Assembly (NCBI GenBank): GCA_963826325.1
Contig: CAWGWT010000004.1
Span: forward strand, 6,031 to 70,030
Direction of reading: 5' to 3'
Source: Vulcanimicrobiota bacterium
GTDB lineage: Bacteria > Vulcanimicrobiota > Vulcanimicrobiia > Vulcanimicrobiales > Vulcanimicrobiaceae
Length of the DNA: 64,000 nucleotides
Numbering within the stretch: the first letter of the stretch is position 1; every line of letters begins with the position of its first letter. Made by a program: the position numbers and the translations under genes. The notes below the pieces were generated by a model. That model had not been told where the DNA came from and made no database searches. It saw nothing but the letters and a program-made list of their open reading frames with translations. Below are positions 1 through 64,000 of this stretch, piece by piece.

Positions 1-506
1 CGTCGAACGTGGCCCACGCCCAAAGTAAAAAGCCTCTTCGCCGGCATGAGCCGGAAGCGCTCGGCGCCGACTTGGCGGCACAGCCATTGCGCATGCTTGC
101 GAAGCGCGAAGCCCTGCGGCACCTTAAGCGTCGTCCACAGCCGATAACTGCTGCCCGGTGAGATCGCGTCCGTAGTACGGATCACTACGTGACCCGAAAA
201 CGGATCGTTGCGAAACATGTACTCGAAGGCACGCTCGAGTTTGTCCGGTGCGATTTCCCACGCGCAGAGAGCTCCGCTTGCCAAGCTCGTGGAGAGTAAC
301 GTTTGCCGTACGCGACGAACGGTGCCGGCGCGAAGCATCGCGACGATGCGTTCGATGACCGTCTCGACAGGGATGCCGCTTCGGTCCGCGATCTCACCGA
401 AAGGATCCGATTGAAATCCCACCAAGCGATCTTCCGAAACCGCGAGGATCGCGGCGTTAATCGGGTCCGAAATCGTCGCCGGTACCTCAGAAGCCTGGCG
501 GATCAT
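1..506 (-). CDS. Lrp/AsnC-type HTH protein resembling siroheme decarboxylase (NirD/AhbA family); 3' end runs off the window
   Basis: Open frame from ATG (complement of 504-506) to the window edge. It is absent from the ORF track because it has no stop in the window. My translation is MIRQASEVPATISDPINAAILAV...SGIPVETVIERIVAMLRAGTVRRVRQTL...FSGHVVIRTT...YRLWTTLKV, with an HTH followed by a NirD/AhbA-like C-domain. The start lies 6 nt after the TolC-like stop. Confidence 0.4.
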   Translation of the reverse strand, partial: MIRQASEVPATISDPINAAILAVSEDRLVGFQSDPFGEIADRSGIPVETVIERIVAMLRAGTVRRVRQTLLSTSLASGALCAWEIAPDKLERAFEYMFRNDPFSGHVVIRTTDAISPGSSYRLWTTLKVPQGFALRKHAQWLCRQVGAERFRLMPAKRLFTLGVGHVR

Positions 507-512
507 CGTTTT

Positions 513-2114
513 TTAGATTTGAACGTCGCTGATACCCATCGCGTACAAGTAGTTCTGTTGTGCCGTCTGCACGCCATAGAGTGCGGTGATATAGGCTGCC
601 TGGGCGGTGGTCAGGTTTGCCTCCGCCGTCACGACGTTGAGGATCGTCGTCGCGCCGACTTTGTATTGAGCCTGCGTCGCGCTCAGTGAGACTTGAGCCG
701 ACGTGAGCTCGGATTGTGCCTGAACCAAAGACGAGCGCGCCGAAATCAACGTCGCCAAGGCCGACCGAACGTCGGACTCCACCGTGAGCTTCGTCGAGTT
801 GAGCGTCGCGATCGCCTGATCCACCTGCGCCGCGGCGTTGGCAATGTTATAGTTCGTCAGGCCTTGGTCATAGATCGGCACGGTCAGGTTGAGCCCAACC
901 GTCTTGTCGTTGGAATAGCTTGCTGCGGCCCCGGGCAAAGGCGCTGCCGATATCTTTGGCGCAAAGTCGCCGTGCCGTAGCAATCGATAATCTGGCGGCT
1001 GACGCTATCGCTGGCGCCCGCCGATAGGATCGGGAATCTAGCCAGCTTGTTGAAGCGCAGATTTTGCTGCGCCGAAAGTACGTTATATGCGGCCGAGATA
1101 TAATCGGGGCGCATAATCATCGCCCGTTTCAACGAGACCGCGTACGTCGGGTTGGGAGCGGCGGGCTGCCCCATGACCTGTTGCGGCACGACTTGGGCAT
1201 CCGCGTCGAGCCCGAGCGTCGTCGCAAAAGTTGCTTGGGCACCAATTGCCGTCCCTTGGGCCGTCACGAGATTTCCGCGTGCTTGCGCCGTTTGGAACTG
1301 AGCCGCGGCGATGTCGGAGCGGGCTGCGGCGCCGTTGCGAATCTGCGCCGCGACGGACGACTCATTGACCTCGAACTCGCGTACCAGCTGCGCGTCCGCC
1401 GTGACGGTCGCGTTATCTTCGAGAACGGCAAAGTATGCGTTCGCAACATTGAGCGCGAGTGTCTGGAGCTGGCGCAGCAAGGTCGCGCGCCCAGCAATGT
1501 CGGCCTCTTTTGCCGAGCGAATGTTGGCAATGGTGCGGCCGCCGTCGTAGATCAATTGCGTGATGGAAATCGTGGCGGATTCGTTCGTGACCGTTGCCCG
1601 TTGAACAGGCGGAGCGGGCAGTCGCTAGTCCTGAGATAGCTGATGGGCTCGGGCTAGTTGTCGGGCCGCCTGTGGCTCCGGTGCTCGTCGTTCCGTTACT
1701 GTATTGGTTGCCGATCTGCGCGTTGCCGCTTACTCCAGGGTAGAGCGCCTGAACCGCAGACGTATACCTCGCGTGAATCGCCGCCCATTGCGCATTTTGC
1801 AGGGCAAACGTCGGCGACAGCGCGACGCCGATTCGAATCGCGTCGGCCAGCGATATGGATTGCGGGACCCCTTTTTTGGGCGTAAGGTTCGCCACGTCGG
1901 GCGCAGGCGTACCGTAGGCGGGATAGGGGAGCGGCGTACCGCTGATGGTCGGTTGCGGAAGCGGAGAAGGCATCTGAATACCCGGAACCCCGGGTATTTG
2001 ACCTTGATCCGGCTCCGGAGTCGGGAGCGTCTGCGCAATGCCAACACCGCTCGCAAGAGCGCCTAACGCGAGCGATACGAAGAGCGCTCGCGCGCGAAGC
2101 ATTCCTCGGCCCAT
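513..2114 (-). pseudogene. TolC-family outer membrane efflux protein, split over three frames by two frameshifts
   Basis: ORFs 1413-2114 (signal peptide plus TolC N-terminal region), 884-1555 (middle repeat, ...LIYDGGRTIANIRSAKEADIAG...) and 513-983 (C-terminus, ...LNLTVPIYDQGLT...QQNYLYAMG) are collinear pieces of one outer membrane factor. The frame switches lie near 1590-1625 and 960-1010. Confidence 0.7.
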
Positions 2115-2115
2115 C

Positions 2116-3390
2116 TCAGTGCACCGAGCCGTTGGTCGAAGAGGCTGAGCCGTTTACCGCTACCACGCTGCCGTCCTTGAGCGCATCGGGACGCGTCGTG
2201 ACGACCGTTGTGCCCGGTTGGATTCGAGGACTAATGACTTGCGATAGGGTGTCGGTCTGGACACCGACGCGTACCGGTACTGCCTGGGCTTTATTATTGA
2301 CGACCACATACACGATATTGCCATTAGGCGACTGCGCCACCGCACTGCGAGGGACGACGACCGCACCGTCTGCTCGCGACTTCGTCACAGTGACCGTCAC
2401 CAGCATGCCGCCTCGCAAGACGTAGCCGGGATTCTGCAACTCGAGCCGGGCTAGATACGACAGGGTGCCTGAGGTCGGCACCAAGTTCACCGTCTCCACC
2501 GGACCGTTGAACGTGCGACCCGGCAGCGACGTCGATTTGAACGTCACCGAAATGCCCGGATGCACGTACGGCAAATCCTCATCCGGCACGTTGAGGTTCA
2601 GCCAAACCCTATCGACACGCGCAACTTGGAGCACGGGCTGAGAAGGCGAACCATACGCTCCCGGATCGACCAGCCGGTTCGCCACGACCGCGTCATAAGG
2701 AGAGTAGAGGTACGTCTGTGAGAGCTGCGTACTGAGCAGTTGAGCTTGGGCCGCGGCGGCTACGGCCTGTGATTGCTGCGCCTTCACGTTCTGCAGGCTG
2801 ACGACGTTGTTGCGCAAGCCAACTACGGAGTTATTATACGTCTGCTCCGCTTGCACGTAGTTTGCTTGCGACTGCTGCAGAGTGGTCTCCGAGACATAGC
2901 CCTGCTTGTAAAGCTGTTTGTTCTGATCGTAGACGAGCTTTGCGTTTTCGAGTGAAGCTTTCGCGGTTTGAACCGCCGCTTCGTTGGTCTGGACCTGTAC
3001 AGGGTATCCCACGACCGAACCCTGGGCTGCCTCCGAATACTGCGCCTCCTGTGCGCGCGCCTGAGCTAGCTGCGCCTCCAGCGTCCGCGGGTCGATCGTA
3101 GCCAGCAACTCTCCCTTTCGCACCAAATCGCCGATGTTCACATTGATCTTCGTGATCGTGCCGCTCTGCTGAAAGGCGAGTGTCGATTGATCGAGCGGCG
3201 CAATCTGTCCATCCAGAGTGAGATAGGTGGCAAGGTTTTGTCGCGTAGCCGCCGCGGCATCTACGGTCAGCGGCGGCGCCGCCGGCGGCGGCTTCTTTCC
3301 GCACGCAGCGAGAAGCGGCAGCGCTACCATCGTAGCGAGCGCCAACGACGTTGCTCTCAAAGAAACGGAAGAGGGTGTCATTCTGAGCAT
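2116..3390 (-). CDS. Efflux transporter periplasmic adaptor subunit (HlyD/membrane fusion protein family), lipoprotein
   Basis: ORF 2116-3426. It has a coiled-coil segment (QLAQARAQEAQ...), beta-barrel and lipoyl-like motifs, and a lipobox PLLAAC. I prefer ATG 3390 (or 3381) over 3426 because the signal peptide length is then normal and AGGAAAG lies upstream. The stop is 1 nt from the TolC-like start. Confidence 0.8.
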   Translation of the reverse strand: MLRMTPSSVSLRATSLALATMVALPLLAACGKKPPPAAPPLTVDAAAATRQNLATYLTLDGQIAPLDQSTLAFQQSGTITKINVNIGDLVRKGELLATIDPRTLEAQLAQARAQEAQYSEAAQGSVVGYPVQVQTNEAAVQTAKASLENAKLVYDQNKQLYKQGYVSETTLQQSQANYVQAEQTYNNSVVGLRNNVVSLQNVKAQQSQAVAAAAQAQLLSTQLSQTYLYSPYDAVVANRLVDPGAYGSPSQPVLQVARVDRVWLNLNVPDEDLPYVHPGISVTFKSTSLPGRTFNGPVETVNLVPTSGTLSYLARLELQNPGYVLRGGMLVTVTVTKSRADGAVVVPRSAVAQSPNGNIVYVVVNNKAQAVPVRVGVQTDTLSQVISPRIQPGTTVVTTRPDALKDGSVVAVNGSASSTNGSVH

Positions 3391-3429
3391 ATCTTTCCTA
3401 AAGATCAGTCCTTCATTTAGTCTCATATA

Positions 3430-3465
3430 CGGCGGCCAACCGCCTTTGATTCAAAGGAACCGCCG
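3430..3465. promoter_or_regulatory. Imperfect palindrome in the divergent promoter region between the efflux operon and the thioesterase gene; candidate operator
   Basis: Core CCTTTGA-T-TCAAAGG at 3443-3457, flanked by CGGCGG (3430-3435) and CCGCCG (3460-3465). Confidence 0.3.
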
Positions 3466-3532
3466 CGGGAGCCTACAGCTAGGCAGAACCTCGGCATGAA
3501 GTAATCGGCTGCGGGGCGTATCTCCCGGGGGC

Positions 3533-3928
3533 ATGACCGTGAAGCTCGACATCGGCCGCTCGTACAGCCTTCAGAGCCGCGTCGAGGAGTGGATGACAGC
3601 CGAAAAGGCCGGGAACAAGGGCGTCGACGTGCTCTCCACCTCGATGCTCGTTCAGCTGGTCGAGAGTGCGGCGATCCATTGCGTCGAGCCGATCTTGCGG
3701 ACCGGTCAGATCACTCTCGGAACGCACATCGATCTCGAGCATAAGAAGCCGGTTCCAGTCGGCTTTATCGTGCGCACCGAAGTCGAGGTCGTGATGCTCG
3801 ATGGCCCGCGCGTCAGCTTCGCCGTCCAAGTCTTCGACGAACAAGAAGCGGTAGCGGAGGGAACCCACGAGCGGTACATCATAGAAAAGGCCAAGTTCCT
3901 GGCGAAACTGCGCGAAAAGCTGGCCTGA
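3533..3928 (+). CDS. Hotdog-fold thioesterase (fluoroacetyl-CoA thioesterase-like family)
   Basis: 131-aa ORF. The pattern ...STSMLVQLVESAAIHCV...GTHIDLEHKKPVPVG...VRTEVEVV... is typical of small hotdog thioesterases. Confidence 0.65.
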   Translation: MTVKLDIGRSYSLQSRVEEWMTAEKAGNKGVDVLSTSMLVQLVESAAIHCVEPILRTGQITLGTHIDLEHKKPVPVGFIVRTEVEVVMLDGPRVSFAVQVFDEQEAVAEGTHERYIIEKAKFLAKLREKLA

Positions 3929-3989
3929 GTAGCCTGCCACTGCAGGGGAGGCAATCGCCCGTCCCCGAAAAGGTGGCGAAAGGTTACTA

Positions 3990-4012
3990 CCGGACCGGGC
4001 CGCAGGGTCCGG
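3990..4012 (+). terminator. GC hairpin downstream of the thioesterase gene; possible terminator without a U-tract
   Basis: CCGGACC (3990-3996) pairs with GGTCCGG (4006-4012). Confidence 0.3.
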
Positions 4013-4051
4013 CCGATTAGGCCTAAGCTCAATTAATAGCAGGAGGACACA

Positions 4052-5374
4052 TTGAAGCGACTGAGCACTGGAATCCTCGCCGGCCTAACGATGGTTGGTC
4101 TTGGATTCAACGCGGTCGCAGCCCAGCCTGGAGCATCGCATGGCAACATTGGAACCAACGCGGTCGCTCAGGACCAGGGTGCGATGGCTGCTCCGCCGGC
4201 GAATTTCGGATCCCCGCCGTCGGGTCAGTATCCAATTCTCTTCAATGACCACCACGTCTATGCCAAGCCCGATATTCTGAAGCAGGCTCGCGTCCTTGCC
4301 GCGCTAGTGCGCGGGGGAACGCTCTTAATCCCGCTTCGCTCGATGTTCGAGCAAATGGGCGCAACTGTGTCGTACGACGCAGGCAGCAAGACCGTGACGG
4401 TCAGCAAAGCCGGCGCCGAGGTCAAAGTGACCGTCGGAAAGCCGGAGGTCATCATCAACGGCGAGTCGCGTCCGCTGGACGTCCCGCCGATCATCTATCA
4501 AGGCACCGTGCTCGTACCGGTTCGCGTGATTTCGGAAGGCATGGGTGCCTACGTCCAGTGGGTGCCGGATCGCCGTATTGTCGTGGTTCGTTATATTCCG
4601 CCGACCCCGCCACCGACTCCGGCTCCGCCGCCACCACCGCCGCCGCCGCCGCCAGCTGCGACGCCGGTGCCTACGGCGCCGCCCTACTACGACTTTTACG
4701 TCGCGGGCGACTACATTATCTCGCCAAAGGTCTACAACGAGTTCGTCCCAGGTACCACCGGCAACAATAACTCCGGCGGCTTCTCGTATCGGCTCCATGG
4801 CGCAATCGAAATCCCGGTCATGAGCCTACCGTTTATGGTCGAAGTCGACTACAGGCAGTACAACTGGCAGCACAATTGCGGTGGCGCGGATTGCTTCGTC
4901 ACGACGATTGGCGGGCTAGGACAAAGTTCGGTTCCGACCTTCATCGGGCGTGACTACGACTTCGATGCACGCCTGGGAATTCGGATCCTAAGGCCGCGCA
5001 TCTATCTCGTGGGTGGATACATATGGCGCGGCAATAACTACGGATACCCGAAGGAAACGGGCGCCGGCGTTGGACTTGAAAAACTGCCGGATCTCGATCA
5101 CGTCTTCTCGTGGTATGGAAGCGCCCTCTACTACTTCGGCGTCAACGGCAACTACTCGAGCGTGCCGTCAGCCTGTGCGCCCACGACGACGTCGTGCTCA
5201 TACAACGTTTCATACGACATCCTCAAGTACGACATCGGCGTGACCTACTCGTTCCCGGGATTCCCACTCTTCATCGAGGCGGGATTCTTGGGCGACCGGG
5301 GTTATAATAACAACGCAGCTCCGATCGGATTCTCCGAAAGCGGCCCGTACGCGGGTATCGGTCTGAAGATCTAA
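4052..5374 (+). CDS. Secreted protein: copper amine oxidase N-terminal-like domain, poly-proline linker, then a C-terminal beta-barrel-like domain
   Basis: TTG start preceded by AGGAGG (4040-4045), with a signal peptide. The CuAO-N-like block is ...LIPLRSMFEQMGATVSYDAGSKTVTVSKAGAEVKVTVGKPEVIINGESRPLDVPPIIYQGTVLVPVRVISEGMGA.... It is followed by PPTPPPTPAPPPPPPPPPPAATPVPTAPP. The last roughly 230 aa are rich in Y/G/N with an alternating hydrophobic pattern. Confidence 0.7.
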   Translation: MKRLSTGILAGLTMVGLGFNAVAAQPGASHGNIGTNAVAQDQGAMAAPPANFGSPPSGQYPILFNDHHVYAKPDILKQARVLAALVRGGTLLIPLRSMFEQMGATVSYDAGSKTVTVSKAGAEVKVTVGKPEVIINGESRPLDVPPIIYQGTVLVPVRVISEGMGAYVQWVPDRRIVVVRYIPPTPPPTPAPPPPPPPPPPAATPVPTAPPYYDFYVAGDYIISPKVYNEFVPGTTGNNNSGGFSYRLHGAIEIPVMSLPFMVEVDYRQYNWQHNCGGADCFVTTIGGLGQSSVPTFIGRDYDFDARLGIRILRPRIYLVGGYIWRGNNYGYPKETGAGVGLEKLPDLDHVFSWYGSALYYFGVNGNYSSVPSACAPTTTSCSYNVSYDILKYDIGVTYSFPGFPLFIEAGFLGDRGYNNNAAPIGFSESGPYAGIGLKI

Positions 5375-5397
5375 GCTTCGGACGGCGCATAAAGTCG

Positions 5398-5431
5398 AAA
5401 GCCCCCGTGCTATGCGGGGGCTTTCATTTTT
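5398..5431. terminator. Bidirectional rho-independent terminator between convergent genes
   Basis: AAAGCCCCCG (5398-5407) pairs with CGGGGGCTTT (5415-5424) around a 7-nt loop, followed by CATTTTTG. Confidence 0.75.
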
Positions 5432-5442
5432 GTGATTTCGCC

Positions 5443-6210
5443 TTAGAGCTTCGTCGGCATCGCACCGGGCGACGCCGGCGGGCCGGGAGCGGGAGCGTCG
5501 ACCGGTCCGGGCGCGAGCGACGGTTGCACGCACGGCGGCGCCATCACGTCCACCGAGGGTTTTCCCGGCGCCGGTGAGGGCGTCGGTGAATCGGCCGGTG
5601 TAGCCGCCGGCATCACACCGGGCGGAAGTGGCGTCGGGCAAAGTTGAGCGAGCGTAAACCAGTGCTCCGTAAACCCGTGGGCAAGACTCGCCTTCATCAC
5701 CTTGCCGAAATAGGTGTTTCCGTATTTTGTGACGAGGATTTGGATGAACTCCCAAGTTGTCTGTTGTTCGGCCTGAGTGTAAACTTTTCGTAGCACCTGG
5801 ATGCCGAGGAAATACGAGCGCGGCAACTGCGGATCGCCTGGATACTTGGTGGCCCAGCGCCGCAATGCTTCCGTGGCGAAGTCGAGTTTAGCGATGAGTC
5901 TGGGATCGGTCGTATACGCACCCGCGCTTATTGATCCGTCCTTGTAGGTGTTGTCGATGCCGAGGTAGCTCATCTTCAAGCGTCCGAAGTACTCGTCGCC
6001 AGGGGCGGAGCTGTTGAACTGTTCGCATTGGACGTGGGCCCATTTGCTCTTCGTCGCGCCGCAGATATCTTTCGTCTTCGATGGGGCCGGCGTCGGCGAA
6101 GCTACGGCCGCTGCTGCTTGCGACCGCGGCGCCGCTGCAAATAAAGCGGCGCTTGCAATGAAAATTGCGAGCGCGAACGCTGGTATCGCACGTGTCACGT
6201 TTGGTAACAT
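5443..6210 (-). CDS. Secreted hypothetical protein with a Pro-rich C-terminus
   Basis: This is the C-terminal 255 aa of ORF 5443-6834; the rest of that ORF is antisense to the nitrilase-family gene. The signal peptide is ...TRAIPAFALAIFIASAALFAAAP. AAAGGAG abuts ATG 6210, so the GTG four codons downstream is an alternative start. Confidence 0.6.
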   Translation of the reverse strand: MLPNVTRAIPAFALAIFIASAALFAAAPRSQAAAAVASPTPAPSKTKDICGATKSKWAHVQCEQFNSSAPGDEYFGRLKMSYLGIDNTYKDGSISAGAYTTDPRLIAKLDFATEALRRWATKYPGDPQLPRSYFLGIQVLRKVYTQAEQQTTWEFIQILVTKYGNTYFGKVMKASLAHGFTEHWFTLAQLCPTPLPPGVMPAATPADSPTPSPAPGKPSVDVMAPPCVQPSLAPGPVDAPAPGPPASPGAMPTKL

Positions 6211-6307
6211 CTCCTTTGGGTCCGCTCGATCTCGTAGAACCCTTTGGGGAGCATTTCTTTCCCGCATAGAGGCTCGCGGCCTTCTCGCCCACGAACCAGT
6301 CGCCAGC

Positions 6308-7603
6308 ATGATTAGCTCGATCCGCGTGGCAGCGCTGCAGCTTCGGGCGCACGATCGTAACGACTTTCCGGTTGCGCTCGAGCGCATTATCGACGTGGTG
6401 CACAAAGCGGCGGCCAACGCCGACTTGGTCGTGATGCCCGAAGCGACCTTGCCTGCGTACGTGCTTGGTGCGTTGCCCGTTGAGCAATCGGCGATCGCGG
6501 CGGCATTGAACCGTCTGCGTGATATCGCGCTTGAGACGCGAACGGTGATCGTCGTAGGCGCCGCCTCTCCAAGCGATGCGGGCGCTCGCAACAGCGCGGT
6601 CGTCATCGACGCGGATGGCTCACTCGCCGGGCATGCCGACAAGCTTTTTCTGTGGCACTTCGACCGTCGTTGGTTTGTGCCGGGCGAACGGATCGCACCG
6701 ATACCGACGGCAATCGGGGTGTTAGGCGTCCTCGTCTGCGCCGACGGACGCCTACCGACCATTGCGCGCGCGCTCGTGGACCGCGGCGCAAGAGTACTCG
6801 TCATGCCTACCGCCTGGGTGACGAGCGGACGCAATCCGCAAGCGCTGGAAAACGTTCAAGCGGATCTCCTCGCCTCGGTGCGAGCTTATGAGAACCACGT
6901 ACCGTTCGTCGCCGCAAACAAATGCAGCAGCGAGCTCGGCATGGTCGCGTACTGCGGAAAGAGCCAGGTCGTCGACTCCCGCGGCGAAATCGTCGCGATC
7001 GCCGGCGAACGCGAGCCGGAAATCTTGCAGGCATCGATCGCACTCGGCGACGGGCCTACGCGAAAGCGGCTTCCTCATCTGCCCTCGCGGGTTGCCGTCG
7101 CCGACCGCGTTGTAAGGCTTGCAATTTCGTTCGATCCGCTTCCGGAGGACGTCGACGACCGCCTCGAACTGCTCGACGACGCGTATGCACTCTCACCGCA
7201 CGATCGGCAGCGAGCGGCCCTCCTCGATTCGGCGCTGCCAGTCGCGTGGGTGCACGACGACCTCGTTCTCGACCCGGCAGGATTGGTCGTACATCGCCGT
7301 GCCGGTTACTCTTTGATCTGTTGGAGCACGGACCTCGGCGCACCCTGGTCGGAGCGTCTCGCGCGAGCGCGGGCGCTCGAGCTGCGACTCTACATGATCG
7401 TCTTCGATTCTTCGCTCTGCCGCGCATTTGCGGTTGATCCCGACGGCACGATCGTCGCCGGTACGTTCGACGGCTACCAGCTTGCAAGCTTCTCCCTCGA
7501 TGCGCGCAAGACCGCAGAGACCGCTGTTGCGCCGGGAAGCGACGTCGGCGAAGCTCTCGAGCGGATCGCCGCCATCATTGAAGAGACGGAGCCACTGACG
7601 TGA
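6308..7603 (+). CDS. Carbon-nitrogen hydrolase (nitrilase superfamily) with a roughly 170-aa C-terminal extension
   Basis: Internal ATG 6308 of ORF 6014-7603 gives MISSIRVAALQ.... An E-K-C triad context is visible (VVMPEATLP, ADKLFLWHF, VLVCADG). The C-terminal part loosely resembles a second, degenerate copy. Confidence 0.75.
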   Translation: MISSIRVAALQLRAHDRNDFPVALERIIDVVHKAAANADLVVMPEATLPAYVLGALPVEQSAIAAALNRLRDIALETRTVIVVGAASPSDAGARNSAVVIDADGSLAGHADKLFLWHFDRRWFVPGERIAPIPTAIGVLGVLVCADGRLPTIARALVDRGARVLVMPTAWVTSGRNPQALENVQADLLASVRAYENHVPFVAANKCSSELGMVAYCGKSQVVDSRGEIVAIAGEREPEILQASIALGDGPTRKRLPHLPSRVAVADRVVRLAISFDPLPEDVDDRLELLDDAYALSPHDRQRAALLDSALPVAWVHDDLVLDPAGLVVHRRAGYSLICWSTDLGAPWSERLARARALELRLYMIVFDSSLCRAFAVDPDGTIVAGTFDGYQLASFSLDARKTAETAVAPGSDVGEALERIAAIIEETEPLT

Positions 7604-8151
7604 ACCAAGCCGACCTCGCGCGCGGCGTTGAATTCCGCAGCGGCAACAAGCTCGTTTCCCTCGCGGCAGCGATCATCGCGGTCCTCGCGGCTCTGGGCAC
7701 GCTGTTTTCGCACCATCGCTCGATCGCTGCGCTCTCGGCGAAGAATCAAGCCATTCTCACGCAAGCTCGTGCCAGCGATACCTACAATGCGTACGAAGCC
7801 AAGCAGACGCGCTATAATATTTATTCGGCGCTGATTGCGACCGATCTGGTACGAAGCCCTAAAAATCGGGCGCGCCTCGAATCGGTCGCCGACAACGAGC
7901 GCTCGTCGTCCCCCGCGGTCTTGAAGAAAGCCGAAGGTCTCGAGGAGCAGTCTGCTCGCGACGACGAGCGCTCCGAAGCGTTCCTGAAATCTTACGAGAT
8001 TTTACAGTTCGCTACGACCATGTTTGAAATCTCGATCGTACTCGTCTCGATTTCAGCACTCGCCGGCGCTCGGCTCTTCCTTCCGCTCGGCTGCGGCCTT
8101 AGCAGCGTAGGTCTCGTACTATTTGTGGTCGGTCTGCTTCAATCACGCTAG
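7600..8151 (+). CDS. DUF4337-like membrane protein
   Basis: GTG start overlaps the upstream stop (GTGA). It has an N-terminal TM segment, a helical region (...ASDTYNAYEAKQTRYNIY...) and C-terminal TM segments. Confidence 0.65.
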   Translation: MNQADLARGVEFRSGNKLVSLAAAIIAVLAALGTLFSHHRSIAALSAKNQAILTQARASDTYNAYEAKQTRYNIYSALIATDLVRSPKNRARLESVADNERSSSPAVLKKAEGLEEQSARDDERSEAFLKSYEILQFATTMFEISIVLVSISALAGARLFLPLGCGLSSVGLVLFVVGLLQSR

Positions 8152-8152
8152 C

Positions 8153-9460
8153 GTGCCGGTGACATCGCTTCGCAGCATCGCCGTTCTGTTGTCGGCATCG
8201 GTCTTGCTCTTCGCCGGCATTGCACGAACTCCACGCGCACATCTGGCGACGGGAAGGATCGCACTGACGGCATGGCCTTACCTGCCGGGAAGCGTCATTC
8301 CGCTGCGCGTCGACGGGTTTGCCCCGCCGTATCAAGCGTTGCTGCTTGGAGCCGGCCGACTGTTGCCCGGGGGCCTTTACGAAATTCCGCAAGAAACGCC
8401 GCCCGGCAAGGCTTTGCTCGTGGCGGGAAATGCCGCCGGTCTAGCCGCGACCACCGTCCGAATCGGCATGCCGCCTTCGGTCGATCGTTCGCTTCTCATC
8501 GTGGCCTCGTACGACGACGGCCTAGTCTTTCACGATTCGCGGAACTTTTCTGTGCTGGGCGTGCTCGCAACCGGTGGAACACCCAGCGACGTTGCCGTCG
8601 ACGCGTCGGGAAGAATCGCAGTCGCCGATACGCAGGGCACGGCTTTAACGCTGGCGACGCTTTCGCCCTGGAACGTCGCTCACGTCGAGGGCGTCATCTT
8701 AGGCGACGAAGTCGCGATCGATCGAACCAACCGCGCCGTCTTCGTTACGGACCGCGACGCGAACGGAGCCGGAGCGCTGACGCGAGTGAACGCAAACGGA
8801 AACGTCACGCGGGTTGCAACGGGGGCGACCGCGGAGGGTCTGGCTATCGATGAGCGTCGTCAAATCGTCTACGTAGCCAATGTCAACGACGGCACCGTTA
8901 CGGCTGTTGACGCACGGTCGATGCGCATCGTCCGCCGGTTTCATGCCGTCAGCCGCATTTTCTCGCTCGCTCTGTCGCCCGACGGAACCCGCCTCTACGG
9001 CGTTTCGAATCAAAGTGCCGGCTCACCATTTGCCGCACCGGGGTCCGCTGTCGTACTCGCAGTGCGTGGAACGCCCCACATGATCGCACAAAGCGGCGAC
9101 CTCGGCTTTCCGCTCGGTGCCACGCTCGACCCCAAGACGCAAACGCTTTTTGTGACCGACGAGGGATTCGGCGAAATTGACGTGCTCGATTCACGGACGC
9201 TTCGCGCGAAAAGCCCGCCGCTGCGGACGTGCGCGACGCCCTGGGAACCATCGCTCGATTCCGCGATCGGACGTCTTTACGTGCCGTGCGCCGGCGCTAA
9301 TGCGATCGATGCGTTCGACGCCCGCACGCTGCGTCGCGTTCGCGGCGCGCCTTTTGCGACCGGAAGTTACCCGCTGGCAGTCGCGATATGGCGCCCGAGC
9401 GAGCAAGTACCGCGCGGGAAGCACCGAGTGCGGCGCGAAGTGCAAGACGCCGCTAGATGA
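8153..9460 (+). CDS. YVTN/YncE-type beta-propeller repeat protein, secreted
   Basis: In-frame GTG 8153 of ORF 8123-9460, lying right after the upstream stop, gives the signal peptide VPVTSLRSIAVLLSASVLLFAG. Repeated motifs are present (...VAVDASGRIAVADT..., ...RAVFVTDRDANG..., ...QIVYVANVNDGTVTAVD..., ...LFVTDEGFGEIDVLD...). Confidence 0.7.
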   Translation: MPVTSLRSIAVLLSASVLLFAGIARTPRAHLATGRIALTAWPYLPGSVIPLRVDGFAPPYQALLLGAGRLLPGGLYEIPQETPPGKALLVAGNAAGLAATTVRIGMPPSVDRSLLIVASYDDGLVFHDSRNFSVLGVLATGGTPSDVAVDASGRIAVADTQGTALTLATLSPWNVAHVEGVILGDEVAIDRTNRAVFVTDRDANGAGALTRVNANGNVTRVATGATAEGLAIDERRQIVYVANVNDGTVTAVDARSMRIVRRFHAVSRIFSLALSPDGTRLYGVSNQSAGSPFAAPGSAVVLAVRGTPHMIAQSGDLGFPLGATLDPKTQTLFVTDEGFGEIDVLDSRTLRAKSPPLRTCATPWEPSLDSAIGRLYVPCAGANAIDAFDARTLRRVRGAPFATGSYPLAVAIWRPSEQVPRGKHRVRREVQDAAR

Positions 9461-11568
9461 AACTCGTCGTTCTCGGCCTTATTCTCTTCTTTGGAGCGGT
9501 AACGTCGGCCCACGCTGACGAACTGCCCGCGCGCATAGAACCGAGCCCACCCTTTCCGAGGATCATCGAGGAAGCGCCGACCGTCGAGAGCGTCGCCCCA
9601 GGCGTCGAATATGCCAACTACCAGCTCGAGACGACGGCCGGACCACTATCCGTACACGTTGTGGCCGTGGAGCCCAATCGCGGCGACGTGCGAACGGGCT
9701 CAGTCGTGGCCGACGATGCGCTCGTGTCTCGCGGCGAAACGGTCGGCTCGATGGCACAGCGTACGCGTGCGGTTGCCGGAATCAACGGCGATTTCTTCGA
9801 TATCGGCAATACGAATCGGCCGATCAACATGGTGGTGCGTAACGGCGCGCTCCTCCAGCTCCCGTATAAGCGTTACGTACTTGCGATCACGCGCGACGGA
9901 GTTCCGCACATCGCCGAGTTCACGTTCTCCGGGCAGCTTGTCATCGACCAACGTACGTTGCCGCTTGACGGCCTCGACGAGATGCCGCAGGCCGGCGCCG
10001 GAATCTCTCTGCTGACGCCGCTTTACGGACACGTCCCGCCGCACGACGATGTGACGCTGGTAGCGCTCGCGCCCATCGAAGGCATTCCGCCGCTGACCCG
10101 TTATCGCGTGACCGGCGTTGCCGACAATCTCACTCCTCAACCGCCGGGCTATTACGTTGCGATCGGGCTGAGCGACTACGGCATCGTGGGCACTCCGAAC
10201 GTTAACGACATCGTGACGGCCAGCGGGGACCTCGCGCCGCTTCCGCTCGGCTCGATAACGGCCGCGATCGGCGGCGGTGCGCTCATCCTGCACGCCGGGG
10301 AATGGTACGACGACCGCGACGCACCGTACCGCGAAGAGAATTCCAAACGCATGCCCTGCTCGGGCGCAGCGATCGCGCCCGATGGCCGGCTCTTTCTCGT
10401 CGAGGTCGACGGGCGCCAACCTGAGTTGAGCGTGGGCGTGACGCGCAGAGAATTTTCGGCTCTCATGAAATCGCTAGGCGCAACGGAAGGTCTGCTGCTC
10501 GACGGCGGCGGCTCGTCGACGATGGTCGTGCGGCGCCTGGGCGACAGCGTCGCCGATATGGTCAATTCGCCGTCGGACGGCAAGGAGCGCCCCGTAGCCG
10601 ACGGCATCTTCGTCTATAGCAGCGCCCCGTCCGGACCCCCAGTCCGCATCGTCGCGCGGCCGAGCATCATCCGCGCGATAACCGGTGCCGTGGTACGAAT
10701 GCGCGTCGCGGCGGTCGATGCCGCGTATCAAGTTGCCGCCACGGGCCCACCGGTGCGCGCGAGCGTTTTACCCTCGCGGCTCGGCGTCTTTCGCAACGGT
10801 GAATTCGTCGCGCTGCATTCGGGCACGGGTCGCTTGATACTGCGCGGTGCCGGGCTCACGGGCGATGTACCGGTCGAGGTCAATGCGACGCCGGCCCGCA
10901 CCAAGATAATGCCGGCTCGGCCGAACGTTGATCAAAATGCGACGATCGCCTTGACGCCGCGCGCCTACGATTCACATGGATACGTGCTCGCGCTTCCGCC
11001 GCTCTTGCGCTGGAGCGCCACCGGCGGCAGGATCGATCGCGTGGGGCGGTTTCGCGCCGGCTCCCACGACGCAAACGTCGCCCTTCGAATCGGCATGACG
11101 GTCGCAACCGCGCGTGTGACGGTTGGATCGCATGACGTGGCTTTGCCTTTTGAGCAACACGCGCATTTCGTCACGGCCCGTCGCGGTGGCCGCGGCGGCG
11201 TTTTCAAGGACGCAAGCTGTCAAAGTTGCGTTCGCCTGACGTTCGCGTTTGGAAACGGCGAACGCGCCGCCTATGCAGCCGGCGACATCCCGCTGCCTCC
11301 CGACACGATCGGAATCGCGTTCGACCTGCAAGACGACGGAAGCGACGCACGCGTCAGAGTTGCCCTGCGCAATGAGATAAATGAAGACATTTTGCTCGAC
11401 GCTGCACAGCTCGGCGAACCCGGTTGGCGCAGCGTCGCGGTGCGTTTTCCCATCGATACCCGCGCAGCACGCCTGATGGCGATCTACGTCCTGCCGCCTA
11501 AGGGCATCGAACTCTCGGAGGGCAGCATCATTTTGAGGAACGTTCGCGCGATCGTCGCCGGCCACTAG
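9457..11568 (+). CDS. Phosphodiester glycosidase family protein (DUF2233/NAGPA-like) with C-terminal Ig-like domains
   Basis: The ATGA start overlaps the upstream stop, and a signal peptide is present. Family motifs include GINGDFFDIGNTNRPINMVVRNG and ...LFLVEVDGRQPELSVGVTRREFSALMKSLGATEGLLLDGGGSSTMVV. Confidence 0.75.
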   Translation: MKLVVLGLILFFGAVTSAHADELPARIEPSPPFPRIIEEAPTVESVAPGVEYANYQLETTAGPLSVHVVAVEPNRGDVRTGSVVADDALVSRGETVGSMAQRTRAVAGINGDFFDIGNTNRPINMVVRNGALLQLPYKRYVLAITRDGVPHIAEFTFSGQLVIDQRTLPLDGLDEMPQAGAGISLLTPLYGHVPPHDDVTLVALAPIEGIPPLTRYRVTGVADNLTPQPPGYYVAIGLSDYGIVGTPNVNDIVTASGDLAPLPLGSITAAIGGGALILHAGEWYDDRDAPYREENSKRMPCSGAAIAPDGRLFLVEVDGRQPELSVGVTRREFSALMKSLGATEGLLLDGGGSSTMVVRRLGDSVADMVNSPSDGKERPVADGIFVYSSAPSGPPVRIVARPSIIRAITGAVVRMRVAAVDAAYQVAATGPPVRASVLPSRLGVFRNGEFVALHSGTGRLILRGAGLTGDVPVEVNATPARTKIMPARPNVDQNATIALTPRAYDSHGYVLALPPLLRWSATGGRIDRVGRFRAGSHDANVALRIGMTVATARVTVGSHDVALPFEQHAHFVTARRGGRGGVFKDASCQSCVRLTFAFGNGERAAYAAGDIPLPPDTIGIAFDLQDDGSDARVRVALRNEINEDILLDAAQLGEPGWRSVAVRFPIDTRAARLMAIYVLPPKGIELSEGSIILRNVRAIVAGH

Positions 11569-12482
11569 GGGAGCTCCCAGAGAATCAAAGCAAGTATGCC
11601 GCCCAGCACGAGCGCCGTGCCGAAGGCGGTGGCAAGCATGTTGGGAGCGGCTACAACTTCGACTGCTGGGTAGCTCTCTACCGTCGCGCGCAACGATAGT
11701 CCGCCCACACGAACCGCTCTCCCACCGGCGCTCAATGCTATTGCGTTTGAGAGCGGTCGTTCGTTCTCATCGTCGACTGCGAAAAGAACTGCTGCCTCGC
11801 CGGTTTTAGCGCCACCATGCAGCAGCATTGCGGCCTGTCCGGAAGTAAACATCACCGCTTTGACGATGCGCCTAGCGGCTGGAACGCTGAACGAGTCGTA
11901 CGGCAGGTCCATGCCCGCGATCGTTTGCCGGTGCTCCATCAAGAGGACCGGCGAGAGAAACGCCGAGCCGGCCGGCTGCGTGATCGTCAGACGGTTCCCT
12001 CGCAGATCGCGAGCTTCGACGTAGACGATGCTTCTAGGTATCGTGCGCAGAATGAAATTTCCGGCGTCGCTTCGACGCTGTCTCAACTCCATCGGCGCGT
12101 GGAGCGCGCGTTCGAGAGTGACCGAGCCGCTGGCGGGGGCGTCGGTTGAAGCCAATGGAAAGGTGAGCACGCCCAGCGCCTCTACGGAAATCCGTTGCCC
12201 AGGCGCGCCTACAAAAGTTTGGTTGTCGGGCGCGAAGAGCCCGCTGGCCTCACCGGCTAATCCGGCGATCGCGACACCGGCAGCGATCGCGAGGATTGCA
12301 AACCGCGCGCGCACGCAGGGCGCTTGGAGAAACTGCCGCCGGGCGGCAACGATCGCGACGACGACGAGAGCAGCAAGCACGACGTTGTACCACCCGGCGT
12401 GGTAGACCAGTTGGCCCGGAAGCACGATTTCCACCACCACCGCGGCAGCAACGGTCAGCGCCGCCGTGCGAAATAGGTTCAA
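11565..12482 (-). CDS. Membrane protein, weakly ResB/Ccs1-like (cytochrome c biogenesis)
   Basis: The N-terminal TM region carrying LVYHAGWYNVVLAALVVV resembles the ResB YHSWWF motif. It is followed by a large extracytoplasmic domain and a C-terminal TM segment. The gene overlaps the upstream TlpA-like gene by 4 nt. Confidence 0.45.
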   Translation of the reverse strand: MNLFRTAALTVAAAVVVEIVLPGQLVYHAGWYNVVLAALVVVAIVAARRQFLQAPCVRARFAILAIAAGVAIAGLAGEASGLFAPDNQTFVGAPGQRISVEALGVLTFPLASTDAPASGSVTLERALHAPMELRQRRSDAGNFILRTIPRSIVYVEARDLRGNRLTITQPAGSAFLSPVLLMEHRQTIAGMDLPYDSFSVPAARRIVKAVMFTSGQAAMLLHGGAKTGEAAVLFAVDDENERPLSNAIALSAGGRAVRVGGLSLRATVESYPAVEVVAAPNMLATAFGTALVLGGILALILWELP

Positions 12483-13012
12483 TGCATCCGCACCAAGGGC
12501 TTTACTGCCGACTCCATCTGAACGAAGGTTAGCGCTCCGTCGAATGCGCGAACGACGACTCCGCGTCGATCGAGAATGACGGTGGTCGGGAGGCCCAGCG
12601 CGGTGTAGGTGCGTCCGTATCGCTGCGCGGAGTCGATCCAGATCGGAAAGCGAATCCCCAGCGAGTCCGCAAAAGCTGCAGCACGCTGGGGCGATTCCCC
12701 TTCGTTGACTCCGATGATTGCGATTCCATCGCGCTCATAAGCGTGCGCCAGCCGTTGAAGGTCCGGCATTTCCGCTCGGCACGGCGGGCACCACGAGGCC
12801 CACAAATTCATCAGCACGATTCGCCCGTGATACCCATTGAGCGAGACCGGAAAGCCGCGATCGTCACGTAATGCAAAAACCGGCGCCGCTTCGCCGACCA
12901 AACCTGCGGGGCCGCCGGAACGCGCCGCCGGTAAGACGAAAAACGGCTCAAGAACGAGAAACGCGATTCCCAACGCGACCGCGCCGATGGACCAGAGGAG
13001 ATAACGGAACAT
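12479..13012 (-). CDS. TlpA/ResA-family thiol-disulfide oxidoreductase, membrane anchored
   Basis: WCPPC active site (LMNLWASWCPPCRAEMPDL) and an N-terminal TM anchor. Confidence 0.85.
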   Translation of the reverse strand: MFRYLLWSIGAVALGIAFLVLEPFFVLPAARSGGPAGLVGEAAPVFALRDDRGFPVSLNGYHGRIVLMNLWASWCPPCRAEMPDLQRLAHAYERDGIAIIGVNEGESPQRAAAFADSLGIRFPIWIDSAQRYGRTYTALGLPTTVILDRRGVVVRAFDGALTFVQMESAVKPLVRMH

Positions 13013-13068
13013 TCATAACCCTACGGCCTCCTAGGTCCCTATCCTCCGGCAAACGAATCGGCGTCGGC

Positions 13069-13938
13069 GTGCCCGCCTTGATTCTCGACGGACGAACTCT
13101 CGCCGCCGATTTGCGCACCGAGCTCGTCGCGCGCACGAGGTCACTACGCGAAGCCGGCGTTCATCCTAAGCTCGTCGTCGTATACGTCGGCGAGAATGAA
13201 TCGAGCCTCGCCTACGTGCGCAATCTCGAACGAACCGGTGAGAGCGTAGGCGTCAGTGTCGTCGCCGACCACCTTGCCGAAAAAGCAACCACCGCAGAGA
13301 TCCGTTCTCGGCTGAAAGATCTCCAAGCGGACTCAAGCGTCCACGGCGTCATGCTTGGTCAACCGCTGCCGCCGCATCTCTCAATTCGCGAAATTGCCGA
13401 TGCAATTCCGGCGCACAAAGACGTCGACGGCTCGCATCCGACAAACCAGGGGCACTTAGCATTCGGCAGCGGAACGGAGTACGTGCCGGCGACGCCGGCC
13501 GCCGTGATGCTGTTGCTCGAGCGCAGCCCGCATTGGCCACTGCGCGGCCGTCGCGCGGTAATGGTGGGACGATCGGTCGTCGTCGGTGCGCCCGTCGCCA
13601 TGCTCATGCTGGCACAAGATGCAACGGTTACCATCCTTCACAGAGAATCGGCCGGCTTGCAGCCATACGTCAAAATGGCGGAGATCGTCGTCGTAGCGGC
13701 AGGCGCGCCTGGATTGATACGCGGCAGCGACTTGATGCCGGGTGCGACGGTCATCGACGTTGGAACGACGCTCGTGCGCGGCGTGCTGCGCGGAGATGTT
13801 GATTTTGAAAGCGCGGTTGCCGTGGCGGGGGCCATCACGCCGGTTCCCGGCGGCGTCGGTCCAGTTACGAATGTCGCTCTTCTGCGAAACGTCGTGAAGT
13901 CGGCGGAACGCGCAGGTCGCTCGTCGCGCGACGCATAA
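13069..13938 (+). CDS. folD: Bifunctional methylenetetrahydrofolate dehydrogenase / methenyl-THF cyclohydrolase
   Basis: In-frame GTG 13069 of ORF 12871-13938 gives (M)PALILDGRTLAADLR..., the normal FolD N-terminus and length (289 aa). The family motifs ...VGRSVVVGAPVAMLM... and ...PVPGGVGPVT... are present. Confidence 0.9.
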   Translation: MPALILDGRTLAADLRTELVARTRSLREAGVHPKLVVVYVGENESSLAYVRNLERTGESVGVSVVADHLAEKATTAEIRSRLKDLQADSSVHGVMLGQPLPPHLSIREIADAIPAHKDVDGSHPTNQGHLAFGSGTEYVPATPAAVMLLLERSPHWPLRGRRAVMVGRSVVVGAPVAMLMLAQDATVTILHRESAGLQPYVKMAEIVVVAAGAPGLIRGSDLMPGATVIDVGTTLVRGVLRGDVDFESAVAVAGAITPVPGGVGPVTNVALLRNVVKSAERAGRSSRDA

Positions 13939-13947
13939 GCGAGTTTT

Positions 13948-14520
13948 GTGGTAACGGAGAAGCTTCTGCACGATCTCGATGCGCTGCACCCGCCGCCGCA
14001 TCCACTTCTTATCGAGTTAGAACGACGCGCCGACGACGGCATACCGACGGTCTCGCGCGTGACGGGCCGTTTTCTATCTACGATCGTTACGGCAATGCAA
14101 GCAACTCGCATTCTCGAAGTCGGCACGGACTGCGGCTACTCGACGCTGTGGATGGCGCTCGCTCAGCCCGCCGTGGGAAGGCTTTGGACCATCGAGCCGG
14201 ACGTACGGCGCACCGACGTCGCGCGCTCCTACTTTCGCCGCGCTGGCGAAGAGGACTCAATCGAGGTCTTCAATACGCCGGCGCTCGAGCTGCTCGAAAA
14301 CTTTCCGCACCGCAATCTCGACGTCGCATTCGTGGCCGCGAACGCATCCGAGTATTTGCCATACCTCGAGCTGATGGTCCCCATGCTCAAGCTTTCGGGG
14401 CTGGCGATCTTCAACGATTGTCTGGCAACACCTGAGTTTGCGCGGCGGTTTCTGACCCATCCCGCTCTCGACGCCACCATTCTACCGTTCGGCATTGGTA
14501 TCGGCGCGCGGCAGCAATGA
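13948..14520 (+). CDS. Class I SAM-dependent O-methyltransferase (family 3, caffeoyl-CoA OMT-like)
   Basis: 190-aa ORF containing ...ILEVGTDCGYSTLWMA... and ...LDVAFVAANASEYLPYLE.... Confidence 0.8.
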   Translation: MVTEKLLHDLDALHPPPHPLLIELERRADDGIPTVSRVTGRFLSTIVTAMQATRILEVGTDCGYSTLWMALAQPAVGRLWTIEPDVRRTDVARSYFRRAGEEDSIEVFNTPALELLENFPHRNLDVAFVAANASEYLPYLELMVPMLKLSGLAIFNDCLATPEFARRFLTHPALDATILPFGIGIGARQQ

Positions 14521-14523
14521 CGA

Positions 14524-15006
14524 GTGTCTAACGCAGCGGCCTTTCGCCGTGCGATGCGTCGCGTTCCCACCGGCGTCACGGTCGTCACCACGCTCAAAGA
14601 GGGCGAGCCGCGTGGCATCACCGTCAACGCCTTTGCCAGCGTCTCACTCGAGCCGCCATCGCTTTTGATTTGCGTGAACCGGGAGGCTCGCAGCTATCTC
14701 TTCATTTCAAGCTCGCGCGTCTTCTGCGTCAACGTACTAGCCGGCGATCAGCGCTCGCTCGCCGAGCATTTCTCGGGAAAGGTACGCGACCGCCAGTTCG
14801 CGGAGATCGGCTACGCAATCGATGCCACCGGAGCACCGGTCCTGAACGGCACGATCGCGCACTTCGATTGCGAGCTAGCCCAGGAATACCACTTCGGCTC
14901 GCACTCCATTTTGCTCGGGCACGTGATATCGTGCGGCGCGCGTCCGGGCTCACCGCTCGGGTACTTCAATGGCGGGTTTCACGACTTCGGCATCCACGTG
15001 GATTAG
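14524..15006 (+). CDS. Flavin reductase family protein (FMN-binding split barrel)
   Basis: ...FRRAMRRVPTGVTVVTT...GITVNAFASVSLEPPSLLICV... Confidence 0.85.
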   Translation: MSNAAAFRRAMRRVPTGVTVVTTLKEGEPRGITVNAFASVSLEPPSLLICVNREARSYLFISSSRVFCVNVLAGDQRSLAEHFSGKVRDRQFAEIGYAIDATGAPVLNGTIAHFDCELAQEYHFGSHSILLGHVISCGARPGSPLGYFNGGFHDFGIHVD

Positions 15007-15015
15007 GCTACTCGC

Positions 15016-15657
15016 TTGATACGGCTGACGTTTCCAGTCGGGCCGCTAGCCTGCAACTGCACCATCATTGCGAACGAGGAAAACGGCGACGCGATCGTCG
15101 TCGACGGCGGGGGCGGCATTGATGACGTGATCGCTCGACTAAGCAGCAACGGTTGGCGTGCAAAGTTCCTGGTTCACACGCATGCTCACATCGACCACAT
15201 CGGCGATCTTGGGCGTCTGCGCGAACTCGCCGGCGGCGCGGCGCTGCTGCACCCCGGCGATCTGCCGCTCTACCGGACGCTCGCGCTGCAAGCGCGTTGG
15301 ATCGGAATTCCCAGCGCACCTCCAGTCGTCGCGCTCGACGGCGAGCTGCACGACGGCGACCTGCTCCAGCTCGGAGACCTGCGCTGCCGCGTGCTGCACA
15401 CGCCCGGGCATACGCCCGGCAGCGTCTCCTTTGAAGTTGCCGATCACGAAAGCATCGCGCTGCTCACGGGCGACACTCTTTTCGCAGGCGCGATCGGGCG
15501 CTGGGATTTAGGTGGCACGTCGATGGACGATATCGTGCATTCGATACGCACGAAGCTCATGGATCACGACGACGATACGCCGGTGGTGCCGGGCCACGGC
15601 CCTTTCACGACGATCGGGATCGAACGAAACTCGAATCCCTACCTTATCGATGTTTGA
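15016..15657 (+). CDS. MBL-fold metallo-hydrolase (glyoxalase II-like)
   Basis: HTHAHIDH motif, plus ...HTPGHTPGS... and ...VVPGHGP.... Confidence 0.85.
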   Translation: MIRLTFPVGPLACNCTIIANEENGDAIVVDGGGGIDDVIARLSSNGWRAKFLVHTHAHIDHIGDLGRLRELAGGAALLHPGDLPLYRTLALQARWIGIPSAPPVVALDGELHDGDLLQLGDLRCRVLHTPGHTPGSVSFEVADHESIALLTGDTLFAGAIGRWDLGGTSMDDIVHSIRTKLMDHDDDTPVVPGHGPFTTIGIERNSNPYLIDV

Positions 15658-16216
15658 GCCGGCCGCGCGCAAGCGACGGCTCTTCGTCGGGATCGATCTA
15701 AATCCGCAAGCCCGCGCCGCTTGCGCCCGCATCTCGGAAGAACTGCGCGAGACCGGATTCGCAGCAAAATACGAGGCGGCGGAAAAGCTGCACGTGACCC
15801 TCGCGTTCTTGGGCTTTGTCGAACCGTCGCGTTACGAAGAGATCGTGTCGACTTTGGTTGTGGCTGCCATGCGATCTAATACGTTCTCTTTTTTGCTCGA
15901 CAAACTCGGCGCCTTCCCGCACGAGCGCAAACCACGCGTCGTCTACATCGGCGCCCGCGAACAAGGCGCGCCGTTTCGAACGCTCGCGGGGGAGCTTAGA
16001 AACGCGTATGCTGCACTGGATTTTGAGTTCCGCAACGACGCCGTTGCGCATGTAACGATCGCCAAGGTCAAAAAAGCGAAGCGTCCGCTGCCCTTAATCG
16101 AACTTGCCCCGATTCCGCTCGAGGTTCGAGAGCTGGTGCTTTTTGAATCGCTGCCGAATCCGGCGCACCGGACCTCGCGCTACGAAAGGCTCCTGACCGC
16201 GCCCTGCAGGCGCTAG
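15650..16216 (+). CDS. thpR: RNA 2',3'-cyclic phosphodiesterase (2H phosphoesterase)
   Basis: ATG 15650, in frame within ORF 15512-16216 and overlapping the upstream stop, gives MFEPAARKRRLFVGIDL.... Both HxT motifs are present (HVTLAF and HVTIAK). Confidence 0.85.
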   Translation: MFEPAARKRRLFVGIDLNPQARAACARISEELRETGFAAKYEAAEKLHVTLAFLGFVEPSRYEEIVSTLVVAAMRSNTFSFLLDKLGAFPHERKPRVVYIGAREQGAPFRTLAGELRNAYAALDFEFRNDAVAHVTIAKVKKAKRPLPLIELAPIPLEVRELVLFESLPNPAHRTSRYERLLTAPCRR

Positions 16217-16230
16217 TTAGCGCAGCCTGA

Positions 16231-16716
16231 TCAGCAGTTTTCCGTCGTCCGCACCGTTAGCCGACGGCGCCGGCACGACGTGTTCGTTCGAGCCGGTGCA
16301 GCGTCAGCCGCCCTTGGCATCGTTGCGTAGTCAGGCACTGTGCCGGCGGTGACCTTGCCGCGATAATCGGTGAGCGCTACCTGCAAGGCCTCGAGCGCGC
16401 GTTCGGGGTAATCTTTTTTCTTTTCCGGGTAACCGTCGAGCTCTCGCTCGATGTCGGCCGCCGTGATGGCGGCGGCTTCGTCAATGGTCTTACCCTTGGC
16501 CAGGTTCACGACGAGGCTGCACGTCGCCGTTCCGAATCCGCATCCGGTGGTGAAGTAGGAGATCTCCTCAATCACTGCACCCGGTCCGACCTTCAAGAAG
16601 AAGTTGTACATGTCGCCGCAGGAATCGCTGAAATACTCACCGCTAGCGGTGGCATTCTCCATCGTGCGAAAGCCGCTGCGCTCTTCGACCAAGCGCTGGA
16701 ATTTCGGAAAATCCAT
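16231..16716 (-). CDS. NifU/IscU N-terminal-domain-like Fe-S scaffold protein (variant)
   Basis: ATG 16716 gives MDFPKFQ... and lies 2 nt after the SufR-like stop. The motifs SCGD and TGCGFG are present, but the third IscU cysteine position is not conserved. The C-terminal tail is odd (...CRRRRLTVRTTENC). Confidence 0.65.
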   Translation of the reverse strand: MDFPKFQRLVEERSGFRTMENATASGEYFSDSCGDMYNFFLKVGPGAVIEEISYFTTGCGFGTATCSLVVNLAKGKTIDEAAAITAADIERELDGYPEKKKDYPERALEALQVALTDYRGKVTAGTVPDYATMPRAADAAPARTNTSCRRRRLTVRTTENC

Positions 16717-16717
16717 G

Positions 16718-17359
16718 TTAACCCACCGTCTCTGCCGGATGAAGCTCGAAGCGGCACTCTTTACCACCTCTCGCAAGCGATTCCGTTTGCGTGTGTTTCC
16801 CGCCGATGGTCTCGTCGATCATGTCATGAATGACGTGGCAGACCTCGGGATGCTCCTTCGCCGTACTCGAATACGGGCAGTTGTGCTCGTGCAGTGCGAA
16901 CCCACCATCGATCAAGCTGTACTCGGCGACCACACCGCTCTTGCGCAGAATTTCGGTGAGCTGAGCAACCTTCTGCTCCGGTTCAGTCGCATTGACCGAT
17001 AGCCGCGCGCGGTCGATCGCACGCCGCGAGAGACCGTCGAAGACCCGCTCGACCGCTTCCGTGCCGAACTGGCTGCGGACCTCGCGCAGCACGGCCGTCA
17101 GCATTTTATCGTAGCCTTGCGGAAAGAGCTTTTCGGCATCGACCGTAAGCGAAAACTCGTAGGTTGGTTTGGTTGGTCCACGTCGCACCGGAGTCTCGGC
17201 AACGAGGCCGTCGCGCTCGAGGACCATCAGCTGCTGGCGGACTGCATTGGGCGAAAGCCCGAACGAACGCGCCAAATCGGTCGCCGAAGCCGAGCCTCGA
17301 CGGCGCAGCTCGCTGACGATCTTTCCCCGAGTACTCTGAAAGAAGCGGTCGGCGTGCAT
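16718..17359 (-). CDS. sufR: ArsR-type HTH regulator, SufR-like
   Basis: Winged HTH (...ATDLARSFGLSPNAVRQQLMVLERDGLV...) and C-terminal cysteines spaced C-X12-C-X27-C. The gene is divergent from sufC. Confidence 0.7.
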   Translation of the reverse strand: MHADRFFQSTRGKIVSELRRRGSASATDLARSFGLSPNAVRQQLMVLERDGLVAETPVRRGPTKPTYEFSLTVDAEKLFPQGYDKMLTAVLREVRSQFGTEAVERVFDGLSRRAIDRARLSVNATEPEQKVAQLTEILRKSGVVAEYSLIDGGFALHEHNCPYSSTAKEHPEVCHVIHDMIDETIGGKHTQTESLARGGKECRFELHPAETVG

Positions 17360-17446
17360 CTACGGCGCTATCCTAGCATGAAGGCCGCCGAGATAGTAAA
17401 GTTTTTCCTTGACTTTCTAAGAGAGCCTCGGCTACCATAATTTCGC

Positions 17447-18214
17447 ATGCCCGAACAAGGTCTTCGCATCTCCAACCTGCATTGCCGGGTTGCCGGCACC
17501 GAAATCTTAAAAGGAATAGACCTTACCGTTGAACCGGGTCGGGTTGCGGCGCTTATGGGTCCAAACGGGAGCGGAAAGTCGACGCTCGCCTTCTCACTGA
17601 CCGGTCACCCACTTTACGAAGTGAGCGGAAGCGTCAAGCTTGACGGTGAGGACTTGCTTGCTTTATCGCCCGATAAACGCGGACGGGCCGGCCTCTTCCT
17701 CTCCTTTCAATACCCCGCTGCCATCCCGGGAGTGAAAGTCGCGAACTTCCTGCATGCCGCCCGCCAGGCCGAGCGGCCAGGCGATCTGCCACCCGCGAAA
17801 TTCCGCGCGCTCTTGCTCGAAAAGATGGCGCAGCTCGGAATCGATCCGTCGTTTATGGGCCGCTATCTTAACGACGGCTTCTCCGGTGGTGAAAAGAAAA
17901 GGCTCGAGATGCTCCAACTCGCCGTGCTCGCGCCCAAGTATGCCATCATGGACGAGACCGACTCCGGCCTCGATATCGACGCGCTTAAGGACGTCGGCGA
18001 TTCAATCGCCGCCTTACGAGCCAGCGACGAAGGGCGCAACACCGGGTTTCTCATCATTACGCATTATCCGCGGATCTTGCAGTATGTCACGCCCGATGTG
18101 GTTCACATCATGATCGACGGGCGAATCGTGAAGACCGGCGGACACGACCTCGCACACCGCATCGAGCGCGAGGGCTACGACAAAATGCGTGAGGAGAGCG
18201 GCGCGGTTGTTTAG
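17447..18214 (+). CDS. sufC: Fe-S cluster assembly ATPase SufC
   Basis: Walker A GPNGSGKST, ABC signature FSGGEKKR, Walker B AIMDETDSGLD. Confidence 0.95.
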   Translation: MPEQGLRISNLHCRVAGTEILKGIDLTVEPGRVAALMGPNGSGKSTLAFSLTGHPLYEVSGSVKLDGEDLLALSPDKRGRAGLFLSFQYPAAIPGVKVANFLHAARQAERPGDLPPAKFRALLLEKMAQLGIDPSFMGRYLNDGFSGGEKKRLEMLQLAVLAPKYAIMDETDSGLDIDALKDVGDSIAALRASDEGRNTGFLIITHYPRILQYVTPDVVHIMIDGRIVKTGGHDLAHRIEREGYDKMREESGAVV

Positions 18215-19463
18215 TGCCCCCGGTGCGCTAACCCCGGAGCCTGCACTGAGCGGAGCGGCAGCGCCCGCACTGACCGCAGCCGAAGTGCCCGCACTGACGC
18301 GCGAGATCTACGAGAGGCTTAGCTCCTTCGACCTTGCGCTGCTGCCGATCGAGGCCCGCACACGCGCACTCGACCGCTTCTTCTCACTACCGAGCAACCG
18401 CGAAAAACCGGGCCGCTTCTGGCGGGTCGACTTCGAGTCGATTCTTCCCGATCCCAACGCCATCGAGCTGGCCGCAGCAGAGGTGCCGGTGGAGAACCGA
18501 GATCGTGCCGTCATCGCATGCAACCTTCCGACGGCGGCGCGCGATTATCCCCAACTTCTGGCTCGCGCCTTCGGCGCGACGGGAATCGCGGCGAACAAGT
18601 TTGGCGCACTCGCGCAGGCGTTTGCCGGCCGCGGCGTCTTTGTTTACGTGCCTGCCGATCATGCCTGCGACGACCCGATCGTCATCCGCTATCACGCCGC
18701 GTCCCGTGCCGCAATCTTCCCCTGGAGCGTCGTGCTCGCCGAACGCGGGGCACGCGTTACCATTATCGAGCGCCTTACCGGCGACGAAGGGGCCTTCATC
18801 TGCTGCGCCGCGGAGGTTGTCGGCGCGGAGCACGCCGATGTTACTTATGCGGTGCTGCAGCAGGCCGCGGAAAGCGCTCGTGTCATATCAACCCGGTCGG
18901 CGCGCCCCGGCCGCGACGGGCAAATTTTATGGAGTGTGGCGGAGCTTGGCGGCGGCCTCGCCGCCGGCGACGTTCGCATCTCCATCGGAGAGCCCGGAGC
19001 CAAGGCGCAGGTCGCGGCGATCTTCTTCCCGCGCGAATCGCAGCACGTCGACCTCGTTAGCACCGTCGAGCACCTGGCCGGTGAGGCGACTTCGGAAACC
19101 CTTGTCAAGTCCGCGGCTATAGGTCGTGGTCAGGCGCGCTTCCTCGGCAACATTCGCATCGCGCCTCACGCGCAAGGGAGCGACGCGCGCCTGCGCGACG
19201 ACGCGCTTCTCCTCTCACCGAAGGCCCACATCGATTCGGTACCGGCGCTGGAAATCGGCGCAAACGACGTCAAGGCCTATCACGGTGCAACGGTCGGCGC
19301 AATTGACGCTGAGCAAATTTTCTACATGGAGAGTCGCGGCATCGAACCCAGCGCGGCGGAACGCATGATCGCACTTGGTTTCTTCGAGCCCGCGATCGAG
19401 TGGTTTCCCTCGTCGAGCCTTCGCGACGAAATCCGCGCTGCGTTATCGGCGAAGCTCTCATGA
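18189..19463 (+). CDS. sufD: Fe-S cluster assembly protein SufD
   Basis: The C-terminal motif ...NDVKAYHGATVGAIDAEQIFYMESRGI... matches SufD rather than SufB. The start is uncertain, as it overlaps the sufC end. Confidence 0.8.
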   Translation: MRRAARLFSAPGALTPEPALSGAAAPALTAAEVPALTREIYERLSSFDLALLPIEARTRALDRFFSLPSNREKPGRFWRVDFESILPDPNAIELAAAEVPVENRDRAVIACNLPTAARDYPQLLARAFGATGIAANKFGALAQAFAGRGVFVYVPADHACDDPIVIRYHAASRAAIFPWSVVLAERGARVTIIERLTGDEGAFICCAAEVVGAEHADVTYAVLQQAAESARVISTRSARPGRDGQILWSVAELGGGLAAGDVRISIGEPGAKAQVAAIFFPRESQHVDLVSTVEHLAGEATSETLVKSAAIGRGQARFLGNIRIAPHAQGSDARLRDDALLLSPKAHIDSVPALEIGANDVKAYHGATVGAIDAEQIFYMESRGIEPSAAERMIALGFFEPAIEWFPSSSLRDEIRAALSAKLS

Positions 19464-20743
19464 CGCAGACGCTGCGCACGTCGCTCACCGTCGCTCGACA
19501 AGCCCGAGATGATAAAGCAAAGGCTGAGCGGATTATTGCCGATTTTCCGATCCTCGCGCGTCCGACGTCGCGCGGGAAGCGCCTCGTGTACCTCGACTCG
19601 GCGGCAACCTCGCAAAAGCCGCGCGTCGTCATCGATGCTTTGGTCGAATACTACGAGCAGTATAATGCTAACATTCACCGCGGCGTCTACGAGATCGCCG
19701 CACGCGCAACTGCGGAATTCGAACACGCCCGCGTCAAGCTCGCGCGCTTCATCGGGGCGGGTGTTTCGGAGATTGTGTGGGTGCGCAACACGACCGAAGC
19801 GATCAACCTTGTAGCTTATTCCTGGGGCGATGCGAATTTAAGAGCCGGAGATGTAATTCTACTGACCGAGCTTGAGCACCATTCCGATCTGGTGCCGTGG
19901 CAGCTCCTAGCGGAACGAAGCGGCGCTGTGCTGCGCTTCATTCCGGTCGACGATCGCGGCCTCTACGTTCTCGACGACCTCGACGAACTGCTGGACGGCT
20001 GCAAGGTCGTCGCATTGGCTCACGTCAGCAATACGCTGGGAACGATCTTGCCGCTCGAGAGAATCATACCGCGCGCCCACGCCGCCGGCGCGGTCGTCCT
20101 CGTCGACGGCGCCCAAGGAGCGCCGCATTTGCCGCTCGATGTCAAAGCGCTTGATGCCGACTTTTACACGTTCAGCGGTCACAAGATGCTCGGACCAACG
20201 GGTATCGGAGTACTCTACGGCAAGCGCGCTCTGCTGGAAGCGATGCCGCCCTTTTTCTCCGGCGGCGATATGATCCGGAAGGTCGAGTACGCGGAGACGA
20301 CCTTCGCCGATCCGCCGCGGAAATTCGAGGCTGGAACGAGCAATATCGCCGACGCTATCGCTTTCGGCGTCGCAACCGAATATCTCGAAAACGTTGGAAT
20401 GCCGTGGGTGCGCGAACACGAGCGACTGCTGACCGCCTACGCATTAGAACGACTCGCGGCACTCGAGCCGCGCGGCCTGGCGATCTACGGACCGCGCGAC
20501 GCCGCACTTGTTTCGGGAGTGATCTCGTTCAACTTGGCCGACGTTCATGCGCACGATCTCGCCTCGATCTTGGATACGGAAGGTATTTGCGTGCGCGCCG
20601 GTCACCATTGCACGATGCCGCTGATGGAAAAGATGGGATGGTCGGCTACGGCGCGGGCCTCGTTCTACATTTATAATACCGAAGACGACGTCGATGTACT
20701 CTGCGGGGGAATCGAAAAAGCGGCTCGCATCTTCGGGCTTTGA
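19460..20743 (+). CDS. sufS: Cysteine desulfurase SufS
   Basis: ATG 19460 overlaps the sufD stop (ATGA). Family motifs: ...YLDSAATSQKP..., ...FSGHKMLGPTGIGVLYG..., ...RAGHHC.... Confidence 0.95.
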   Translation: MTQTLRTSLTVARQARDDKAKAERIIADFPILARPTSRGKRLVYLDSAATSQKPRVVIDALVEYYEQYNANIHRGVYEIAARATAEFEHARVKLARFIGAGVSEIVWVRNTTEAINLVAYSWGDANLRAGDVILLTELEHHSDLVPWQLLAERSGAVLRFIPVDDRGLYVLDDLDELLDGCKVVALAHVSNTLGTILPLERIIPRAHAAGAVVLVDGAQGAPHLPLDVKALDADFYTFSGHKMLGPTGIGVLYGKRALLEAMPPFFSGGDMIRKVEYAETTFADPPRKFEAGTSNIADAIAFGVATEYLENVGMPWVREHERLLTAYALERLAALEPRGLAIYGPRDAALVSGVISFNLADVHAHDLASILDTEGICVRAGHHCTMPLMEKMGWSATARASFYIYNTEDDVDVLCGGIEKAARIFGL

Positions 20744-20752
20744 GGTCATCTC

Positions 20753-21142
20753 GTGGACGACTTCTATCGCGACTACATCCTCGATCACTATCGCCACCCG
20801 CGCAACTTCGGCAGACTGGAGCAGTACGACGTCGAAGCGGAAGATCTCAATCCCCTCTGCGGCGATCAAATCCGCATGGAGTTGAAGCTCGAGGACGGCG
20901 TGGTCAGCGATGTGCGGTTCTCGGGCAAAGGCTGTGCGATTAGCCAGGCCTCGGCATCCATGCTTACCGAACGGGTCAAGGGAATGAAGCTCTCCGACGT
21001 CGCGAAGCTCGCCAAAGACGTCGTGCTCGAAGACATCGGCATCGGAATAAGCCCGACGCGCATGAAGTGCGCGATGCTCGGTTTGCGGGTCCTCAAAAGC
21101 GCCGCCGTCGGCGAGCTGGCCGCCTGGCCGGACGAGGAGTGA
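20753..21142 (+). CDS. sufU: SUF sulfur-transfer/scaffold protein SufU
   Basis: ...HYRHPRNFG...NPLCGDQIRMELK...FSGKGCAISQASASM... Confidence 0.9.
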   Translation: MDDFYRDYILDHYRHPRNFGRLEQYDVEAEDLNPLCGDQIRMELKLEDGVVSDVRFSGKGCAISQASASMLTERVKGMKLSDVAKLAKDVVLEDIGIGISPTRMKCAMLGLRVLKSAAVGELAAWPDEE

Positions 21143-21474
21143 GGCATCACGGCGAGTCCACGCCCTGGCAGGCTCTTGCCGCCGAGCCGGAGTTTCGCGC
21201 GCTGCTGCGATCGCGTCGCCGGTTTGTAATTCCGGCGACTCTTTTCTTTATCGCCTATTATCTAGCGCTCCCCATCTCGGTAGGCTGGCTGTCCAAGTCG
21301 ATGAGCCGCCCGGTGTTAGGTCCATTGACGGTGGCGTATTGTTTCGCGCTTTCGCAGTTTGCGATGGCGTGGATCCTTCTGGCCCTCTACCTATGGCGCG
21401 CCCGCAGCTTTGACGTCCGCGCGGCCAAAATCCGCCGTCGAGAGACACGCGAGGTTCTCGACCAAAAACGATGA
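21139..21474 (+). CDS. DUF485 (YjcH-like) membrane protein
   Basis: In-frame GTG 21139 overlaps the sufU stop. The protein has two TM segments, and its ATGA overlaps the actP start, the usual yjcH-actP arrangement. Confidence 0.75.
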   Translation: MRHHGESTPWQALAAEPEFRALLRSRRRFVIPATLFFIAYYLALPISVGWLSKSMSRPVLGPLTVAYCFALSQFAMAWILLALYLWRARSFDVRAAKIRRRETREVLDQKR

Positions 21475-23098
21475 GCACGCAGCCGTCGCTGGTAATGTTC
21501 GCGGTCTTCGTGGGCATCACGCTCGTCGTCACCTACTGGGCCTCCGGCCAGAGCGGAACGAGCCGCGGCTTCTACACCGCCCATCGGCGCATCGGCGGCT
21601 TGCAGAACGGCTGGGCAATCGCGGGCGATTACGTTTCGGCCGCTTCGTTTCTCGGCATTACCGGGCTCGTCGCGTTTTACGGTTTCGATGGTTTCATGTA
21701 CTCGGTCGGTTGGCTCGTAGCCTATCTTGCCGTCCTTCTTCTCGTTGCCGAGCCGCTGCGAAATATCGGCAAGTACACCATCGCCGACCTTGTCTCGTTT
21801 CGCCTGCGAGGTCGTGGGGTTCGCGCAATTGCGGCCCTTTCCACGCTGGCAATCACCTTATTTTATTTGATCGCGCAAATGGTCGGAGTGAACGCGATCG
21901 TCAATCTGCTGCTTCCAAGGTTCGAAGGCGTCATCGCGATCGTTGTGGTTGGCGTGCTGATGCTCGTCTACGTGCTTTTCGGCGGCATGCTTGCGACGAC
22001 GTGGGTACAAATCATCAAGGCCGGCCTCTTGCTGTTGACCGCGCTCGTGCTCTCGGTGCTCGTGATGAAGCACTTCAACTTCTCGATGGAGAATTTCTTT
22101 GATGCGGCGGCGGCCGTCCCCGTCGCCGGAGGTGCGTCGAACTTACTGCGGCCGGGATTGCTCTTTCACGGCACACTCGGTGCATTGAATCTGGTGTCGC
22201 TCGGACTCGCGCTCGTTCTCGGTACGGCCGGGCTCCCGCACATCCTGATGCGCTTTTTCACGGTGCCTTCGGCAAAGGCCGCGCGCACCTCGGTCGCCTG
22301 GGCAATGGTGCTGATCGGCGTCTTTTATCTCACGACGTCGTTCATGGGACTCGGAGCCGCGACGATCGTCGGCAAGGAACACATCGGCCGACGAATGTAC
22401 GCAGGTCAGGCGATCCGCTACATCGCCCATAATCCTGAGCGGGAAACGGCACTCAATGCGCAACTTGCGCACAACGGCTACATCGTGCCCGTATCCGACA
22501 GCAACCTTGCCGCGCCTCTCCTGGCAGAACAGGTCGGAGGCTCGCTGTTGACGGCATTCGTGGCAGCCGTCGCCTTTGCCACGATTTTAGCGGTCGTCGC
22601 CGGCCTCACGATTACGGCTTCTTCGGCATTCGCTTACGACATCTGGTTCAGCCTCGTCCGCAATGGCCGCGGGGATGAGACGGAACACGTTTTCGTAGCG
22701 CGCGCCACCGCATTGGTTGTGGGTGCGCTTGCGATCGCGCTTTCAATTGCACTGCGGGGATTCAACGTAGCGTTCCTCGTGGGTCTGGCCTTTGCGGTGG
22801 CGGCCAGCGCAAACGTGCCCGTGATCCTGCTCGCGCTCTCCTGGCGGCGCTTTGCGCGGTGGGAGCGATTGCCGGCATGCTCGCCGGTTTGATCTCGTCG
22901 CTCGCCTTGATTGCAGTCAGTCCGGTCCTCATGGGAAGCCGTGCGATTTTCCCGCTCGAGAACCCGGGCATCGTTTCCATTCCGGTGGGCTTGGCCGGCG
23001 CGATCATCGGGACGCTGGTCGCCCGAGACCGTGAATCAGAGGCGATGTTCGACCAGCTGCAAGTGCGCGCCACAACCGGCATCGGCGCCGAAGTATAA
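21471..23098 (+). pseudogene. actP: Cation/acetate symporter ActP (sodium:solute symporter family), one frameshift near the C-terminus
   Basis: ORF 21471-22892 (473 aa) and ORF 22859-23098 (79 aa, ...GAIAGMLAGLISSLALIAVSP...) are collinear. Together they give about 550 aa, a normal ActP length. The frame switch lies within 22840-22862. Confidence 0.85.
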
Positions 23099-23201
23099 AA
23101 CGGCCTGATTTAGATGCAGCTCGAGGAGCCACGGGCCGAAGTTTACTGACGTAATCGAGGCCCGGGGCGACAACGAGATGCGCTAAATCAGGCCGTTTTA
23201 T
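23095..23201. repeat. 107-bp palindromic element between convergent genes (19-bp perfect arms, imperfectly palindromic interior)
   Basis: ATAAAACGGCCTGATTTAG at 23095-23113 is the exact reverse complement of 23183-23201. The stop codons of both flanking genes (23096-23098 and 23198-23200) lie inside the arms. Confidence 0.8.
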
Positions 23202-23902
23202 TGGGGTTTGATGGCGTAGTGGTCGGTAATTTGTAAACCGAGCGGACCGTTTTCGACGGTAAACGTGACGTAGTACTCGCCGCTTGCGGTTTGCACGTCG
23301 GCTGTCACACGATATTGTTGCGCGCCGACGTTTGCCGAACGAATCGATTCGATATGCGCGTCGGGATTCATAAACGTCTCGCTCGGAAGCCCGTGCGCGA
23401 GATACGTAGCGGCGGTCGCGCGGTCGCCGTGCGCGAGCGCTTGAAGATACGAGCGAACGACCGCGGACGCGCGCCCTTGCGCGCTCAGCGACGGAGCAGC
23501 CGTAACCGACGCGACCGGCGCTGGAGCCGAGTTGCTGATGGGCGAAGTACTCGGCGCAACGCTTAGAACCGTCGAAGTTTTCGTCGGGGTTGGCGTTTTC
23601 GTCGGGGTTGGCGTTTTCGTCGGAGTTGACGTCTTCATCGGAGCCGGCGTGAGAATCTTCGCCGGAGTCTTTGCGGGGGTCGGCCTTGCCTTTGGTGTCG
23701 TCGACGGAACGGGCTTCGCGCGGGGCGACGGCGTGGACGCGGGCGTAGCCGTGGGCGACGTGGTAACGACCGGCGCCGGAGTCGGCGTTGGAGAAGGCAG
23801 CGCGGCGATTGCCGTGGGCGCCGAGCTCGGAGGATGCGGGGAACCGAAGAAGTGCGCGAGCGCGCCGCCAAGTAGCAATCCGGCCAAGATGACCACCAGC
23901 AC
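23198..23902 (-). CDS. Membrane-anchored Pro/Thr-rich protein with a small C-terminal globular domain
   Basis: N-terminal TM segment MLVVILAGLLLGGALAHFF, a PT-rich linker with TPTKTP repeats, and a C-terminal roughly 95-aa domain (...VVRSYLQALAHGDRATAATYL...YYVTFTVENGPLGLQITDHYAIKPQ). Confidence 0.6.
   Translation of the reverse strand: MLVVILAGLLLGGALAHFFGSPHPPSSAPTAIAALPSPTPTPAPVVTTSPTATPASTPSPRAKPVPSTTPKARPTPAKTPAKILTPAPMKTSTPTKTPTPTKTPTPTKTSTVLSVAPSTSPISNSAPAPVASVTAAPSLSAQGRASAVVRSYLQALAHGDRATAATYLAHGLPSETFMNPDAHIESIRSANVGAQQYRVTADVQTASGEYYVTFTVENGPLGLQITDHYAIKPQ
23577..23630. repeat. 18-bp tandem repeat x3 inside the PT-rich coding region
   Basis: GTTTTCGTCGGGGTTGGC occurs at 23577-23594 and 23595-23612, with a variant GTTTTCGTCGGAGTTGAC at 23613-23630. 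On the minus strand it encodes the TPTKTP units. Confidence 0.9.
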
Positions 23903-23970
23903 TAGAGGGAAGAGCGGCAGTCCGCCACCGCCGGCGTCGTCCGAGTCGCCGCCGCCGTCGCGGTTCAGTC

Positions 23971-24381
23971 TCAGAATGGGCTCCGCGTCAGTCGTTCCGC
24001 CAATGCATCGCGAAGTACCGCGGGGAGCGCTTCGATCAGATCCGGGCGCTGCTCTACGAAAATCGTCGTTGCTTCCCTCAGGAGGTCGGGATTGCCGCGC
24101 GCGTACGCAAGCAGCGCGCTAATACCTCCGGCTTCTCGCCTCGCGATGGCGTCAAGCGTGGTGCCGGCGCCCTCGGCGGCATCTTCCGACGACTCACCAC
24201 GGTTGCGAAACGCCGTGAAGAGCGCTTCCACGAGTGCGGGAACGACCTCTGGCGGCATCGTTAATAGCTCGCGTTGATACGAGGCGGCGAGATCGGCCTC
24301 GTCCATCTTCGCGAGAAGCTTCTCGACTGCACCAGCCAGCATGTCGGGCGGCACGTTCCCGAAGGACATTGGCGGATTCAT
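23971..24381 (-). CDS. Hypothetical acidic all-helical protein
   Basis: 136-aa ORF with strong GC3 bias and a GGAGGAG ribosome-binding site 3 nt upstream of ATG 24381. Confidence 0.6.
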   Translation of the reverse strand: MNPPMSFGNVPPDMLAGAVEKLLAKMDEADLAASYQRELLTMPPEVVPALVEALFTAFRNRGESSEDAAEGAGTTLDAIARREAGGISALLAYARGNPDLLREATTIFVEQRPDLIEALPAVLRDALAERLTRSPF

Positions 24382-24419
24382 TTACTCCTCCGGCAGGCAG
24401 CTCCTCGATACAGCAGAAA

Positions 24420-24755
24420 ATGATGATGATGATCCGCGTGAAGGTACCGCTTGACCTCCACGCCGTCGCACTCGGCGGCTCGGGTGCCTTCGCGCTCGCA
24501 ACACCGATGCGCGTTGCCGACCTCCTGGAGTTTGCCGTACGCGAAGCGATCGGTGAGCGAGCGCCGCACGACAAGTTCTCGCGCAGCGTCCACCGTACGC
24601 TTGCCGGGCTCGCCGGTGGGGACTTCATCGTCGAAGTCAACGGGCGTAGTTTCGCCGACGCCGACGCCATCGTCGTCTGCGAAGCGACGGCCGATATTCG
24701 CTTCTTCCTCGCACGGCGCCGGCGCACTGCCGTTCACGGATTTAAACGTCGCTAA
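24420..24755 (+). CDS. Hypothetical small protein (111 aa)
   Basis: ATG 24420, in frame within ORF 24234-24755, gives MMMMIRVKVPLDLH.... GC3 bias is strong in this frame only, and no Shine-Dalgarno sequence is visible. Confidence 0.4.
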   Translation: MMMMIRVKVPLDLHAVALGGSGAFALATPMRVADLLEFAVREAIGERAPHDKFSRSVHRTLAGLAGGDFIVEVNGRSFADADAIVVCEATADIRFFLARRRRTAVHGFKRR

Positions 24756-24821
24756 ACGCTCCGCTCGCTTGCCACAAATGATAGTGTAGAAGAAAACCCC
24801 TCGTAAGAAACGGAGCACATA

Positions 24822-25598
24822 ATAAAATTTGGCGTCGCGCTGGTTGCCGCGCTCTTGTCGGTGACTCGACCTGTTTTTGCCGACGTACAATACGATACCT
24901 CGGGCGAAGACGCTTATCGAATCGTTTCGGCCGGGACCGCTTCAAAGGTGTCGTACGCGGGGAGCGAACGATTATCCGCGCGTCGAGAGGGCAAAGATTG
25001 GCGGTTTGAAGCACGCGCTCGGTACACGCGCAGCGGTCCCGATGGAAAGAGCCGCAACGAGGCCCTTTTCGTTCAAATCCTTCTTCCAAACGGGACGTTC
25101 GAAGACCGTCTGGATAACGATCCCGATTTCTTGACGATCCTCAATCAACCGTTTGCGGTGCGGCTCGACGTCGCCACGCTCCGAGACCTCCGCGCGCTGC
25201 ACGGTCGCGTCCCCTTCTCCGCCACTTCTCCGCTAGGATCGGAAACCGTCCTGCATGGATTTCTTCGGCCGCTGCCCGGCGGCCCGATCGATGGAACGCA
25301 GACCGTCGGCGTGCGTTTCGAAGCAGAGGGCGCGATGACCGGACCGCTGCCGGGCTATGCCGAGACGCTGGTTTCGGGAACCATGCGGATGGACGGCACC
25401 GCGTATTATACGCTCGACGGCGCGATGCTTTTGGCGCTGAGCATTACATTGACGATCGATGCACGGCTTGCTCAGAGCCGGTCGGTGTCGGTCCCGGTAC
25501 GCATCGTCTACCGCCGCTCGATTAGAGCGACCGCTAAAACGCGCCTACCAGCTCCACCTGTAACGGATGGCGAAACGGGTGCTCCCGCAACTCCGTAA
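24822..25598 (+). CDS. Secreted hypothetical protein
   Basis: The ORF track starts at TTG 24855, but the frame is open from 24807. It encodes a textbook signal peptide, (ATA)KFGVALVAALLSVTRPVFA/D, behind GGAG (24812-24815). The first canonical start is 24855. Confidence 0.6.
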   Translation: MKFGVALVAALLSVTRPVFADVQYDTSGEDAYRIVSAGTASKVSYAGSERLSARREGKDWRFEARARYTRSGPDGKSRNEALFVQILLPNGTFEDRLDNDPDFLTILNQPFAVRLDVATLRDLRALHGRVPFSATSPLGSETVLHGFLRPLPGGPIDGTQTVGVRFEAEGAMTGPLPGYAETLVSGTMRMDGTAYYTLDGAMLLALSITLTIDARLAQSRSVSVPVRIVYRRSIRATAKTRLPAPPVTDGETGAPATP

Positions 25599-25634
25599 GC
25601 GGCGTGAAAGCAAGATGATTTTGATGACAGTCGA

Positions 25635-25925
25635 TCAACATCTCAATGCCGCGTTTGACGCACCAGTCTTCTCGACGTACTTCGCGAGCTTTTTTTTGAA
25701 GTACCCTTGAGGATCTCGTAGCACTTTCGCGTAGTACGGATCCTCGGTGAGACCGGCAGGGTCGACTCCTTCCTTAGGGACGAGCCATACGAACCACGGA
25801 TCCTCGCTCTGACGGTATCCGATGAGCGCGAGCGGAAGCGCTCGTGCAGAGTTGATGTCCGGTAAAAAGCTGCACATCGTGTACGCATCCAGCGAAATTT
25901 CCGTTGGCTCGATGGTTTGCTGCAT
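25635..25925 (-). CDS. Hypothetical small protein (96 aa)
   Basis: ATG 25925 gives MQQTIEPTE... and is preceded by AAAGGTG. Coding bias is good. Confidence 0.55.
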   Translation of the reverse strand: MQQTIEPTEISLDAYTMCSFLPDINSARALPLALIGYRQSEDPWFVWLVPKEGVDPAGLTEDPYYAKVLRDPQGYFKKKLAKYVEKTGASNAALRC

Positions 25926-25955
25926 AGACAGCACCTTTCATTCGATCAATGAGCG

Positions 25956-25995
25956 AAATAAAAAAACCGCTTTCTCGTTACGAGCGAAGCGGTTT
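25956..25995 (-). terminator. Rho-independent terminator read on the minus strand, about 30 nt upstream of the 25925 start codon
   Basis: A 9-bp stem (25964-25972 pairing with 25987-25995) has an inner 4-bp helix (25974-25977 with 25981-25984). On the minus strand it is followed by UUUUAUUU (plus-strand A-run 25956-25963, interrupted by one T at 25959). Confidence 0.6.
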
Positions 25996-26291
25996 CACGC
26001 TGTTTCCCAGGCCGGCGCCCAAGCGAAGCGGCATGGCGTTGGCTTTAGAAACGCCGCCAAAAACCCCTCCCTTCGACCCGGCGTTCCGCCGCGCTGCGGA
26101 CCGCGCGGAGTTTCTCCTAAGCAAAGGCAAAGGGCGGCGGAATCGTATCATCCTGAGCGCGGCCGCGTAGCGGCTGTCATCCTGGGGCGAGCGCAGCGAG
26201 CAGTCGAAGGACCAAGGGCGAGGGGGTCGTCAGGAGTTTTTTAGCGCGAGCGTGAAACCACCGCCCTAGCAGTGGTGGTCCGGGGCACTGT

Positions 26292-26957
26292 ATGAGCGCG
26301 CTCGCACCACTCCTTACGGGAGTATACGTGCCATCAGCGACGACGGGGCGGGCCGCGGCGACGCGACCTTCCGCCGATTCCACACCCAGCGTTGCCAATT
26401 TCGAGCGCATCGTCGACGATTATCAGCGCCGACTCTATGGATTCGCGCTTCGCATGACGGGAAACCGTGAAGATGCAGAAGAGATCGTTCAGGACGCCTT
26501 CGTTCGCGCGTACCGCGCCCTCGGCAAAATGTCGCCCGAGCAGCGTTCCGAACTGAGACTCCAGCCCTGGCTCTACACGATTACGCTCAACGTGACCCGC
26601 AATCGTTTGCGAAGCAAGCGCCCGTCAAACGTGGCGCTCGACGCGCTCGCCGATCCAGACGCGATCTTGCGCGAGTCAAACGAGGGGCCTCCGCAGCCTG
26701 AGGCAATCGTCGAACAGAATACCGAGATCGCGCTCGTCGAACGGGCGCTCTTGCAGCTGCCGATGCACCTTCGCGCCGCAGCGACGCTGCGGTTCATCGA
26801 AGGTCGCAGCCATCCCGAAATAGCCGAGATTCTCAATCAACCGATCGGCACGGTTAAGTCCCACGTCCATCGGGCCGTGCGCATTCTGCGGCGCATTTTG
26901 GGTCCGCAAATCGGACGATTTGCCACGGAAGGAGTCCTCGTGCATGCGTTGTCGTGA
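26292..26957 (+). CDS. ECF-family RNA polymerase sigma-70 factor
   Basis: Region 2 (...YQRRLYGFALRMTGNREDAEEIVQDAFVRAYRAL...PWLYTITLNVTRN...) and region 4 (...RFIEGRSHPEIAEILNQPIGTVKSHVHRAVRILR...) are both present. Confidence 0.9.
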   Translation: MSALAPLLTGVYVPSATTGRAAATRPSADSTPSVANFERIVDDYQRRLYGFALRMTGNREDAEEIVQDAFVRAYRALGKMSPEQRSELRLQPWLYTITLNVTRNRLRSKRPSNVALDALADPDAILRESNEGPPQPEAIVEQNTEIALVERALLQLPMHLRAAATLRFIEGRSHPEIAEILNQPIGTVKSHVHRAVRILRRILGPQIGRFATEGVLVHALS

Positions 26958-27675
26958 CGTCGAGGCGCTGTGGGACGAGCTTCGCGGCGAGTGTCTAGCC
27001 TCGCTAAAGGAGACCGTTCACAGCCATCTTCAAGCCTGCCCATCTTGCCAGGCAATGTACGAACAGTACGAAGGCGTGGCGTACTGCCTGTCGAGCCTGC
27101 CGCGGCCGGAACCGTCGTGCGACTTGGCAAAAAAGGTTGTCCACCACATTGCCGCCCTCAAGGGTAAGATCTATCCGCCGATCGTGCTCTCTGCGGTAAG
27201 TACGCCGGTTGGACGGCTCTACGTAGGTTTCAAATCGGATAGGATCGCTTACGTTAGCATGGATAGGGGTGAGCCCCCCGCAGAAGTGGCTCAGCGAGCG
27301 GAGCGCCGGCTGCATCGTCGGGTCGTGAGCGGCGAAGCGCCGCCCTGGCTCGTGCGCGCGATCGACCGTTTCTTCAGCACCTGGATGGTGGATGACGCAC
27401 TCGTCGATATCAGCGACTTAACCCCTTTCGAACAAGCCGTGCTTCGCGCCGCCGCGCGCATCCCGCCCGGCGAGGTGCGTTCCTACGCCTGGGTCGCAAC
27501 GCAGATTGGTCGGCCAAAAGCGGCGCGTGCAGTGGGTCGCGTGATGGCGCGTAATCCTCTTCCGTTTCTCTTTCCATGCCATCGCGTCGTCGATTCATCC
27601 GGAGATCTGCACGATTATTATTACGGTCTCAAGATGAAAGCTCGCCTTCTGGAAATGGAGGGCTACCGGGGCTAG
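26944..27675 (+). CDS. Fusion protein: zf-HC2 anti-sigma-factor domain plus methylated-DNA-protein-cysteine methyltransferase (Ogt/MGMT)
   Basis: ATG 26944 lies 14 nt inside the sigma gene. H28-x3-C32-x2-C35 (HLQACPSC, nt 27025-27048) is present. An Ogt N-domain-like segment (...STPVGRLYVGFKSDRIAYVSM...) is followed by a DNA-binding/active-site domain (...SYAWVATQIGRPKAARAVGRVMARNPLPFLFPCHRVV...), with the Cys212 codon at 27577-27579. No TM segment. Confidence 0.85.
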   Translation: MRCRDVEALWDELRGECLASLKETVHSHLQACPSCQAMYEQYEGVAYCLSSLPRPEPSCDLAKKVVHHIAALKGKIYPPIVLSAVSTPVGRLYVGFKSDRIAYVSMDRGEPPAEVAQRAERRLHRRVVSGEAPPWLVRAIDRFFSTWMVDDALVDISDLTPFEQAVLRAAARIPPGEVRSYAWVATQIGRPKAARAVGRVMARNPLPFLFPCHRVVDSSGDLHDYYYGLKMKARLLEMEGYRG

Positions 27676-27719
27676 ACGCCAACCTTAGCGAACGTGCCGA
27701 CTTCGGTGTGCGCGTTTAG

Positions 27720-29294
27720 ATGAGCGATCCGCGGATCGCGGCTATTCCCGACGTTCACGGCCACGCGAAAGGCGAACATCGCCCTTATACCGAGGAGCGA
27801 CCGATCGCGTACTCTGCGCGCATGCTCTTTCTTTGGTTCTATCATGCCTGCCGGCGGGAGTCCCCGCGCTTCTTGATGGTCGCCGACCATGCCAACTATC
27901 TCACCTTTGAAGACCCCGGCGCGGTCAACACCGTGCGCCGAGCACTGAAGTTGGCCGAAGCCGGCGATCTGCTGGGAGCTGCCGAGACGGCGGGCGTGGA
28001 CATCACGCATGCGGCTGTCGTTTCGGAAGGGTTGCGGCGGGGAATGCGCTTCTCCATCGGTGCGGAGATCGATAACGACCCGCGTGCGCGCCCGGACGCT
28101 CAAAATATCGTCGACGCGATGCGGCCCGACGGAATCATCCGGTCGGTGCACTTCGTACCCATTACCCACCCCGAAAAGGGCGCCGATTGGCTCTGGCCAT
28201 TCGACAACGAGGAGTTCAGCGAGCTGCACGAAGTCGTGGGCAGTGAGAAGCTGTGGGAACTCTACATGGCTAAACTGCTCGATGATCTCGAGAAACTGCC
28301 CGGCCAAATCGTCGGAGATTTCTATGCCCCCACGACGTTCGGCCGCTGGCCGCCCAATAAGAAGCTCGAAGAGCATGAAGACCGGATGCTCGACGTCGCT
28401 CACCGTCGCGGCATGGCGGTCGAGATCAACACGCGCTTCCTCTACCGCGACAACCCCGAGGATCGCACGAAAAAATATCTCGAAGCCAATGCCAGGCTCG
28501 TGCGCAAGGCTAAGGCTCGAGGCGTCGGCGTTGCCGTCGGTTCGGATGCTCACAGTCCCAAGGACCAGGGCAACGCTTTCGGAATGGTCCTCAGGCTGCT
28601 CGATGAGGCGCGAGTAAACGAGGTCGTCTTTCCTGTGGCGGGACGATTGGCTCGGGTGGCACTGCGTGCGACGCGCGAACATCTGGAAGCGCAGGCCCAG
28701 GCGCTCCGTCAACCCAGCGCACCGGGAAGCAGCATAACCGGTTACAGCCGAGCGGAGCTCGGACTCCCGGAAGCAGCCGAACTGCCCTCCTCGCGTCGGA
28801 GTGGGCGCACGCGCGACGCGGGACCAAAAAAACGTGTCGGCGATTCCGCACGCGCGGTGAAGCGACCAGCCGCCCCCCCGCCGCCTAGCACGAGTTCGTC
28901 GCGTCGCTCCGCGGAATCTTCGTCTTCTGCAAACAAAGCCAAGAATGCCCGACTCGTCAAACCCGCCTCTTTACCGAAACAGAAAAAAACAAGCAAGAAG
29001 GCAGTTTCAAAGCCCTCCCCCAGCACTGTAAAAAAGTCCTCGCCGGCGGGAGTTCGGCCAGCGAAGAAAGCGGCCCGCAAAACCACCTCGCGCAAACCGG
29101 CGGCGACAAAAGCGGCGTCACGAAAATCCGCCGCCAGGAAATCTCCGGTTAGGAAATCGCCCACCCGGGCACCTGGGACGAAGAAAGCTGCGGCGAAAAA
29201 GCCGGCGCCGCACAGGAGACCAAAGCCCAAGCGCCTACCCGGGTACGCAAAGAAGAGCGTCAAAAAGAAAAAGACCGCGGCCAAGCGCCGTTAA
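27720..29294 (+). CDS. PHP-domain phosphoesterase (HisJ/histidinol-phosphatase-like) with a roughly 190-aa histone-H1-like basic C-terminal tail
   Basis: PHP motifs are present: IPDVHGH, ...IRSVHFV..., ...AVEINTRF..., ...GSDAHSP.... From about nt 28720 onward the product is Lys/Ala/Pro/Ser/Arg-rich (...KKAARKTTSRKPAATKAASRKSAARKSPVRKSPTRAPGTKKAAAKKPAP...KKSVKKKKTAAKRR). Confidence 0.8.
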   Translation: MSDPRIAAIPDVHGHAKGEHRPYTEERPIAYSARMLFLWFYHACRRESPRFLMVADHANYLTFEDPGAVNTVRRALKLAEAGDLLGAAETAGVDITHAAVVSEGLRRGMRFSIGAEIDNDPRARPDAQNIVDAMRPDGIIRSVHFVPITHPEKGADWLWPFDNEEFSELHEVVGSEKLWELYMAKLLDDLEKLPGQIVGDFYAPTTFGRWPPNKKLEEHEDRMLDVAHRRGMAVEINTRFLYRDNPEDRTKKYLEANARLVRKAKARGVGVAVGSDAHSPKDQGNAFGMVLRLLDEARVNEVVFPVAGRLARVALRATREHLEAQAQALRQPSAPGSSITGYSRAELGLPEAAELPSSRRSGRTRDAGPKKRVGDSARAVKRPAAPPPPSTSSSRRSAESSSSANKAKNARLVKPASLPKQKKTSKKAVSKPSPSTVKKSSPAGVRPAKKAARKTTSRKPAATKAASRKSAARKSPVRKSPTRAPGTKKAAAKKPAPHRRPKPKRLPGYAKKSVKKKKTAAKRR

Positions 29295-29320
29295 CACCGA
29301 TTTTATAGAGGACGATAGCA

Positions 29321-31375
29321 GTGGCGGACATTGAGCGCCTTCGGAATATCGCTTTCGTCGGACCGCATCACGCGGGCAAGACGACGCTTGTCGAGGCGAT
29401 CCTTGCGCATACCGGAGCGATCGGACGACGGGGTTCGATCTCCGACGGCACGACCGTAACCGATCACGAACCTGAGGATGCGGCGCATTTGCAATCGACT
29501 ACGGTGGGACTTGCACATACGGCGGCAGACGGAGTCGAGATCACTATCGTGGACACACCTGGCTTCATCGACTTCTTCGAAGAGACGAAGCAAGCACTGG
29601 CCGGCGTTGACGCCGCCGTCGTCGTGGTGGAAGCCGATCCAGGACGCATCGTTCAAACTCAGGCCATTGTCGACCATCTCGAAGCGACGCACATGCCGCA
29701 TATCTTTGTGATCAACAAGATGGACCGGCCCGGCGCAGATTTTTCGCAAACGCTGGCCGCGCTGCAAAACGCGTACGGTCGGCACGTCGTTGCCGAACAG
29801 TTGCCGCTGGGCAGTGCCGAACGATTTGAAGGCTATATCGATCTCGCGCAAGTGACGGCATACCGCTTCGCCGGCGAGTCAGGCGGTGGAACCTTCGGCG
29901 AAAAGCAAGATGCGGTTCCCGATGAGCTGGCGGAAACCGCGCGCGGCCTTCACGTGGAGCTGCTCGAAGCCATGGCCGACTTCGACGATCGCTTGATGGA
30001 GGAGCTGCTCGAAGGCGTTGAACCGCCGCTCGAGGAGATCGAACGGGATCTCTGCAGCGAGTGCGCTCACGACCAAGTTGTTCCGGTCTTGGTTGCGGCC
30101 GGCGGATCTGGTGCAGGCGTAGCCGCGCTCGTGCGAGCCGTCGAAAAGTGGTTTCCATCGCCGACGCAGGCTCCGCATCTCGACGCTGAGGGACGCCCGA
30201 TCCCGCCCGACCCGGCCGCGCCGGTCGTCGCGCGCATCATCAAGACTTCGATACATCCGCAAAGCGGCAAACTCTCGATTGCGCGGGTCCTGTCGGGAAC
30301 GATCAAAGCCGACGCGACGCTAACCAACGCCACCAAACGTGACGAGAAGGTTCGTCTTGGCGGACTCTATCGGCTGCAAGGCAAGAAACAGGAGCCAATT
30401 CCCGAGGCGGGTCCCGGTGCGATCGTCGCGCTCGCCCGGCTCGAGTCGGTCGCAACAGGTGATACCCTCACGTCGAACGGTCACAAAGTGCTCTTGCCGC
30501 GGGTGCCGGTCGCGGAGCCCGTCTTCGCGGTGGCCATCAAGCCGAAAGAGCGCATCGACGAGGCGAAAATTTCACAGATGTTGACGCGCATCGTCGACGA
30601 GGACCCGGCGCTGCGCATCGAGCGTGCCGAAGTGACGCACGAGCTCCTGCTGCTGGGCAGCGGGGAGCAGCACGTTTCCATGGCGGTCGAACGGCTGGCG
30701 CGCAAGTACAAAGTCGAGGCCGAAACGGCCGCCCCGACGATTCCGTATCAGGAAACGATCACCGGGGGCACCGAAATCCATTCGCGTTACAAGCACCAGA
30801 CGGGTGGTCACGGTCAGTTCGGCGATGTATGGCTGCGTTTTGAACCGCGCGAGCGCGGCGCGGGCGTTACCTTTGAAGAGAAGATCGTCGGCGGCGTCGT
30901 TCCACGGCAATTCATTCCGGCCGTCGAGAAGGGCGTGCGCGAAGCGCTCGCGCGTGGAGCCAGTGGCTATCCGGTGACGGATCTGCACGTAACGCTCTTC
31001 GACGGTCAGTATCACGACGTCGATTCCAGCGAGCAGTCGTTCAAGACCGCCGCCGGGATGGGGGTGCGCGAAGCTCTTCCAAAGTGCAATCCGGTCGTAC
31101 TCGAACCGATCGCGTACGTGCGGGTGACGGTGCCCACCGCCTACACGTCTACGGTCATCCAGCAGCTCACCGGTAAGCGCGGTCAAATTCTCGGCATGAA
31201 TCCGGCCGACCGGACCGGCTTCGACGTCGTCGAGGCATACGTGCCCGCAGTCGAACTCTCGCGCTACATCACCGAGCTTCGCACCGGAACGCAGGGCCTC
31301 GGTACCTATAGCTGGCGCCACGAGCGGTACGACCCGGTTCCCGGAGATCGCGTCGCTCCGAAGGCTGCGGTGTAG
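29321..31375 (+). CDS. Elongation factor G family GTPase (EF-G paralog)
   Basis: G1 is GPHHAGKTT, G3 is DTPGFIDF and G4 is NKMD. Domains II-V are collinear with EF-G (...HSRYKHQTGGHGQFGDVWLRFEP...). Confidence 0.9.
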   Translation: MADIERLRNIAFVGPHHAGKTTLVEAILAHTGAIGRRGSISDGTTVTDHEPEDAAHLQSTTVGLAHTAADGVEITIVDTPGFIDFFEETKQALAGVDAAVVVVEADPGRIVQTQAIVDHLEATHMPHIFVINKMDRPGADFSQTLAALQNAYGRHVVAEQLPLGSAERFEGYIDLAQVTAYRFAGESGGGTFGEKQDAVPDELAETARGLHVELLEAMADFDDRLMEELLEGVEPPLEEIERDLCSECAHDQVVPVLVAAGGSGAGVAALVRAVEKWFPSPTQAPHLDAEGRPIPPDPAAPVVARIIKTSIHPQSGKLSIARVLSGTIKADATLTNATKRDEKVRLGGLYRLQGKKQEPIPEAGPGAIVALARLESVATGDTLTSNGHKVLLPRVPVAEPVFAVAIKPKERIDEAKISQMLTRIVDEDPALRIERAEVTHELLLLGSGEQHVSMAVERLARKYKVEAETAAPTIPYQETITGGTEIHSRYKHQTGGHGQFGDVWLRFEPRERGAGVTFEEKIVGGVVPRQFIPAVEKGVREALARGASGYPVTDLHVTLFDGQYHDVDSSEQSFKTAAGMGVREALPKCNPVVLEPIAYVRVTVPTAYTSTVIQQLTGKRGQILGMNPADRTGFDVVEAYVPAVELSRYITELRTGTQGLGTYSWRHERYDPVPGDRVAPKAAV

Positions 31376-31399
31376 TCTGGCACGACTTCTCGGCGGGGA

Positions 31400-33028
31400 A
31401 TGCCTAAAGCGTTCTGCGATCGTTCTCTTGGCCACGGTGCTATGCTCGTGCACGAAAGTTTCCAACGGGACAGTCGGAGCGCGTCATTCGTGGACGCTGG
31501 CCGGCGATTTGCGCGTCGCGGTCCCGACCGATTTCAAGAATCTCAACCCGTTGCTGAATTCGAACACGGCAGACGTTTTCGTCGACCGGCTGATGTTCGA
31601 GCCGCTCATCACCGCCGACCCTAAGGGTATTCCACTGCCGATGCTGGCGGCGCAGGTGCCGACGCTCACCAACGGCGGAATCAGCTCCGACGGCCTGACC
31701 ATCACGTATCACCTGCGCCGAGATGCGAAATGGACCGATGGCGTTTCCGTCACGTCGCACGACGTTAAATGGTCGTGGCAAGCAATCATGAATCCCAACA
31801 ACAACGTCGTATCGCGACACGGCTACGACGATGTCGCGAGCATCATCACGCCGAATCCGGGCACGGTTGTCGTCCATTTGAAGCGCCGGTTCGCTCCTTT
31901 CGTCGATACGTTTTTTGCCGAAAGCGATCAACCGTACATGATTGCGCCCGCGCACGTCCTGGCAGGCTATTCAAACATCAATCAGATTTCTTTCAACAGC
32001 CGGCCCACCGTCAGCGACGGTCCATTCAAATTCGTCACTTGGGCGCGAGGCGACCACGTCTCGCTCGTAAGTAACGAAGCGTTTTTCCTCGGCAAGCCGG
32101 GACTCGACCGAATCGAGATCCGAATCGTTCCCGATGAGGATACGTCCATCACGCTGTTGAGGACGCATGCCATCGATTACATGTTTCAGGCGTCGATCGA
32201 AAACTACGAGGCCCTGCACTCGCTTGCCGATGTTCACATAGTATGGGTGAACGTGAACGGCTACGGTTACGTCCAGCTCAATGTCGCCCGGCCCTACTTG
32301 GCGATCCGCGCGTTCGGCTTGCGATTGCCTATGCCGTCGACAAGAGGGAGCTCGTCCGAACGCTCACCTACGGGACGCAGACGGTAGCGACGGCGGACAT
32401 CCCGGATTGGATGTGGGCATTCAATCCCAACATTCGTAACTACCCGCACGATCCAGCGATTGCGCGCCAGGAGCTGCGGGAAGCGGGTTGGGCGGCCGGT
32501 CCCGATGGAATCATGCGCAAGGGCGGGGAACCGCTGCAACTGGTGATGGTCACCAACAATTCCAGCGCCACCCGCCGGCGCGAGGCGCTCGAGATTCAGG
32601 CGATGCTGCGCCAGGCCGGAATCGACTCGGAGATCAAATATTATCCAGCCGACGTACTCTTTGCTCCCGCCGGCATGGGCGGAATTTTGCAGCTCGGTAA
32701 GTTTGACATCTCGGTCAGCGGATGGTATGCGGGCATCGACCCCGACGACAGCACGCAATATACATGCGAGAACTTTCCGCCAAGCGGTTATAACTACTCG
32801 CGATATTGCAGCCCCCAGATGCAAGCCGCTCAAACGATCGCGTTGACGCACTACGACCACGCCTCGCGCACCGCTGCGTACTACAAAATCCAGGAGCTTT
32901 TGGTGCAGGACAATCCGGCGTTGTTCGTTTATTGGCTGCGTCAGATGGAGCCGATCAGCGTAGACTTTCGCGGATTCGATCCAAACCCGGTCGTCGAGTC
33001 GTGGAACGCGTGGCAATGGCGGATCTAG
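31400..33028 (+). pseudogene. ABC transporter substrate-binding lipoprotein (family 5, peptide/nickel type), two frameshifts
   Basis: ORFs 31428-32387 and 32243-33028 are collinear, switching frame near 32285-32300 (...LNVAR / PALLGDPRVRLAIAYAVDK...). ATG 31400 is one frame off. Removing one A from AAA at 31406-31408 gives MPKRSAIVLLATVLCSC, a normal lipoprotein signal. Confidence 0.8.
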
Positions 33029-33546
33029 GACTTCCCGAACTCGCGTGGCTTCGCAAGATCATCGTCGAACGAGCGCTGACCCGCGGGGATTACCTCCTTT
33101 CCGGCGGCGCGCGCAGCGACTACTACATCGATAAGTTCAGCCTCTTCTCCGATCCGCTCGTTCTCCGCAAGATCGCTCGCTTCTTCACGCCCATCATCTC
33201 GGAACTGCGTCCGGACCTCGTCGCGGGGACCGAGCTCGGCGGCGTCGTCATCGCGACGGCAGTCTCGCAGCTAGCCAACATACCGATGATCGCCGTGCGC
33301 AAAAAGCCCAAAGCCTACGGAGCCTTTGCAAACGACTACGTCGAAGGTCCATTCGCGGCCGGGCAGCATGCGCTGCTGCTTGAGGACGTCGTCACCAACG
33401 GCCGCGAGCTGCTCGCCGCGGCCGCGCGCCTTCGGGAGCTCGGGTTAAAGGTCACGCCCTACGCCGTCATCAGCCGTGGACTCGCGCCGGTGAATGCATT
33501 GATTCAGTTCTCGCTTCCGCTCAGCGACCCCAAGACCGAAAACTGA
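33016..33546 (+). CDS. pyrE: Orotate phosphoribosyltransferase
   Basis: ATG 33016, in frame within ORF 32806-33546, gives MADLGLPELAWLRKII.... The PRPP loop is ...HALLLEDVVTNGRE.... Confidence 0.8.
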   Translation: MADLGLPELAWLRKIIVERALTRGDYLLSGGARSDYYIDKFSLFSDPLVLRKIARFFTPIISELRPDLVAGTELGGVVIATAVSQLANIPMIAVRKKPKAYGAFANDYVEGPFAAGQHALLLEDVVTNGRELLAAAARLRELGLKVTPYAVISRGLAPVNALIQFSLPLSDPKTEN

Positions 33547-34346
33547 GCACCGTCGTCTGCGACGCTAACCAGTCCGGCGAAACGGCTTTTTGCCGCTTCG
33601 ACGAGCGCTTCGACCGAGTATCCCGCGGGATAGTGCGTCAGCACAAGGCACTCGACGCCGGCACGATTCGCCATCTCCCCGGCTTCCGCAGCGGAAGAAT
33701 GACCGCGCTCCCCTTGCTCGGTGCCAAGCCCTAGCGCCGCTTCGCAAAGAAAGAGCGAGCTCGTTCGAGCGTGCTCGACGACGGCCTCGCACGGTGCCGT
33801 GTCGGCCGAGTACGTGATGCTTGCGCCGTCGCATTGCGCTCGTATCGCGAAGGCCTTGACGTAGTGACGCGTGCCGCGAAAACTCAAGCACAGATCCTTT
33901 ATTTGCAAGGTTTGAGCCGAATCGTACTCACCTATTGCAAAGACGTCGTCGAAGAAATCGGCCGGCGCGTCGGTCGCAACGGCTCTTCGAAGCGCTTCGA
34001 GCGCCCCGCGGCCGCCGGGGGGCAGCCAAAGCGACAGCTTTTTCGCGCGCGAAACGTCCGCGTATTTCAATCCGTAGCGCAGCGGTACCAAATCGAAGAA
34101 GTGATCGGCGTGCATGTGAGAGATCACGATCGCATCGAGGCGCCCGTAGTCGGTAAAAAGTTGCAACTTTCCCAACGAACCGCTGCCCGCATCGAACAGC
34201 ACCGCCGCATTGCCGGTCTGTATCAGGTACGAACTGGACGCACCGCCCGGACGCGGCATGGCCGGGCTAGATCCGATGATACGCAGCGTCAGGGCAGTGA
34301 TCCGAGCACCTCTTCGGCGTGCTCGTCGACGTTCACTTTTGGCCAA
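33504..34346 (-). CDS. MBL-fold metallo-hydrolase
   Basis: HMHADHFFD motif. The start is uncertain: 34346 overlaps the bcp 3' end by 58 nt, and no other canonical start exists before the conserved LRIIGSS. Confidence 0.7.
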   Translation of the reverse strand: MAKSERRRARRRGARITALTLRIIGSSPAMPRPGGASSSYLIQTGNAAVLFDAGSGSLGKLQLFTDYGRLDAIVISHMHADHFFDLVPLRYGLKYADVSRAKKLSLWLPPGGRGALEALRRAVATDAPADFFDDVFAIGEYDSAQTLQIKDLCLSFRGTRHYVKAFAIRAQCDGASITYSADTAPCEAVVEHARTSSLFLCEAALGLGTEQGERGHSSAAEAGEMANRAGVECLVLTHYPAGYSVEALVEAAKSRFAGLVSVADDGAQFSVLGSLSGSEN

Positions 34347-34705
34347 ACTTTGAGGATTCGCCCATCTTCACCGATGAGGAACGTCGAGCGCGCATTAACC
34401 CCGAGGGCTTTATAGAGCTTTGAATCCGTATCGGCGAGCAGAGGAAACGGAATGGAGAACTTCTCCTTGAAACGCTGGTGCGATTCCACGGAATCGCGAC
34501 TGACGCCGACCACTCGCGCCTTTTTCTCCTTGAACCGCTCGTAGACGTCGCGAAATTGTGAGGCTTCGCTCGTGCAGCCGGGCGTGTCATCCTTGGGATA
34601 AAAGTAAAGAACCAACGGACCACCGAGCAGATCGGTCGTCGTCACGGAAGTGCCCCGATCATCGAGCAACGTTACTGCCGGCAGTCGATCGCCTTCGCCT
34701 AGCAT
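34289..34705 (-). CDS. bcp: Thioredoxin-dependent thiol peroxidase (peroxiredoxin Bcp)
   Basis: YFYPKDDTPGCTSEA active site. ATG 34705 gives the usual spacing from the N-terminus to that site. The longer 34753 start would overlap the divergent gene. Confidence 0.9.
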   Translation of the reverse strand: MLGEGDRLPAVTLLDDRGTSVTTTDLLGGPLVLYFYPKDDTPGCTSEASQFRDVYERFKEKKARVVGVSRDSVESHQRFKEKFSIPFPLLADTDSKLYKALGVNARSTFLIGEDGRILKVWPKVNVDEHAEEVLGSLP

Positions 34706-34734
34706 TCTTTCGGCCTTTCTAGAAAGCTGTTCTG

Positions 34735-35298
34735 GTGTATGGACCCCATCCATTGGCCGAACGCCTCATCGAACGCCTGCACGCAGTCGCCGGTAGCCCC
34801 ATCCTCGATTTCGCCACAGGAAGCGGGCGTAACGCTGATGCCCTGCGCCGAGCGGGCTTCGTCGTCGTAGCGATCGCCGACGACGCCGCGGATTCGGAAG
34901 TCCCGCTTCCGAATAGCGCGCAACGGTTCGCCGGCGCGCTTTCCACTCATGGATTCCTTCATGGAACGCCTTCGGCCGTCGCGGCGCGAGTCCGTGCGAT
35001 TGCGCGCTGCCTCTCTAGGGGGGGATTGCTCTATGCGACCTTCGGGTCGACGCGCGACGCGCGCTTTGGCCGGGGCAAGCGGATCGACGATTCGACTTTT
35101 GCGCCTACGGATGGCGATGAGCGCGGCGTCGCGCACGCCTACTTCGATCGTGAGCGGTTGCTGTCGATCCTTGACCGTTACTTCGTCGTCGAATCGCTGA
35201 GCGAACACTGCGTCGACGACGTAGCGGGATCGTGGGCCCATCGCGAGCGCCCGCTCGACGGCGCCGCACATTGGTTCGCGATCGCGCGCAAGCGATGA
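34735..35298 (+). CDS. Class I SAM-dependent methyltransferase
   Basis: Motif I ILDFATGSGRNADAL. Confidence 0.65.
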   Translation: MYGPHPLAERLIERLHAVAGSPILDFATGSGRNADALRRAGFVVVAIADDAADSEVPLPNSAQRFAGALSTHGFLHGTPSAVAARVRAIARCLSRGGLLYATFGSTRDARFGRGKRIDDSTFAPTDGDERGVAHAYFDRERLLSILDRYFVVESLSEHCVDDVAGSWAHRERPLDGAAHWFAIARKR

Positions 35299-35320
35299 AC
35301 TGGTCTTTCACGCCCCGCTC

Positions 35321-36871
35321 GTGGTCTTGCTGTGTTGCGCCGCTTGCTCGCACGTAGGGAGCCGGCATACCTCCGGCTCGACTCTCACCTTCAGCGGCCT
35401 CGCAGGCGAACCGGATTCCTTGAATCCCTTACTCTCCAACGAATCCGACGAGCTTAACTTCAGCCATCTCTACATGTCGTATTTAATCGAGAACGACAAT
35501 CGCGGAAACGAAATTCCCAAAATTGCTTTGCAGGTCCCGACGCTTGCAAATGGTGGCATCTCGCGAGACCAGCGGACGCTAACGTACCACCTCCGGCACG
35601 GCGTTCGCTGGCAGGACGGCCTCCCATTGACGGCGCGCGACGTCGTCTTTTCGTATCGTGCGGTCGTCAACCCACGCAATAACGTGGCGACGCGTGTGGG
35701 GTTCGAAGAAGTCGAGACGATCCGCGCGCCGGACGAGCGCACCGTCGTGGTCCGTTTACGCCGGCGATTTTCGCCTTTCGTTCAGTATTTCTTCGGCCCC
35801 CAGGGCGTCGGCGCGATCATGCCGGCGCACCTGCTGCAAGAGCGTGCCGACCTCAACCGCATTGCGTACAACGAACGTCCCGTCGGATCGGGACCTTTTC
35901 GAGTGACGCGATGGCGACACGGCGACAGCGTCACGTTGGCTGCCAATCCGTTCTATTGGCGCGGCAAACCGCAGATCGATCGCCTCGTCTATCGGATCAT
36001 CCCCGATCCCAACACGCGGCTCGAACAGTTGCGAACCGGTGAGGTCGACGCCTATTTTGACGTGGACCCTGCGCTTTTACCGCAGGCGCAATCGATCCCG
36101 GGGGCGCGCCTCGTGCTGACCCCCGTCAATGATTTGCACGTCCTGCGCTTTAATCTTCGCGACCCGATGCTGGCCGAGCTCTCCATGCGCCAAGCTATCG
36201 CGATGGCGATCGATCGCCGGACGCTGGTTGCGGCCGCTACGCACGGCAGCGGCCTCATCATCGATGCCGACCAGCCGAGCAACGGCTGGGCGTACGACCC
36301 TGCAACGCCCGCGATTCGCTACGATCCTGTTGCCGCGAAACGGCTGCTGGCAGGCCGTTCGCTCGATCTGACACTCGCCATCGCTCCGCAGATTATCAAC
36401 GGCTCGCCGCTAGTCGCTGCCATTCTCCAAGAAGATCTGCGGCGGATCGGCGTGCGCGCGATCATCAAGCAATATCCGAGCAGCATGTTTTACGGCCCGG
36501 CGGCGCAGGGAGGCATCTTGGCCGGCGGACGCTATCAGCTGGCTTACGATGCGTGGTGGGTGCTCGGGAGCGATCCCGACGATTCGTGGCAATTCGCGTG
36601 CAGTCAATTGCCGCCCGCCGGCCTCAACTATTCGTTCTGGTGTAATCCGGGCGCGGACGCAGCGATGCGCGACGCGCTCTCCACGGTCGATCGGATGCGC
36701 CGTGAGGCCGATTTCGCCGTCGTCCAACGCGCTATCGCTCGCGATCTTCCCATCCGGACACTTTGGCAAGTCCGAGTCCCGAACGCCTATAGAACGTACG
36801 TGCACGGCATTGCGCCGGCTCCGGCGGGCTCTACTTTTTGGAATGCCTGGAGCTGGCGAATCGATCGCTAG
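35321..36871 (+). CDS. ABC transporter substrate-binding protein (family 5, peptide/nickel type)
   Basis: Intact paralog of the 31400-33028 gene (...[17 protein letters not shown]...). From GTG 35321 only 8 residues precede the lipobox Cys, so the true N-terminus is probably upstream (see findings). Confidence 0.85.
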
Positions 36872-37656
36872 CGCGTTTGCGTCGAGATCAGATCGCGCAT
36901 CGGGCTCGACGCGTCGGCGTAAAGGCGCTTCTCCATTCGCCCGGCCAAAAAGGCCTGGCGACCGGCGACGACCGCGTGCTGCATCGCCTCCGCCATTAGA
37001 ACGGGATCGCGCGCGCGCGCGATTCCCGTATTCATCAAGAGCGCGTCGACGCCAAGCTCCATCGCGATTGCCGCATCCGAGGCCGTTCCGACGCCTGCGT
37101 CGACGATCACCGGAACGGCCGATCGTTCTTTGATGATGCGGATCGAGTACGGATTGCAGACGCCCAATCCGCTGCCGATCGGCGCGGCGAGCGGCATGAC
37201 TGCCGCGCACCCTACTTCTTCGAGCTGTTTGCATGCGACCGGATCGTCGCCGATATAAGGCAGCACGGTGAAGCCGTCTTTCACCAACTGCTCCGCCGCG
37301 ACCAGCGTCTGCCGAGAGTCGGGGTGCAGCGTCTGCGGGTCGCCGATAACTTCGAGTTTCACGAGATCGGTCTCGAGCAGCTCGCGGGCGAGCTGTGCGG
37401 TGAGCACCGCTTCTTTCGCCGAGTAACATCCGGCGGTGTTGGGAAGAATCGTATAGCGATCGCGGTCGATGTAATCGAGCAGCGTCTTCCCTTCCGCGTT
37501 GTCCAAGTTGATGCGGCGAATAGCGACCGTGACCATTGCGGCGCCGCTGGCTGCGTGAGCGGCGCGCATCACCTCCATCGAAGGATATTTTCCGGTTCCG
37601 ACGATCAATCGCGAGCCGAACTGATACGCGCCGATTCTGAAACTATCGCTTGTCAT
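36868..37656 (-). CDS. thiG: Thiazole synthase
   Basis: ATG 37656 gives [24 protein letters not shown]..., the normal ThiG length (262 aa). Confidence 0.95.
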
Positions 37657-37666
37657 GACGACCCGT

Positions 37667-37868
37667 CTAGCCTCCGGCAACCGCTTCAATGATCTCGACG
37701 CGGTCGCCGTCCCGTACGAGCTGCCTATCGTACTCGGCTCGGCGCACCACGCGATCATTGCGCGCCACGGCGATACCGCTTCGCGCGGACCCAAGCAACT
37801 CGAGCAGAGAGCCGATGGTCAGCTCGTTGGGTAGATCGGCGGGACGGCCCGTTGATCGTAGCCTTCAC
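37667..37868 (-). pseudogene. thiS: Sulfur carrier protein ThiS, one extra base
   Basis: The C-terminus ...[14 protein letters not shown]-stop is present. GTG 37868 overlaps the thiO stop (GTGA) and reads VKATING. The conserved remainder ([19 protein letters not shown]...) is in the +1 frame. The span is 202 nt, which is 67 codons plus 1. The switch lies in the GGG run (plus-strand CCC at 37848-37850). Confidence 0.7.
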
Positions 37869-39009
37869 GCGTGAGTTATTCGCTCAGCGGGGACTTCTTC
37901 CGTGCCAAAGCGAGCAATCAGAAACGGCGCGAGGGGCTCGACGGTGTCTTTTTCGATCGCGTCGGCGATCAATCGCGCGGTCGCCGGGGCAAGCAGAATG
38001 CCGTTACGATAATGGCCGCTTGCCAAAAAATACCCTTTGATTGGCGTAGGCCCCAGCAAGGGTAATCCATCAGGAGTTCCCGGCCGAATCCCGGCCCAGC
38101 TTTCGGTTATCGAAAAGCCGGCGAGGGCCGGTGCGGCGCCGAGCGCCGCGTGCAGGAGCTCGTGGACGCCTTGCGCCGTAACCCGTTCGTCGAATCCGAC
38201 CGATTCGACGGTCGCGCCGATGAGCAGCCGCCCGTCGTCGCGCGGCACAAGATAGGCTCCCGGAACCCAGGTAGCCCGCTGCACGAAGCCGACCGGAACG
38301 GCCAAGGCAACCATCTGTCCTTTCACGGGTTCGATCGGAGGAACGCAGGACTGCGGGACGCCCGCAAGCTGCGCAGCCCAGGCGCCACACGCATTGACCA
38401 CGGCGCGCGCGGCGACGAAACCTCGATCGGTGCGCACGCCCAGCACGCGGCGCGTATCGCATTGCACGGCAATCGCCGCACTCCGCTCCCAACGCACGCC
38501 TCGCCCTTCACATGCGGCGGCCAGCGCGCGTCCCAAGCGGCGATTGTCGACGTATCCTTCAGACTTCTTCAGCAGCCCGCCGAGAAGCGCGCCGCCCAGC
38601 CACGGCTCCGCGGCAAGCGCGCTCCGCGATCGAGCATCGCGCAATCGATGCCGCGCGCCTGCAGCGCGCGTGAATGCTCTTGCAGCGCCTCGAGACCATC
38701 CGACTCAAACGCGGCATAGAAAACGCCGGAAAGCCGGAGCTGCGGATCCACGCCGCTCGCATCGCGGACGCGTTGCACGAACGCGGGGTATTCTTGGAGC
38801 GACGCCGCGCAGAGTGCGAGCAGAGCTTCATTCGTAATGCGCTCGGTGTATGGAGCGAGCATCCCCGCACCCGCCCAAGACGCCGCGTGTCCGGCCTCGC
38901 CCCGATCGTACAGCCGCACGCCGATCCCACGTTCCGCAAGCTCGAAAGCGATCGCAAGCCCGATCAATCCTGCGCCGACGACGATGACGTCGCCATCGGA
39001 ACGGTTCAC
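37865..39009 (-). pseudogene. thiO: Glycine oxidase ThiO, one frameshift
   Basis: ORF 38569-39009 (N-terminus with the FAD motif VIVVGAGLIGLAIAFELA) and ORF 37865-38644 (C-terminal part) are collinear. The switch lies between 38569 and 38644 (...IDCAMLDR / SALAAEPWLG...). Confidence 0.85.
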
Positions 39010-40662
39010 CTACATACCGAGATAGACTGGGCCTTCGCCGCCCTGCGGCGGCACCCAGGTGATTATTTGATATGGGTCGGCAATGTCGCACGTCTTGCAA
39101 TGCACGCAGTTCGTGAAGTTGATCTGAAGGCGCCCCTGGAACTTTCCGTCGACCGGTTCGAACATAGGCTCGTAGACTGCAGCCGGACAGAAGTCCCGGC
39201 ACGGATTTCCGTACTCGACCGTGCAGCGCTCGCGGCAGATATTCGTATCCGAAACGATCAAATGGCACGGCTGGTTCTCTTCGTGCATCGTGCCGCTGTT
39301 ATACACATCGGTCAGTTTATCGAAGGTCAGAACGTTGTCGATTGTCGCGCGCGGCGTTTGCGGCGCATTCCAGCCCATCTTCGCCATCCGCGCGTATCCC
39401 GGTTCGCCTGCGAGTTTGTCGATGAATCCAAAGCCGGCGCCGCCGGTGATCGTCGCGAGGCCGGCGTTGAGCAATCCCGGCAGCAACCCGTTGCGGAAGC
39501 CTTGGTGGAAGTTGCGCGACGTTCGCAGTTCGGCGTATGCCCACGACCCCGTAAAGCGTCGCTCAAACGAAGACAACGTTGCGCTGTCGTAACGCTCCAT
39601 CTGCAACGCTTCCCAGATGGTTTCGGCAGCAAGCATGCCGGATTTCATGCCGAGATGAATGCCTTTGAGTCGCATGCCGTTCAAGAAGCCGGCGGAATCT
39701 CCCACGATCAAAAGTCCATCGGCATACGGGCGGGGCATCGCAAAAAGTCCGCCTTCGGGAATCGCCTTTGCACCGTACCGAATCAGCTTTCCGCCGTCAA
39801 GCATGCGCGCGATCGTAGGATGCTGCTTCATTCGCTGAAGTTCGTTGTGGGGATCGGTCGTTGGATTCTGGTAATCCAGACCGGTCACGAAACCGATGTC
39901 GAGAATGTTGGCCGCCATGCCATAGATGAATCCGCCGCCGAAGGTCTCCGGCCCAAGCGGGTACCCCAGCGTATGGATCACTGCCCCTGCCTTGAAACGA
40001 TCGTCGGGAAGCTGCCAGAGCTCTTTGACGCCGGCGGCGTAGACTTGCGGCTGCCGTCCCTCGTGCAAATTCAGACGCGACATGGCCTGCTTTGCGAGGC
40101 TGCCGCGAGGCCCTTCGCCGAGCACGACTATTTTCGCCATGATATCCGCGCCCGGTTCGTAATTCGACTTGGGTTGACCGTTGTGGTCGAGTCCCTTGTC
40201 GCCGGTACGCACACCCATGACGCGATTCTCGTGCCAGAGCAACTCCTGACCGGGAAAGGCGGGAAAGACTTGCGCGGTGTGCTCCTCGGCGACGTCGCCC
40301 AGCCATTTGCAGATCTTCTGTAACGATGCGACGTATTTGCCGTGATTCTTGAGCGGCGGCGGGGTGAACGGCGCTTTGATTTTGCTGCGCGACGTTAGAA
40401 ACCACAGCTCGTCAGTGGTGACCGGCGACTCGACCGGCGCGCTTTCCCGCCAATTCGGCAGGAGCTCGTCGAGAGCGCGCGGGTCCATGACCGCTCCGGA
40501 GAGCCCGTGGTGTCCGACTTCGCCGCCCTTTTCGATCACGAGGATCTCGAGCGCACGACCGGCTGCTTGCGCAAGTTGACCGAGTCGAATCGCGCCGGCA
40601 AGATTCGCCGGGCCAGCCCCGACGAAGAGAACGTCGACGTCGAGTCGATCTCGTTGCGGCAT
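39010..40662 (-). CDS. Electron transfer flavoprotein-ubiquinone oxidoreductase (ETF-QO)
   Basis: FAD motif VLFVGAGPANLAGA and a C-terminal 4Fe-4S ferredoxin-like motif (...CPAAVYE...CVHCKTCDI...WVPPQGGEGPVY). The stop TAG directly abuts the thiO GTG start. Confidence 0.9.
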   Translation of the reverse strand: MPQRDRLDVDVLFVGAGPANLAGAIRLGQLAQAAGRALEILVIEKGGEVGHHGLSGAVMDPRALDELLPNWRESAPVESPVTTDELWFLTSRSKIKAPFTPPPLKNHGKYVASLQKICKWLGDVAEEHTAQVFPAFPGQELLWHENRVMGVRTGDKGLDHNGQPKSNYEPGADIMAKIVVLGEGPRGSLAKQAMSRLNLHEGRQPQVYAAGVKELWQLPDDRFKAGAVIHTLGYPLGPETFGGGFIYGMAANILDIGFVTGLDYQNPTTDPHNELQRMKQHPTIARMLDGGKLIRYGAKAIPEGGLFAMPRPYADGLLIVGDSAGFLNGMRLKGIHLGMKSGMLAAETIWEALQMERYDSATLSSFERRFTGSWAYAELRTSRNFHQGFRNGLLPGLLNAGLATITGGAGFGFIDKLAGEPGYARMAKMGWNAPQTPRATIDNVLTFDKLTDVYNSGTMHEENQPCHLIVSDTNICRERCTVEYGNPCRDFCPAAVYEPMFEPVDGKFQGRLQINFTNCVHCKTCDIADPYQIITWVPPQGGEGPVYLGM

Positions 40663-40668
40663 CGCGGG

Positions 40669-40947
40669 CTAGTGTCCCGTAACGGATGGATTGATATCGC
40701 TGTTTCGAGCGCCGGTGCCGTGAGCGCAAGGCGCGACGAACGACAATACCCGCAACGGTATGGGAGTGAGGAGCAACGAAGCGGGCGCGGCACCGCCGCC
40801 GAAACCCGCAGGGCCGGGCGCCGCTTGGCAAATGTCTGCGTCACTCATCGCTCGCATAGCGCTGGCGCTATTGTCGCTCTTCATTCCTTGCCCTTTGCCA
40901 AGCGGCATTCCGGCATCGATATCAATCCCTCCGTTACGGGCCACTAG
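40669..40947. repeat. 279-bp element bounded by 31-bp inverted repeats (29/31 matching) with nested internal hairpins; MITE-like or a structured RNA
   Basis: The left arm CTAGTGTCCCGTAACGGATGGATTGATATCG (40669-40699) is the near reverse complement of 40917-40947. Inner inverted repeats lie at 40820-40832 / 40894-40906 (13 bp), 40856-40862 / 40865-40871 (7 bp) and 40713-40720 / 40788-40795 (8 bp). Confidence 0.7.
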
Positions 40948-41702
40948 TTAAACGGGATGGAAGCGGAATCCTCAATCCATGTCCATAGCGCGGCGAGCGC
41001 CGCGAGCACGGCGGCGCGGTGCATCGCAAGGCGCTTCTCCCACGAAGCCGCCGACGGCGTTTCAAACGTCAACGCGCAGCGAGTACCTCCACGCGCAAAT
41101 GCCAGCGAATAGGAAAGGCCGCCGAGCAGCCCCGCCTCGGTAAAGGGATCGGCAATGACGCGCCCCCGTTCGCGCACGCATTGCGCGTCGTCCAGCGGTC
41201 CGGCCAAACGCAGCGTCGTATCGAGAGGATCGATTTGGAATCCATCCGCGTCGAGGGCTGCGATCACGCAACGGCCGATAGCGCCGCCGCCGTATTCGTA
41301 GCAATAGAAACCGGCAGCATCGCAATCTTCGTGCAGGTCGAGCGAGAGCGCAAACACTCGGCCGTGATTTGCCTCGAGCACTGCGCGAGCCTCCGGCGAC
41401 GTGCCCGTTCCATCAAACGTGCGATTGACGTCGAGGCCGTCAACGCTTGCGCGCGTTCGAGATTCGAAGCCGGTGGGATTGGTGCAAGGCCAGATTCGAT
41501 AGTTGAAGCGAGGATCGAGCGCGCGTGCTTCGAGCAGGTTGAGCAACGCCCAGGGGCCGGCCGGCTCGTCACCATGAACGCCGGCGGCGATCGAAACCGC
41601 CGGCCCAAGCGGATCGCCGAGTTCAATGCAGAGCAGCATGCGGCCGGCATCGGGGCAAGCGATTTCATCCACGCGCAGTGCATCGCCGGCGCGCAACCTC
41701 AT
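40944..41702 (-). CDS. M14-family zinc carboxypeptidase / succinylglutamate desuccinylase-aspartoacylase family protein
   Basis: Motifs GVHGDEPAG, NPTGF and DLHED. ATG 41702 is preferred because 41774 would overlap the divergent ltaE start. Confidence 0.7.
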   Translation of the reverse strand: MRLRAGDALRVDEIACPDAGRMLLCIELGDPLGPAVSIAAGVHGDEPAGPWALLNLLEARALDPRFNYRIWPCTNPTGFESRTRASVDGLDVNRTFDGTGTSPEARAVLEANHGRVFALSLDLHEDCDAAGFYCYEYGGGAIGRCVIAALDADGFQIDPLDTTLRLAGPLDDAQCVRERGRVIADPFTEAGLLGGLSYSLAFARGGTRCALTFETPSAASWEKRLAMHRAAVLAALAALWTWIEDSASIPFN

Positions 41703-41761
41703 GCATCGCGCCCGGAGCTCGCGGTAGGTTCCACCCGTTGGATTCACGGAACCTAAGACCC

Positions 41762-42799
41762 ATGGAGCTCTCATTGCGTCGCAGCTTCGCCAGCGACAAC
41801 AACGCGCCGGTGGCGCCGGAAATCATGCAGGCCATCATGGATGCCAACGCCGGAGATGCGATCGGCTACGGCGAGGATGCTTGGACGGCGCGCGCAATCG
41901 AGCGCTTTAAAGAGCAGTTCGGTGAGCAAACCCAAGTGTTTTTCACATTCAACGGCACCGGGGCCAACGTCGCCGCGCTGAGTTCGGTGCTGCGTCCCTG
42001 GGAAGCGGTCGTCGCCGCGGCCAGCGCGCACCTTCAAACCGACGAATGCGGCGCGCTCGAACGGTTCAGCGGATCGAAAGTGATTCCGATTCCGACCAAG
42101 GACGGGAAGCTGCGACCGGCCGATATCGAGACGCATTTGCACGCCGGACGGGACGTCCATTTCCCGCAGTTGCGCGCCATTTCGATCTCGCAAGCCACCG
42201 AGTTCGGCGACGTCTATGAGATCGAGGAGCTGGGCGAGCTCTGCAACTTCGCCCACGAGCGCGGCTTGATCGTCCACGTCGACGGAGCGCGCCTCGCCAA
42301 CGCTGCCGTCGCACTCGGTGCGACGCTGCGGGACGCGACGGTCGAGGCCGGCGTCGACGTGTTGAGCTTCGGCGGTACGAAAAATGGATTGATGTTGGGC
42401 GAAGCGATGTGTTTCTTCAAGCCCAACATCGACGCCGGCGCAGCCCCGTTCGTTCAGAAGCAATCGATGCAGCTTGGCTCGAAAATGCGCTATCTCGGCG
42501 CGCAGCTCGGTGCCTTGCTGACCGACGAGCGCTGGCGGCGGTACGCCGCCCACGCTAACTCTATGGCGTCGCGTTTGCACGATCGCGTGCGAGCGATTTC
42601 CGGAATACGCGTGACGCGTCCCGTCCGCTGCAATTCCGTTTTCGTAACGCTCGATCGCACCGCGATGGAAAAAATTCGGCGGCAGTACTTCTTCTATGTT
42701 TTCGACGAGTCGCTGCCGGAGGTTCGTTGGATGACGCACTGGGCCACGACCGCGCAGGACGTCGACGAATTTGCCGACTTTTTAGAGCGCGCAGTCTAG
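41762..42799 (+). CDS. ltaE: Low-specificity L-threonine aldolase
   Basis: ATG 41762 gives MELSLRRSFASDNNAPVAPEIM.... The family motif ...FGGTKNGLMLGEA... is present. Confidence 0.85.
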   Translation: MELSLRRSFASDNNAPVAPEIMQAIMDANAGDAIGYGEDAWTARAIERFKEQFGEQTQVFFTFNGTGANVAALSSVLRPWEAVVAAASAHLQTDECGALERFSGSKVIPIPTKDGKLRPADIETHLHAGRDVHFPQLRAISISQATEFGDVYEIEELGELCNFAHERGLIVHVDGARLANAAVALGATLRDATVEAGVDVLSFGGTKNGLMLGEAMCFFKPNIDAGAAPFVQKQSMQLGSKMRYLGAQLGALLTDERWRRYAAHANSMASRLHDRVRAISGIRVTRPVRCNSVFVTLDRTAMEKIRRQYFFYVFDESLPEVRWMTHWATTAQDVDEFADFLERAV

Positions 42800-43755
42800 C
42801 CGATCAGTTGGCTGAACTTATCGAGGTCGATATTTCCGCCGGAGACGATCGCGACGATCGGGCCATCGCCTGCCTTGCCGGTCAGCGCGGCTGCGAGCGG
42901 CAAGGCGCCGGCGCCCTCCGTGATGATGCGAATCTTCTCGGCCATCAGGCGCATCGCGCTGCGTACTTCATCGAGGGTGACGACGATGACGCCATCGAGA
43001 ACCGGCTTCATTCGCTCCCACATTCGCGGAAATACGCTCTGCCCGCCCGCGCCGTCGACGAAAGAGGCGGTCCAGCCGTTAAAAACCTGAGGCGAGCCGG
43101 CGGCGAACGACGCGGCCGCGGGTGCGGCCGTTGAAGGTTCGGCTCCCCACACTTTGATTTCCGGCCTGAAGGCGCGCACGGCACTACCGACGCCCGTGAT
43201 GAGTCCGCCGCCTCCGATCGCCGCGATGACTGCGACCGTATCGGGCGCGTCCTCGAGTATCTCTAGCCCCATGGTCGCGTGTCCGGCGATGAAGTTATCA
43301 TCGTCGAACGGATGAATGAACGTTCCCTCGACGCCCGGATAGGCACGATCCTCCAGCGCTTTCCAGCAGACCTCATACGGTGCCAGGACGAGTCGAGCCC
43401 CGAGTGCGCGCATGCGTTCGAGCTTTGATTCAGGCGCGGTTTCGATCGCGACCACGGTGCAGGGCACGCCCGCCCGGCGGGCCGCATAAGCCACTCCTTG
43501 CCCTGCGTTCCCCGCGCTGATCGTCCAAACGCCGCGGGTCCGCTCGCTCGGCTCAAGTGCAGCGACTGCATTGGCTGCGCCACGCAGCTTGTAGGCGTTG
43601 ATGGGCTGCAGGTTCTCAAGCTTGAGGCGTACGTCGGGACGGCCCGGCCCCAGCTCCAGCCGAACGAGCGGAGTCCGCACGATCGTTCCGGCGATGCGCG
43701 TACGCGCAGCCTCAATGGATTCAAGGTTGATTGGGCGGACCGAAGGTAGCTGCAT
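42796..43755 (-). CDS. PLP-dependent threonine/serine dehydratase family enzyme
   Basis: ...LKLENLQPINAYKLRGA... (PLP lysine context) and ...GGGGLITG.... Confidence 0.85.
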   Translation of the reverse strand: MQLPSVRPINLESIEAARTRIAGTIVRTPLVRLELGPGRPDVRLKLENLQPINAYKLRGAANAVAALEPSERTRGVWTISAGNAGQGVAYAARRAGVPCTVVAIETAPESKLERMRALGARLVLAPYEVCWKALEDRAYPGVEGTFIHPFDDDNFIAGHATMGLEILEDAPDTVAVIAAIGGGGLITGVGSAVRAFRPEIKVWGAEPSTAAPAAASFAAGSPQVFNGWTASFVDGAGGQSVFPRMWERMKPVLDGVIVVTLDEVRSAMRLMAEKIRIITEGAGALPLAAALTGKAGDGPIVAIVSGGNIDLDKFSQLIG

Positions 43756-43758
43756 AGA

Positions 43759-45006
43759 TTACGCCGTCCAATCGAGCATTGCGTTCCATTCAGGTTTGGG
43801 GAAGCGCTGCTTCGATTTGATCGCCTCGACGTACTTGCGTTTGCCGGCGCGATTGCCCTTACCGAGCATCAGGCCGCCGACCAAACGATCCTCCCAGAAA
43901 AATAGTGCGCGATACCACTTCTTCTCGCGATCGACTTTGCGTGCGATTTCGAGGTCTTGGCGTAAATCCGTTCCGAGGCCGAATTGCGTGATGGTCTGTC
44001 CCTTGAAGAGGAGCGACGAATACTCAGGCACATCGTGATACTTTTCGCTGCCGCCCATCATGTTGAGCGCGACCACCTTGCCGTGCGCTCCGGCGTTGTT
44101 CCACGTCCCCATGCGGTATCTGATTTCGAGAATCGGGTCGTAAAAGTCGGCGACGTCGCCCGCCGCGTAGATGCCTCTCACGTTCGTCTCCAAATGGTCG
44201 TCGCAGAGAATTCCGTTCTTGCTCGTCTGAATGCCTGAACCGTCACAAAGCTCGGTGTTCATCGCCAACCCGAAACCGTAGGCATAGCACTCCGCGGCGA
44301 TTTCCGTGCCTTTGTTCGTGCGAACTTTCGCAATTGCACCGTTAGAGCGCACGAACTCTTCGACTTCCTCGCCATAGTGCATGTGCACGCCGTCTGCCGC
44401 CGCGGCCTCGTGAAGCAGCTCGCCGGCCTCCTCGTCGATAATCCGATGCAACCCGCGCGGGCCCCGCATGAGCCAATGCGTCTCGAGCCCACGCGACGCG
44501 AACGCTTCGGCCAGCTCGTAGGCAATGAACGATCCGCCGATCGCCACGGCCGCGCGGCTCCGATCGATCTGTTCGGAAATCGCGCGCGTGTCGTCGAGGT
44601 ACTGAAAGGGAAATAAGTTGGCCGCGTTTTCCGAGCCCGGCTTGCCGGTCGGATTGGGTCGGCCGCCTGTCGCGATCAGCAGGGCATCGTATGGATAAGA
44701 TTTTCCGCCGGCCTCGACGACGCGCTCCTCTGGAGCGATGCGCTCGACGTGAGTTCTCAAATGCAGCGCGATCCGATGTTCCTCGTGCCAGGCGAGATTC
44801 CGGATCATGACCTTCGCTTCGGGGATCTGCCTTCGCAGCATCGGCGGCAGTGAGATGCGGTTGTAGAGCGTATAGGGTTCGTCGCCGAAGAGCGCGATCT
44901 CGCAGGCCGGGTCGTGCTTGCGCAGCTGCTCGGCCGCGGTTGTTCCCGCGAAGCCGTTGCCGACGATAACGTAGCGGCGAACGTCGTTGCCGGCCGCGCT
45001 ATCCAC
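43759..45006 (-). CDS. NAD(P)/FAD-dependent oxidoreductase (pyridine nucleotide-disulfide family)
   Basis: Two Rossmann motifs (YVIVGNGFAGTTAA and VAIGGSFIAYELA), plus ...AAGDVA.... Confidence 0.8.
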   Translation of the reverse strand: MDSAAGNDVRRYVIVGNGFAGTTAAEQLRKHDPACEIALFGDEPYTLYNRISLPPMLRRQIPEAKVMIRNLAWHEEHRIALHLRTHVERIAPEERVVEAGGKSYPYDALLIATGGRPNPTGKPGSENAANLFPFQYLDDTRAISEQIDRSRAAVAIGGSFIAYELAEAFASRGLETHWLMRGPRGLHRIIDEEAGELLHEAAAADGVHMHYGEEVEEFVRSNGAIAKVRTNKGTEIAAECYAYGFGLAMNTELCDGSGIQTSKNGILCDDHLETNVRGIYAAGDVADFYDPILEIRYRMGTWNNAGAHGKVVALNMMGGSEKYHDVPEYSSLLFKGQTITQFGLGTDLRQDLEIARKVDREKKWYRALFFWEDRLVGGLMLGKGNRAGKRKYVEAIKSKQRFPKPEWNAMLDWTA

Positions 45007-46144
45007 GGAGACCCAGCGCCACCATCATTTCGAAGCCCACCTCCAGCGCCCGCTCGTCGATGTCGAACCGAGCGCTGTGGTGCGGCTCGTGGCCTGCGGT
45101 CGGCCCTCTCGCTCCGACGAGGAAGTACGAACCGGGCCGTTCCTGCTGCATGAACGCCATGTCTTCCGACCACATCACGATCTCGTGGGGGTCGACGACG
45201 TTTTCCGCGCCGACGATCCGCCGCGCGATGTCGCGCACGAGCGCGTTTGCGGCCGGATCGTTAATCGTCGGCGGATAGACCCAATGATAATCGAACGTGT
45301 ATTTGAGGCGCATCGCGGTGCAGAGTCCGCCCAGCAGACGCTCGATCCGCTCCGGTAGCTCTTTGCGGACTGCATCGTCAAACGCACGCACGCTTCCCTG
45401 CAGTTGGGCGCGCTCGGGGATAACGTTGAACGTACTGCCTGCGTGCAGCGAGCCGACGGTGACGACCACCGGCTGGGGCGCTGCAACTTCGCGGCTCGCA
45501 ATCGTTTGGAGCAGCGTTATAAGCTCGGCAGCTCCCACGATCGGATCGACCGCTTTCTCGGGCATCGCGCCGTGGCCGCCGCTGCCGATCAGTTCGATGT
45601 CGAAACGATCGGAGGACGCAAAGAAAGCGCCGTCGCGGACTCCGATCTTACCGGCGTCGAGCCCACTGTAGAGATGTAACGCGAAGGTGCGGTCTACGTG
45701 CGGGTTTTCGAGCGCCCCGTCCGCGATCATCTGCTTGTTGCCGGAGAAGCCTTCTTCGCCGGGTTGAAAACAGAAGACAAGCACGCCGGGGACCTCTGCC
45801 TTGCGGCGGTAGAGCTCGCGCGCCGCAGCCAACAGCATCGCCATGTGTCCGTCGTGGCCGCACGCGTGCATGATGCCCGCTCTCGCCGAGCGATACGGGG
45901 CATCGTTGAGCTCTTCTACCGGGAGCGCGTCCATGTCGGCGCGCAGCAGCGTTACTGGCCCGTTCTTGCCGCCTCGCAGCGTCGCAAGTACGCCCGTCTT
46001 TCCAACGGCGGTACGAATTTCGTCGAATCCAAAGCCGCGCAGCTCGCGCTCGATGAAGGACGCCGTTTCGTGCTCCTCCATCGAGAGCTCCGGCTGCGCG
46101 TGAAAGTGACGGCGATATCGAACGAGCTCGTCGTTGCGAACCAT
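44999..46144 (-). CDS. M20D-family amidohydrolase (N-acyl-L-amino acid amidohydrolase/hippurate hydrolase-like)
   Basis: ...RRHFHAQPELSMEEHETASFI...LRADMDALP...HACGHDGH... Confidence 0.85.
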   Translation of the reverse strand: MVRNDELVRYRRHFHAQPELSMEEHETASFIERELRGFGFDEIRTAVGKTGVLATLRGGKNGPVTLLRADMDALPVEELNDAPYRSARAGIMHACGHDGHMAMLLAAARELYRRKAEVPGVLVFCFQPGEEGFSGNKQMIADGALENPHVDRTFALHLYSGLDAGKIGVRDGAFFASSDRFDIELIGSGGHGAMPEKAVDPIVGAAELITLLQTIASREVAAPQPVVVTVGSLHAGSTFNVIPERAQLQGSVRAFDDAVRKELPERIERLLGGLCTAMRLKYTFDYHWVYPPTINDPAANALVRDIARRIVGAENVVDPHEIVMWSEDMAFMQQERPGSYFLVGARGPTAGHEPHHSARFDIDERALEVGFEMMVALGLRG

Positions 46145-46191
46145 GGCTTGCTGTTGGTCGGCCGCCGCTTCCCTACCTCCGGCCGCAGGAT

Positions 46192-47247
46192 TTGGCTCGG
46201 TCAGCGAGCGACTACGCGTCGGTGGCCACTTCTAAGCCAACATTGGTAGCCTTCGATCGCCACGGATTGACCGACGAAGAGCTCATCGCGATCTTTCGGA
46301 CGATGCTCATGCAGCGCACGCTCGAGAATCGCGGTTTTCAGCTCAACCGTCAAGGAAAGATTCCGTTCGCATCAGCGAGTGAAGGACACGAAGCGGTCCA
46401 GGCCGGCGCCGCGATGGCCTTCGAGCGCGGCAAGGACATCCTCGTCCCGTATTACCGCGATCTCGGACTCGCACTTGGAATTGGGCTCACGCCATACGAA
46501 GTGCTGCTCTCTCTTTTCGCGCGAGCGGCCGACCACTCGGCGGGGCGGCAGTTTCCGCATCACTATGCCAGCCGCCGCCTCGGTTTGCATACGATAAGCT
46601 CGGTGATTGCCGCGCAGCTTCCCCACGCTGTTGGAGCGGCCTATGCACTGCAATATCGCAACGAACGCGGACGCGCCGTTTTGACGACCTTTGGCGACGG
46701 GGCTACGAGCGAAGGCGAGTGGCACGAATCGGTTAACTTCGCTGCAGTTCACGCGCTGCCGATCGTCTTTCTTTGTGAGAACAACGAATGGGCGATTTCG
46801 ACGCCGCTCTCCAAACAAATGGGCCAGCCCGACGTGTACAAACGTGCTCCCGGCTACGGACTCCCGGGCACGGCAGTAGACGGCATGGATCCGATCGCGT
46901 GCTACGCCGTCGTGGGTGAGGCCCTGGGCCGTGCGCGCTCCGGCGGCGGACCCACTTTGGTCGAAGCGAAGTGCTATCGCTTCTTGTCGCATACCACCGA
47001 CGACGATGACCGCACCTACCGATCCCGCGAGGAGGTCGAGGCGCGCCGCAAAGACGATCCCGTTCCTCGTTTCGAGCGCCTTCTGGTCGAGCATTCGATT
47101 CTTACCTCGGCGGACGTGGAAGCATTGAAGCGCGCCGTTCTCGAAGAAACGAACGATGCCACAGACCGGGCCGAAGCAATGGCCTATCCGGCGGCTCGCG
47201 ACCTGTACGAGCGCGTCTACGCGGAGCGGTGGGACCCTTGGATTTGA
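46192..47247 (+). CDS. 2-oxoacid dehydrogenase E1 component alpha subunit, copy 1
   Basis: TPP motif ...FGDGATSEGEWHESVNFAAVHALPIVFLCENNEWAIST.... Confidence 0.9.
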   Translation: MARSASDYASVATSKPTLVAFDRHGLTDEELIAIFRTMLMQRTLENRGFQLNRQGKIPFASASEGHEAVQAGAAMAFERGKDILVPYYRDLGLALGIGLTPYEVLLSLFARAADHSAGRQFPHHYASRRLGLHTISSVIAAQLPHAVGAAYALQYRNERGRAVLTTFGDGATSEGEWHESVNFAAVHALPIVFLCENNEWAISTPLSKQMGQPDVYKRAPGYGLPGTAVDGMDPIACYAVVGEALGRARSGGGPTLVEAKCYRFLSHTTDDDDRTYRSREEVEARRKDDPVPRFERLLVEHSILTSADVEALKRAVLEETNDATDRAEAMAYPAARDLYERVYAERWDPWI

Positions 47248-47255
47248 CGAACCAG

Positions 47256-48296
47256 ATGGAGCCAACAATGGCTAGCACCGATATTGCGACGGGCAGGCTT
47301 GAGCGCCATGGGCTGAGCGACGAGCAGCTGCGCGCGATCTTCCGCAACATGCTGCTGCAGCGCCAGCTCGACAACCGGGGCTTTCAGCTCAATCGGCAGG
47401 GCAAGGTTCCCTTCGCGCTGGGCAGCGAGGGGCACGAAGCGCTCCAAGCAGGCGCGGCCATGGCGTTCAATCGCGGCACCGACATCCTCGCCCCGTATTA
47501 TCGCGATCTCGGTCTCTGCTTGGGGATCGGGCTCTCGCCCTACGAGATCATGCTCTCGATCTTTGCGCGCGCCGCCGACCACAACGGAGGACGCCAATTT
47601 CCGAATCACTACTCGTCGAGAGCCGCCGGGCTGATGTCGTTCTCGTCGATTTTGGCGGCGCATCTTCCCCACGCGGTCGGCGCCGCCTATGCCATCAAGT
47701 ATCGCGCCGAAAACGGCCGCGCCGTGCTCGCAACGTGCGGCGACGGGACCACGAGCGAAGGCGAATGGCACGAGTCGATGAATTTCGCCGCGGTTCACAA
47801 GCTGCCGTTCGTGATGCTCGTCGAGAACAACGAGTGGGCGATCTCGACGCCGCTCGAGAAGCAGATGGCCGAACCGCAAATCTGGAAGCGTGCCGCCGGT
47901 TACGGCATGCCGGGCCGGCGTTTCAACGGCTTCGACCCAATCGAAACGTACGCTGCCGTCAAGGAAGCGATGGAGCGCGCTCGGAGCGGGGGCGGACCGA
48001 CGCTCGTCGAGGGCACGTGTTATCGGTATTTAGCGCATTCGACCGACGACAACGACATGACGTACCGGACGCGCGAAGCGGTCACAGAGCGGCGCAAACT
48101 GGACCCGGTGCCCGCGTTCGAAGCCGTGCTCATCGAGCACTCGATCGTTGACGCGAAGGACGTCGCGGAGATGCGCAAGGCCGTCTTGCAGGAGACCAAC
48201 GAAGCAACCGACGCGGCCGAAGCGCAGCCGTTTCCGAAAGCCTCCGATCTCTACACGCACGTCTACGAAGGAGCCTGGCAGCCGTGGCAGTCGTAA
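47256..48296 (+). CDS. 2-oxoacid dehydrogenase E1 component alpha subunit, copy 2 (tandem paralog)
   Basis: Collinear with copy 1 along its whole length and roughly two-thirds identical by eye (...CGDGTTSEGEWHESMNFAAVHKLPFVMLVENNEWAIST...). Confidence 0.9.
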   Translation: MEPTMASTDIATGRLERHGLSDEQLRAIFRNMLLQRQLDNRGFQLNRQGKVPFALGSEGHEALQAGAAMAFNRGTDILAPYYRDLGLCLGIGLSPYEIMLSIFARAADHNGGRQFPNHYSSRAAGLMSFSSILAAHLPHAVGAAYAIKYRAENGRAVLATCGDGTTSEGEWHESMNFAAVHKLPFVMLVENNEWAISTPLEKQMAEPQIWKRAAGYGMPGRRFNGFDPIETYAAVKEAMERARSGGGPTLVEGTCYRYLAHSTDDNDMTYRTREAVTERRKLDPVPAFEAVLIEHSIVDAKDVAEMRKAVLQETNEATDAAEAQPFPKASDLYTHVYEGAWQPWQS

Positions 48297-48313
48297 GCGC
48301 GAACTCGACCGTA

Positions 48314-49288
48314 ATGAACAACGTCGAAGCGGTCCGCGCGACGCTCTACGAGGCGTTGAAGACCGACGACCGGACGTTGATCATCGGTGAAGACGTCGGC
48401 GCGCGGGGGAATGTCTTTTTGATCACAAAAGATTTCGTCAGCGAGTTCGGCGAGAGACGCATCATTGACACGCCGATCGCGGAAGCCTCGATCGTCGGCA
48501 TTGCGATCGGCATGGCCATGGAGGGCCTTCGTCCGATCGCGGAAATTCAGTTCGCCGATTTCATCTACCCGTCGTTCAACCAAATCGTCGGCGAGGCGGC
48601 AAAGACCCGCTATCGTTCGAACGGCGAGTATACCTGCCCGATGGTTATTCGTACGCCGTACGGCGGCGGCGTTCGCGGCGCGCTCTCGCATTCGGTATCG
48701 GTAGAGGCTTTGTTTTATCACGTGCCGGGACTGAAGGTGGTCGCGCCTTCCTTTCCCGCCGACGTCAAAGGCCTGCTCAATGCGGCAATCGACGATCCCG
48801 ATCCGGTTCTCTTTTTGGAGCACAAGAAAACCTATCGCCTCATCAAGGGCGAAGTACCGAACGGCCACTACACCGTGCCTATCGGCAAGGCAAACGTGTT
48901 AAAAGAGGGGACGCAGCTCAGCGTCGTTTCGTATGGACTTTACGTCCATTGGGCGCTCGAAGCCGCCCAGACGATCGAGGCCGAGGGGTTCTCGGTCGAA
49001 GTGATCGACCTGCGCTCGATCCGGCCGATGGATAAGACCACGATTCTACGCAGCGTCGAAAAGACGCGCAAGCTGCTCGTGATTCACGAAGATAATAAGT
49101 TCGGCGGCATCGGTGCCGAGATCAGCGCAATGATTGCCGAAGAAGCACTCTTTCACCTCGATGCGCCGGTTCGGCGTCTGTGCGGTCCCGACGTTCCGGC
49201 GATGGGATACGCGATGCCGCTCGAGGAAGCATTCATGTCCTCACCGGCAAAGATGGCCGAAGCGATGCGGGAGATGGTCAAGTTCTAA
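48314..49288 (+). CDS. 2-oxoacid dehydrogenase E1 component beta subunit
   Basis: ATG 48314 gives MNNVEAVRATLYEAL.... The family motif ...RIIDTPIAEASIVGIAIGMAMEGLRPIAEIQFADF... is present. Confidence 0.9.
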   Translation: MNNVEAVRATLYEALKTDDRTLIIGEDVGARGNVFLITKDFVSEFGERRIIDTPIAEASIVGIAIGMAMEGLRPIAEIQFADFIYPSFNQIVGEAAKTRYRSNGEYTCPMVIRTPYGGGVRGALSHSVSVEALFYHVPGLKVVAPSFPADVKGLLNAAIDDPDPVLFLEHKKTYRLIKGEVPNGHYTVPIGKANVLKEGTQLSVVSYGLYVHWALEAAQTIEAEGFSVEVIDLRSIRPMDKTTILRSVEKTRKLLVIHEDNKFGGIGAEISAMIAEEALFHLDAPVRRLCGPDVPAMGYAMPLEEAFMSSPAKMAEAMREMVKF

Positions 49289-50592
49289 TGGCTACGACGA
49301 TTACGATGCCGCAACTCGGCGAAACGGTAACCGAAGGTACGGTCGCGCAGTGGTTGAAGACCGTCGGCGATAGCGTCGACAAGTACGAAGATTTCGTCGA
49401 AGTCTCCACCGACAAGGTCAACGCCGGCGTTCCGTCGCCGGTTACCGGAACGATTCGCGAGTTGCTCGTCAAAGAAGGTGAAACGGTTGCGACCGGAACG
49501 CCGATCGCCGTCATTGACGAAGCCGGCGCTGCCAAAGCGGTTGCCCAAGCGGCGCCGGTCGCTCACCGCGCCGAGCCCGCGCAGGCGCCGTCGCCCAACG
49601 GCGCTAAGCCGAGCACCATCGACGGGGACGAGGGCGAGGCGGCAACGCGCGGCGCGTCGCCGGCCGTACGGCGTCTGGCTCGCGAGCATCGCGTCGACAT
49701 TCGCTCGGTTAAAGGCAGCGGCGCGAACGGCCGTGTGACCGCCGATGATATTCTCGCCGCGGCGCGCTCGACGGTTTCGGCCCCTGCCATTACCCCGTCT
49801 CCCTTAGCGCCGCCTCCGGCAGCGTCCCCGGCGGTCGTCCCGGGAGCTACGAGAACGTCCACCTACGCGCAGCCGATCCCAGGCACGTTCGTTCCGCTCT
49901 CGCAAGCGCGGCGCATCATCGCCGAACGCATGGTCGAAAGCCGTCACACCGCGCCGCACGCGTGGTCGATGATTGAAATCGACGTCACCGACGTTTGGGA
50001 ATGGCGCTTGCGAGAAAAAGATCGCTTCGAGCGCGAGACGGGATACAAGCTGACGTTACTGCCGTTTTTTATTCGCGCGGTCGTTCAAGCTCTTGCCGCG
50101 TTTCCGTTGATGAACGCAAAGTTTGCTCCCTCATCGGAATCGAGCCAAGCCGGCATCCACGTCAACAACGAGGTGAACGTCGGTGTAGCAATCGGCTTGC
50201 CGGCAAACCTCGTCGTTCCGGTCATCAAGCAAGCCGATAAGCTTTCCATCAAGGGAATCGCGATCGCGGCCGGCGACCTGATCGACAGAGCTCGGAAGGG
50301 AAAGCTCGGCGTCGACGATCTTGCCGGCGGAACGTTTACGGTGAATAATAACGGCGCGAACGGCTCCTGGGCCTCTGCACCGATCATCAATGCGGGGCAA
50401 GCCGGGATCGTGACGATGGAGACCGTCGTGAAGACTTTGGTGGTGCGCGACGACGACTCGATCGCGATCCGGCGCATGATGAACTCATGCCTCTCGCTCG
50501 ACCATCGTGTCGTCGATGGTTACGTCGCCAGCGGCTTCCTCGCCGATCTGAAGCGGCGCTTGGAAGCGATGGGGCCGCAGGGAGAGTTTTAA
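49288..50592 (+). CDS. Dihydrolipoamide acyltransferase (E2 component)
   Basis: ATG 49288 overlaps the E1-beta stop (TAATG). It has a lipoyl domain (...VEVSTDKVNAGVPSP...), a subunit-binding domain (ASPAVRRLAREHRVD) and the catalytic motif ...LSLDHRVVDG.... Confidence 0.9.
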   Translation: MATTITMPQLGETVTEGTVAQWLKTVGDSVDKYEDFVEVSTDKVNAGVPSPVTGTIRELLVKEGETVATGTPIAVIDEAGAAKAVAQAAPVAHRAEPAQAPSPNGAKPSTIDGDEGEAATRGASPAVRRLAREHRVDIRSVKGSGANGRVTADDILAAARSTVSAPAITPSPLAPPPAASPAVVPGATRTSTYAQPIPGTFVPLSQARRIIAERMVESRHTAPHAWSMIEIDVTDVWEWRLREKDRFERETGYKLTLLPFFIRAVVQALAAFPLMNAKFAPSSESSQAGIHVNNEVNVGVAIGLPANLVVPVIKQADKLSIKGIAIAAGDLIDRARKGKLGVDDLAGGTFTVNNNGANGSWASAPIINAGQAGIVTMETVVKTLVVRDDDSIAIRRMMNSCLSLDHRVVDGYVASGFLADLKRRLEAMGPQGEF

Positions 50593-50973
50593 GTCCAAAT
50601 TCGCAAGCATTTCCGATTCGAGGCCGCGCACACGCTGCCGTTTCACCCCGGGAAATGTGCGCGGATGCATGGGCATTCCTACCGACTCGAGGTGGCCGTA
50701 CGTGGGCCGATACGCAGCCGAGGACCAGCGCGAGGCATGATCGAGGATTTCGACCGAATTGAGCGGATGGTGAGCGATCGCGTGCTGGAGGTTGTCGACC
50801 ATCGGAATCTCAACGAGTTCATCGAGAACCCAACGGTCGAAAACATCGTCCTTTGGATCTGGAAAAAGCTCGACGGCGCATTGCTGCGCCTCGACGAGCT
50901 CGTCCTCTGGGAAACGCCAACCGCCTGCGCCGTTCTCCGCCGCCAAGATATCGCCCGCCACGTGTCACCCTGA
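50593..50973 (+). CDS. queD: 6-carboxytetrahydropterin synthase QueD
   Basis: The ORF track starts at ATG 50665. However, the conserved N-terminus VQIRKHFRFEAAHTLPFHPGKCARMHGHSY is encoded in frame from 50593, directly after the E2 stop. The true start is unresolved (ATT at 50599?). Confidence 0.8.
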   Translation, partial: VQIRKHFRFEAAHTLPFHPGKCARMHGHSYRLEVAVRGPIRSRGPARGMIEDFDRIERMVSDRVLEVVDHRNLNEFIENPTVENIVLWIWKKLDGALLRLDELVLWETPTACAVLRRQDIARHVSP

Positions 50974-50993
50974 CCGAAGTCGAAGGGTGACGC

Positions 50994-51569
50994 GTGTTAC
51001 AGTTGAGCGAGATTTTCTACAGCATTCAGGGTGAAGGGTTGTGGACCGGCACACCGGCCGTCTTCGTCCGGCTGGCGGGCTGCAATCTGGCGTGCGATTT
51101 CTGCGACACGGATTACTCGACGAAATCCTTTGCCGGCATTGACGAGATCGTGGAAACGGTTCGCGGAGCCGGAGGCGACTGCCCGATGGTCGTGCTGACC
51201 GGCGGCGAGCCGCTCGCGCAAGCCGAAACACCGGCTTTGATCGAGGCCTTGAGGCGCGACGGGCGCCGCGTGCACGTAGAATCGAATGGAACGATCTTCA
51301 CCGATTTGCCCGACGACGTTTGGCTCTGCGTTTCGCCCAAAGAACGTGTCGATCCCCGCATGGCGTTGCGCGCAAACGAAGCGAAGCTGATCGTGGACAA
51401 GCGCGTGCCGGAAGAACACCTGTCGCTCTTTGCCGAGAAACCGACCATCCTGCTGCAGCCGGAGGGGAACAAACCGGCGAACGTAGCGATTGCGCTCCGC
51501 TATGCCAAGGCGCATCCGCAGCGCTTTCGTCTTTCACTGCAAACTCATAAGTTCATCGGCGCTCCATGA
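50994..51569 (+). CDS. queE: 7-carboxy-7-deazaguanine synthase QueE (radical SAM)
   Basis: ...EIFYSIQGEG...VFVRLAGCNLACDFCDT... Confidence 0.9.
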   Translation: MLQLSEIFYSIQGEGLWTGTPAVFVRLAGCNLACDFCDTDYSTKSFAGIDEIVETVRGAGGDCPMVVLTGGEPLAQAETPALIEALRRDGRRVHVESNGTIFTDLPDDVWLCVSPKERVDPRMALRANEAKLIVDKRVPEEHLSLFAEKPTILLQPEGNKPANVAIALRYAKAHPQRFRLSLQTHKFIGAP

Positions 51570-52186
51570 TTTTGCTCGCGAGCGCCGTTGGAGCAGAGCT
51601 AGATTTCTGGCGGCCGCACCCGGGGGTCACACGAATGGTCACTGGCATCGGTCCCGTCGAGGCATCGTGTGCGCTCGCCGAAACGCTCGCGCAGCGCTCA
51701 TACCGGCTCGTCGTCAACGCCGGCATCGCCGGGACATTTGACGGCGCTGCGCGTATCGGCGACGGGGTCGTCGTTGCCGACGAGTCGATCGAGCTCGCGC
51801 TCGAGAGCGGAGCCCCGCTCGCGCTGCCTCTGGGAATCAAGCTTGTGGATAGAGCGCGCTCCGACGCCGCACTCGTGGCTCGGCTTCGCGACCGAGGTTT
51901 TGCAGCGCTTCGCGGCATCACTGTCTCGCGCGTCACCGCGACCGAAGAGACGGCTCGCCGGCTCGTACGCGAGTTCGGCGCGCAAGTCGAGTCGATGGAG
52001 GGTTTCGCTGCATTGCGCGCCGCGCAGCGCGCCGCCGTTCCCGCGATCGAGGTTCGCGGTATTTCAAATCGCTGCGGGGACCGCGAAAGAAGCGGTTGGG
52101 ACTTCGCCGCAGGGGTAGCCGGCCTGCGCCGGGTACTCGACGCGTTATTCGAGCTGTGCGGCCTGGCTACCGAGAACGCGCGATGA
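51566..52186 (+). CDS. mqnB: Futalosine hydrolase (nucleoside phosphorylase family)
   Basis: PNP_UDP_1-like fold (...TGIGPVEA...NAGIAGTF...ESMEGFA...) and an ATGA overlap with mqnD. Confidence 0.75.
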   Translation: MILLASAVGAELDFWRPHPGVTRMVTGIGPVEASCALAETLAQRSYRLVVNAGIAGTFDGAARIGDGVVVADESIELALESGAPLALPLGIKLVDRARSDAALVARLRDRGFAALRGITVSRVTATEETARRLVREFGAQVESMEGFAALRAAQRAAVPAIEVRGISNRCGDRERSGWDFAAGVAGLRRVLDALFELCGLATENAR

Positions 52187-53028
52187 ACCCATATACGTTG
52201 GCGTACTCGCCATGCCCGAACGACACATACATCTTCGCCGCCCTGACGGACGGCCTGCTCGACGATGCGCCCGAGGTGCGCGTCCACCTCGGCGACATCG
52301 AGGAGCTCAACAACGCCGCGGCACGTTCGGAGTTCGAGTTGACCAAGGTGAGTTACGGCGCGATCCCCTTCTTGATGGACCGGTACCGCATCTTGCCGGC
52401 TGGCGGCGCGATCGGACGCGGCTGCGGCCCGCTGTTGGTGGCGATGCCGGGTGAATCTCCGCCGCTCTTCGCCGACTTCGCGCGCAAGCGCATCGCGATT
52501 CCAGGAGAGCACACAACGGCGTATATGCTACTGCGGCTGGCGCTCGGCGCGCGCCTCAAGCACGTGCAGATGCGCTTCGATCGCATTATTCCCGCGGTAG
52601 CGAGCGGTGAAGTTGACGCCGGACTGGTCATCCACGAGTCACGCTTCACCTATCGCGACGCGGGACTCATCTCTATCGTCGACCTTGGAGAATGGTGGGA
52701 GAACATGACGCTGCTGCCAATTCCGCTCGGAGCAATCCTCGTACGCAATGACGTCGGCGAGGATGCGACTCAGGCGATCAATGCCGCGATTCGGCAAAGC
52801 CTAGCATTCGCACGGAAGAACGAAGCCGAGATCATGCCCTACGTCCGCAAACACGCCGTCGAAATGAACGACGAGGTGATGCGAGCGCATATCGAACTCT
52901 ACGTTAACGAGTTCACCGACGACGTGGGCGAAAGCGGTCGCGCCGCAGTCCACGCGCTATTCTCGCGAGCTCACGATGCCGGTATCTTGCACAAGGAGAC
53001 CGAGCCACGCTTCGCCGCCGTTTCCTAA
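52183..53028 (+). CDS. mqnD: 1,4-dihydroxy-6-naphthoate synthase
   Basis: ATG 52183 gives MNPYTLAYSPCPNDTYIFAAL...; the SPCPNDT motif is typical of MqnD. Confidence 0.75.
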   Translation: MNPYTLAYSPCPNDTYIFAALTDGLLDDAPEVRVHLGDIEELNNAAARSEFELTKVSYGAIPFLMDRYRILPAGGAIGRGCGPLLVAMPGESPPLFADFARKRIAIPGEHTTAYMLLRLALGARLKHVQMRFDRIIPAVASGEVDAGLVIHESRFTYRDAGLISIVDLGEWWENMTLLPIPLGAILVRNDVGEDATQAINAAIRQSLAFARKNEAEIMPYVRKHAVEMNDEVMRAHIELYVNEFTDDVGESGRAAVHALFSRAHDAGILHKETEPRFAAVS

Positions 53029-53120
53029 TCGGCAGCGCGGCGCTCGCGCTAGCAAGCAGGGCGCGAACCTCGGCTGAGCCGCTCCCGCCGGCGCGGATCG
53101 ACCTCGGCGACGAGGTATTT

Positions 53121-54236
53121 TTGCGAACGGCTTGGCGCGATCTCGGTGGCCGGACGGTCGGCGTCATTGCAAATCAGAGCGGTGTCACGTCGCGTTTGGA
53201 ATCGGTCGTCGACGCGATCCGGCGCCACGGCGATATTCACATCAAGGCTATCTATGCGCCCGAGCACGGTTTTCGCGGCGATCGCGGCGCCGGCGCATCG
53301 GTTGCATCGTACGTCGATCCGCGCGCGCAGCTGCCAGTCTACAGCCTCTACGGGGCATCGCGCCATCCGAGCGCGGAGATGCTGCAAGGCGTCGAGGTTC
53401 TGCTCTTCGACATACAGGACGTCGGCTCGCGCGCCTACACGTACATCTCGACGATGGCCTATGCGATGCAGAGCGCCCGTGCGTACGAAAAAGAGTTCTG
53501 GGTGCTTGACCGCCCTAATCCAATCGGCGGTTCCATCGTCGAGGGGCCGGTCCTCGAGCCCGCCTTCGAATCGTTTATCGGGCTCTATCCAATTCCGATC
53601 CGGCACGGGATGACGGTCGGCGAGCTCGCGACGCTTTTTAACGATCGCTTCGGCATTGGGGCAAAGTTGCGCGTCGTACGAATGAACGGTTGGCGACGTT
53701 CGATGATTTGGCCCGATACCGGTTTGCAATGGGTGCCGACCTCACCGAACATCCCTACTTGGCAAACGACGGTTGTTTACGTCGGCACGGGTCTGCTCGA
53801 TAGCGCGGGGATCAATAACGGCAGCGGGTTCACTCTCCCCTTCTTCCTCGCAGGCACGGCCGGTGTCGACGGGACGAAGCTCGCCGCGCGCTTGAACTCG
53901 CGCGATCTTCCGGGCGTATGGTTTCGTCCGGCCGCGTGGTCGCCGCTGACCGGTTTTTGGGAAGGGCACGAACTAACCGGCGTGGAGTTAGTGGTCTTCG
54001 ATTCGCGTCGCTTCTTCGCCGTCCGCACGGCCGTCGAGATCGCGGTTGCCGTCCGCGATCTCTTTCCCCGCGCCATCAGCATCAAGAGCATTTCGGGTCT
54101 CGACCGCGACTGGGGCACCGACTCGTTTCGGCAAGCACTGCTGGCCGGCAAAACGGCCGAAGCAATTTTGGGTCAATGGGCGGCCGGCGTCGCCGACTTC
54201 GAATCGATGCGCCGCAGGTATCTGCTGTACGAATAG
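53121..54236 (+). CDS. namZ: DUF1343 family exo-beta-N-acetylmuramidase (NamZ-like)
   Basis: ...VGVIANQSGVTS...AIYAPEHGFRGD...LLFDIQDVGSRAYTYISTM.... The frame is open upstream of TTG 53121 and encodes a twin-arginine signal (see findings). Confidence 0.85.
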   Translation: MRTAWRDLGGRTVGVIANQSGVTSRLESVVDAIRRHGDIHIKAIYAPEHGFRGDRGAGASVASYVDPRAQLPVYSLYGASRHPSAEMLQGVEVLLFDIQDVGSRAYTYISTMAYAMQSARAYEKEFWVLDRPNPIGGSIVEGPVLEPAFESFIGLYPIPIRHGMTVGELATLFNDRFGIGAKLRVVRMNGWRRSMIWPDTGLQWVPTSPNIPTWQTTVVYVGTGLLDSAGINNGSGFTLPFFLAGTAGVDGTKLAARLNSRDLPGVWFRPAAWSPLTGFWEGHELTGVELVVFDSRRFFAVRTAVEIAVAVRDLFPRAISIKSISGLDRDWGTDSFRQALLAGKTAEAILGQWAAGVADFESMRRRYLLYE

Positions 54237-54242
54237 AGCCGA

Positions 54243-55436
54243 TTATAATTTGCCCGCATCCTGCAAGACCTCAAAAACCTGGTCCATGAGATTGCCGACC
54301 TTGCTTTCGTTTGAGTCGGGCTGGCTGTTGAGGCCGACGGTTGCGACGCTCCGCGTCTTGGGAAGGTAGAAGTACACGACACGGTAGCCGAGCGTCGTGC
54401 CTTGATAGTACCAAAACGTGCCGATGTTCGGTTTGGTGGCCCGTCCGACTCCGAGCCCGAAGCCGAGCGGATCCTCTTTGGACGTATTTGCGATCGGCTC
54501 ACCGGTCTTTATGGAAACGATGGTGGTGAGCTCTTTGCGCTGTTTCTCTGCGAGCAGCGGGCCTTCGTAGAGGTCACGCGACCAGCGGGTCACATCGTCC
54601 ATCTGCGAAACGATTCCGCCGGCCGCCTGCATCCACGAGACGCTGTCATTCTTCACGTCGTGCCCCAGCAGCGGTTTCAACACGGCATTGTCTGCGTCGT
54701 GGTTGTAGAAGTAGCCCGAGACCATGCGGTTCGTGATGGAAGTTGGATAGCGGTTCTGCTCGTAATAGGTGTTCTTTAGGCCGGTTTCATCGAATAACCC
54801 GCGCACGACCTCGCTGTAGCTCTGGCCGCTCGCTTTCTCGATGATCATCTGGGCTAGGATGTAGTTCGTATTCGAGTACGTCCAACCGCTCACGGGTTTG
54901 GGTTTCCCGCCACGAGGATAGACCGACGCGACCAACTCCTCCGGCGTAAAGTTGTGGTTGGGGCTCTGCGCCATCATTTTGCCGATCGAATCCTGATTGT
55001 CGTAGCCCGGGATCGGGCTAGTCATGTCGAGCAACTGGTGAATCGTGACCATCTTCCATACGGGGTATTGGGGAAGCCACTTTCCGAGATTGTCCGAGAT
55101 GGAGAGTTTTCCGGCAGCCTCGAGATGAAGGATTGCGACCGACGTGAAGGCTTTCGTGTTGCTACCGATCTCGAAGAGATCGGCCGGCGTCGCCTTCTGC
55201 CCTGCGTTGCGATACTTCGTCGTCCCGGCCGCCAAATTGATATTCGAACTCGCGTCTTTGAGGCTGATGCTCAACGAAATTGCCGAGATATGCTCGGGCT
55301 TCGAGCGCGTGAGCAAATAGCGATCGAGTACTTTTTGAAGCGCCGCCGTCAGTTTAGCGTCGTCAGAACTTGCCGCACACCCCGGCGCAGTCAATAGCAC
55401 AAGCGCAAAACCGGTCGCTACGATCCGCTCGAACAT
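54243..55436 (-). CDS. Serine hydrolase, beta-lactamase/DD-peptidase-related, secreted
   Basis: Signal peptide, and the S-x-x-K motif in FEIGSNTKAFTSV. Confidence 0.85.
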   Translation of the reverse strand: MFERIVATGFALVLLTAPGCAASSDDAKLTAALQKVLDRYLLTRSKPEHISAISLSISLKDASSNINLAAGTTKYRNAGQKATPADLFEIGSNTKAFTSVAILHLEAAGKLSISDNLGKWLPQYPVWKMVTIHQLLDMTSPIPGYDNQDSIGKMMAQSPNHNFTPEELVASVYPRGGKPKPVSGWTYSNTNYILAQMIIEKASGQSYSEVVRGLFDETGLKNTYYEQNRYPTSITNRMVSGYFYNHDADNAVLKPLLGHDVKNDSVSWMQAAGGIVSQMDDVTRWSRDLYEGPLLAEKQRKELTTIVSIKTGEPIANTSKEDPLGFGLGVGRATKPNIGTFWYYQGTTLGYRVVYFYLPKTRSVATVGLNSQPDSNESKVGNLMDQVFEVLQDAGKL

Positions 55437-55696
55437 GCCGTACTCCCTTTACGGTAAGGCGTGCTAAAAAGACAGGTTTGATGCATTGGCCTCTTTGTCT
55501 TGCAACCAGTTACGCGGGCCCAAGTTCATCTCCGTGCGAGAAGAACGCCTATCCGGTGGCTCCATACGGCGCGCCGGCGCGATCGTCAACCCGGGTATCG
55601 TGGATCGATTATTCAACCGTTCCGATGGATCCGCACGAGCCCGAATTGGGCCGCAGTACAAGACCAGTCGATCAAGACGCTGCTCAGAATTCTATC

Positions 55697-56533
55697 TCAC
55701 GGCGAAGGCCGAGATTGGATCACTTGTGCCGAGACGTGCGCGTTGCCGAAGAGCCGCGCCAAGCTATCGACGTCGTCGCGTGCCATGGCGTCGGCGGCTA
55801 CCTCGAGCTCCGCGGCAAGCCGCCGAAGTTGTGGCCCGATGTTCACGGCGTTTGCTTTCAGAGTGTCGCGCCACATCGCAAAGCTCATTCCGGAAATCCG
55901 CAGGAGCTCGCGCGCTACCGGGCCACAGACCCGCTTGGCGCTTTTGTCGGCCCGAAGCAAGCTCGCGTAACAGGAGGCGACGATCTGCGGCACGTGTGAT
56001 GTAAGTGCGACCGAGCGATCGTGCTCTTCGGCCGCCATTGCAACCGCCACGCCACCCATCGAGTCGATAAACGCCCGCGCGCGCGCGTCTAAGTTGTCAT
56101 CGCCGCTTGGCACGTACGCCCACGCGCAGCCCTCAAAAAGCTCGGCGCACGCAGCGGCAACACCACTGAGTTCGGTACCCGCCATCGGATGCGTCGCGAC
56201 GAAATTTTGCAATCCCTCTGCAGCGCTCACCACGGGAACTTTGACAGAGGCTACGTCCACAATCAGGCCCGGCAACGGCGTCGATGCGCGTGCCAAGCGC
56301 TCTAACTCGAGCAGCGTCGGCTCGAGATGCGCGGCAATAACGTATTCATCGGCGATGCGTATGAGTTCCTCGGTCTTCGCGATAGCATCGATCGCGCCGA
56401 GCTTGAGCGCATTTTGCAAGGCCGCCGAATCGCTATCAGCGCCGACGACGTAAGCGCCGTTACGGCGCGCGCGAAGCCCAATCGAGCCTCCGATCGCTCC
56501 GACGCCGAGAATCCCGAATGTGTTCTTGCTCAA
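55697..56533 (-). CDS. tyrA: Prephenate/arogenate dehydrogenase
   Basis: TTG 56533 overlaps the aroH stop (TTGA) and gives (M)SKNTFGILGVGAIGGSIG.... The family motif ...ATHPMAGTE... is present. Confidence 0.85.
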   Translation of the reverse strand: MSKNTFGILGVGAIGGSIGLRARRNGAYVVGADSDSAALQNALKLGAIDAIAKTEELIRIADEYVIAAHLEPTLLELERLARASTPLPGLIVDVASVKVPVVSAAEGLQNFVATHPMAGTELSGVAAACAELFEGCAWAYVPSGDDNLDARARAFIDSMGGVAVAMAAEEHDRSVALTSHVPQIVASCYASLLRADKSAKRVCGPVARELLRISGMSFAMWRDTLKANAVNIGPQLRRLAAELEVAADAMARDDVDSLARLFGNAHVSAQVIQSRPSP

Positions 56534-56901
56534 GACGTCGCTCGCATCAAGTCGGGGCGCAAGACCGTTGCGCCGTCGAGGTACACGTGCTCGATCTCCG
56601 CCGGTCGCCGAGTGGAGTTCACATGCATCAGCACGCGAATGCATCGCCCCAACGCGCCAGGGACGTCGATCTCGCACGCATGAAGCATTGGCACCCAGAC
56701 CCAACCCATTTCGCGCGCGGCAAGCGCGGGAAAACCGGCGCGAAGGTCGGGCGTAACGGTAAAGAGCACCGATGCTATGTCGTCGAGCTCGATCTGGTTG
56801 CGCCGCGTCATCTCGGCCAAGAGCCGTTTTGTGGCGCGCGCGATCGAGGCGTCATCGTCGCCGTCGGCAGTGATCGCACCGCGAATTCCGCGAAAGAACA
56901 T
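56530..56901 (-). CDS. aroH: Chorismate mutase, AroH class
   Basis: ATG 56901 gives MFFRGIRGAITAD... (compare B. subtilis MMIRGIRGATT). The protein ends ...HVYLDGATVLRPDL. Confidence 0.85.
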   Translation of the reverse strand: MFFRGIRGAITADGDDDASIARATKRLLAEMTRRNQIELDDIASVLFTVTPDLRAGFPALAAREMGWVWVPMLHACEIDVPGALGRCIRVLMHVNSTRRPAEIEHVYLDGATVLRPDLMRATS

Positions 56902-56987
56902 CGCCTTCGAACCAACCACAGCCCTCGGTCGTTGTCAAGACCTCTCTTGCAGCGAGGCGCCCTTCGAATGGCGAAAGCTCCGAGTGC

Positions 56988-58373
56988 ATGCTGCGAGAGA
57001 GGCTCGTCGACGCGCTTGGGAGCGACTCGGTAAAAACCTCGCCTGAAGACCTCGGTGTCTATTCCTTCGACGCGTACACCGACGGCGGAATGCCGTCGGC
57101 GGTCGTCCTGCCGAGCTCGACTCGCGACGTCAGCGCGGTCGTGAAAATCGCTCGCGATTGCGGCGAGCCAATCGTCGCGCGGGGCGCGGGCACGGGACTC
57201 TGCGGCGGTGCCGTGCCGCTGGCAGGCGGCGTGATTCTCTCTTTTGCGCGAATGAATCGACTGCTCGAGTTCGACGAGCGCGGCCGCCGGGCACGCGTGC
57301 AGCCTGGACTGATAAATCTCGATCTTTCTCGCCACGTCGCATCGAGCGGGCTCTTCTATGCGCCCGACCCGTCTTCGCAGCAAATTTCGACGATTGGCGG
57401 AAACATCGCGACGAATGCCGGCGGCGCGCACTGTCTTTCGTATGGTACGACCGTCAATCACGTGCTTGGGCTTGAAGTCGTCGACGCTCGCGGAGAAGTC
57501 TTTCAAACGAACATCGACGATGTGGGATACGATCTTACGGCAGCCTTGGTCGGCAGCGAAGGGACGCTCGGCATCGTGACCTCGGCGTGGCTGCGCCTTC
57601 TGGCACTTCCCGAATCGGTTCGCGTCTCGCTCGCCGCGTTCGACGACGTGGATTCGGCATCGGCAGCCGTCTCGGCCATCATCGCCGCCGGAATACTGCC
57701 GACGGCGCTGGAGATGATGGATGCCGTCATCACTCACGCGGTCGAAGCGGCCTTCCATGCCGGCTATCCCACTGAGGCCGCCGCCGTTCTGCTGGTTGAG
57801 AATGCCGGCTTCGAAGTGGATGTCGAAGCATCTGAAGCGGCTATTCACTCGATTATGATGCAGCACGGGGCACGTTCGTGGCGAAACGCCCACAATAAGG
57901 CCGAGCGCGACGCGCTTTGGGCGGGGCGCAAGAGCGCTGCCGGCGCGACCGGGCGCATTGCGCCGAACTACTATACGCAAGACGTCTGCGTGCCGCGCAG
58001 CAAACTTCCCCAGGCACTACGCGCGGTAGAAGCCGCCGCACGCGCAAATGGGATTACGGTGGGAAACGTCTTCCACGCCGGCGACGGCAATCTCCATCCG
58101 TTGTTGATGTACGACAAGCGTGATCGCAAGCAGGTCGCTGCAGTCGTCGAGACCGGCAATGAGATCTTACAATCCGCGATCGACCTCGGCGGCACCATCA
58201 GCGGGGAACACGGGATTGGATGGGAGAAGCGCGAGGCCATGACACGCGTCTACTCGACCGCCGACCTTGCGGCGATGGGGCGAGTGCGCGACGTCTTCGA
58301 CCCTGGACGGGTGCTCAATCCGGAAAAGATTTTTCCAAGCGGTACGCGCTGCCCTGAGGTTATCCCGCCGTGA
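56988..58373 (+). CDS. glcD: FAD-linked oxidase, glycolate oxidase subunit GlcD-like
   Basis: FAD_binding_4 domain (...VVLPSSTRDVSAVVKIA...VARGAGTGLCGGAVP...) and C-terminal ...GTISGEHGIG.... Confidence 0.85.
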   Translation: MLRERLVDALGSDSVKTSPEDLGVYSFDAYTDGGMPSAVVLPSSTRDVSAVVKIARDCGEPIVARGAGTGLCGGAVPLAGGVILSFARMNRLLEFDERGRRARVQPGLINLDLSRHVASSGLFYAPDPSSQQISTIGGNIATNAGGAHCLSYGTTVNHVLGLEVVDARGEVFQTNIDDVGYDLTAALVGSEGTLGIVTSAWLRLLALPESVRVSLAAFDDVDSASAAVSAIIAAGILPTALEMMDAVITHAVEAAFHAGYPTEAAAVLLVENAGFEVDVEASEAAIHSIMMQHGARSWRNAHNKAERDALWAGRKSAAGATGRIAPNYYTQDVCVPRSKLPQALRAVEAAARANGITVGNVFHAGDGNLHPLLMYDKRDRKQVAAVVETGNEILQSAIDLGGTISGEHGIGWEKREAMTRVYSTADLAAMGRVRDVFDPGRVLNPEKIFPSGTRCPEVIPP

Positions 58374-59593
58374 GGGCGACCCAAGAGCGCTCCACGCCGA
58401 AGACCACCAAAGGCGTAAGCAAAATAGTCGCGCAGTGCGATCGTACCGGCGAAAAGATTCGGATCGTAGGCGGAGCAACGCTGGCCGGAATGGGCTTCCC
58501 GCCCGAACGCCTTGACGTTACGCTTGCCATGACGGCCCTGACGGGCGTCGTGGCAAATGAGCGCGCCGATCTCGTGCTCGCGGCACAAGCCGGGGCGCCG
58601 ATTCAGGGCATCACCGCACTTTTGGCCGGCCAAGGACAGTTCGTCCCCTTCGACGCTCCACTACCGCAGTACGCAACGCTCGGCGGCACGCTCGCCGCCG
58701 GCTGGCTGGGGCCCCGGCGGCACCTTTACGGCCGCATTCGCGATTATCTGCTCGGCTCGACGATCGTTCTACCCGACGGAACGATCGCGCGCGCCGGCGG
58801 CATGGTCGTCAAGAACGTAGCCGGTTACGACATGAGCCGGCTCTACGTCGGATCGTTCGGCACTCTAGGCGTTTTAACGCGAGCAAACCTCAAGAGCATT
58901 CCGTTGCCGCCGTACGCTCGTCTCTTCCTCGCCTCGCTGCCGGAGCATACGCGCGAGCGCGCGTGCGCGCAGCTCGCCGGTTTGCGCATTCGGCCGGCAG
59001 CGGCTTTTTGCATCGACGGGTTTCACCACGCCATCGACGGCGACGAAGGGCTCGAGGGACGGATTCTGGCGTTGTTGGAAGGCAGCGAAGCGCTGCTAGA
59101 GCGCGCTACGCTCGAGCTGCGTTCGGCATTGGGCCGGGCGGGAGTGCCCGAGACCCGAATTGTGGAAGCCGGCGCGCGTGAGGCGTTCCAGCGCGTTGTA
59201 GATGCATACATCGCATGCTTGGGTGAGCGCTCGGTGACATATCGCCTTAATTCCGTCGCGCAGGAGCCGGATCGCTGCGCGTTGAGCTTGCAAGACCTCG
59301 CGCGGCGCTTTGAGCTGTGCAGCGAGGCGATCGCCGACGTGATGAACGGCGACGTCGTGCTGCGCGTAAGCGATTTCGATTCCCATGCCTTTGGCGCCAA
59401 AATCGAATTCTTCGACGAAGCTTTGCACGAACTCCAGCCTCGCGCGCAAGTCGTCGCGAGCGAACATCCCCATCGCCCTTACCTGCGCGTATGGGGTGCG
59501 CCGCCCGCTGCGGTCGACCGGATGCGAGCGCTCAAGCAGCGCTTCGATCCAAACCGCACGTTGAACCCCGGCTGCTTTGTGGACGGAATTTAG
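58370..59593 (+). CDS. glcE: FAD-binding protein, glycolate oxidase subunit GlcE-like
   Basis: The start overlaps the glcD stop by 4 nt. Family motifs include ...VKNVAGYDMSRLYVGSFGTLGV.... Confidence 0.7.
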   Translation: MRATQERSTPKTTKGVSKIVAQCDRTGEKIRIVGGATLAGMGFPPERLDVTLAMTALTGVVANERADLVLAAQAGAPIQGITALLAGQGQFVPFDAPLPQYATLGGTLAAGWLGPRRHLYGRIRDYLLGSTIVLPDGTIARAGGMVVKNVAGYDMSRLYVGSFGTLGVLTRANLKSIPLPPYARLFLASLPEHTRERACAQLAGLRIRPAAAFCIDGFHHAIDGDEGLEGRILALLEGSEALLERATLELRSALGRAGVPETRIVEAGAREAFQRVVDAYIACLGERSVTYRLNSVAQEPDRCALSLQDLARRFELCSEAIADVMNGDVVLRVSDFDSHAFGAKIEFFDEALHELQPRAQVVASEHPHRPYLRVWGAPPAAVDRMRALKQRFDPNRTLNPGCFVDGI

Positions 59594-59696
59594 CGGTTCA
59601 TGTGCCGGCTCGCGTGCGTCAAGCTTTGCGCTGGTAGCGCCGGCGCTCTACGCCGGGCGGTAACCCTTCTCGCACGGGAAGCCCGAGATAGAGGGG

Positions 59697-59951
59697 ATGG
59701 ATCTAGCGATGAATGATGCTAAGAGGCTCGCTTCAGTGCTCAACGCGCTGGTAAATTCGCCGCAGTTCTCAAATAGCAAAGCCCGCGGCGCTGCGCGTCA
59801 GGAACCTGCCGTGAACTGGCCGGCGACCAAACTGCACAACGCCGACTTTAACCCCGAAGTCGACGGCTTTGAGTCGTTCGTCATGAACGATGGAAGCACG
59901 TGCATGTGGATGTCCGGGCAGTTCCGCTACGTCGCGCAGGCGCGGCGATAG
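59697..59951 (+). CDS. Hypothetical small protein (84 aa)
   Basis: ATG preceded by AGAGGGG. Coding bias is moderate. Confidence 0.45.
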   Translation: MDLAMNDAKRLASVLNALVNSPQFSNSKARGAARQEPAVNWPATKLHNADFNPEVDGFESFVMNDGSTCMWMSGQFRYVAQARR

Positions 59952-59974
59952 CTAAGCACGGAACCTAGCCGAAC

Positions 59975-60814
59975 GTGAAAATTCTTATGCTCGGAGCTTC
60001 GGGCTTTGTCGGCAGACATCTCGCCGCCGCACTTCGCGCGCGCGGCGACGAGGTCGAAACTGCATCGCTACGCGATCCTTCCGCCGCGGCAGACGTAGCA
60101 GTGGCGTGCGACGCGATCGTAAATCTCGCCGGCGAGCCGTTAGGACAGCGTTGGAATGCAGAAGTCAAGCGCCGCGTCGAAGAGAGCCGCGTCGACGCAC
60201 CGCGCCGCTTCCTGGAGGCGCTGGCAGAGCGCTCGCCCCGAAGCAAAACGTACGTCAGCGCATCGGCGATCGGCTATTACGGCACCAGCGAAACCGAGAT
60301 TTTCGTCGAGGAGAGTCCGCCCGGAAACGACTTCCTCGCTCGCGTTTGCTTAGAATGGGAGCGAGAGGCGGGGCGTGCCTCCGAGCTTGGCATGCGTGTC
60401 GCGCTCGTGCGCTCCGGTATTGCGCTTGGAACCGACGGAGGCGCGCTTGAAAAAATTCTGCCGCCGTTCCGCGTCGGTGCCGGCGGTATCATTGGAAGCG
60501 GACGGCAGTGGATTTCCTGGATCCACATCGCCGATTTGGTTGGGATCTACGAGATCGCTCTCGATAGCGTCGAAGGACCGCTCAATGCCTGCGCGCCGAA
60601 TCCCGTGACCAACGCGACATTTACAAAGGAAATCGCGGCGTCGCTCAAGCGACCGGCTCGACTTGCGGTGCCGACGTTCGCACTACGCGCGATGCTCGGC
60701 GAAGGCGCCGAGATGCTCTTGCGCGGTCAGCGCGTGCTACCCCAGCGCACGCAGCGGCTCGGCTATCGATTCGAGTTTGCCGAGCTCACAGACGCGCTAG
60801 CGAATCTACTTTAA
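59975..60814 (+). CDS. TIGR01777-type NAD-dependent epimerase-family protein (with DUF1731 C-terminus)
   Basis: MKILMLGASGFVGRHL... and ...GSGRQWISWIHIAD.... Confidence 0.85.
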   Translation: MKILMLGASGFVGRHLAAALRARGDEVETASLRDPSAAADVAVACDAIVNLAGEPLGQRWNAEVKRRVEESRVDAPRRFLEALAERSPRSKTYVSASAIGYYGTSETEIFVEESPPGNDFLARVCLEWEREAGRASELGMRVALVRSGIALGTDGGALEKILPPFRVGAGGIIGSGRQWISWIHIADLVGIYEIALDSVEGPLNACAPNPVTNATFTKEIAASLKRPARLAVPTFALRAMLGEGAEMLLRGQRVLPQRTQRLGYRFEFAELTDALANLL

Positions 60815-61757
60815 ACTCTTTGGCCTCGAGATATTTCTCGACGTCCATCGCCGCGCGGCATCCGGCGCCGGCCGCCGTGACGGCTTGCCGGTACCGATGG
60901 TCGTTGACATCGCCTGCGACGAACACGCCCTCCACATTCGTCAAGCTTCCGTCGGGCGAGACAACGTAACCGAGCTCGTCGAGATCGAGTTGCCCCGCGA
61001 AAACGCCGGTATTGGGGATATGCCCGATCGCGACGAAGAGAGCGGCAGTTTCCAAATCGCTGCTACTGCCGTCGAGCACGTTACGGAGCCGCAGGCCCGT
61101 CACGTGCGTTTCGCCGTGGACCTCTTCGACTACCGAGTTCCAAATAAAATCAATCTTCGGATGGGCCCGCGCGCGGTCGGACATGATCTTGCTCGCACGC
61201 AGCCGATCGCGCCGGTGCACGATCGTCACGCGGCTGCCGAACCGCGTGAGAAAGAGCGCCTCTTCCAGCGCGGAATCACCGCCGCCGATGACGACAATTC
61301 GCTTGTCGGTAAAAAAGGCGCCGTCGCAGGTCGCACAGCTCGAGACACCGCGTCCCCGCAACCGTTCTTCGCCCGGGATGTCGAGCCAACGCGCGCTCGC
61401 GCCGGTTGCCACGATCACCGTTGAGGCTTCGTGCTGCGCGTCGTCCGTCCGTACAACGAGCGGGCGCTTCGAGAAGTCGACTGAACTTACATCGACGTTT
61501 TCGATGCGCGCGCCGAAGCGCTCGGCCTGCTCGCGAAAGCGAATCATCAACTCGGGACCGAGTATGCCTTCCGGAAATCCCGGATAGTTTTCCACATCGG
61601 TCGTGAGCATAAGCTGGCCGCCGTAGAGGCCGCCGGCTAGCACGAGCGGCCGCAGGTTCCCGCGAGCTGCATAGACCGCTGCGGTGAGACCGGCAGGCCC
61701 CGATCCGATAATGACGACATGTTCCACTTCGGCTCTCTTCGACTCCGCCCGTCTCAT
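60786..61757 (-). CDS. trxB: Thioredoxin-disulfide reductase
   Basis: ATG 61757 gives ...VEHVVIIGSGPAGLTAAVYAAR.... The redox-active site is CATCDG, and ...VIGGGDSALEEA... is present. Confidence 0.9.
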   Translation of the reverse strand: MRRAESKRAEVEHVVIIGSGPAGLTAAVYAARGNLRPLVLAGGLYGGQLMLTTDVENYPGFPEGILGPELMIRFREQAERFGARIENVDVSSVDFSKRPLVVRTDDAQHEASTVIVATGASARWLDIPGEERLRGRGVSSCATCDGAFFTDKRIVVIGGGDSALEEALFLTRFGSRVTIVHRRDRLRASKIMSDRARAHPKIDFIWNSVVEEVHGETHVTGLRLRNVLDGSSSDLETAALFVAIGHIPNTGVFAGQLDLDELGYVVSPDGSLTNVEGVFVAGDVNDHRYRQAVTAAGAGCRAAMDVEKYLEAKEFKVDSLARL

Positions 61758-61799
61758 CCCGGCTGCAGTCACTTGGGAAGGTGCGTCGAAGTCAGCCAC

Positions 61800-62645
61800 A
61801 TGCCGAAATTGCAATTGCCCCTGGAGGACACGTTCGGCGATATCGTGCGCAAGGCGATGCACGGCGCAGGCATCGACACCACGCAACTAGCCAGCGCAAG
61901 CGGCGTTGCGGCGCCGTCAATTGCCAAATGGATAAAGGACGAAGGTTCGGCAAACGACGACCAAGCCCGCGCCCTCGCTTCGGTTTTGCACCTCGACGGC
62001 GCGAAACTCGCCGACAGCGCCGCCCACCGGTGGGAGCCTCCCGTTGTAGAGCGTTCCGACGTGCGCCGCCACCCTCAGGACCCGCATCCCAGCAACGGTT
62101 ACGTCTTCTTTCTTGAGAAGGGACGACGCGCCGCGCTCGTCGATCCGGCCGGCATCCCGCAGAACCTGCTGCGCATCGTGCGCGACGGCGATTACCATCT
62201 GCAGTACATCCTCATCACTCACAAGCACGCCGATCACTGCGACGCGACCGCCGACGTTGCGAAGGCTTTTCCTGACGCAAAGATCGTAATGCACGCGCTC
62301 GACGTGCACGCCATCGGATCGCTCGCGAGCAGCGCCCTACCGGTGCGCGACGGCGAAACGCTGCCATTCGGCGACGGTTCGACGATTCGCATGCTGCACA
62401 CGCCCGGCCACACCGACGGGTCGTCGTGCTTTCTCTTCCAAGACGCGCTCTTTTCGGGCGATACTCTCTTTGCCGCAAGCGTCGGCGGCGCGTACGGCGA
62501 CGCAAGCACCTACGGCGACATCCTTAACAGCGTTCGCAGCAAGCTCTTCACCCTGCCGGACGATACGGTAGTCATGCCCGGCCACGGGCCTCCGACGGTC
62601 GTCAAGCTGGAAAAAGAGCACAATCCCTTTTTCCCCGCGCGCTAA
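61800..62645 (+). CDS. Fusion protein: XRE-type HTH domain plus MBL-fold metallo-hydrolase
   Basis: ATG 61800 gives MPKLQLPLEDTFGDIVRKAMHGAGIDTTQLASASGVAAPSIAKWIKDEG (HTH). The MBL motifs HKHADH, HTPGHTDGS and MPGHGP follow. Confidence 0.8.
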   Translation: MPKLQLPLEDTFGDIVRKAMHGAGIDTTQLASASGVAAPSIAKWIKDEGSANDDQARALASVLHLDGAKLADSAAHRWEPPVVERSDVRRHPQDPHPSNGYVFFLEKGRRAALVDPAGIPQNLLRIVRDGDYHLQYILITHKHADHCDATADVAKAFPDAKIVMHALDVHAIGSLASSALPVRDGETLPFGDGSTIRMLHTPGHTDGSSCFLFQDALFSGDTLFAASVGGAYGDASTYGDILNSVRSKLFTLPDDTVVMPGHGPPTVVKLEKEHNPFFPAR

Positions 62646-62726
62646 TCCCTTGGCGGCGTAATAATCCTGCCGGCGCTTGCGGGTTTGCTCCCGTCGCTGT
62701 GCCCGCCGATGATGTGAATCGATGCC

Positions 62727-62758
62727 GTCGCGAGGGCGCGACAATGCGCCCTCGCGAC
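62727..62758. terminator. Perfect 13-bp GC-rich hairpin between convergent genes; probable bidirectional terminator without a U-tract
   Basis: GTCGCGAGGGCGC (62727-62739) pairs with GCGCCCTCGCGAC (62746-62758) around a 6-nt loop. Confidence 0.5.
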
Positions 62759-62770
62759 CGGCCAACGTTG

Positions 62771-63907
62771 CTATCTTTCTAAGACGCGCAGATTGTTGTG
62801 ATTGTCGTCGTTGAAGTACAGCTTCGTGTCTGCGTTGCTCGTGCCCGTGGCGACCATTCCGAAGATCGAGCCGGCGGCACCTCGATCGACGTTGCGAACG
62901 TCGAGAATCTTGCCGTATGGCGTCATTTCGACCATGATGTTCCGACCGTTACGATTACCGGTGTTGCCGATCACGAGATGTCCATTGGGCAACAGCGCCG
63001 AGCTGATCGGACCATTAAGCGGAGTACCCGCGAAGACCAAACGCGCCCGGACTGCCGACGGACCGGTGAACGTTTTCCCTCCGGGCTCGACGGTGATTCC
63101 GCCGGCCGGAATGCTAGTCACGTTGCGAAAGGCGACCACAGTATTGTTCGTGCCGTCGACAATGTAGAGCGTGTCGACGCGCGGGGAGTATGCTAATCCC
63201 GACGGCCCAAAGATGCTGCCAGGCTGCCCGTGGTTGACCGCAAACCCGCTGGCGATCACATCGTAGGTGAACGTCGATCCGAGATTGATCCTCACGACCG
63301 TTCCATCACCGGCGTTGCTTTCGTAGAACGCTGGACTTCCCGACGTGGGCTGCGCAAAGACTTGACCGAATGGACGATCGAACGGCGCGCCTTTGATGTT
63401 CGCCTCCAGCACGCCGCTGGACGAAAGAACTGGATTGCCGTTCGCAGAGAAGGCTGCCGCCCAAATGTCGTCAGCCGGCCCGAGCGCGAGTGCATCGCAG
63501 CCGCGCAGCGTCCTGCTCGCGGAAACCAGGCGCGGCTTCGAACCAGGAGTCGGATGCAGCGCCACGATCGTAAAGCCGGTACCCTGGACGTTGCTCTTCG
63601 CATTGAAGTTGCAGACCGCTAGGTCGCCTTTAACGAAGTCGCCCGCCGTTGACGGTGCAACGGTTAGGCCATAGGGGTTAAGCTGACCGAACTTCGGATC
63701 GACCGTCGACCCGATGACGACTTCCTTCGTGAGAAGCTTCAGTATGGAAACGCTGTCAGGCCGCGCCATTTGGGCCGGCTCGGAACCAGGCCCGGCAGCT
63801 TGCATGGGAAGCATGCCGCTCGAGCCGTGAGCGCAGCCCCCGACAGCCAATACGGCAATCGCCACAAGACCAATCTGCGCCTGCATCCGCACGCGTAATT
63901 TCGACAT
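62771..63907 (-). CDS. Lipoprotein with beta-propeller (NHL-like) repeats
   Basis: GGAGG ribosome-binding site 4 nt upstream of ATG 63907, lipobox LAVGGC, and repeated ...G.L..P.G.A....G.LYV.D..N... style segments. Confidence 0.7.
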   Translation of the reverse strand: MSKLRVRMQAQIGLVAIAVLAVGGCAHGSSGMLPMQAAGPGSEPAQMARPDSVSILKLLTKEVVIGSTVDPKFGQLNPYGLTVAPSTAGDFVKGDLAVCNFNAKSNVQGTGFTIVALHPTPGSKPRLVSASRTLRGCDALALGPADDIWAAAFSANGNPVLSSSGVLEANIKGAPFDRPFGQVFAQPTSGSPAFYESNAGDGTVVRINLGSTFTYDVIASGFAVNHGQPGSIFGPSGLAYSPRVDTLYIVDGTNNTVVAFRNVTSIPAGGITVEPGGKTFTGPSAVRARLVFAGTPLNGPISSALLPNGHLVIGNTGNRNGRNIMVEMTPYGKILDVRNVDRGAAGSIFGMVATGTSNADTKLYFNDDNHNNLRVLER

Positions 63908-64000
63908 CGTACCTCCAAAAGTTAAGCTCGCAGTTTCGGTTCGGTAAGCCTAGACGCGGGAGGTGAAGAAACTCTGAAGGATGCGCAGCAGGCCGCGAGG

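Follow-up and report, generated by a model that had tools for sequence, protein, structure and literature searches.

In the 64,000-nucleotide stretch of Vulcanimicrobiaceae DNA analyzed here (the window), the gene for an ECF sigma factor overlaps that of a fusion protein in which a zinc-type anti-sigma domain is followed by an O6-alkylguanine-DNA alkyltransferase (MGMT). The zinc and catalytic residues of this fusion are intact, a conserved promoter element precedes the pair, and its relatives lie next to a sigma gene across phyla. The best explanation of this arrangement, and one that we lean toward accepting, is that alkylation of Cys212 inactivates the anti-sigma factor and thereby frees the sigma factor in an autoregulated module. 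The features on which this reading rests are as follows.

26254-26280 (+): ECF-type promoter-like element GAAACC-N17-GGTC, with the -35 element GAAAC at 26254-26258 and the -10 element GGTC at 26277-26280
26292-26957 (+): ECF (group 4) sigma factor gene, 221 aa, ATG start, TGA stop at 26955-26957
26927-26934 (+): Shine-Dalgarno sequence GGAAGGAG of the fusion gene, read from the sequence within the 3' end of the sigma gene
26944-27675 (+): fusion gene, anti-sigma domain plus O6-alkylguanine-DNA alkyltransferase, 243 aa, ATG at 26944
26944-27171 (+): class-I anti-sigma domain, fusion residues 1-76, from the zinc-ligand motif, profile matches and model helices
26950-26952 and 27025-27048 (+): predicted zinc ligands Cys3 and His28/Cys32/Cys35, respectively, from alignment invariance
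27181-27423 (+): MGMT N-terminal (RNase-H-like) domain, approximately residues 80-160, from the model, Ada-C profile alignment and Foldseek
27424-27663 (+): MGMT C-terminal DNA-binding/active-site domain, residues 161-240, from the PF01035 match
27577-27579 (+): codon of the PCHRV acceptor Cys212, from the sequence
27720-29294 (+): downstream gene, weak PHP-family phosphoesterase with a long Lys/Ala/Pro-rich tail (PHP, 1.3e-3; histidinol phosphatase 2yxo, 1.5e-8)

By domain content and size (221 aa, where about 200 aa is typical), the upstream gene product is classed as an ECF (group 4) sigma-70 factor. Region 2 (approximately residues 41-110; Pfam Sigma70_r2, 8.1e-17) and region 4 (approximately residues 148-200; Sigma70_r4_2, 5.9e-14) were both recognized, region 3 was not matched, and the sigma70-ECF model TIGR02937 scored 97 bits (cut-off, 42.9). 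Scores against the NCBIfam equivalogs all fell far under their cut-offs, and the closest solved ECF factors (8z6g_B, sigma-H 6in7_B, SigW, SigH and SigE) scored nearly equally, at ~1e-22 to 1e-17. The ATG start is backed by synonymous-only changes and in-frame indels in a comparison across loci, and the N-terminal peptide MSALAPLL is conserved. The fusion gene begins 14 nt before the sigma gene ends (26957), and its homologues all start with MRC and are 240 to 244 aa long. No transmembrane segment was detected in the fusion protein, where the highest Kyte-Doolittle mean over 19 residues is 1.08. An earlier note on this DNA, made from the letters alone, had described a sigma gene with regions 2 and 4 that overlaps by 14 nt a 243-aa frame lacking a membrane segment, and each of these readings held.

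The greater part of the fusion is a complete two-domain alkyltransferase in which every catalytic residue is intact. Its C-terminal domain matches Pfam DNA_binding_1 (PF01035) at 2.9e-29 and NCBIfam ogt (TIGR00589) at 2.2e-26, with 91.7 bits (cut-off, 46.4), in agreement with the earlier note's assignment of a full Ogt/MGMT with an intact PCHRV site. Pfam Methyltransf_1N gave no match to the protein; in the AlphaFold model (pLDDT 87), the MGMT N-terminal domain consists of beta strands at residues 80-106 and helices at 112-146. Foldseek aligned 163 to 182 columns of the model with complete alkyltransferases, including Mycobacterium tuberculosis OGT (4bhb; E 1.3e-11, TMt 0.73, 168 columns) and Ada-C (1sfe; TMt 0.77), and the family profile matched Ada-C 1sfe at 2.4e-30 over residues 12-175. 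These whole-length alignments indicate that both MGMT domains are present. The fusion could be aligned residue by residue with M. tuberculosis OGT, and Tyr181, Arg195, Asn204, Cys212, His213, Arg214, Tyr225 and Glu239 do not vary in an alignment of 70 sequences from several phyla; across 136 Eremiobacterota homologues the same residues are all invariant save Tyr225 (135 of 136). We take Tyr181, Arg195, Asn204, His213, Tyr225 and Glu239 to be the counterparts of human AGT Tyr114, Arg128, Asn137, His146, Tyr158 and Glu172.

The first 76 residues carry the H-x3-C-x2-C signature noted earlier, formed by His28, Cys32 and Cys35, and these are joined by Cys3 as a fourth predicted zinc ligand. All four are invariant in the 70-sequence alignment; among the 136 Eremiobacterota homologues, Cys3, Cys32 and Cys35 are each present in 136 and His28 in 135. 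Conservation of the zinc ligands together with the MGMT residues indicates that both activities are under selection and that the protein is not a dead alkyltransferase-like protein. The domain is modeled as four helices (3-14, 19-31, 33-50 and 59/60-76; pLDDT 87). When the profile of residues 1-80 was compared with PDB sequences, the top five matches were all anti-sigma domains, with E values of 3.7e-6 for RslA, 1.3e-5 for RsiW, 1e-3 for DdvA and 1e-2 for ChrR (two entries), and RsrA was matched weakly (E 0.24). A Foldseek search with the isolated N-terminal model returned RsiW (5wuq_D) as its best PDB hit, at a nonsignificant E of 0.25 and a TM score of ~0.5. The zf-HC2 domain that the earlier note had proposed is supported for the family but not for the window protein, which by itself reaches 18.4 bits (E 0.0024) and stays below the PF13490 gathering score of 22.2; five of the six ZAS-bearing non-Eremiobacterota homologues scanned scored 22.6 to 27.8 bits, and the sixth (L060) scored 14.4. 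The anti-sigma assignment is thus supported as a solid one at the level of the family, where the homologues' scores, the invariant ligands and the profile matches place it far beyond chance, and for the single sequence it is sub-threshold.

Further cysteines are conserved in the Eremiobacterota anti-sigma domains (Cys48 in 125, Cys51 in 104, Cys59 in 121 and Cys17 in 119 of the 136) and give most of these homologues a second C-x2-C. They are absent from other phyla, and position 51 of the window fusion is Ser.

The pairing of the two genes extends well beyond the window. Each of the 80 related loci recovered has an ECF sigma gene immediately ahead of the fusion relative and on the same strand, as is also seen in independent gene calls, and wherever the ends of the frames or genes were read the two overlap by 11 to 14 nt. 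The earlier note had named a lack of significant zf-HC2 or MGMT hits and a lack of conserved sigma adjacency as grounds for refutation; its reading passed both of these checks and is supported, with the zf-HC2 part holding for the family. The loci span at least five phyla: Eremiobacterota, Acidobacteriota, Chloroflexota, Latescibacterota and Acidimicrobiia. The remaining neighbors vary between phyla, which marks the sigma/fusion pair as the conserved unit.

Most relatives outside the Eremiobacterota have an N-Ada Zn(Cys)4 domain (PF02805, 36 to 49 bits) as a third domain, which the earlier note had not anticipated; they include proteins from Acidobacteriota, Chloroflexota and Latescibacterota as well as one that is annotated as Longimicrobiales. 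It lies at the C terminus with all four zinc cysteines in place, and its profile matches N-Ada 1adn at 2.3e-9. PF02805 was not found in the window fusion, which ends 3 residues past the MGMT domain, and HTH_18/AraC gave no match in that protein or in any relative scanned; the NCBIfam Ada equivalog scored 69 bits on the window fusion against a cut-off of 345. Judged by its domains, the wider family is Ada with the AraC DNA-binding output exchanged for an anti-sigma domain. The N-Ada domain of the relatives ties the family directly to the Ada alkylation switch and strengthens the idea that alkylation of the fusion could release the sigma factor. Relatives in the Acidimicrobiia have kept the sigma factor, MGMT and N-Ada and lack helices 1-3 and the zinc site, which indicates that the pairing does not strictly depend on a full anti-sigma domain; these proteins can still be aligned over the linker and helix 4.

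The element GAAACC-N17-GGTC ends 11 nt ahead of the sigma ATG and has the look of an autoregulatory ECF promoter, with AAC in its -35 part and a short -10 part rich in G and T. Its pattern, G(A/C)AAC(C/T)-N16/17-(C/T)GGT(C/T), recurs in 45 of 54 Eremiobacterota upstream regions and ends 9 to 12 nt from the start codon in 42, with spacers that vary in sequence among loci. Analogous motifs, CGAAC-N18-GTTC and TGCAACC-N~16-GGGTT, precede the sigma genes of Thermoanaerobaculia and Acidimicrobiia. From this conservation of position, we conclude that the operon is probably autoregulated through the predicted promoter at 26254-26280. The 64-kb window holds four loose matches to the pattern against 2.55 expected; the other three lie inside genes or far from starts and were put down to chance, so that a second convincing copy was not found in the window. 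Two further candidates were set aside. Complementarity between CCACC and GGTGG in the promoter spacer was rejected as an RNA structure in view of its lack of covariation in relatives. The GACGCCAACC..GGTGGCG sequence after the fusion stop codon, conserved in the Cybelea clade, was rejected as a second ECF promoter or hairpin, given its unfit spacing and the broken repeat of the window copy.

The gene content around the pair offers few clues to a regulon. No alkylation-repair gene besides the fusion was found within the 64-kb window. The gap of 44 nt between the fusion gene and the PHP-like gene contains no terminator-like site; the PHP-like gene is possibly cotranscribed with the pair, and its membership in the module is uncertain. 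It lies downstream of the pair in 55 loci, none of them from other phyla. An EF-G paralogue likewise follows the pair in Eremiobacterota only, some loci have a peptidase gene inserted between the pair and the PHP-like gene, and in Thermoanaerobaculia a SpoIIE phosphatase takes the place of the PHP-like gene. Downstream of the pair in L062, a locus from Chloroflexia, lie genes for a second MGMT/N-Ada paralogue and for an AlkA-like glycosylase, an arrangement that resembles an ada-type operon. An AlkA-like gene was present in only 1 of 85 loci (flanks of ~4 to 8 kb examined), and synteny differs by phylum; conserved neighbors were therefore dismissed as pointers to a general regulon.

Three kinds of known proteins bear comparison with the fusion. 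With the class-I zinc anti-sigma factors (RsrA, RslA, ChrR and the N-terminal domain of RsiW) it shares the motif C/H-x(23-26)-H-x3-C-x2-C, a predicted four-helix topology and a gene that directly follows, and overlaps, that of an ECF sigma factor; in being soluble it resembles RsrA. It differs from them in its sensory or C-terminal module, which is an entire DNA alkyltransferase, alone or together with N-Ada, where ChrR has a cupin, RsiW and RslA a membrane or extracytoplasmic domain and RsrA nothing, and in its proposed signal, DNA damage that the anti-sigma factor itself repairs. Stand-alone Ogt/MGMT proteins, such as M. tuberculosis OGT and human AGT, have the same two-domain fold, PCHRV motif and full set of catalytic and DNA-contact residues, but neither the 76-residue N-terminal anti-sigma domain nor the obligatory ECF sigma gene partner. 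As in Escherichia coli Ada, to whose C-terminal part that of the fusion is homologous, irreversible alkyl transfer onto a protein cysteine is proposed to couple the alkylation of DNA with transcription, the regulator's gene is part of the operon that it would induce, and N-Ada Zn(Cys)4 is found in the relatives from other phyla. Unlike Ada, the fusion lacks an AraC-type helix-turn-helix, it is proposed to act by setting an ECF sigma factor free and not by binding a promoter itself, and the three-domain relatives have a reversed order (anti-sigma, MGMT, N-Ada).

The earlier note had stated that no characterized example was known. In the searchable literature we likewise found no characterized sigma/anti-sigma-MGMT system, but the genomic association itself had already been recorded in a remark on group ECF122: in a 2022 review, 6-O-methylguanine DNA methyltransferases appear as conserved neighbors of this group, which is filed there under "no anti-sigma factor, unknown mechanism" (PMC8999054). 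The example cited for ECF122, as the review relays it from the classification of Casas-Pastor et al. (2021), is actinobacterial (Cellulomonas) (PMC8999054). The window sigma factor, compared with ECF122 by description only, likewise has an MGMT in its conserved neighborhood, and the Acidimicrobiia loci are also actinobacterial; the difference is that in Eremiobacterota, Acidobacteriota and Chloroflexota the MGMT protein has a recognizable anti-sigma domain. Among the best 120 relatives of the Acidimicrobiia variant, the named sources were all Acidimicrobiia, and Cellulomonas was not found.

The model that we favor is a two-gene, autoregulated ECF sigma/anti-sigma module in which the anti-sigma factor would be the suicide DNA-repair enzyme itself. 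We infer that the zinc-binding residues 1-76 bind the cotranslated sigma factor and keep it inactive, that alkylation is the release signal, and that release proceeds as follows. The alkyltransferase part would scan DNA and move the alkyl group of O6-alkylguanine irreversibly onto Cys212, and this modification would inactivate the anti-sigma factor, through either a conformational change or conversion to a protease substrate, so that one sigma factor is freed per repaired lesion. S-alkylation is known to destabilize and distort alkyltransferases, as in the structures of human AGT. The free sigma factor would transcribe its own operon from GAAACC-N17-GGTC, together with a further regulon, and each new repair enzyme would double as a fresh anti-sigma factor, shutting off the response once the lesions are gone. 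In the relatives from other phyla, the N-Ada Zn(Cys)4 domain may serve as a second alkyl acceptor with methylphosphotriesters as its input.

Several observations count against this model. In E. coli Ada the switch is the N-Ada domain, and activation is not triggered by methylating the cysteine of the C-terminal MGMT; the window fusion lacks N-Ada, so sensing would fall to its MGMT cysteine, a role that this cysteine does not have in Ada. Also adverse are the extra Eremiobacterota cysteines, which would suit redox or electrophile sensing, the absence from the 64-kb window of a second promoter copy or repair gene together with the rarity of AlkA-like genes (1 of 85 loci), the Acidimicrobiia relatives that have kept the sigma pairing with neither helices 1-3 nor the zinc site, and the sub-threshold zf-HC2 score along with the weak RsiW fold match.

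The extra cysteines bear on an alternative in which the fusion is a thiol- or electrophile-sensing ZAS: the zinc-cysteine domain would be the sensor, as in RsrA, and MGMT a fused effector whose expression is tied to the response. Oxidants or electrophiles, including SN2 methylating agents acting on the zinc thiolates, would release zinc and the sigma factor, with help from the additional cysteines of Eremiobacterota. The invariance of the full C-x24-H-x3-C-x2-C, the extra cysteines with their second C-x2-C, the weak profile match to RsrA and the promoter, which we take to resemble the SigR/SigH-type GGAAT-N18-GTT, are all consistent with such a sensor. Many zinc-binding anti-sigma domains, however, are not redox sensors, among them the best matches of this domain (RslA, ChrR and RsiW), Cys51 is replaced by Ser in the window fusion, and the Acidimicrobiia relatives have kept the sigma factor, MGMT and N-Ada without a zinc site. 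Thiol sensing would also leave unexplained why, of all effectors, two different alkyl-acceptor domains came to be fused in several phyla, and we regard it as unlikely.

The absence of most of the anti-sigma domain from the Acidimicrobiia proteins would also suit mere coexpression, in which the N-terminal domain is a structural or DNA-related zinc module that does not bind sigma and the sigma factor drives the repair gene under some other regulation. The sub-threshold zf-HC2 match of the window protein and the filing of ECF122, with its MGMT neighbors, under "no anti-sigma factor" (PMC8999054) point the same way. Against it, the five top PDB matches of the N-terminal profile are all anti-sigma domains, the 11- to 14-nt overlap downstream of sigma is the canonical sigma/anti-sigma layout and the adjacency holds at 80 of 80 loci, and even the Acidimicrobiia proteins have kept the linker and helix 4 segment; we consider coexpression alone distinctly improbable. 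Least probable of all, to the point of being barely credible, is a real anti-sigma factor whose MGMT part parks the complex on DNA, or delivers holoenzyme to damaged DNA, with no alkylation switch. MGMT domains do bind DNA nonspecifically and cooperatively, and conservation extends to Arg195 and Tyr181, which contact DNA. Yet Cys212, His213 and Glu239 are invariant though DNA binding alone needs none of them, as alkyltransferase-like proteins without the cysteine illustrate, and the N-Ada acceptor added in the relatives suggests that it is alkyl transfer on which selection has acted.

The conserved pairing of sigma factor and fusion suggests a possible way for bacteria to turn on genes upon DNA alkylation. 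In its broadest form, which we put forward tentatively and at a little short of an even chance, the family would give at least five phyla a widespread and hitherto unrecognized alternative to the Ada regulon for their adaptive response to DNA alkylation, with an ECF sigma factor freed stoichiometrically by a suicide-repair anti-sigma factor that acts as a damage counter with a built-in shut-off, and with the MGMT cysteine alone as the sensor in Eremiobacterota. The module, two genes and one promoter, is small, orthogonal and irreversible, and would be attractive as a synthetic reporter of alkylation damage. Its three natural variants (anti-sigma plus MGMT; anti-sigma plus MGMT plus N-Ada; and helix 4 only plus MGMT plus N-Ada) form a dissection series. 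If the favored model is true, this would be the first anti-sigma factor to take as its input a DNA lesion that it repairs itself, and a second, independent route, besides Ada, from suicide alkyl transfer to transcription. It would also explain an ECF group now filed without an anti-sigma factor or mechanism, and it would open a first way into the regulation by which uncultured Eremiobacterota, Thermoanaerobaculia, Dormibacteria and Acidimicrobiia respond to DNA damage.

The ECF sigma factor gene of this locus and the gene directly downstream, which encodes a fusion of an anti-sigma domain with an O6-alkylguanine-DNA alkyltransferase (MGMT), form a conserved unit; all other neighbors of the pair differ by phylum. 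When genomes were scanned, one for each GTDB species, at least 599 relatives came up; 80 loci were retained, and in every one of them the fusion gene is directly preceded, in the same orientation, by a homolog of the window sigma factor gene that ends at or just past the fusion start, which answers the check on neighborhood conservation proposed in the earlier note. Loci L001 to L057 are from Eremiobacterota/Vulcanimicrobiota, by which the window is assigned to this phylum, near Candidatus Cybelea; the others are mainly from Acidobacteriota (chiefly Thermoanaerobaculia), Chloroflexota (Chloroflexia and Dormibacteria), Latescibacterota, and Acidimicrobiia, with a few unclassified bins and one more Eremiobacterota copy. 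That copy (L061:3264-4714), a second sigma/fusion pair in its genome, looks degraded: its sigma match is split over three frames, and a frameshift affects the fusion ORF, in which unrelated sequence comes after the PCHRV region. The same arrangement, with overlaps of 11 to 14 nt, was seen in gene calls made independently and carrying precomputed Pfam labels; the overlaps suggest translational coupling. The elements of the pair in the window are as follows.

26254-26280, + strand: ECF-type promoter motif, a consensus match upstream of the sigma gene
26292-26957, + strand: ECF sigma ORF, 221 aa (sigma-70 region 2, 8.1e-17; region 4, 5.9e-14)
9 nt upstream of the fusion ATG at 26944, + strand: ribosome-binding site GGAAGGAG, read in the sequence
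26944-27675, + strand: fusion gene, ATG start, 243 aa, overlapping the sigma gene (stop 26955-26957) by 14 nt

Both sigma regions and the 14-nt overlap with a 243-aa ORF had been claimed from the sequence and were borne out, and the positions claimed for H-x3-C-x2-C (27025-27048) and the PCHRV cysteine codon (27577-27579) were exact. The sigma factor passed the ECF superfamily model TIGR02937 (97 bits; cut-off, 42.9). It reached the cut-off of no NCBIfam equivalog, the best being SigW at 110 bits versus 209, and was about equally similar to several solved structures (8z6g_B, an unnamed sigma factor; sigma-H 6in7_B; SigW; SigH; and SigE). Translation of the sigma gene appears to begin at the ATG at 26292, because codons 1 to 8, encoding the conserved peptide MSALAPLL, vary synonymously only and indels are in frame. 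This start lies 11 nt past the -10 box, which would leave the predicted transcript with little or no leader. In related genomes some gene callers place the start further downstream, giving versions of 210 or 167 aa, and a second start is possible at a likewise conserved GGAG-N7-GTG inside the gene (GTG at 26328).

Upstream of the sigma gene, the motif G(A/C)AAC(C/T)-N16/17-(C/T)GGT(C/T) was found in 45 of 54 Eremiobacterota loci, ending 9 to 12 nt before the sigma start codon in 42 of the 45; both boxes and the distance between them are conserved, with a variable spacer sequence. The equivalent place holds CGAAC-N18-GTTC in Thermoanaerobaculia and TGCAACC-N~16-GGGTT in Acidimicrobiia. This predicted ECF-type promoter would imply autoregulation of the sigma gene. 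A search of the 64-kb window with the motif found no regulon members. Two further conserved elements flank the pair. About 10 nt 5' of the -35 box, TCAGGAGTTTTT(T) follows a small G+C hairpin (26217-26231), and the whole element (26217-26242), flagged as terminator-like by a scan, could either insulate the operon as a terminator or belong to the promoter as an upstream element. Directly after the fusion stop in Cybelea-clade loci, GACGCCAACCTTAGCGAAGGTGGCG (27676-27705) forms an imperfect inverted repeat in relatives that is weakened in the window copy.

The N terminus of the fusion protein is, by its sequence relationships, a class-I, zinc-type anti-sigma domain, an assignment that requires family-level evidence. 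The zf-HC2 domain claimed in the earlier note holds for the family but not for the single sequence, which scored 18.4 bits against a gathering score of 22.2. Full-length distant homologs in other phyla can be aligned beginning at residue 1 and mostly exceed the threshold (22.6 to 27.8 bits), and Cys3, His28, Cys32, and Cys35 are invariant across phyla, giving the full pattern C-x24-H-x3-C-x2-C. When a profile of residues 1 to 80 was searched against all PDB sequences, the five best matches were all anti-sigma factors (RslA 3hug_B, 3.7e-6; RsiW, 1.3e-5; DdvA, 1e-3; and two ChrR entries, 1e-2), with RsrA lower in the list at 0.24. The helices predicted in models (3-14, 19-31, 33-50, and, after a linker, 59-76) follow the three-plus-one order of class-I anti-sigma domains. 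Foldseek with the isolated domain ranked RsiW first at a nonsignificant E of 0.25, which is consistent with this assignment without proving it. The Eremiobacterota domains (window 26944-27171; homologs P0001-P0120 and loci L041-L056) also carry conserved cysteines absent in other phyla: among 136 homologs, Cys48 is present in 125, Cys59 in 121, Cys17 in 119, and Cys51 in 104, and His68 is invariant. In the window protein Cys51 is Ser (AYCLSS instead of AYCLSC).

The alkyltransferase part is complete, as had been claimed, and is predicted to be active. It matched Pfam DNA_binding_1 (2.9e-29) and NCBIfam ogt (2.2e-26), and an AlphaFold2 model built from a 70-sequence alignment (mean pLDDT, 87.2) has a beta-sheet/helix N-domain at 80-146 and a helix-turn-helix C-domain. 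In Foldseek the model matched entire alkyltransferases over 163 to 182 columns, among them M. tuberculosis OGT (4bhb; E, 1.3e-11; TMt, 0.73), the alkyltransferase part of E. coli Ada (1sfe; TMt, 0.77), and human AGT. Tyr181, Arg195, Asn204, Cys212, His213, Arg214, Tyr225, and Glu239, positions that serve alkyl-transfer chemistry and DNA handling, are invariant in the 70-sequence cross-phylum alignment and in the 136 Eremiobacterota homologs, save Tyr225 (135 of 136). The absence of a TM segment also held, the maximum 19-residue hydropathy being 1.08.

Most relatives outside the Eremiobacterota are about 295 aa long and end in a domain with C-x-P-T-C ... C-x2-C-R-P, which matched Pfam Ada_Zn_binding (36 to 49 bits) and the structure of N-Ada, the methylphosphotriester-acceptor domain of E. 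coli Ada (1adn; 2.3e-9). By these matches the wider family has both halves of Ada, which the earlier note did not foresee. At 90% identity, no fewer than 120 clusters share the three-domain architecture, and those that bear a source name are all labeled simply as methyltransferases. The variants are distributed as follows.

Anti-sigma domain, MGMT, and N-Ada: Acidobacteriota, Chloroflexota, Latescibacterota, and one protein annotated Longimicrobiales
Anti-sigma domain and MGMT: the window, all Eremiobacterota, and scattered others
Short N terminus, MGMT, and N-Ada: Acidimicrobiia, the short N terminus aligning with the anti-sigma linker and helix 4 only

The neighbors of the pair in the window are listed below.

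24855-25598, + strand: ORF, 247 aa, no Pfam match, conserved in 53 Eremiobacterota loci
25635-25934, - strand: ORF, 99 aa, no Pfam match, conserved in 38 Eremiobacterota loci
27720-29294, + strand: PHP-like gene, 524 aa, N-terminal PHP match weak (Pfam 1.3e-3; histidinol phosphatase 2yxo, 1.5e-8)
29321-31375, + strand: full-length elongation factor G (EF-G) paralog, 684 aa
31428-32387 and 32243-33028, + strand: family-5 solute-binding protein (SBP_bac_5), split into overlapping ORFs in different frames

The PHP-like gene was found after the fusion in 55 loci, none of them outside the phylum, and the EF-G paralog comes next in 42 Eremiobacterota loci. The PHP-like product has a Lys/Ala/Pro-rich, histone H1-like tail of about 170 residues, which suggests DNA binding. 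In a related Cybelea genome the syntenic SBP_bac_5 gene (L085, 12483-14114) is one uninterrupted ORF of 543 aa, and the window copy therefore carries a frameshift, from either pseudogene formation or assembly error. In Thermoanaerobaculia a SpoIIE/PP2C-type phosphatase gene (1.6e-42) lies directly 3' of the three-domain gene (L071:1909-2610; equivalents in L059, L063, L065, L066, L072, L076, and L078) and hints at an added partner-switching or phospho-regulatory layer. One Acidimicrobiia lineage (L081:6805-12765) has, after the pair, genes for a conserved 388-aa protein without a Pfam match, a rhomboid protease, LigD primase-polymerase, ATP-dependent DNA ligase, glutaredoxin, archease, and RtcB, a neighborhood rich in repair and ligation genes. 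A Chloroflexia locus (L062:3391-6645) encodes, in order, the sigma factor, the three-domain protein, a second MGMT/N-Ada paralog that has no anti-sigma domain, and an AlkA-like glycosylase of the HhH-GPD type, the last found beside the pair in 1 of 85 loci. This gene set recalls the ada regulon and ties the family most clearly to an operon for alkylation repair.

The sequence supports a soluble anti-sigma-type domain on an apparently intact suicide alkyltransferase, overlapping genes, and a putatively autoregulatory promoter. We infer that the N-terminal domain would hold the sigma factor, that alkylation of Cys212 would disable the holder, that the freed sigma factor would increase transcription of its own operon and of further targets, and that fresh, unalkylated fusion protein would both repair DNA and recapture the sigma factor. 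Alkylated human AGT, for which structures 1eh7 and 1eh8 exist, is distorted and destabilized, which makes unfolding or proteolysis of the alkylated fusion protein a plausible route to release. In three-domain relatives, release would also be triggered by alkylation of the first N-Ada cysteine.

That the two proteins are sigma factor and anti-sigma factor is, in our judgment, very probable; the full alkylation switch is somewhat more likely than not. The window protein has no N-Ada, the actual switch in E. coli Ada, and this counts against alkylation as the signal, as does the failure of the motif search to turn up a regulon member in the window. The Eremiobacterota-specific Cys17, Cys48, Cys51 (Ser in the window), and Cys59, with invariant His68, could have been acquired with the loss of N-Ada as a second site for metal binding, redox chemistry, or alkyl acceptance, and they make an RsrA-like thiol or electrophile sensor a serious, though clearly less likely, alternative. 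Simple co-expression of sigma factor and MGMT is less likely still, even though the Acidimicrobiia variant, which lacks the zinc domain but is still paired with a sigma gene, leaves some room for it, and a pure role in tethering the protein to DNA, against which the invariant acceptor cysteine speaks, is highly improbable.

Full-text literature searches found no characterized system of this kind, in agreement with the earlier note save for a remark in one review: 6-O-methylguanine DNA methyltransferases are conserved in the neighborhood of sigma group ECF122, with a Cellulomonas example, and the review, which cites the 2021 reclassification, places this group among ECFs without an anti-sigma factor, its mechanism unknown (PMC8999054). 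The association does not appear in the main text of the 2021 classification paper. The sigma-MGMT gene association is already on record; the anti-sigma domain in the MGMT protein, N-Ada in its relatives, and the multi-phylum spread are apparently unrecorded in the literature searched. As far as computation reaches, the results support the earlier note's interpretation, and the domain content points to an ECF sigma factor whose anti-sigma partner would be a novel kind of DNA-repair sensor that consumes itself. The family would represent Ada with its AraC DNA-binding output swapped for a predicted sigma-sequestering domain.
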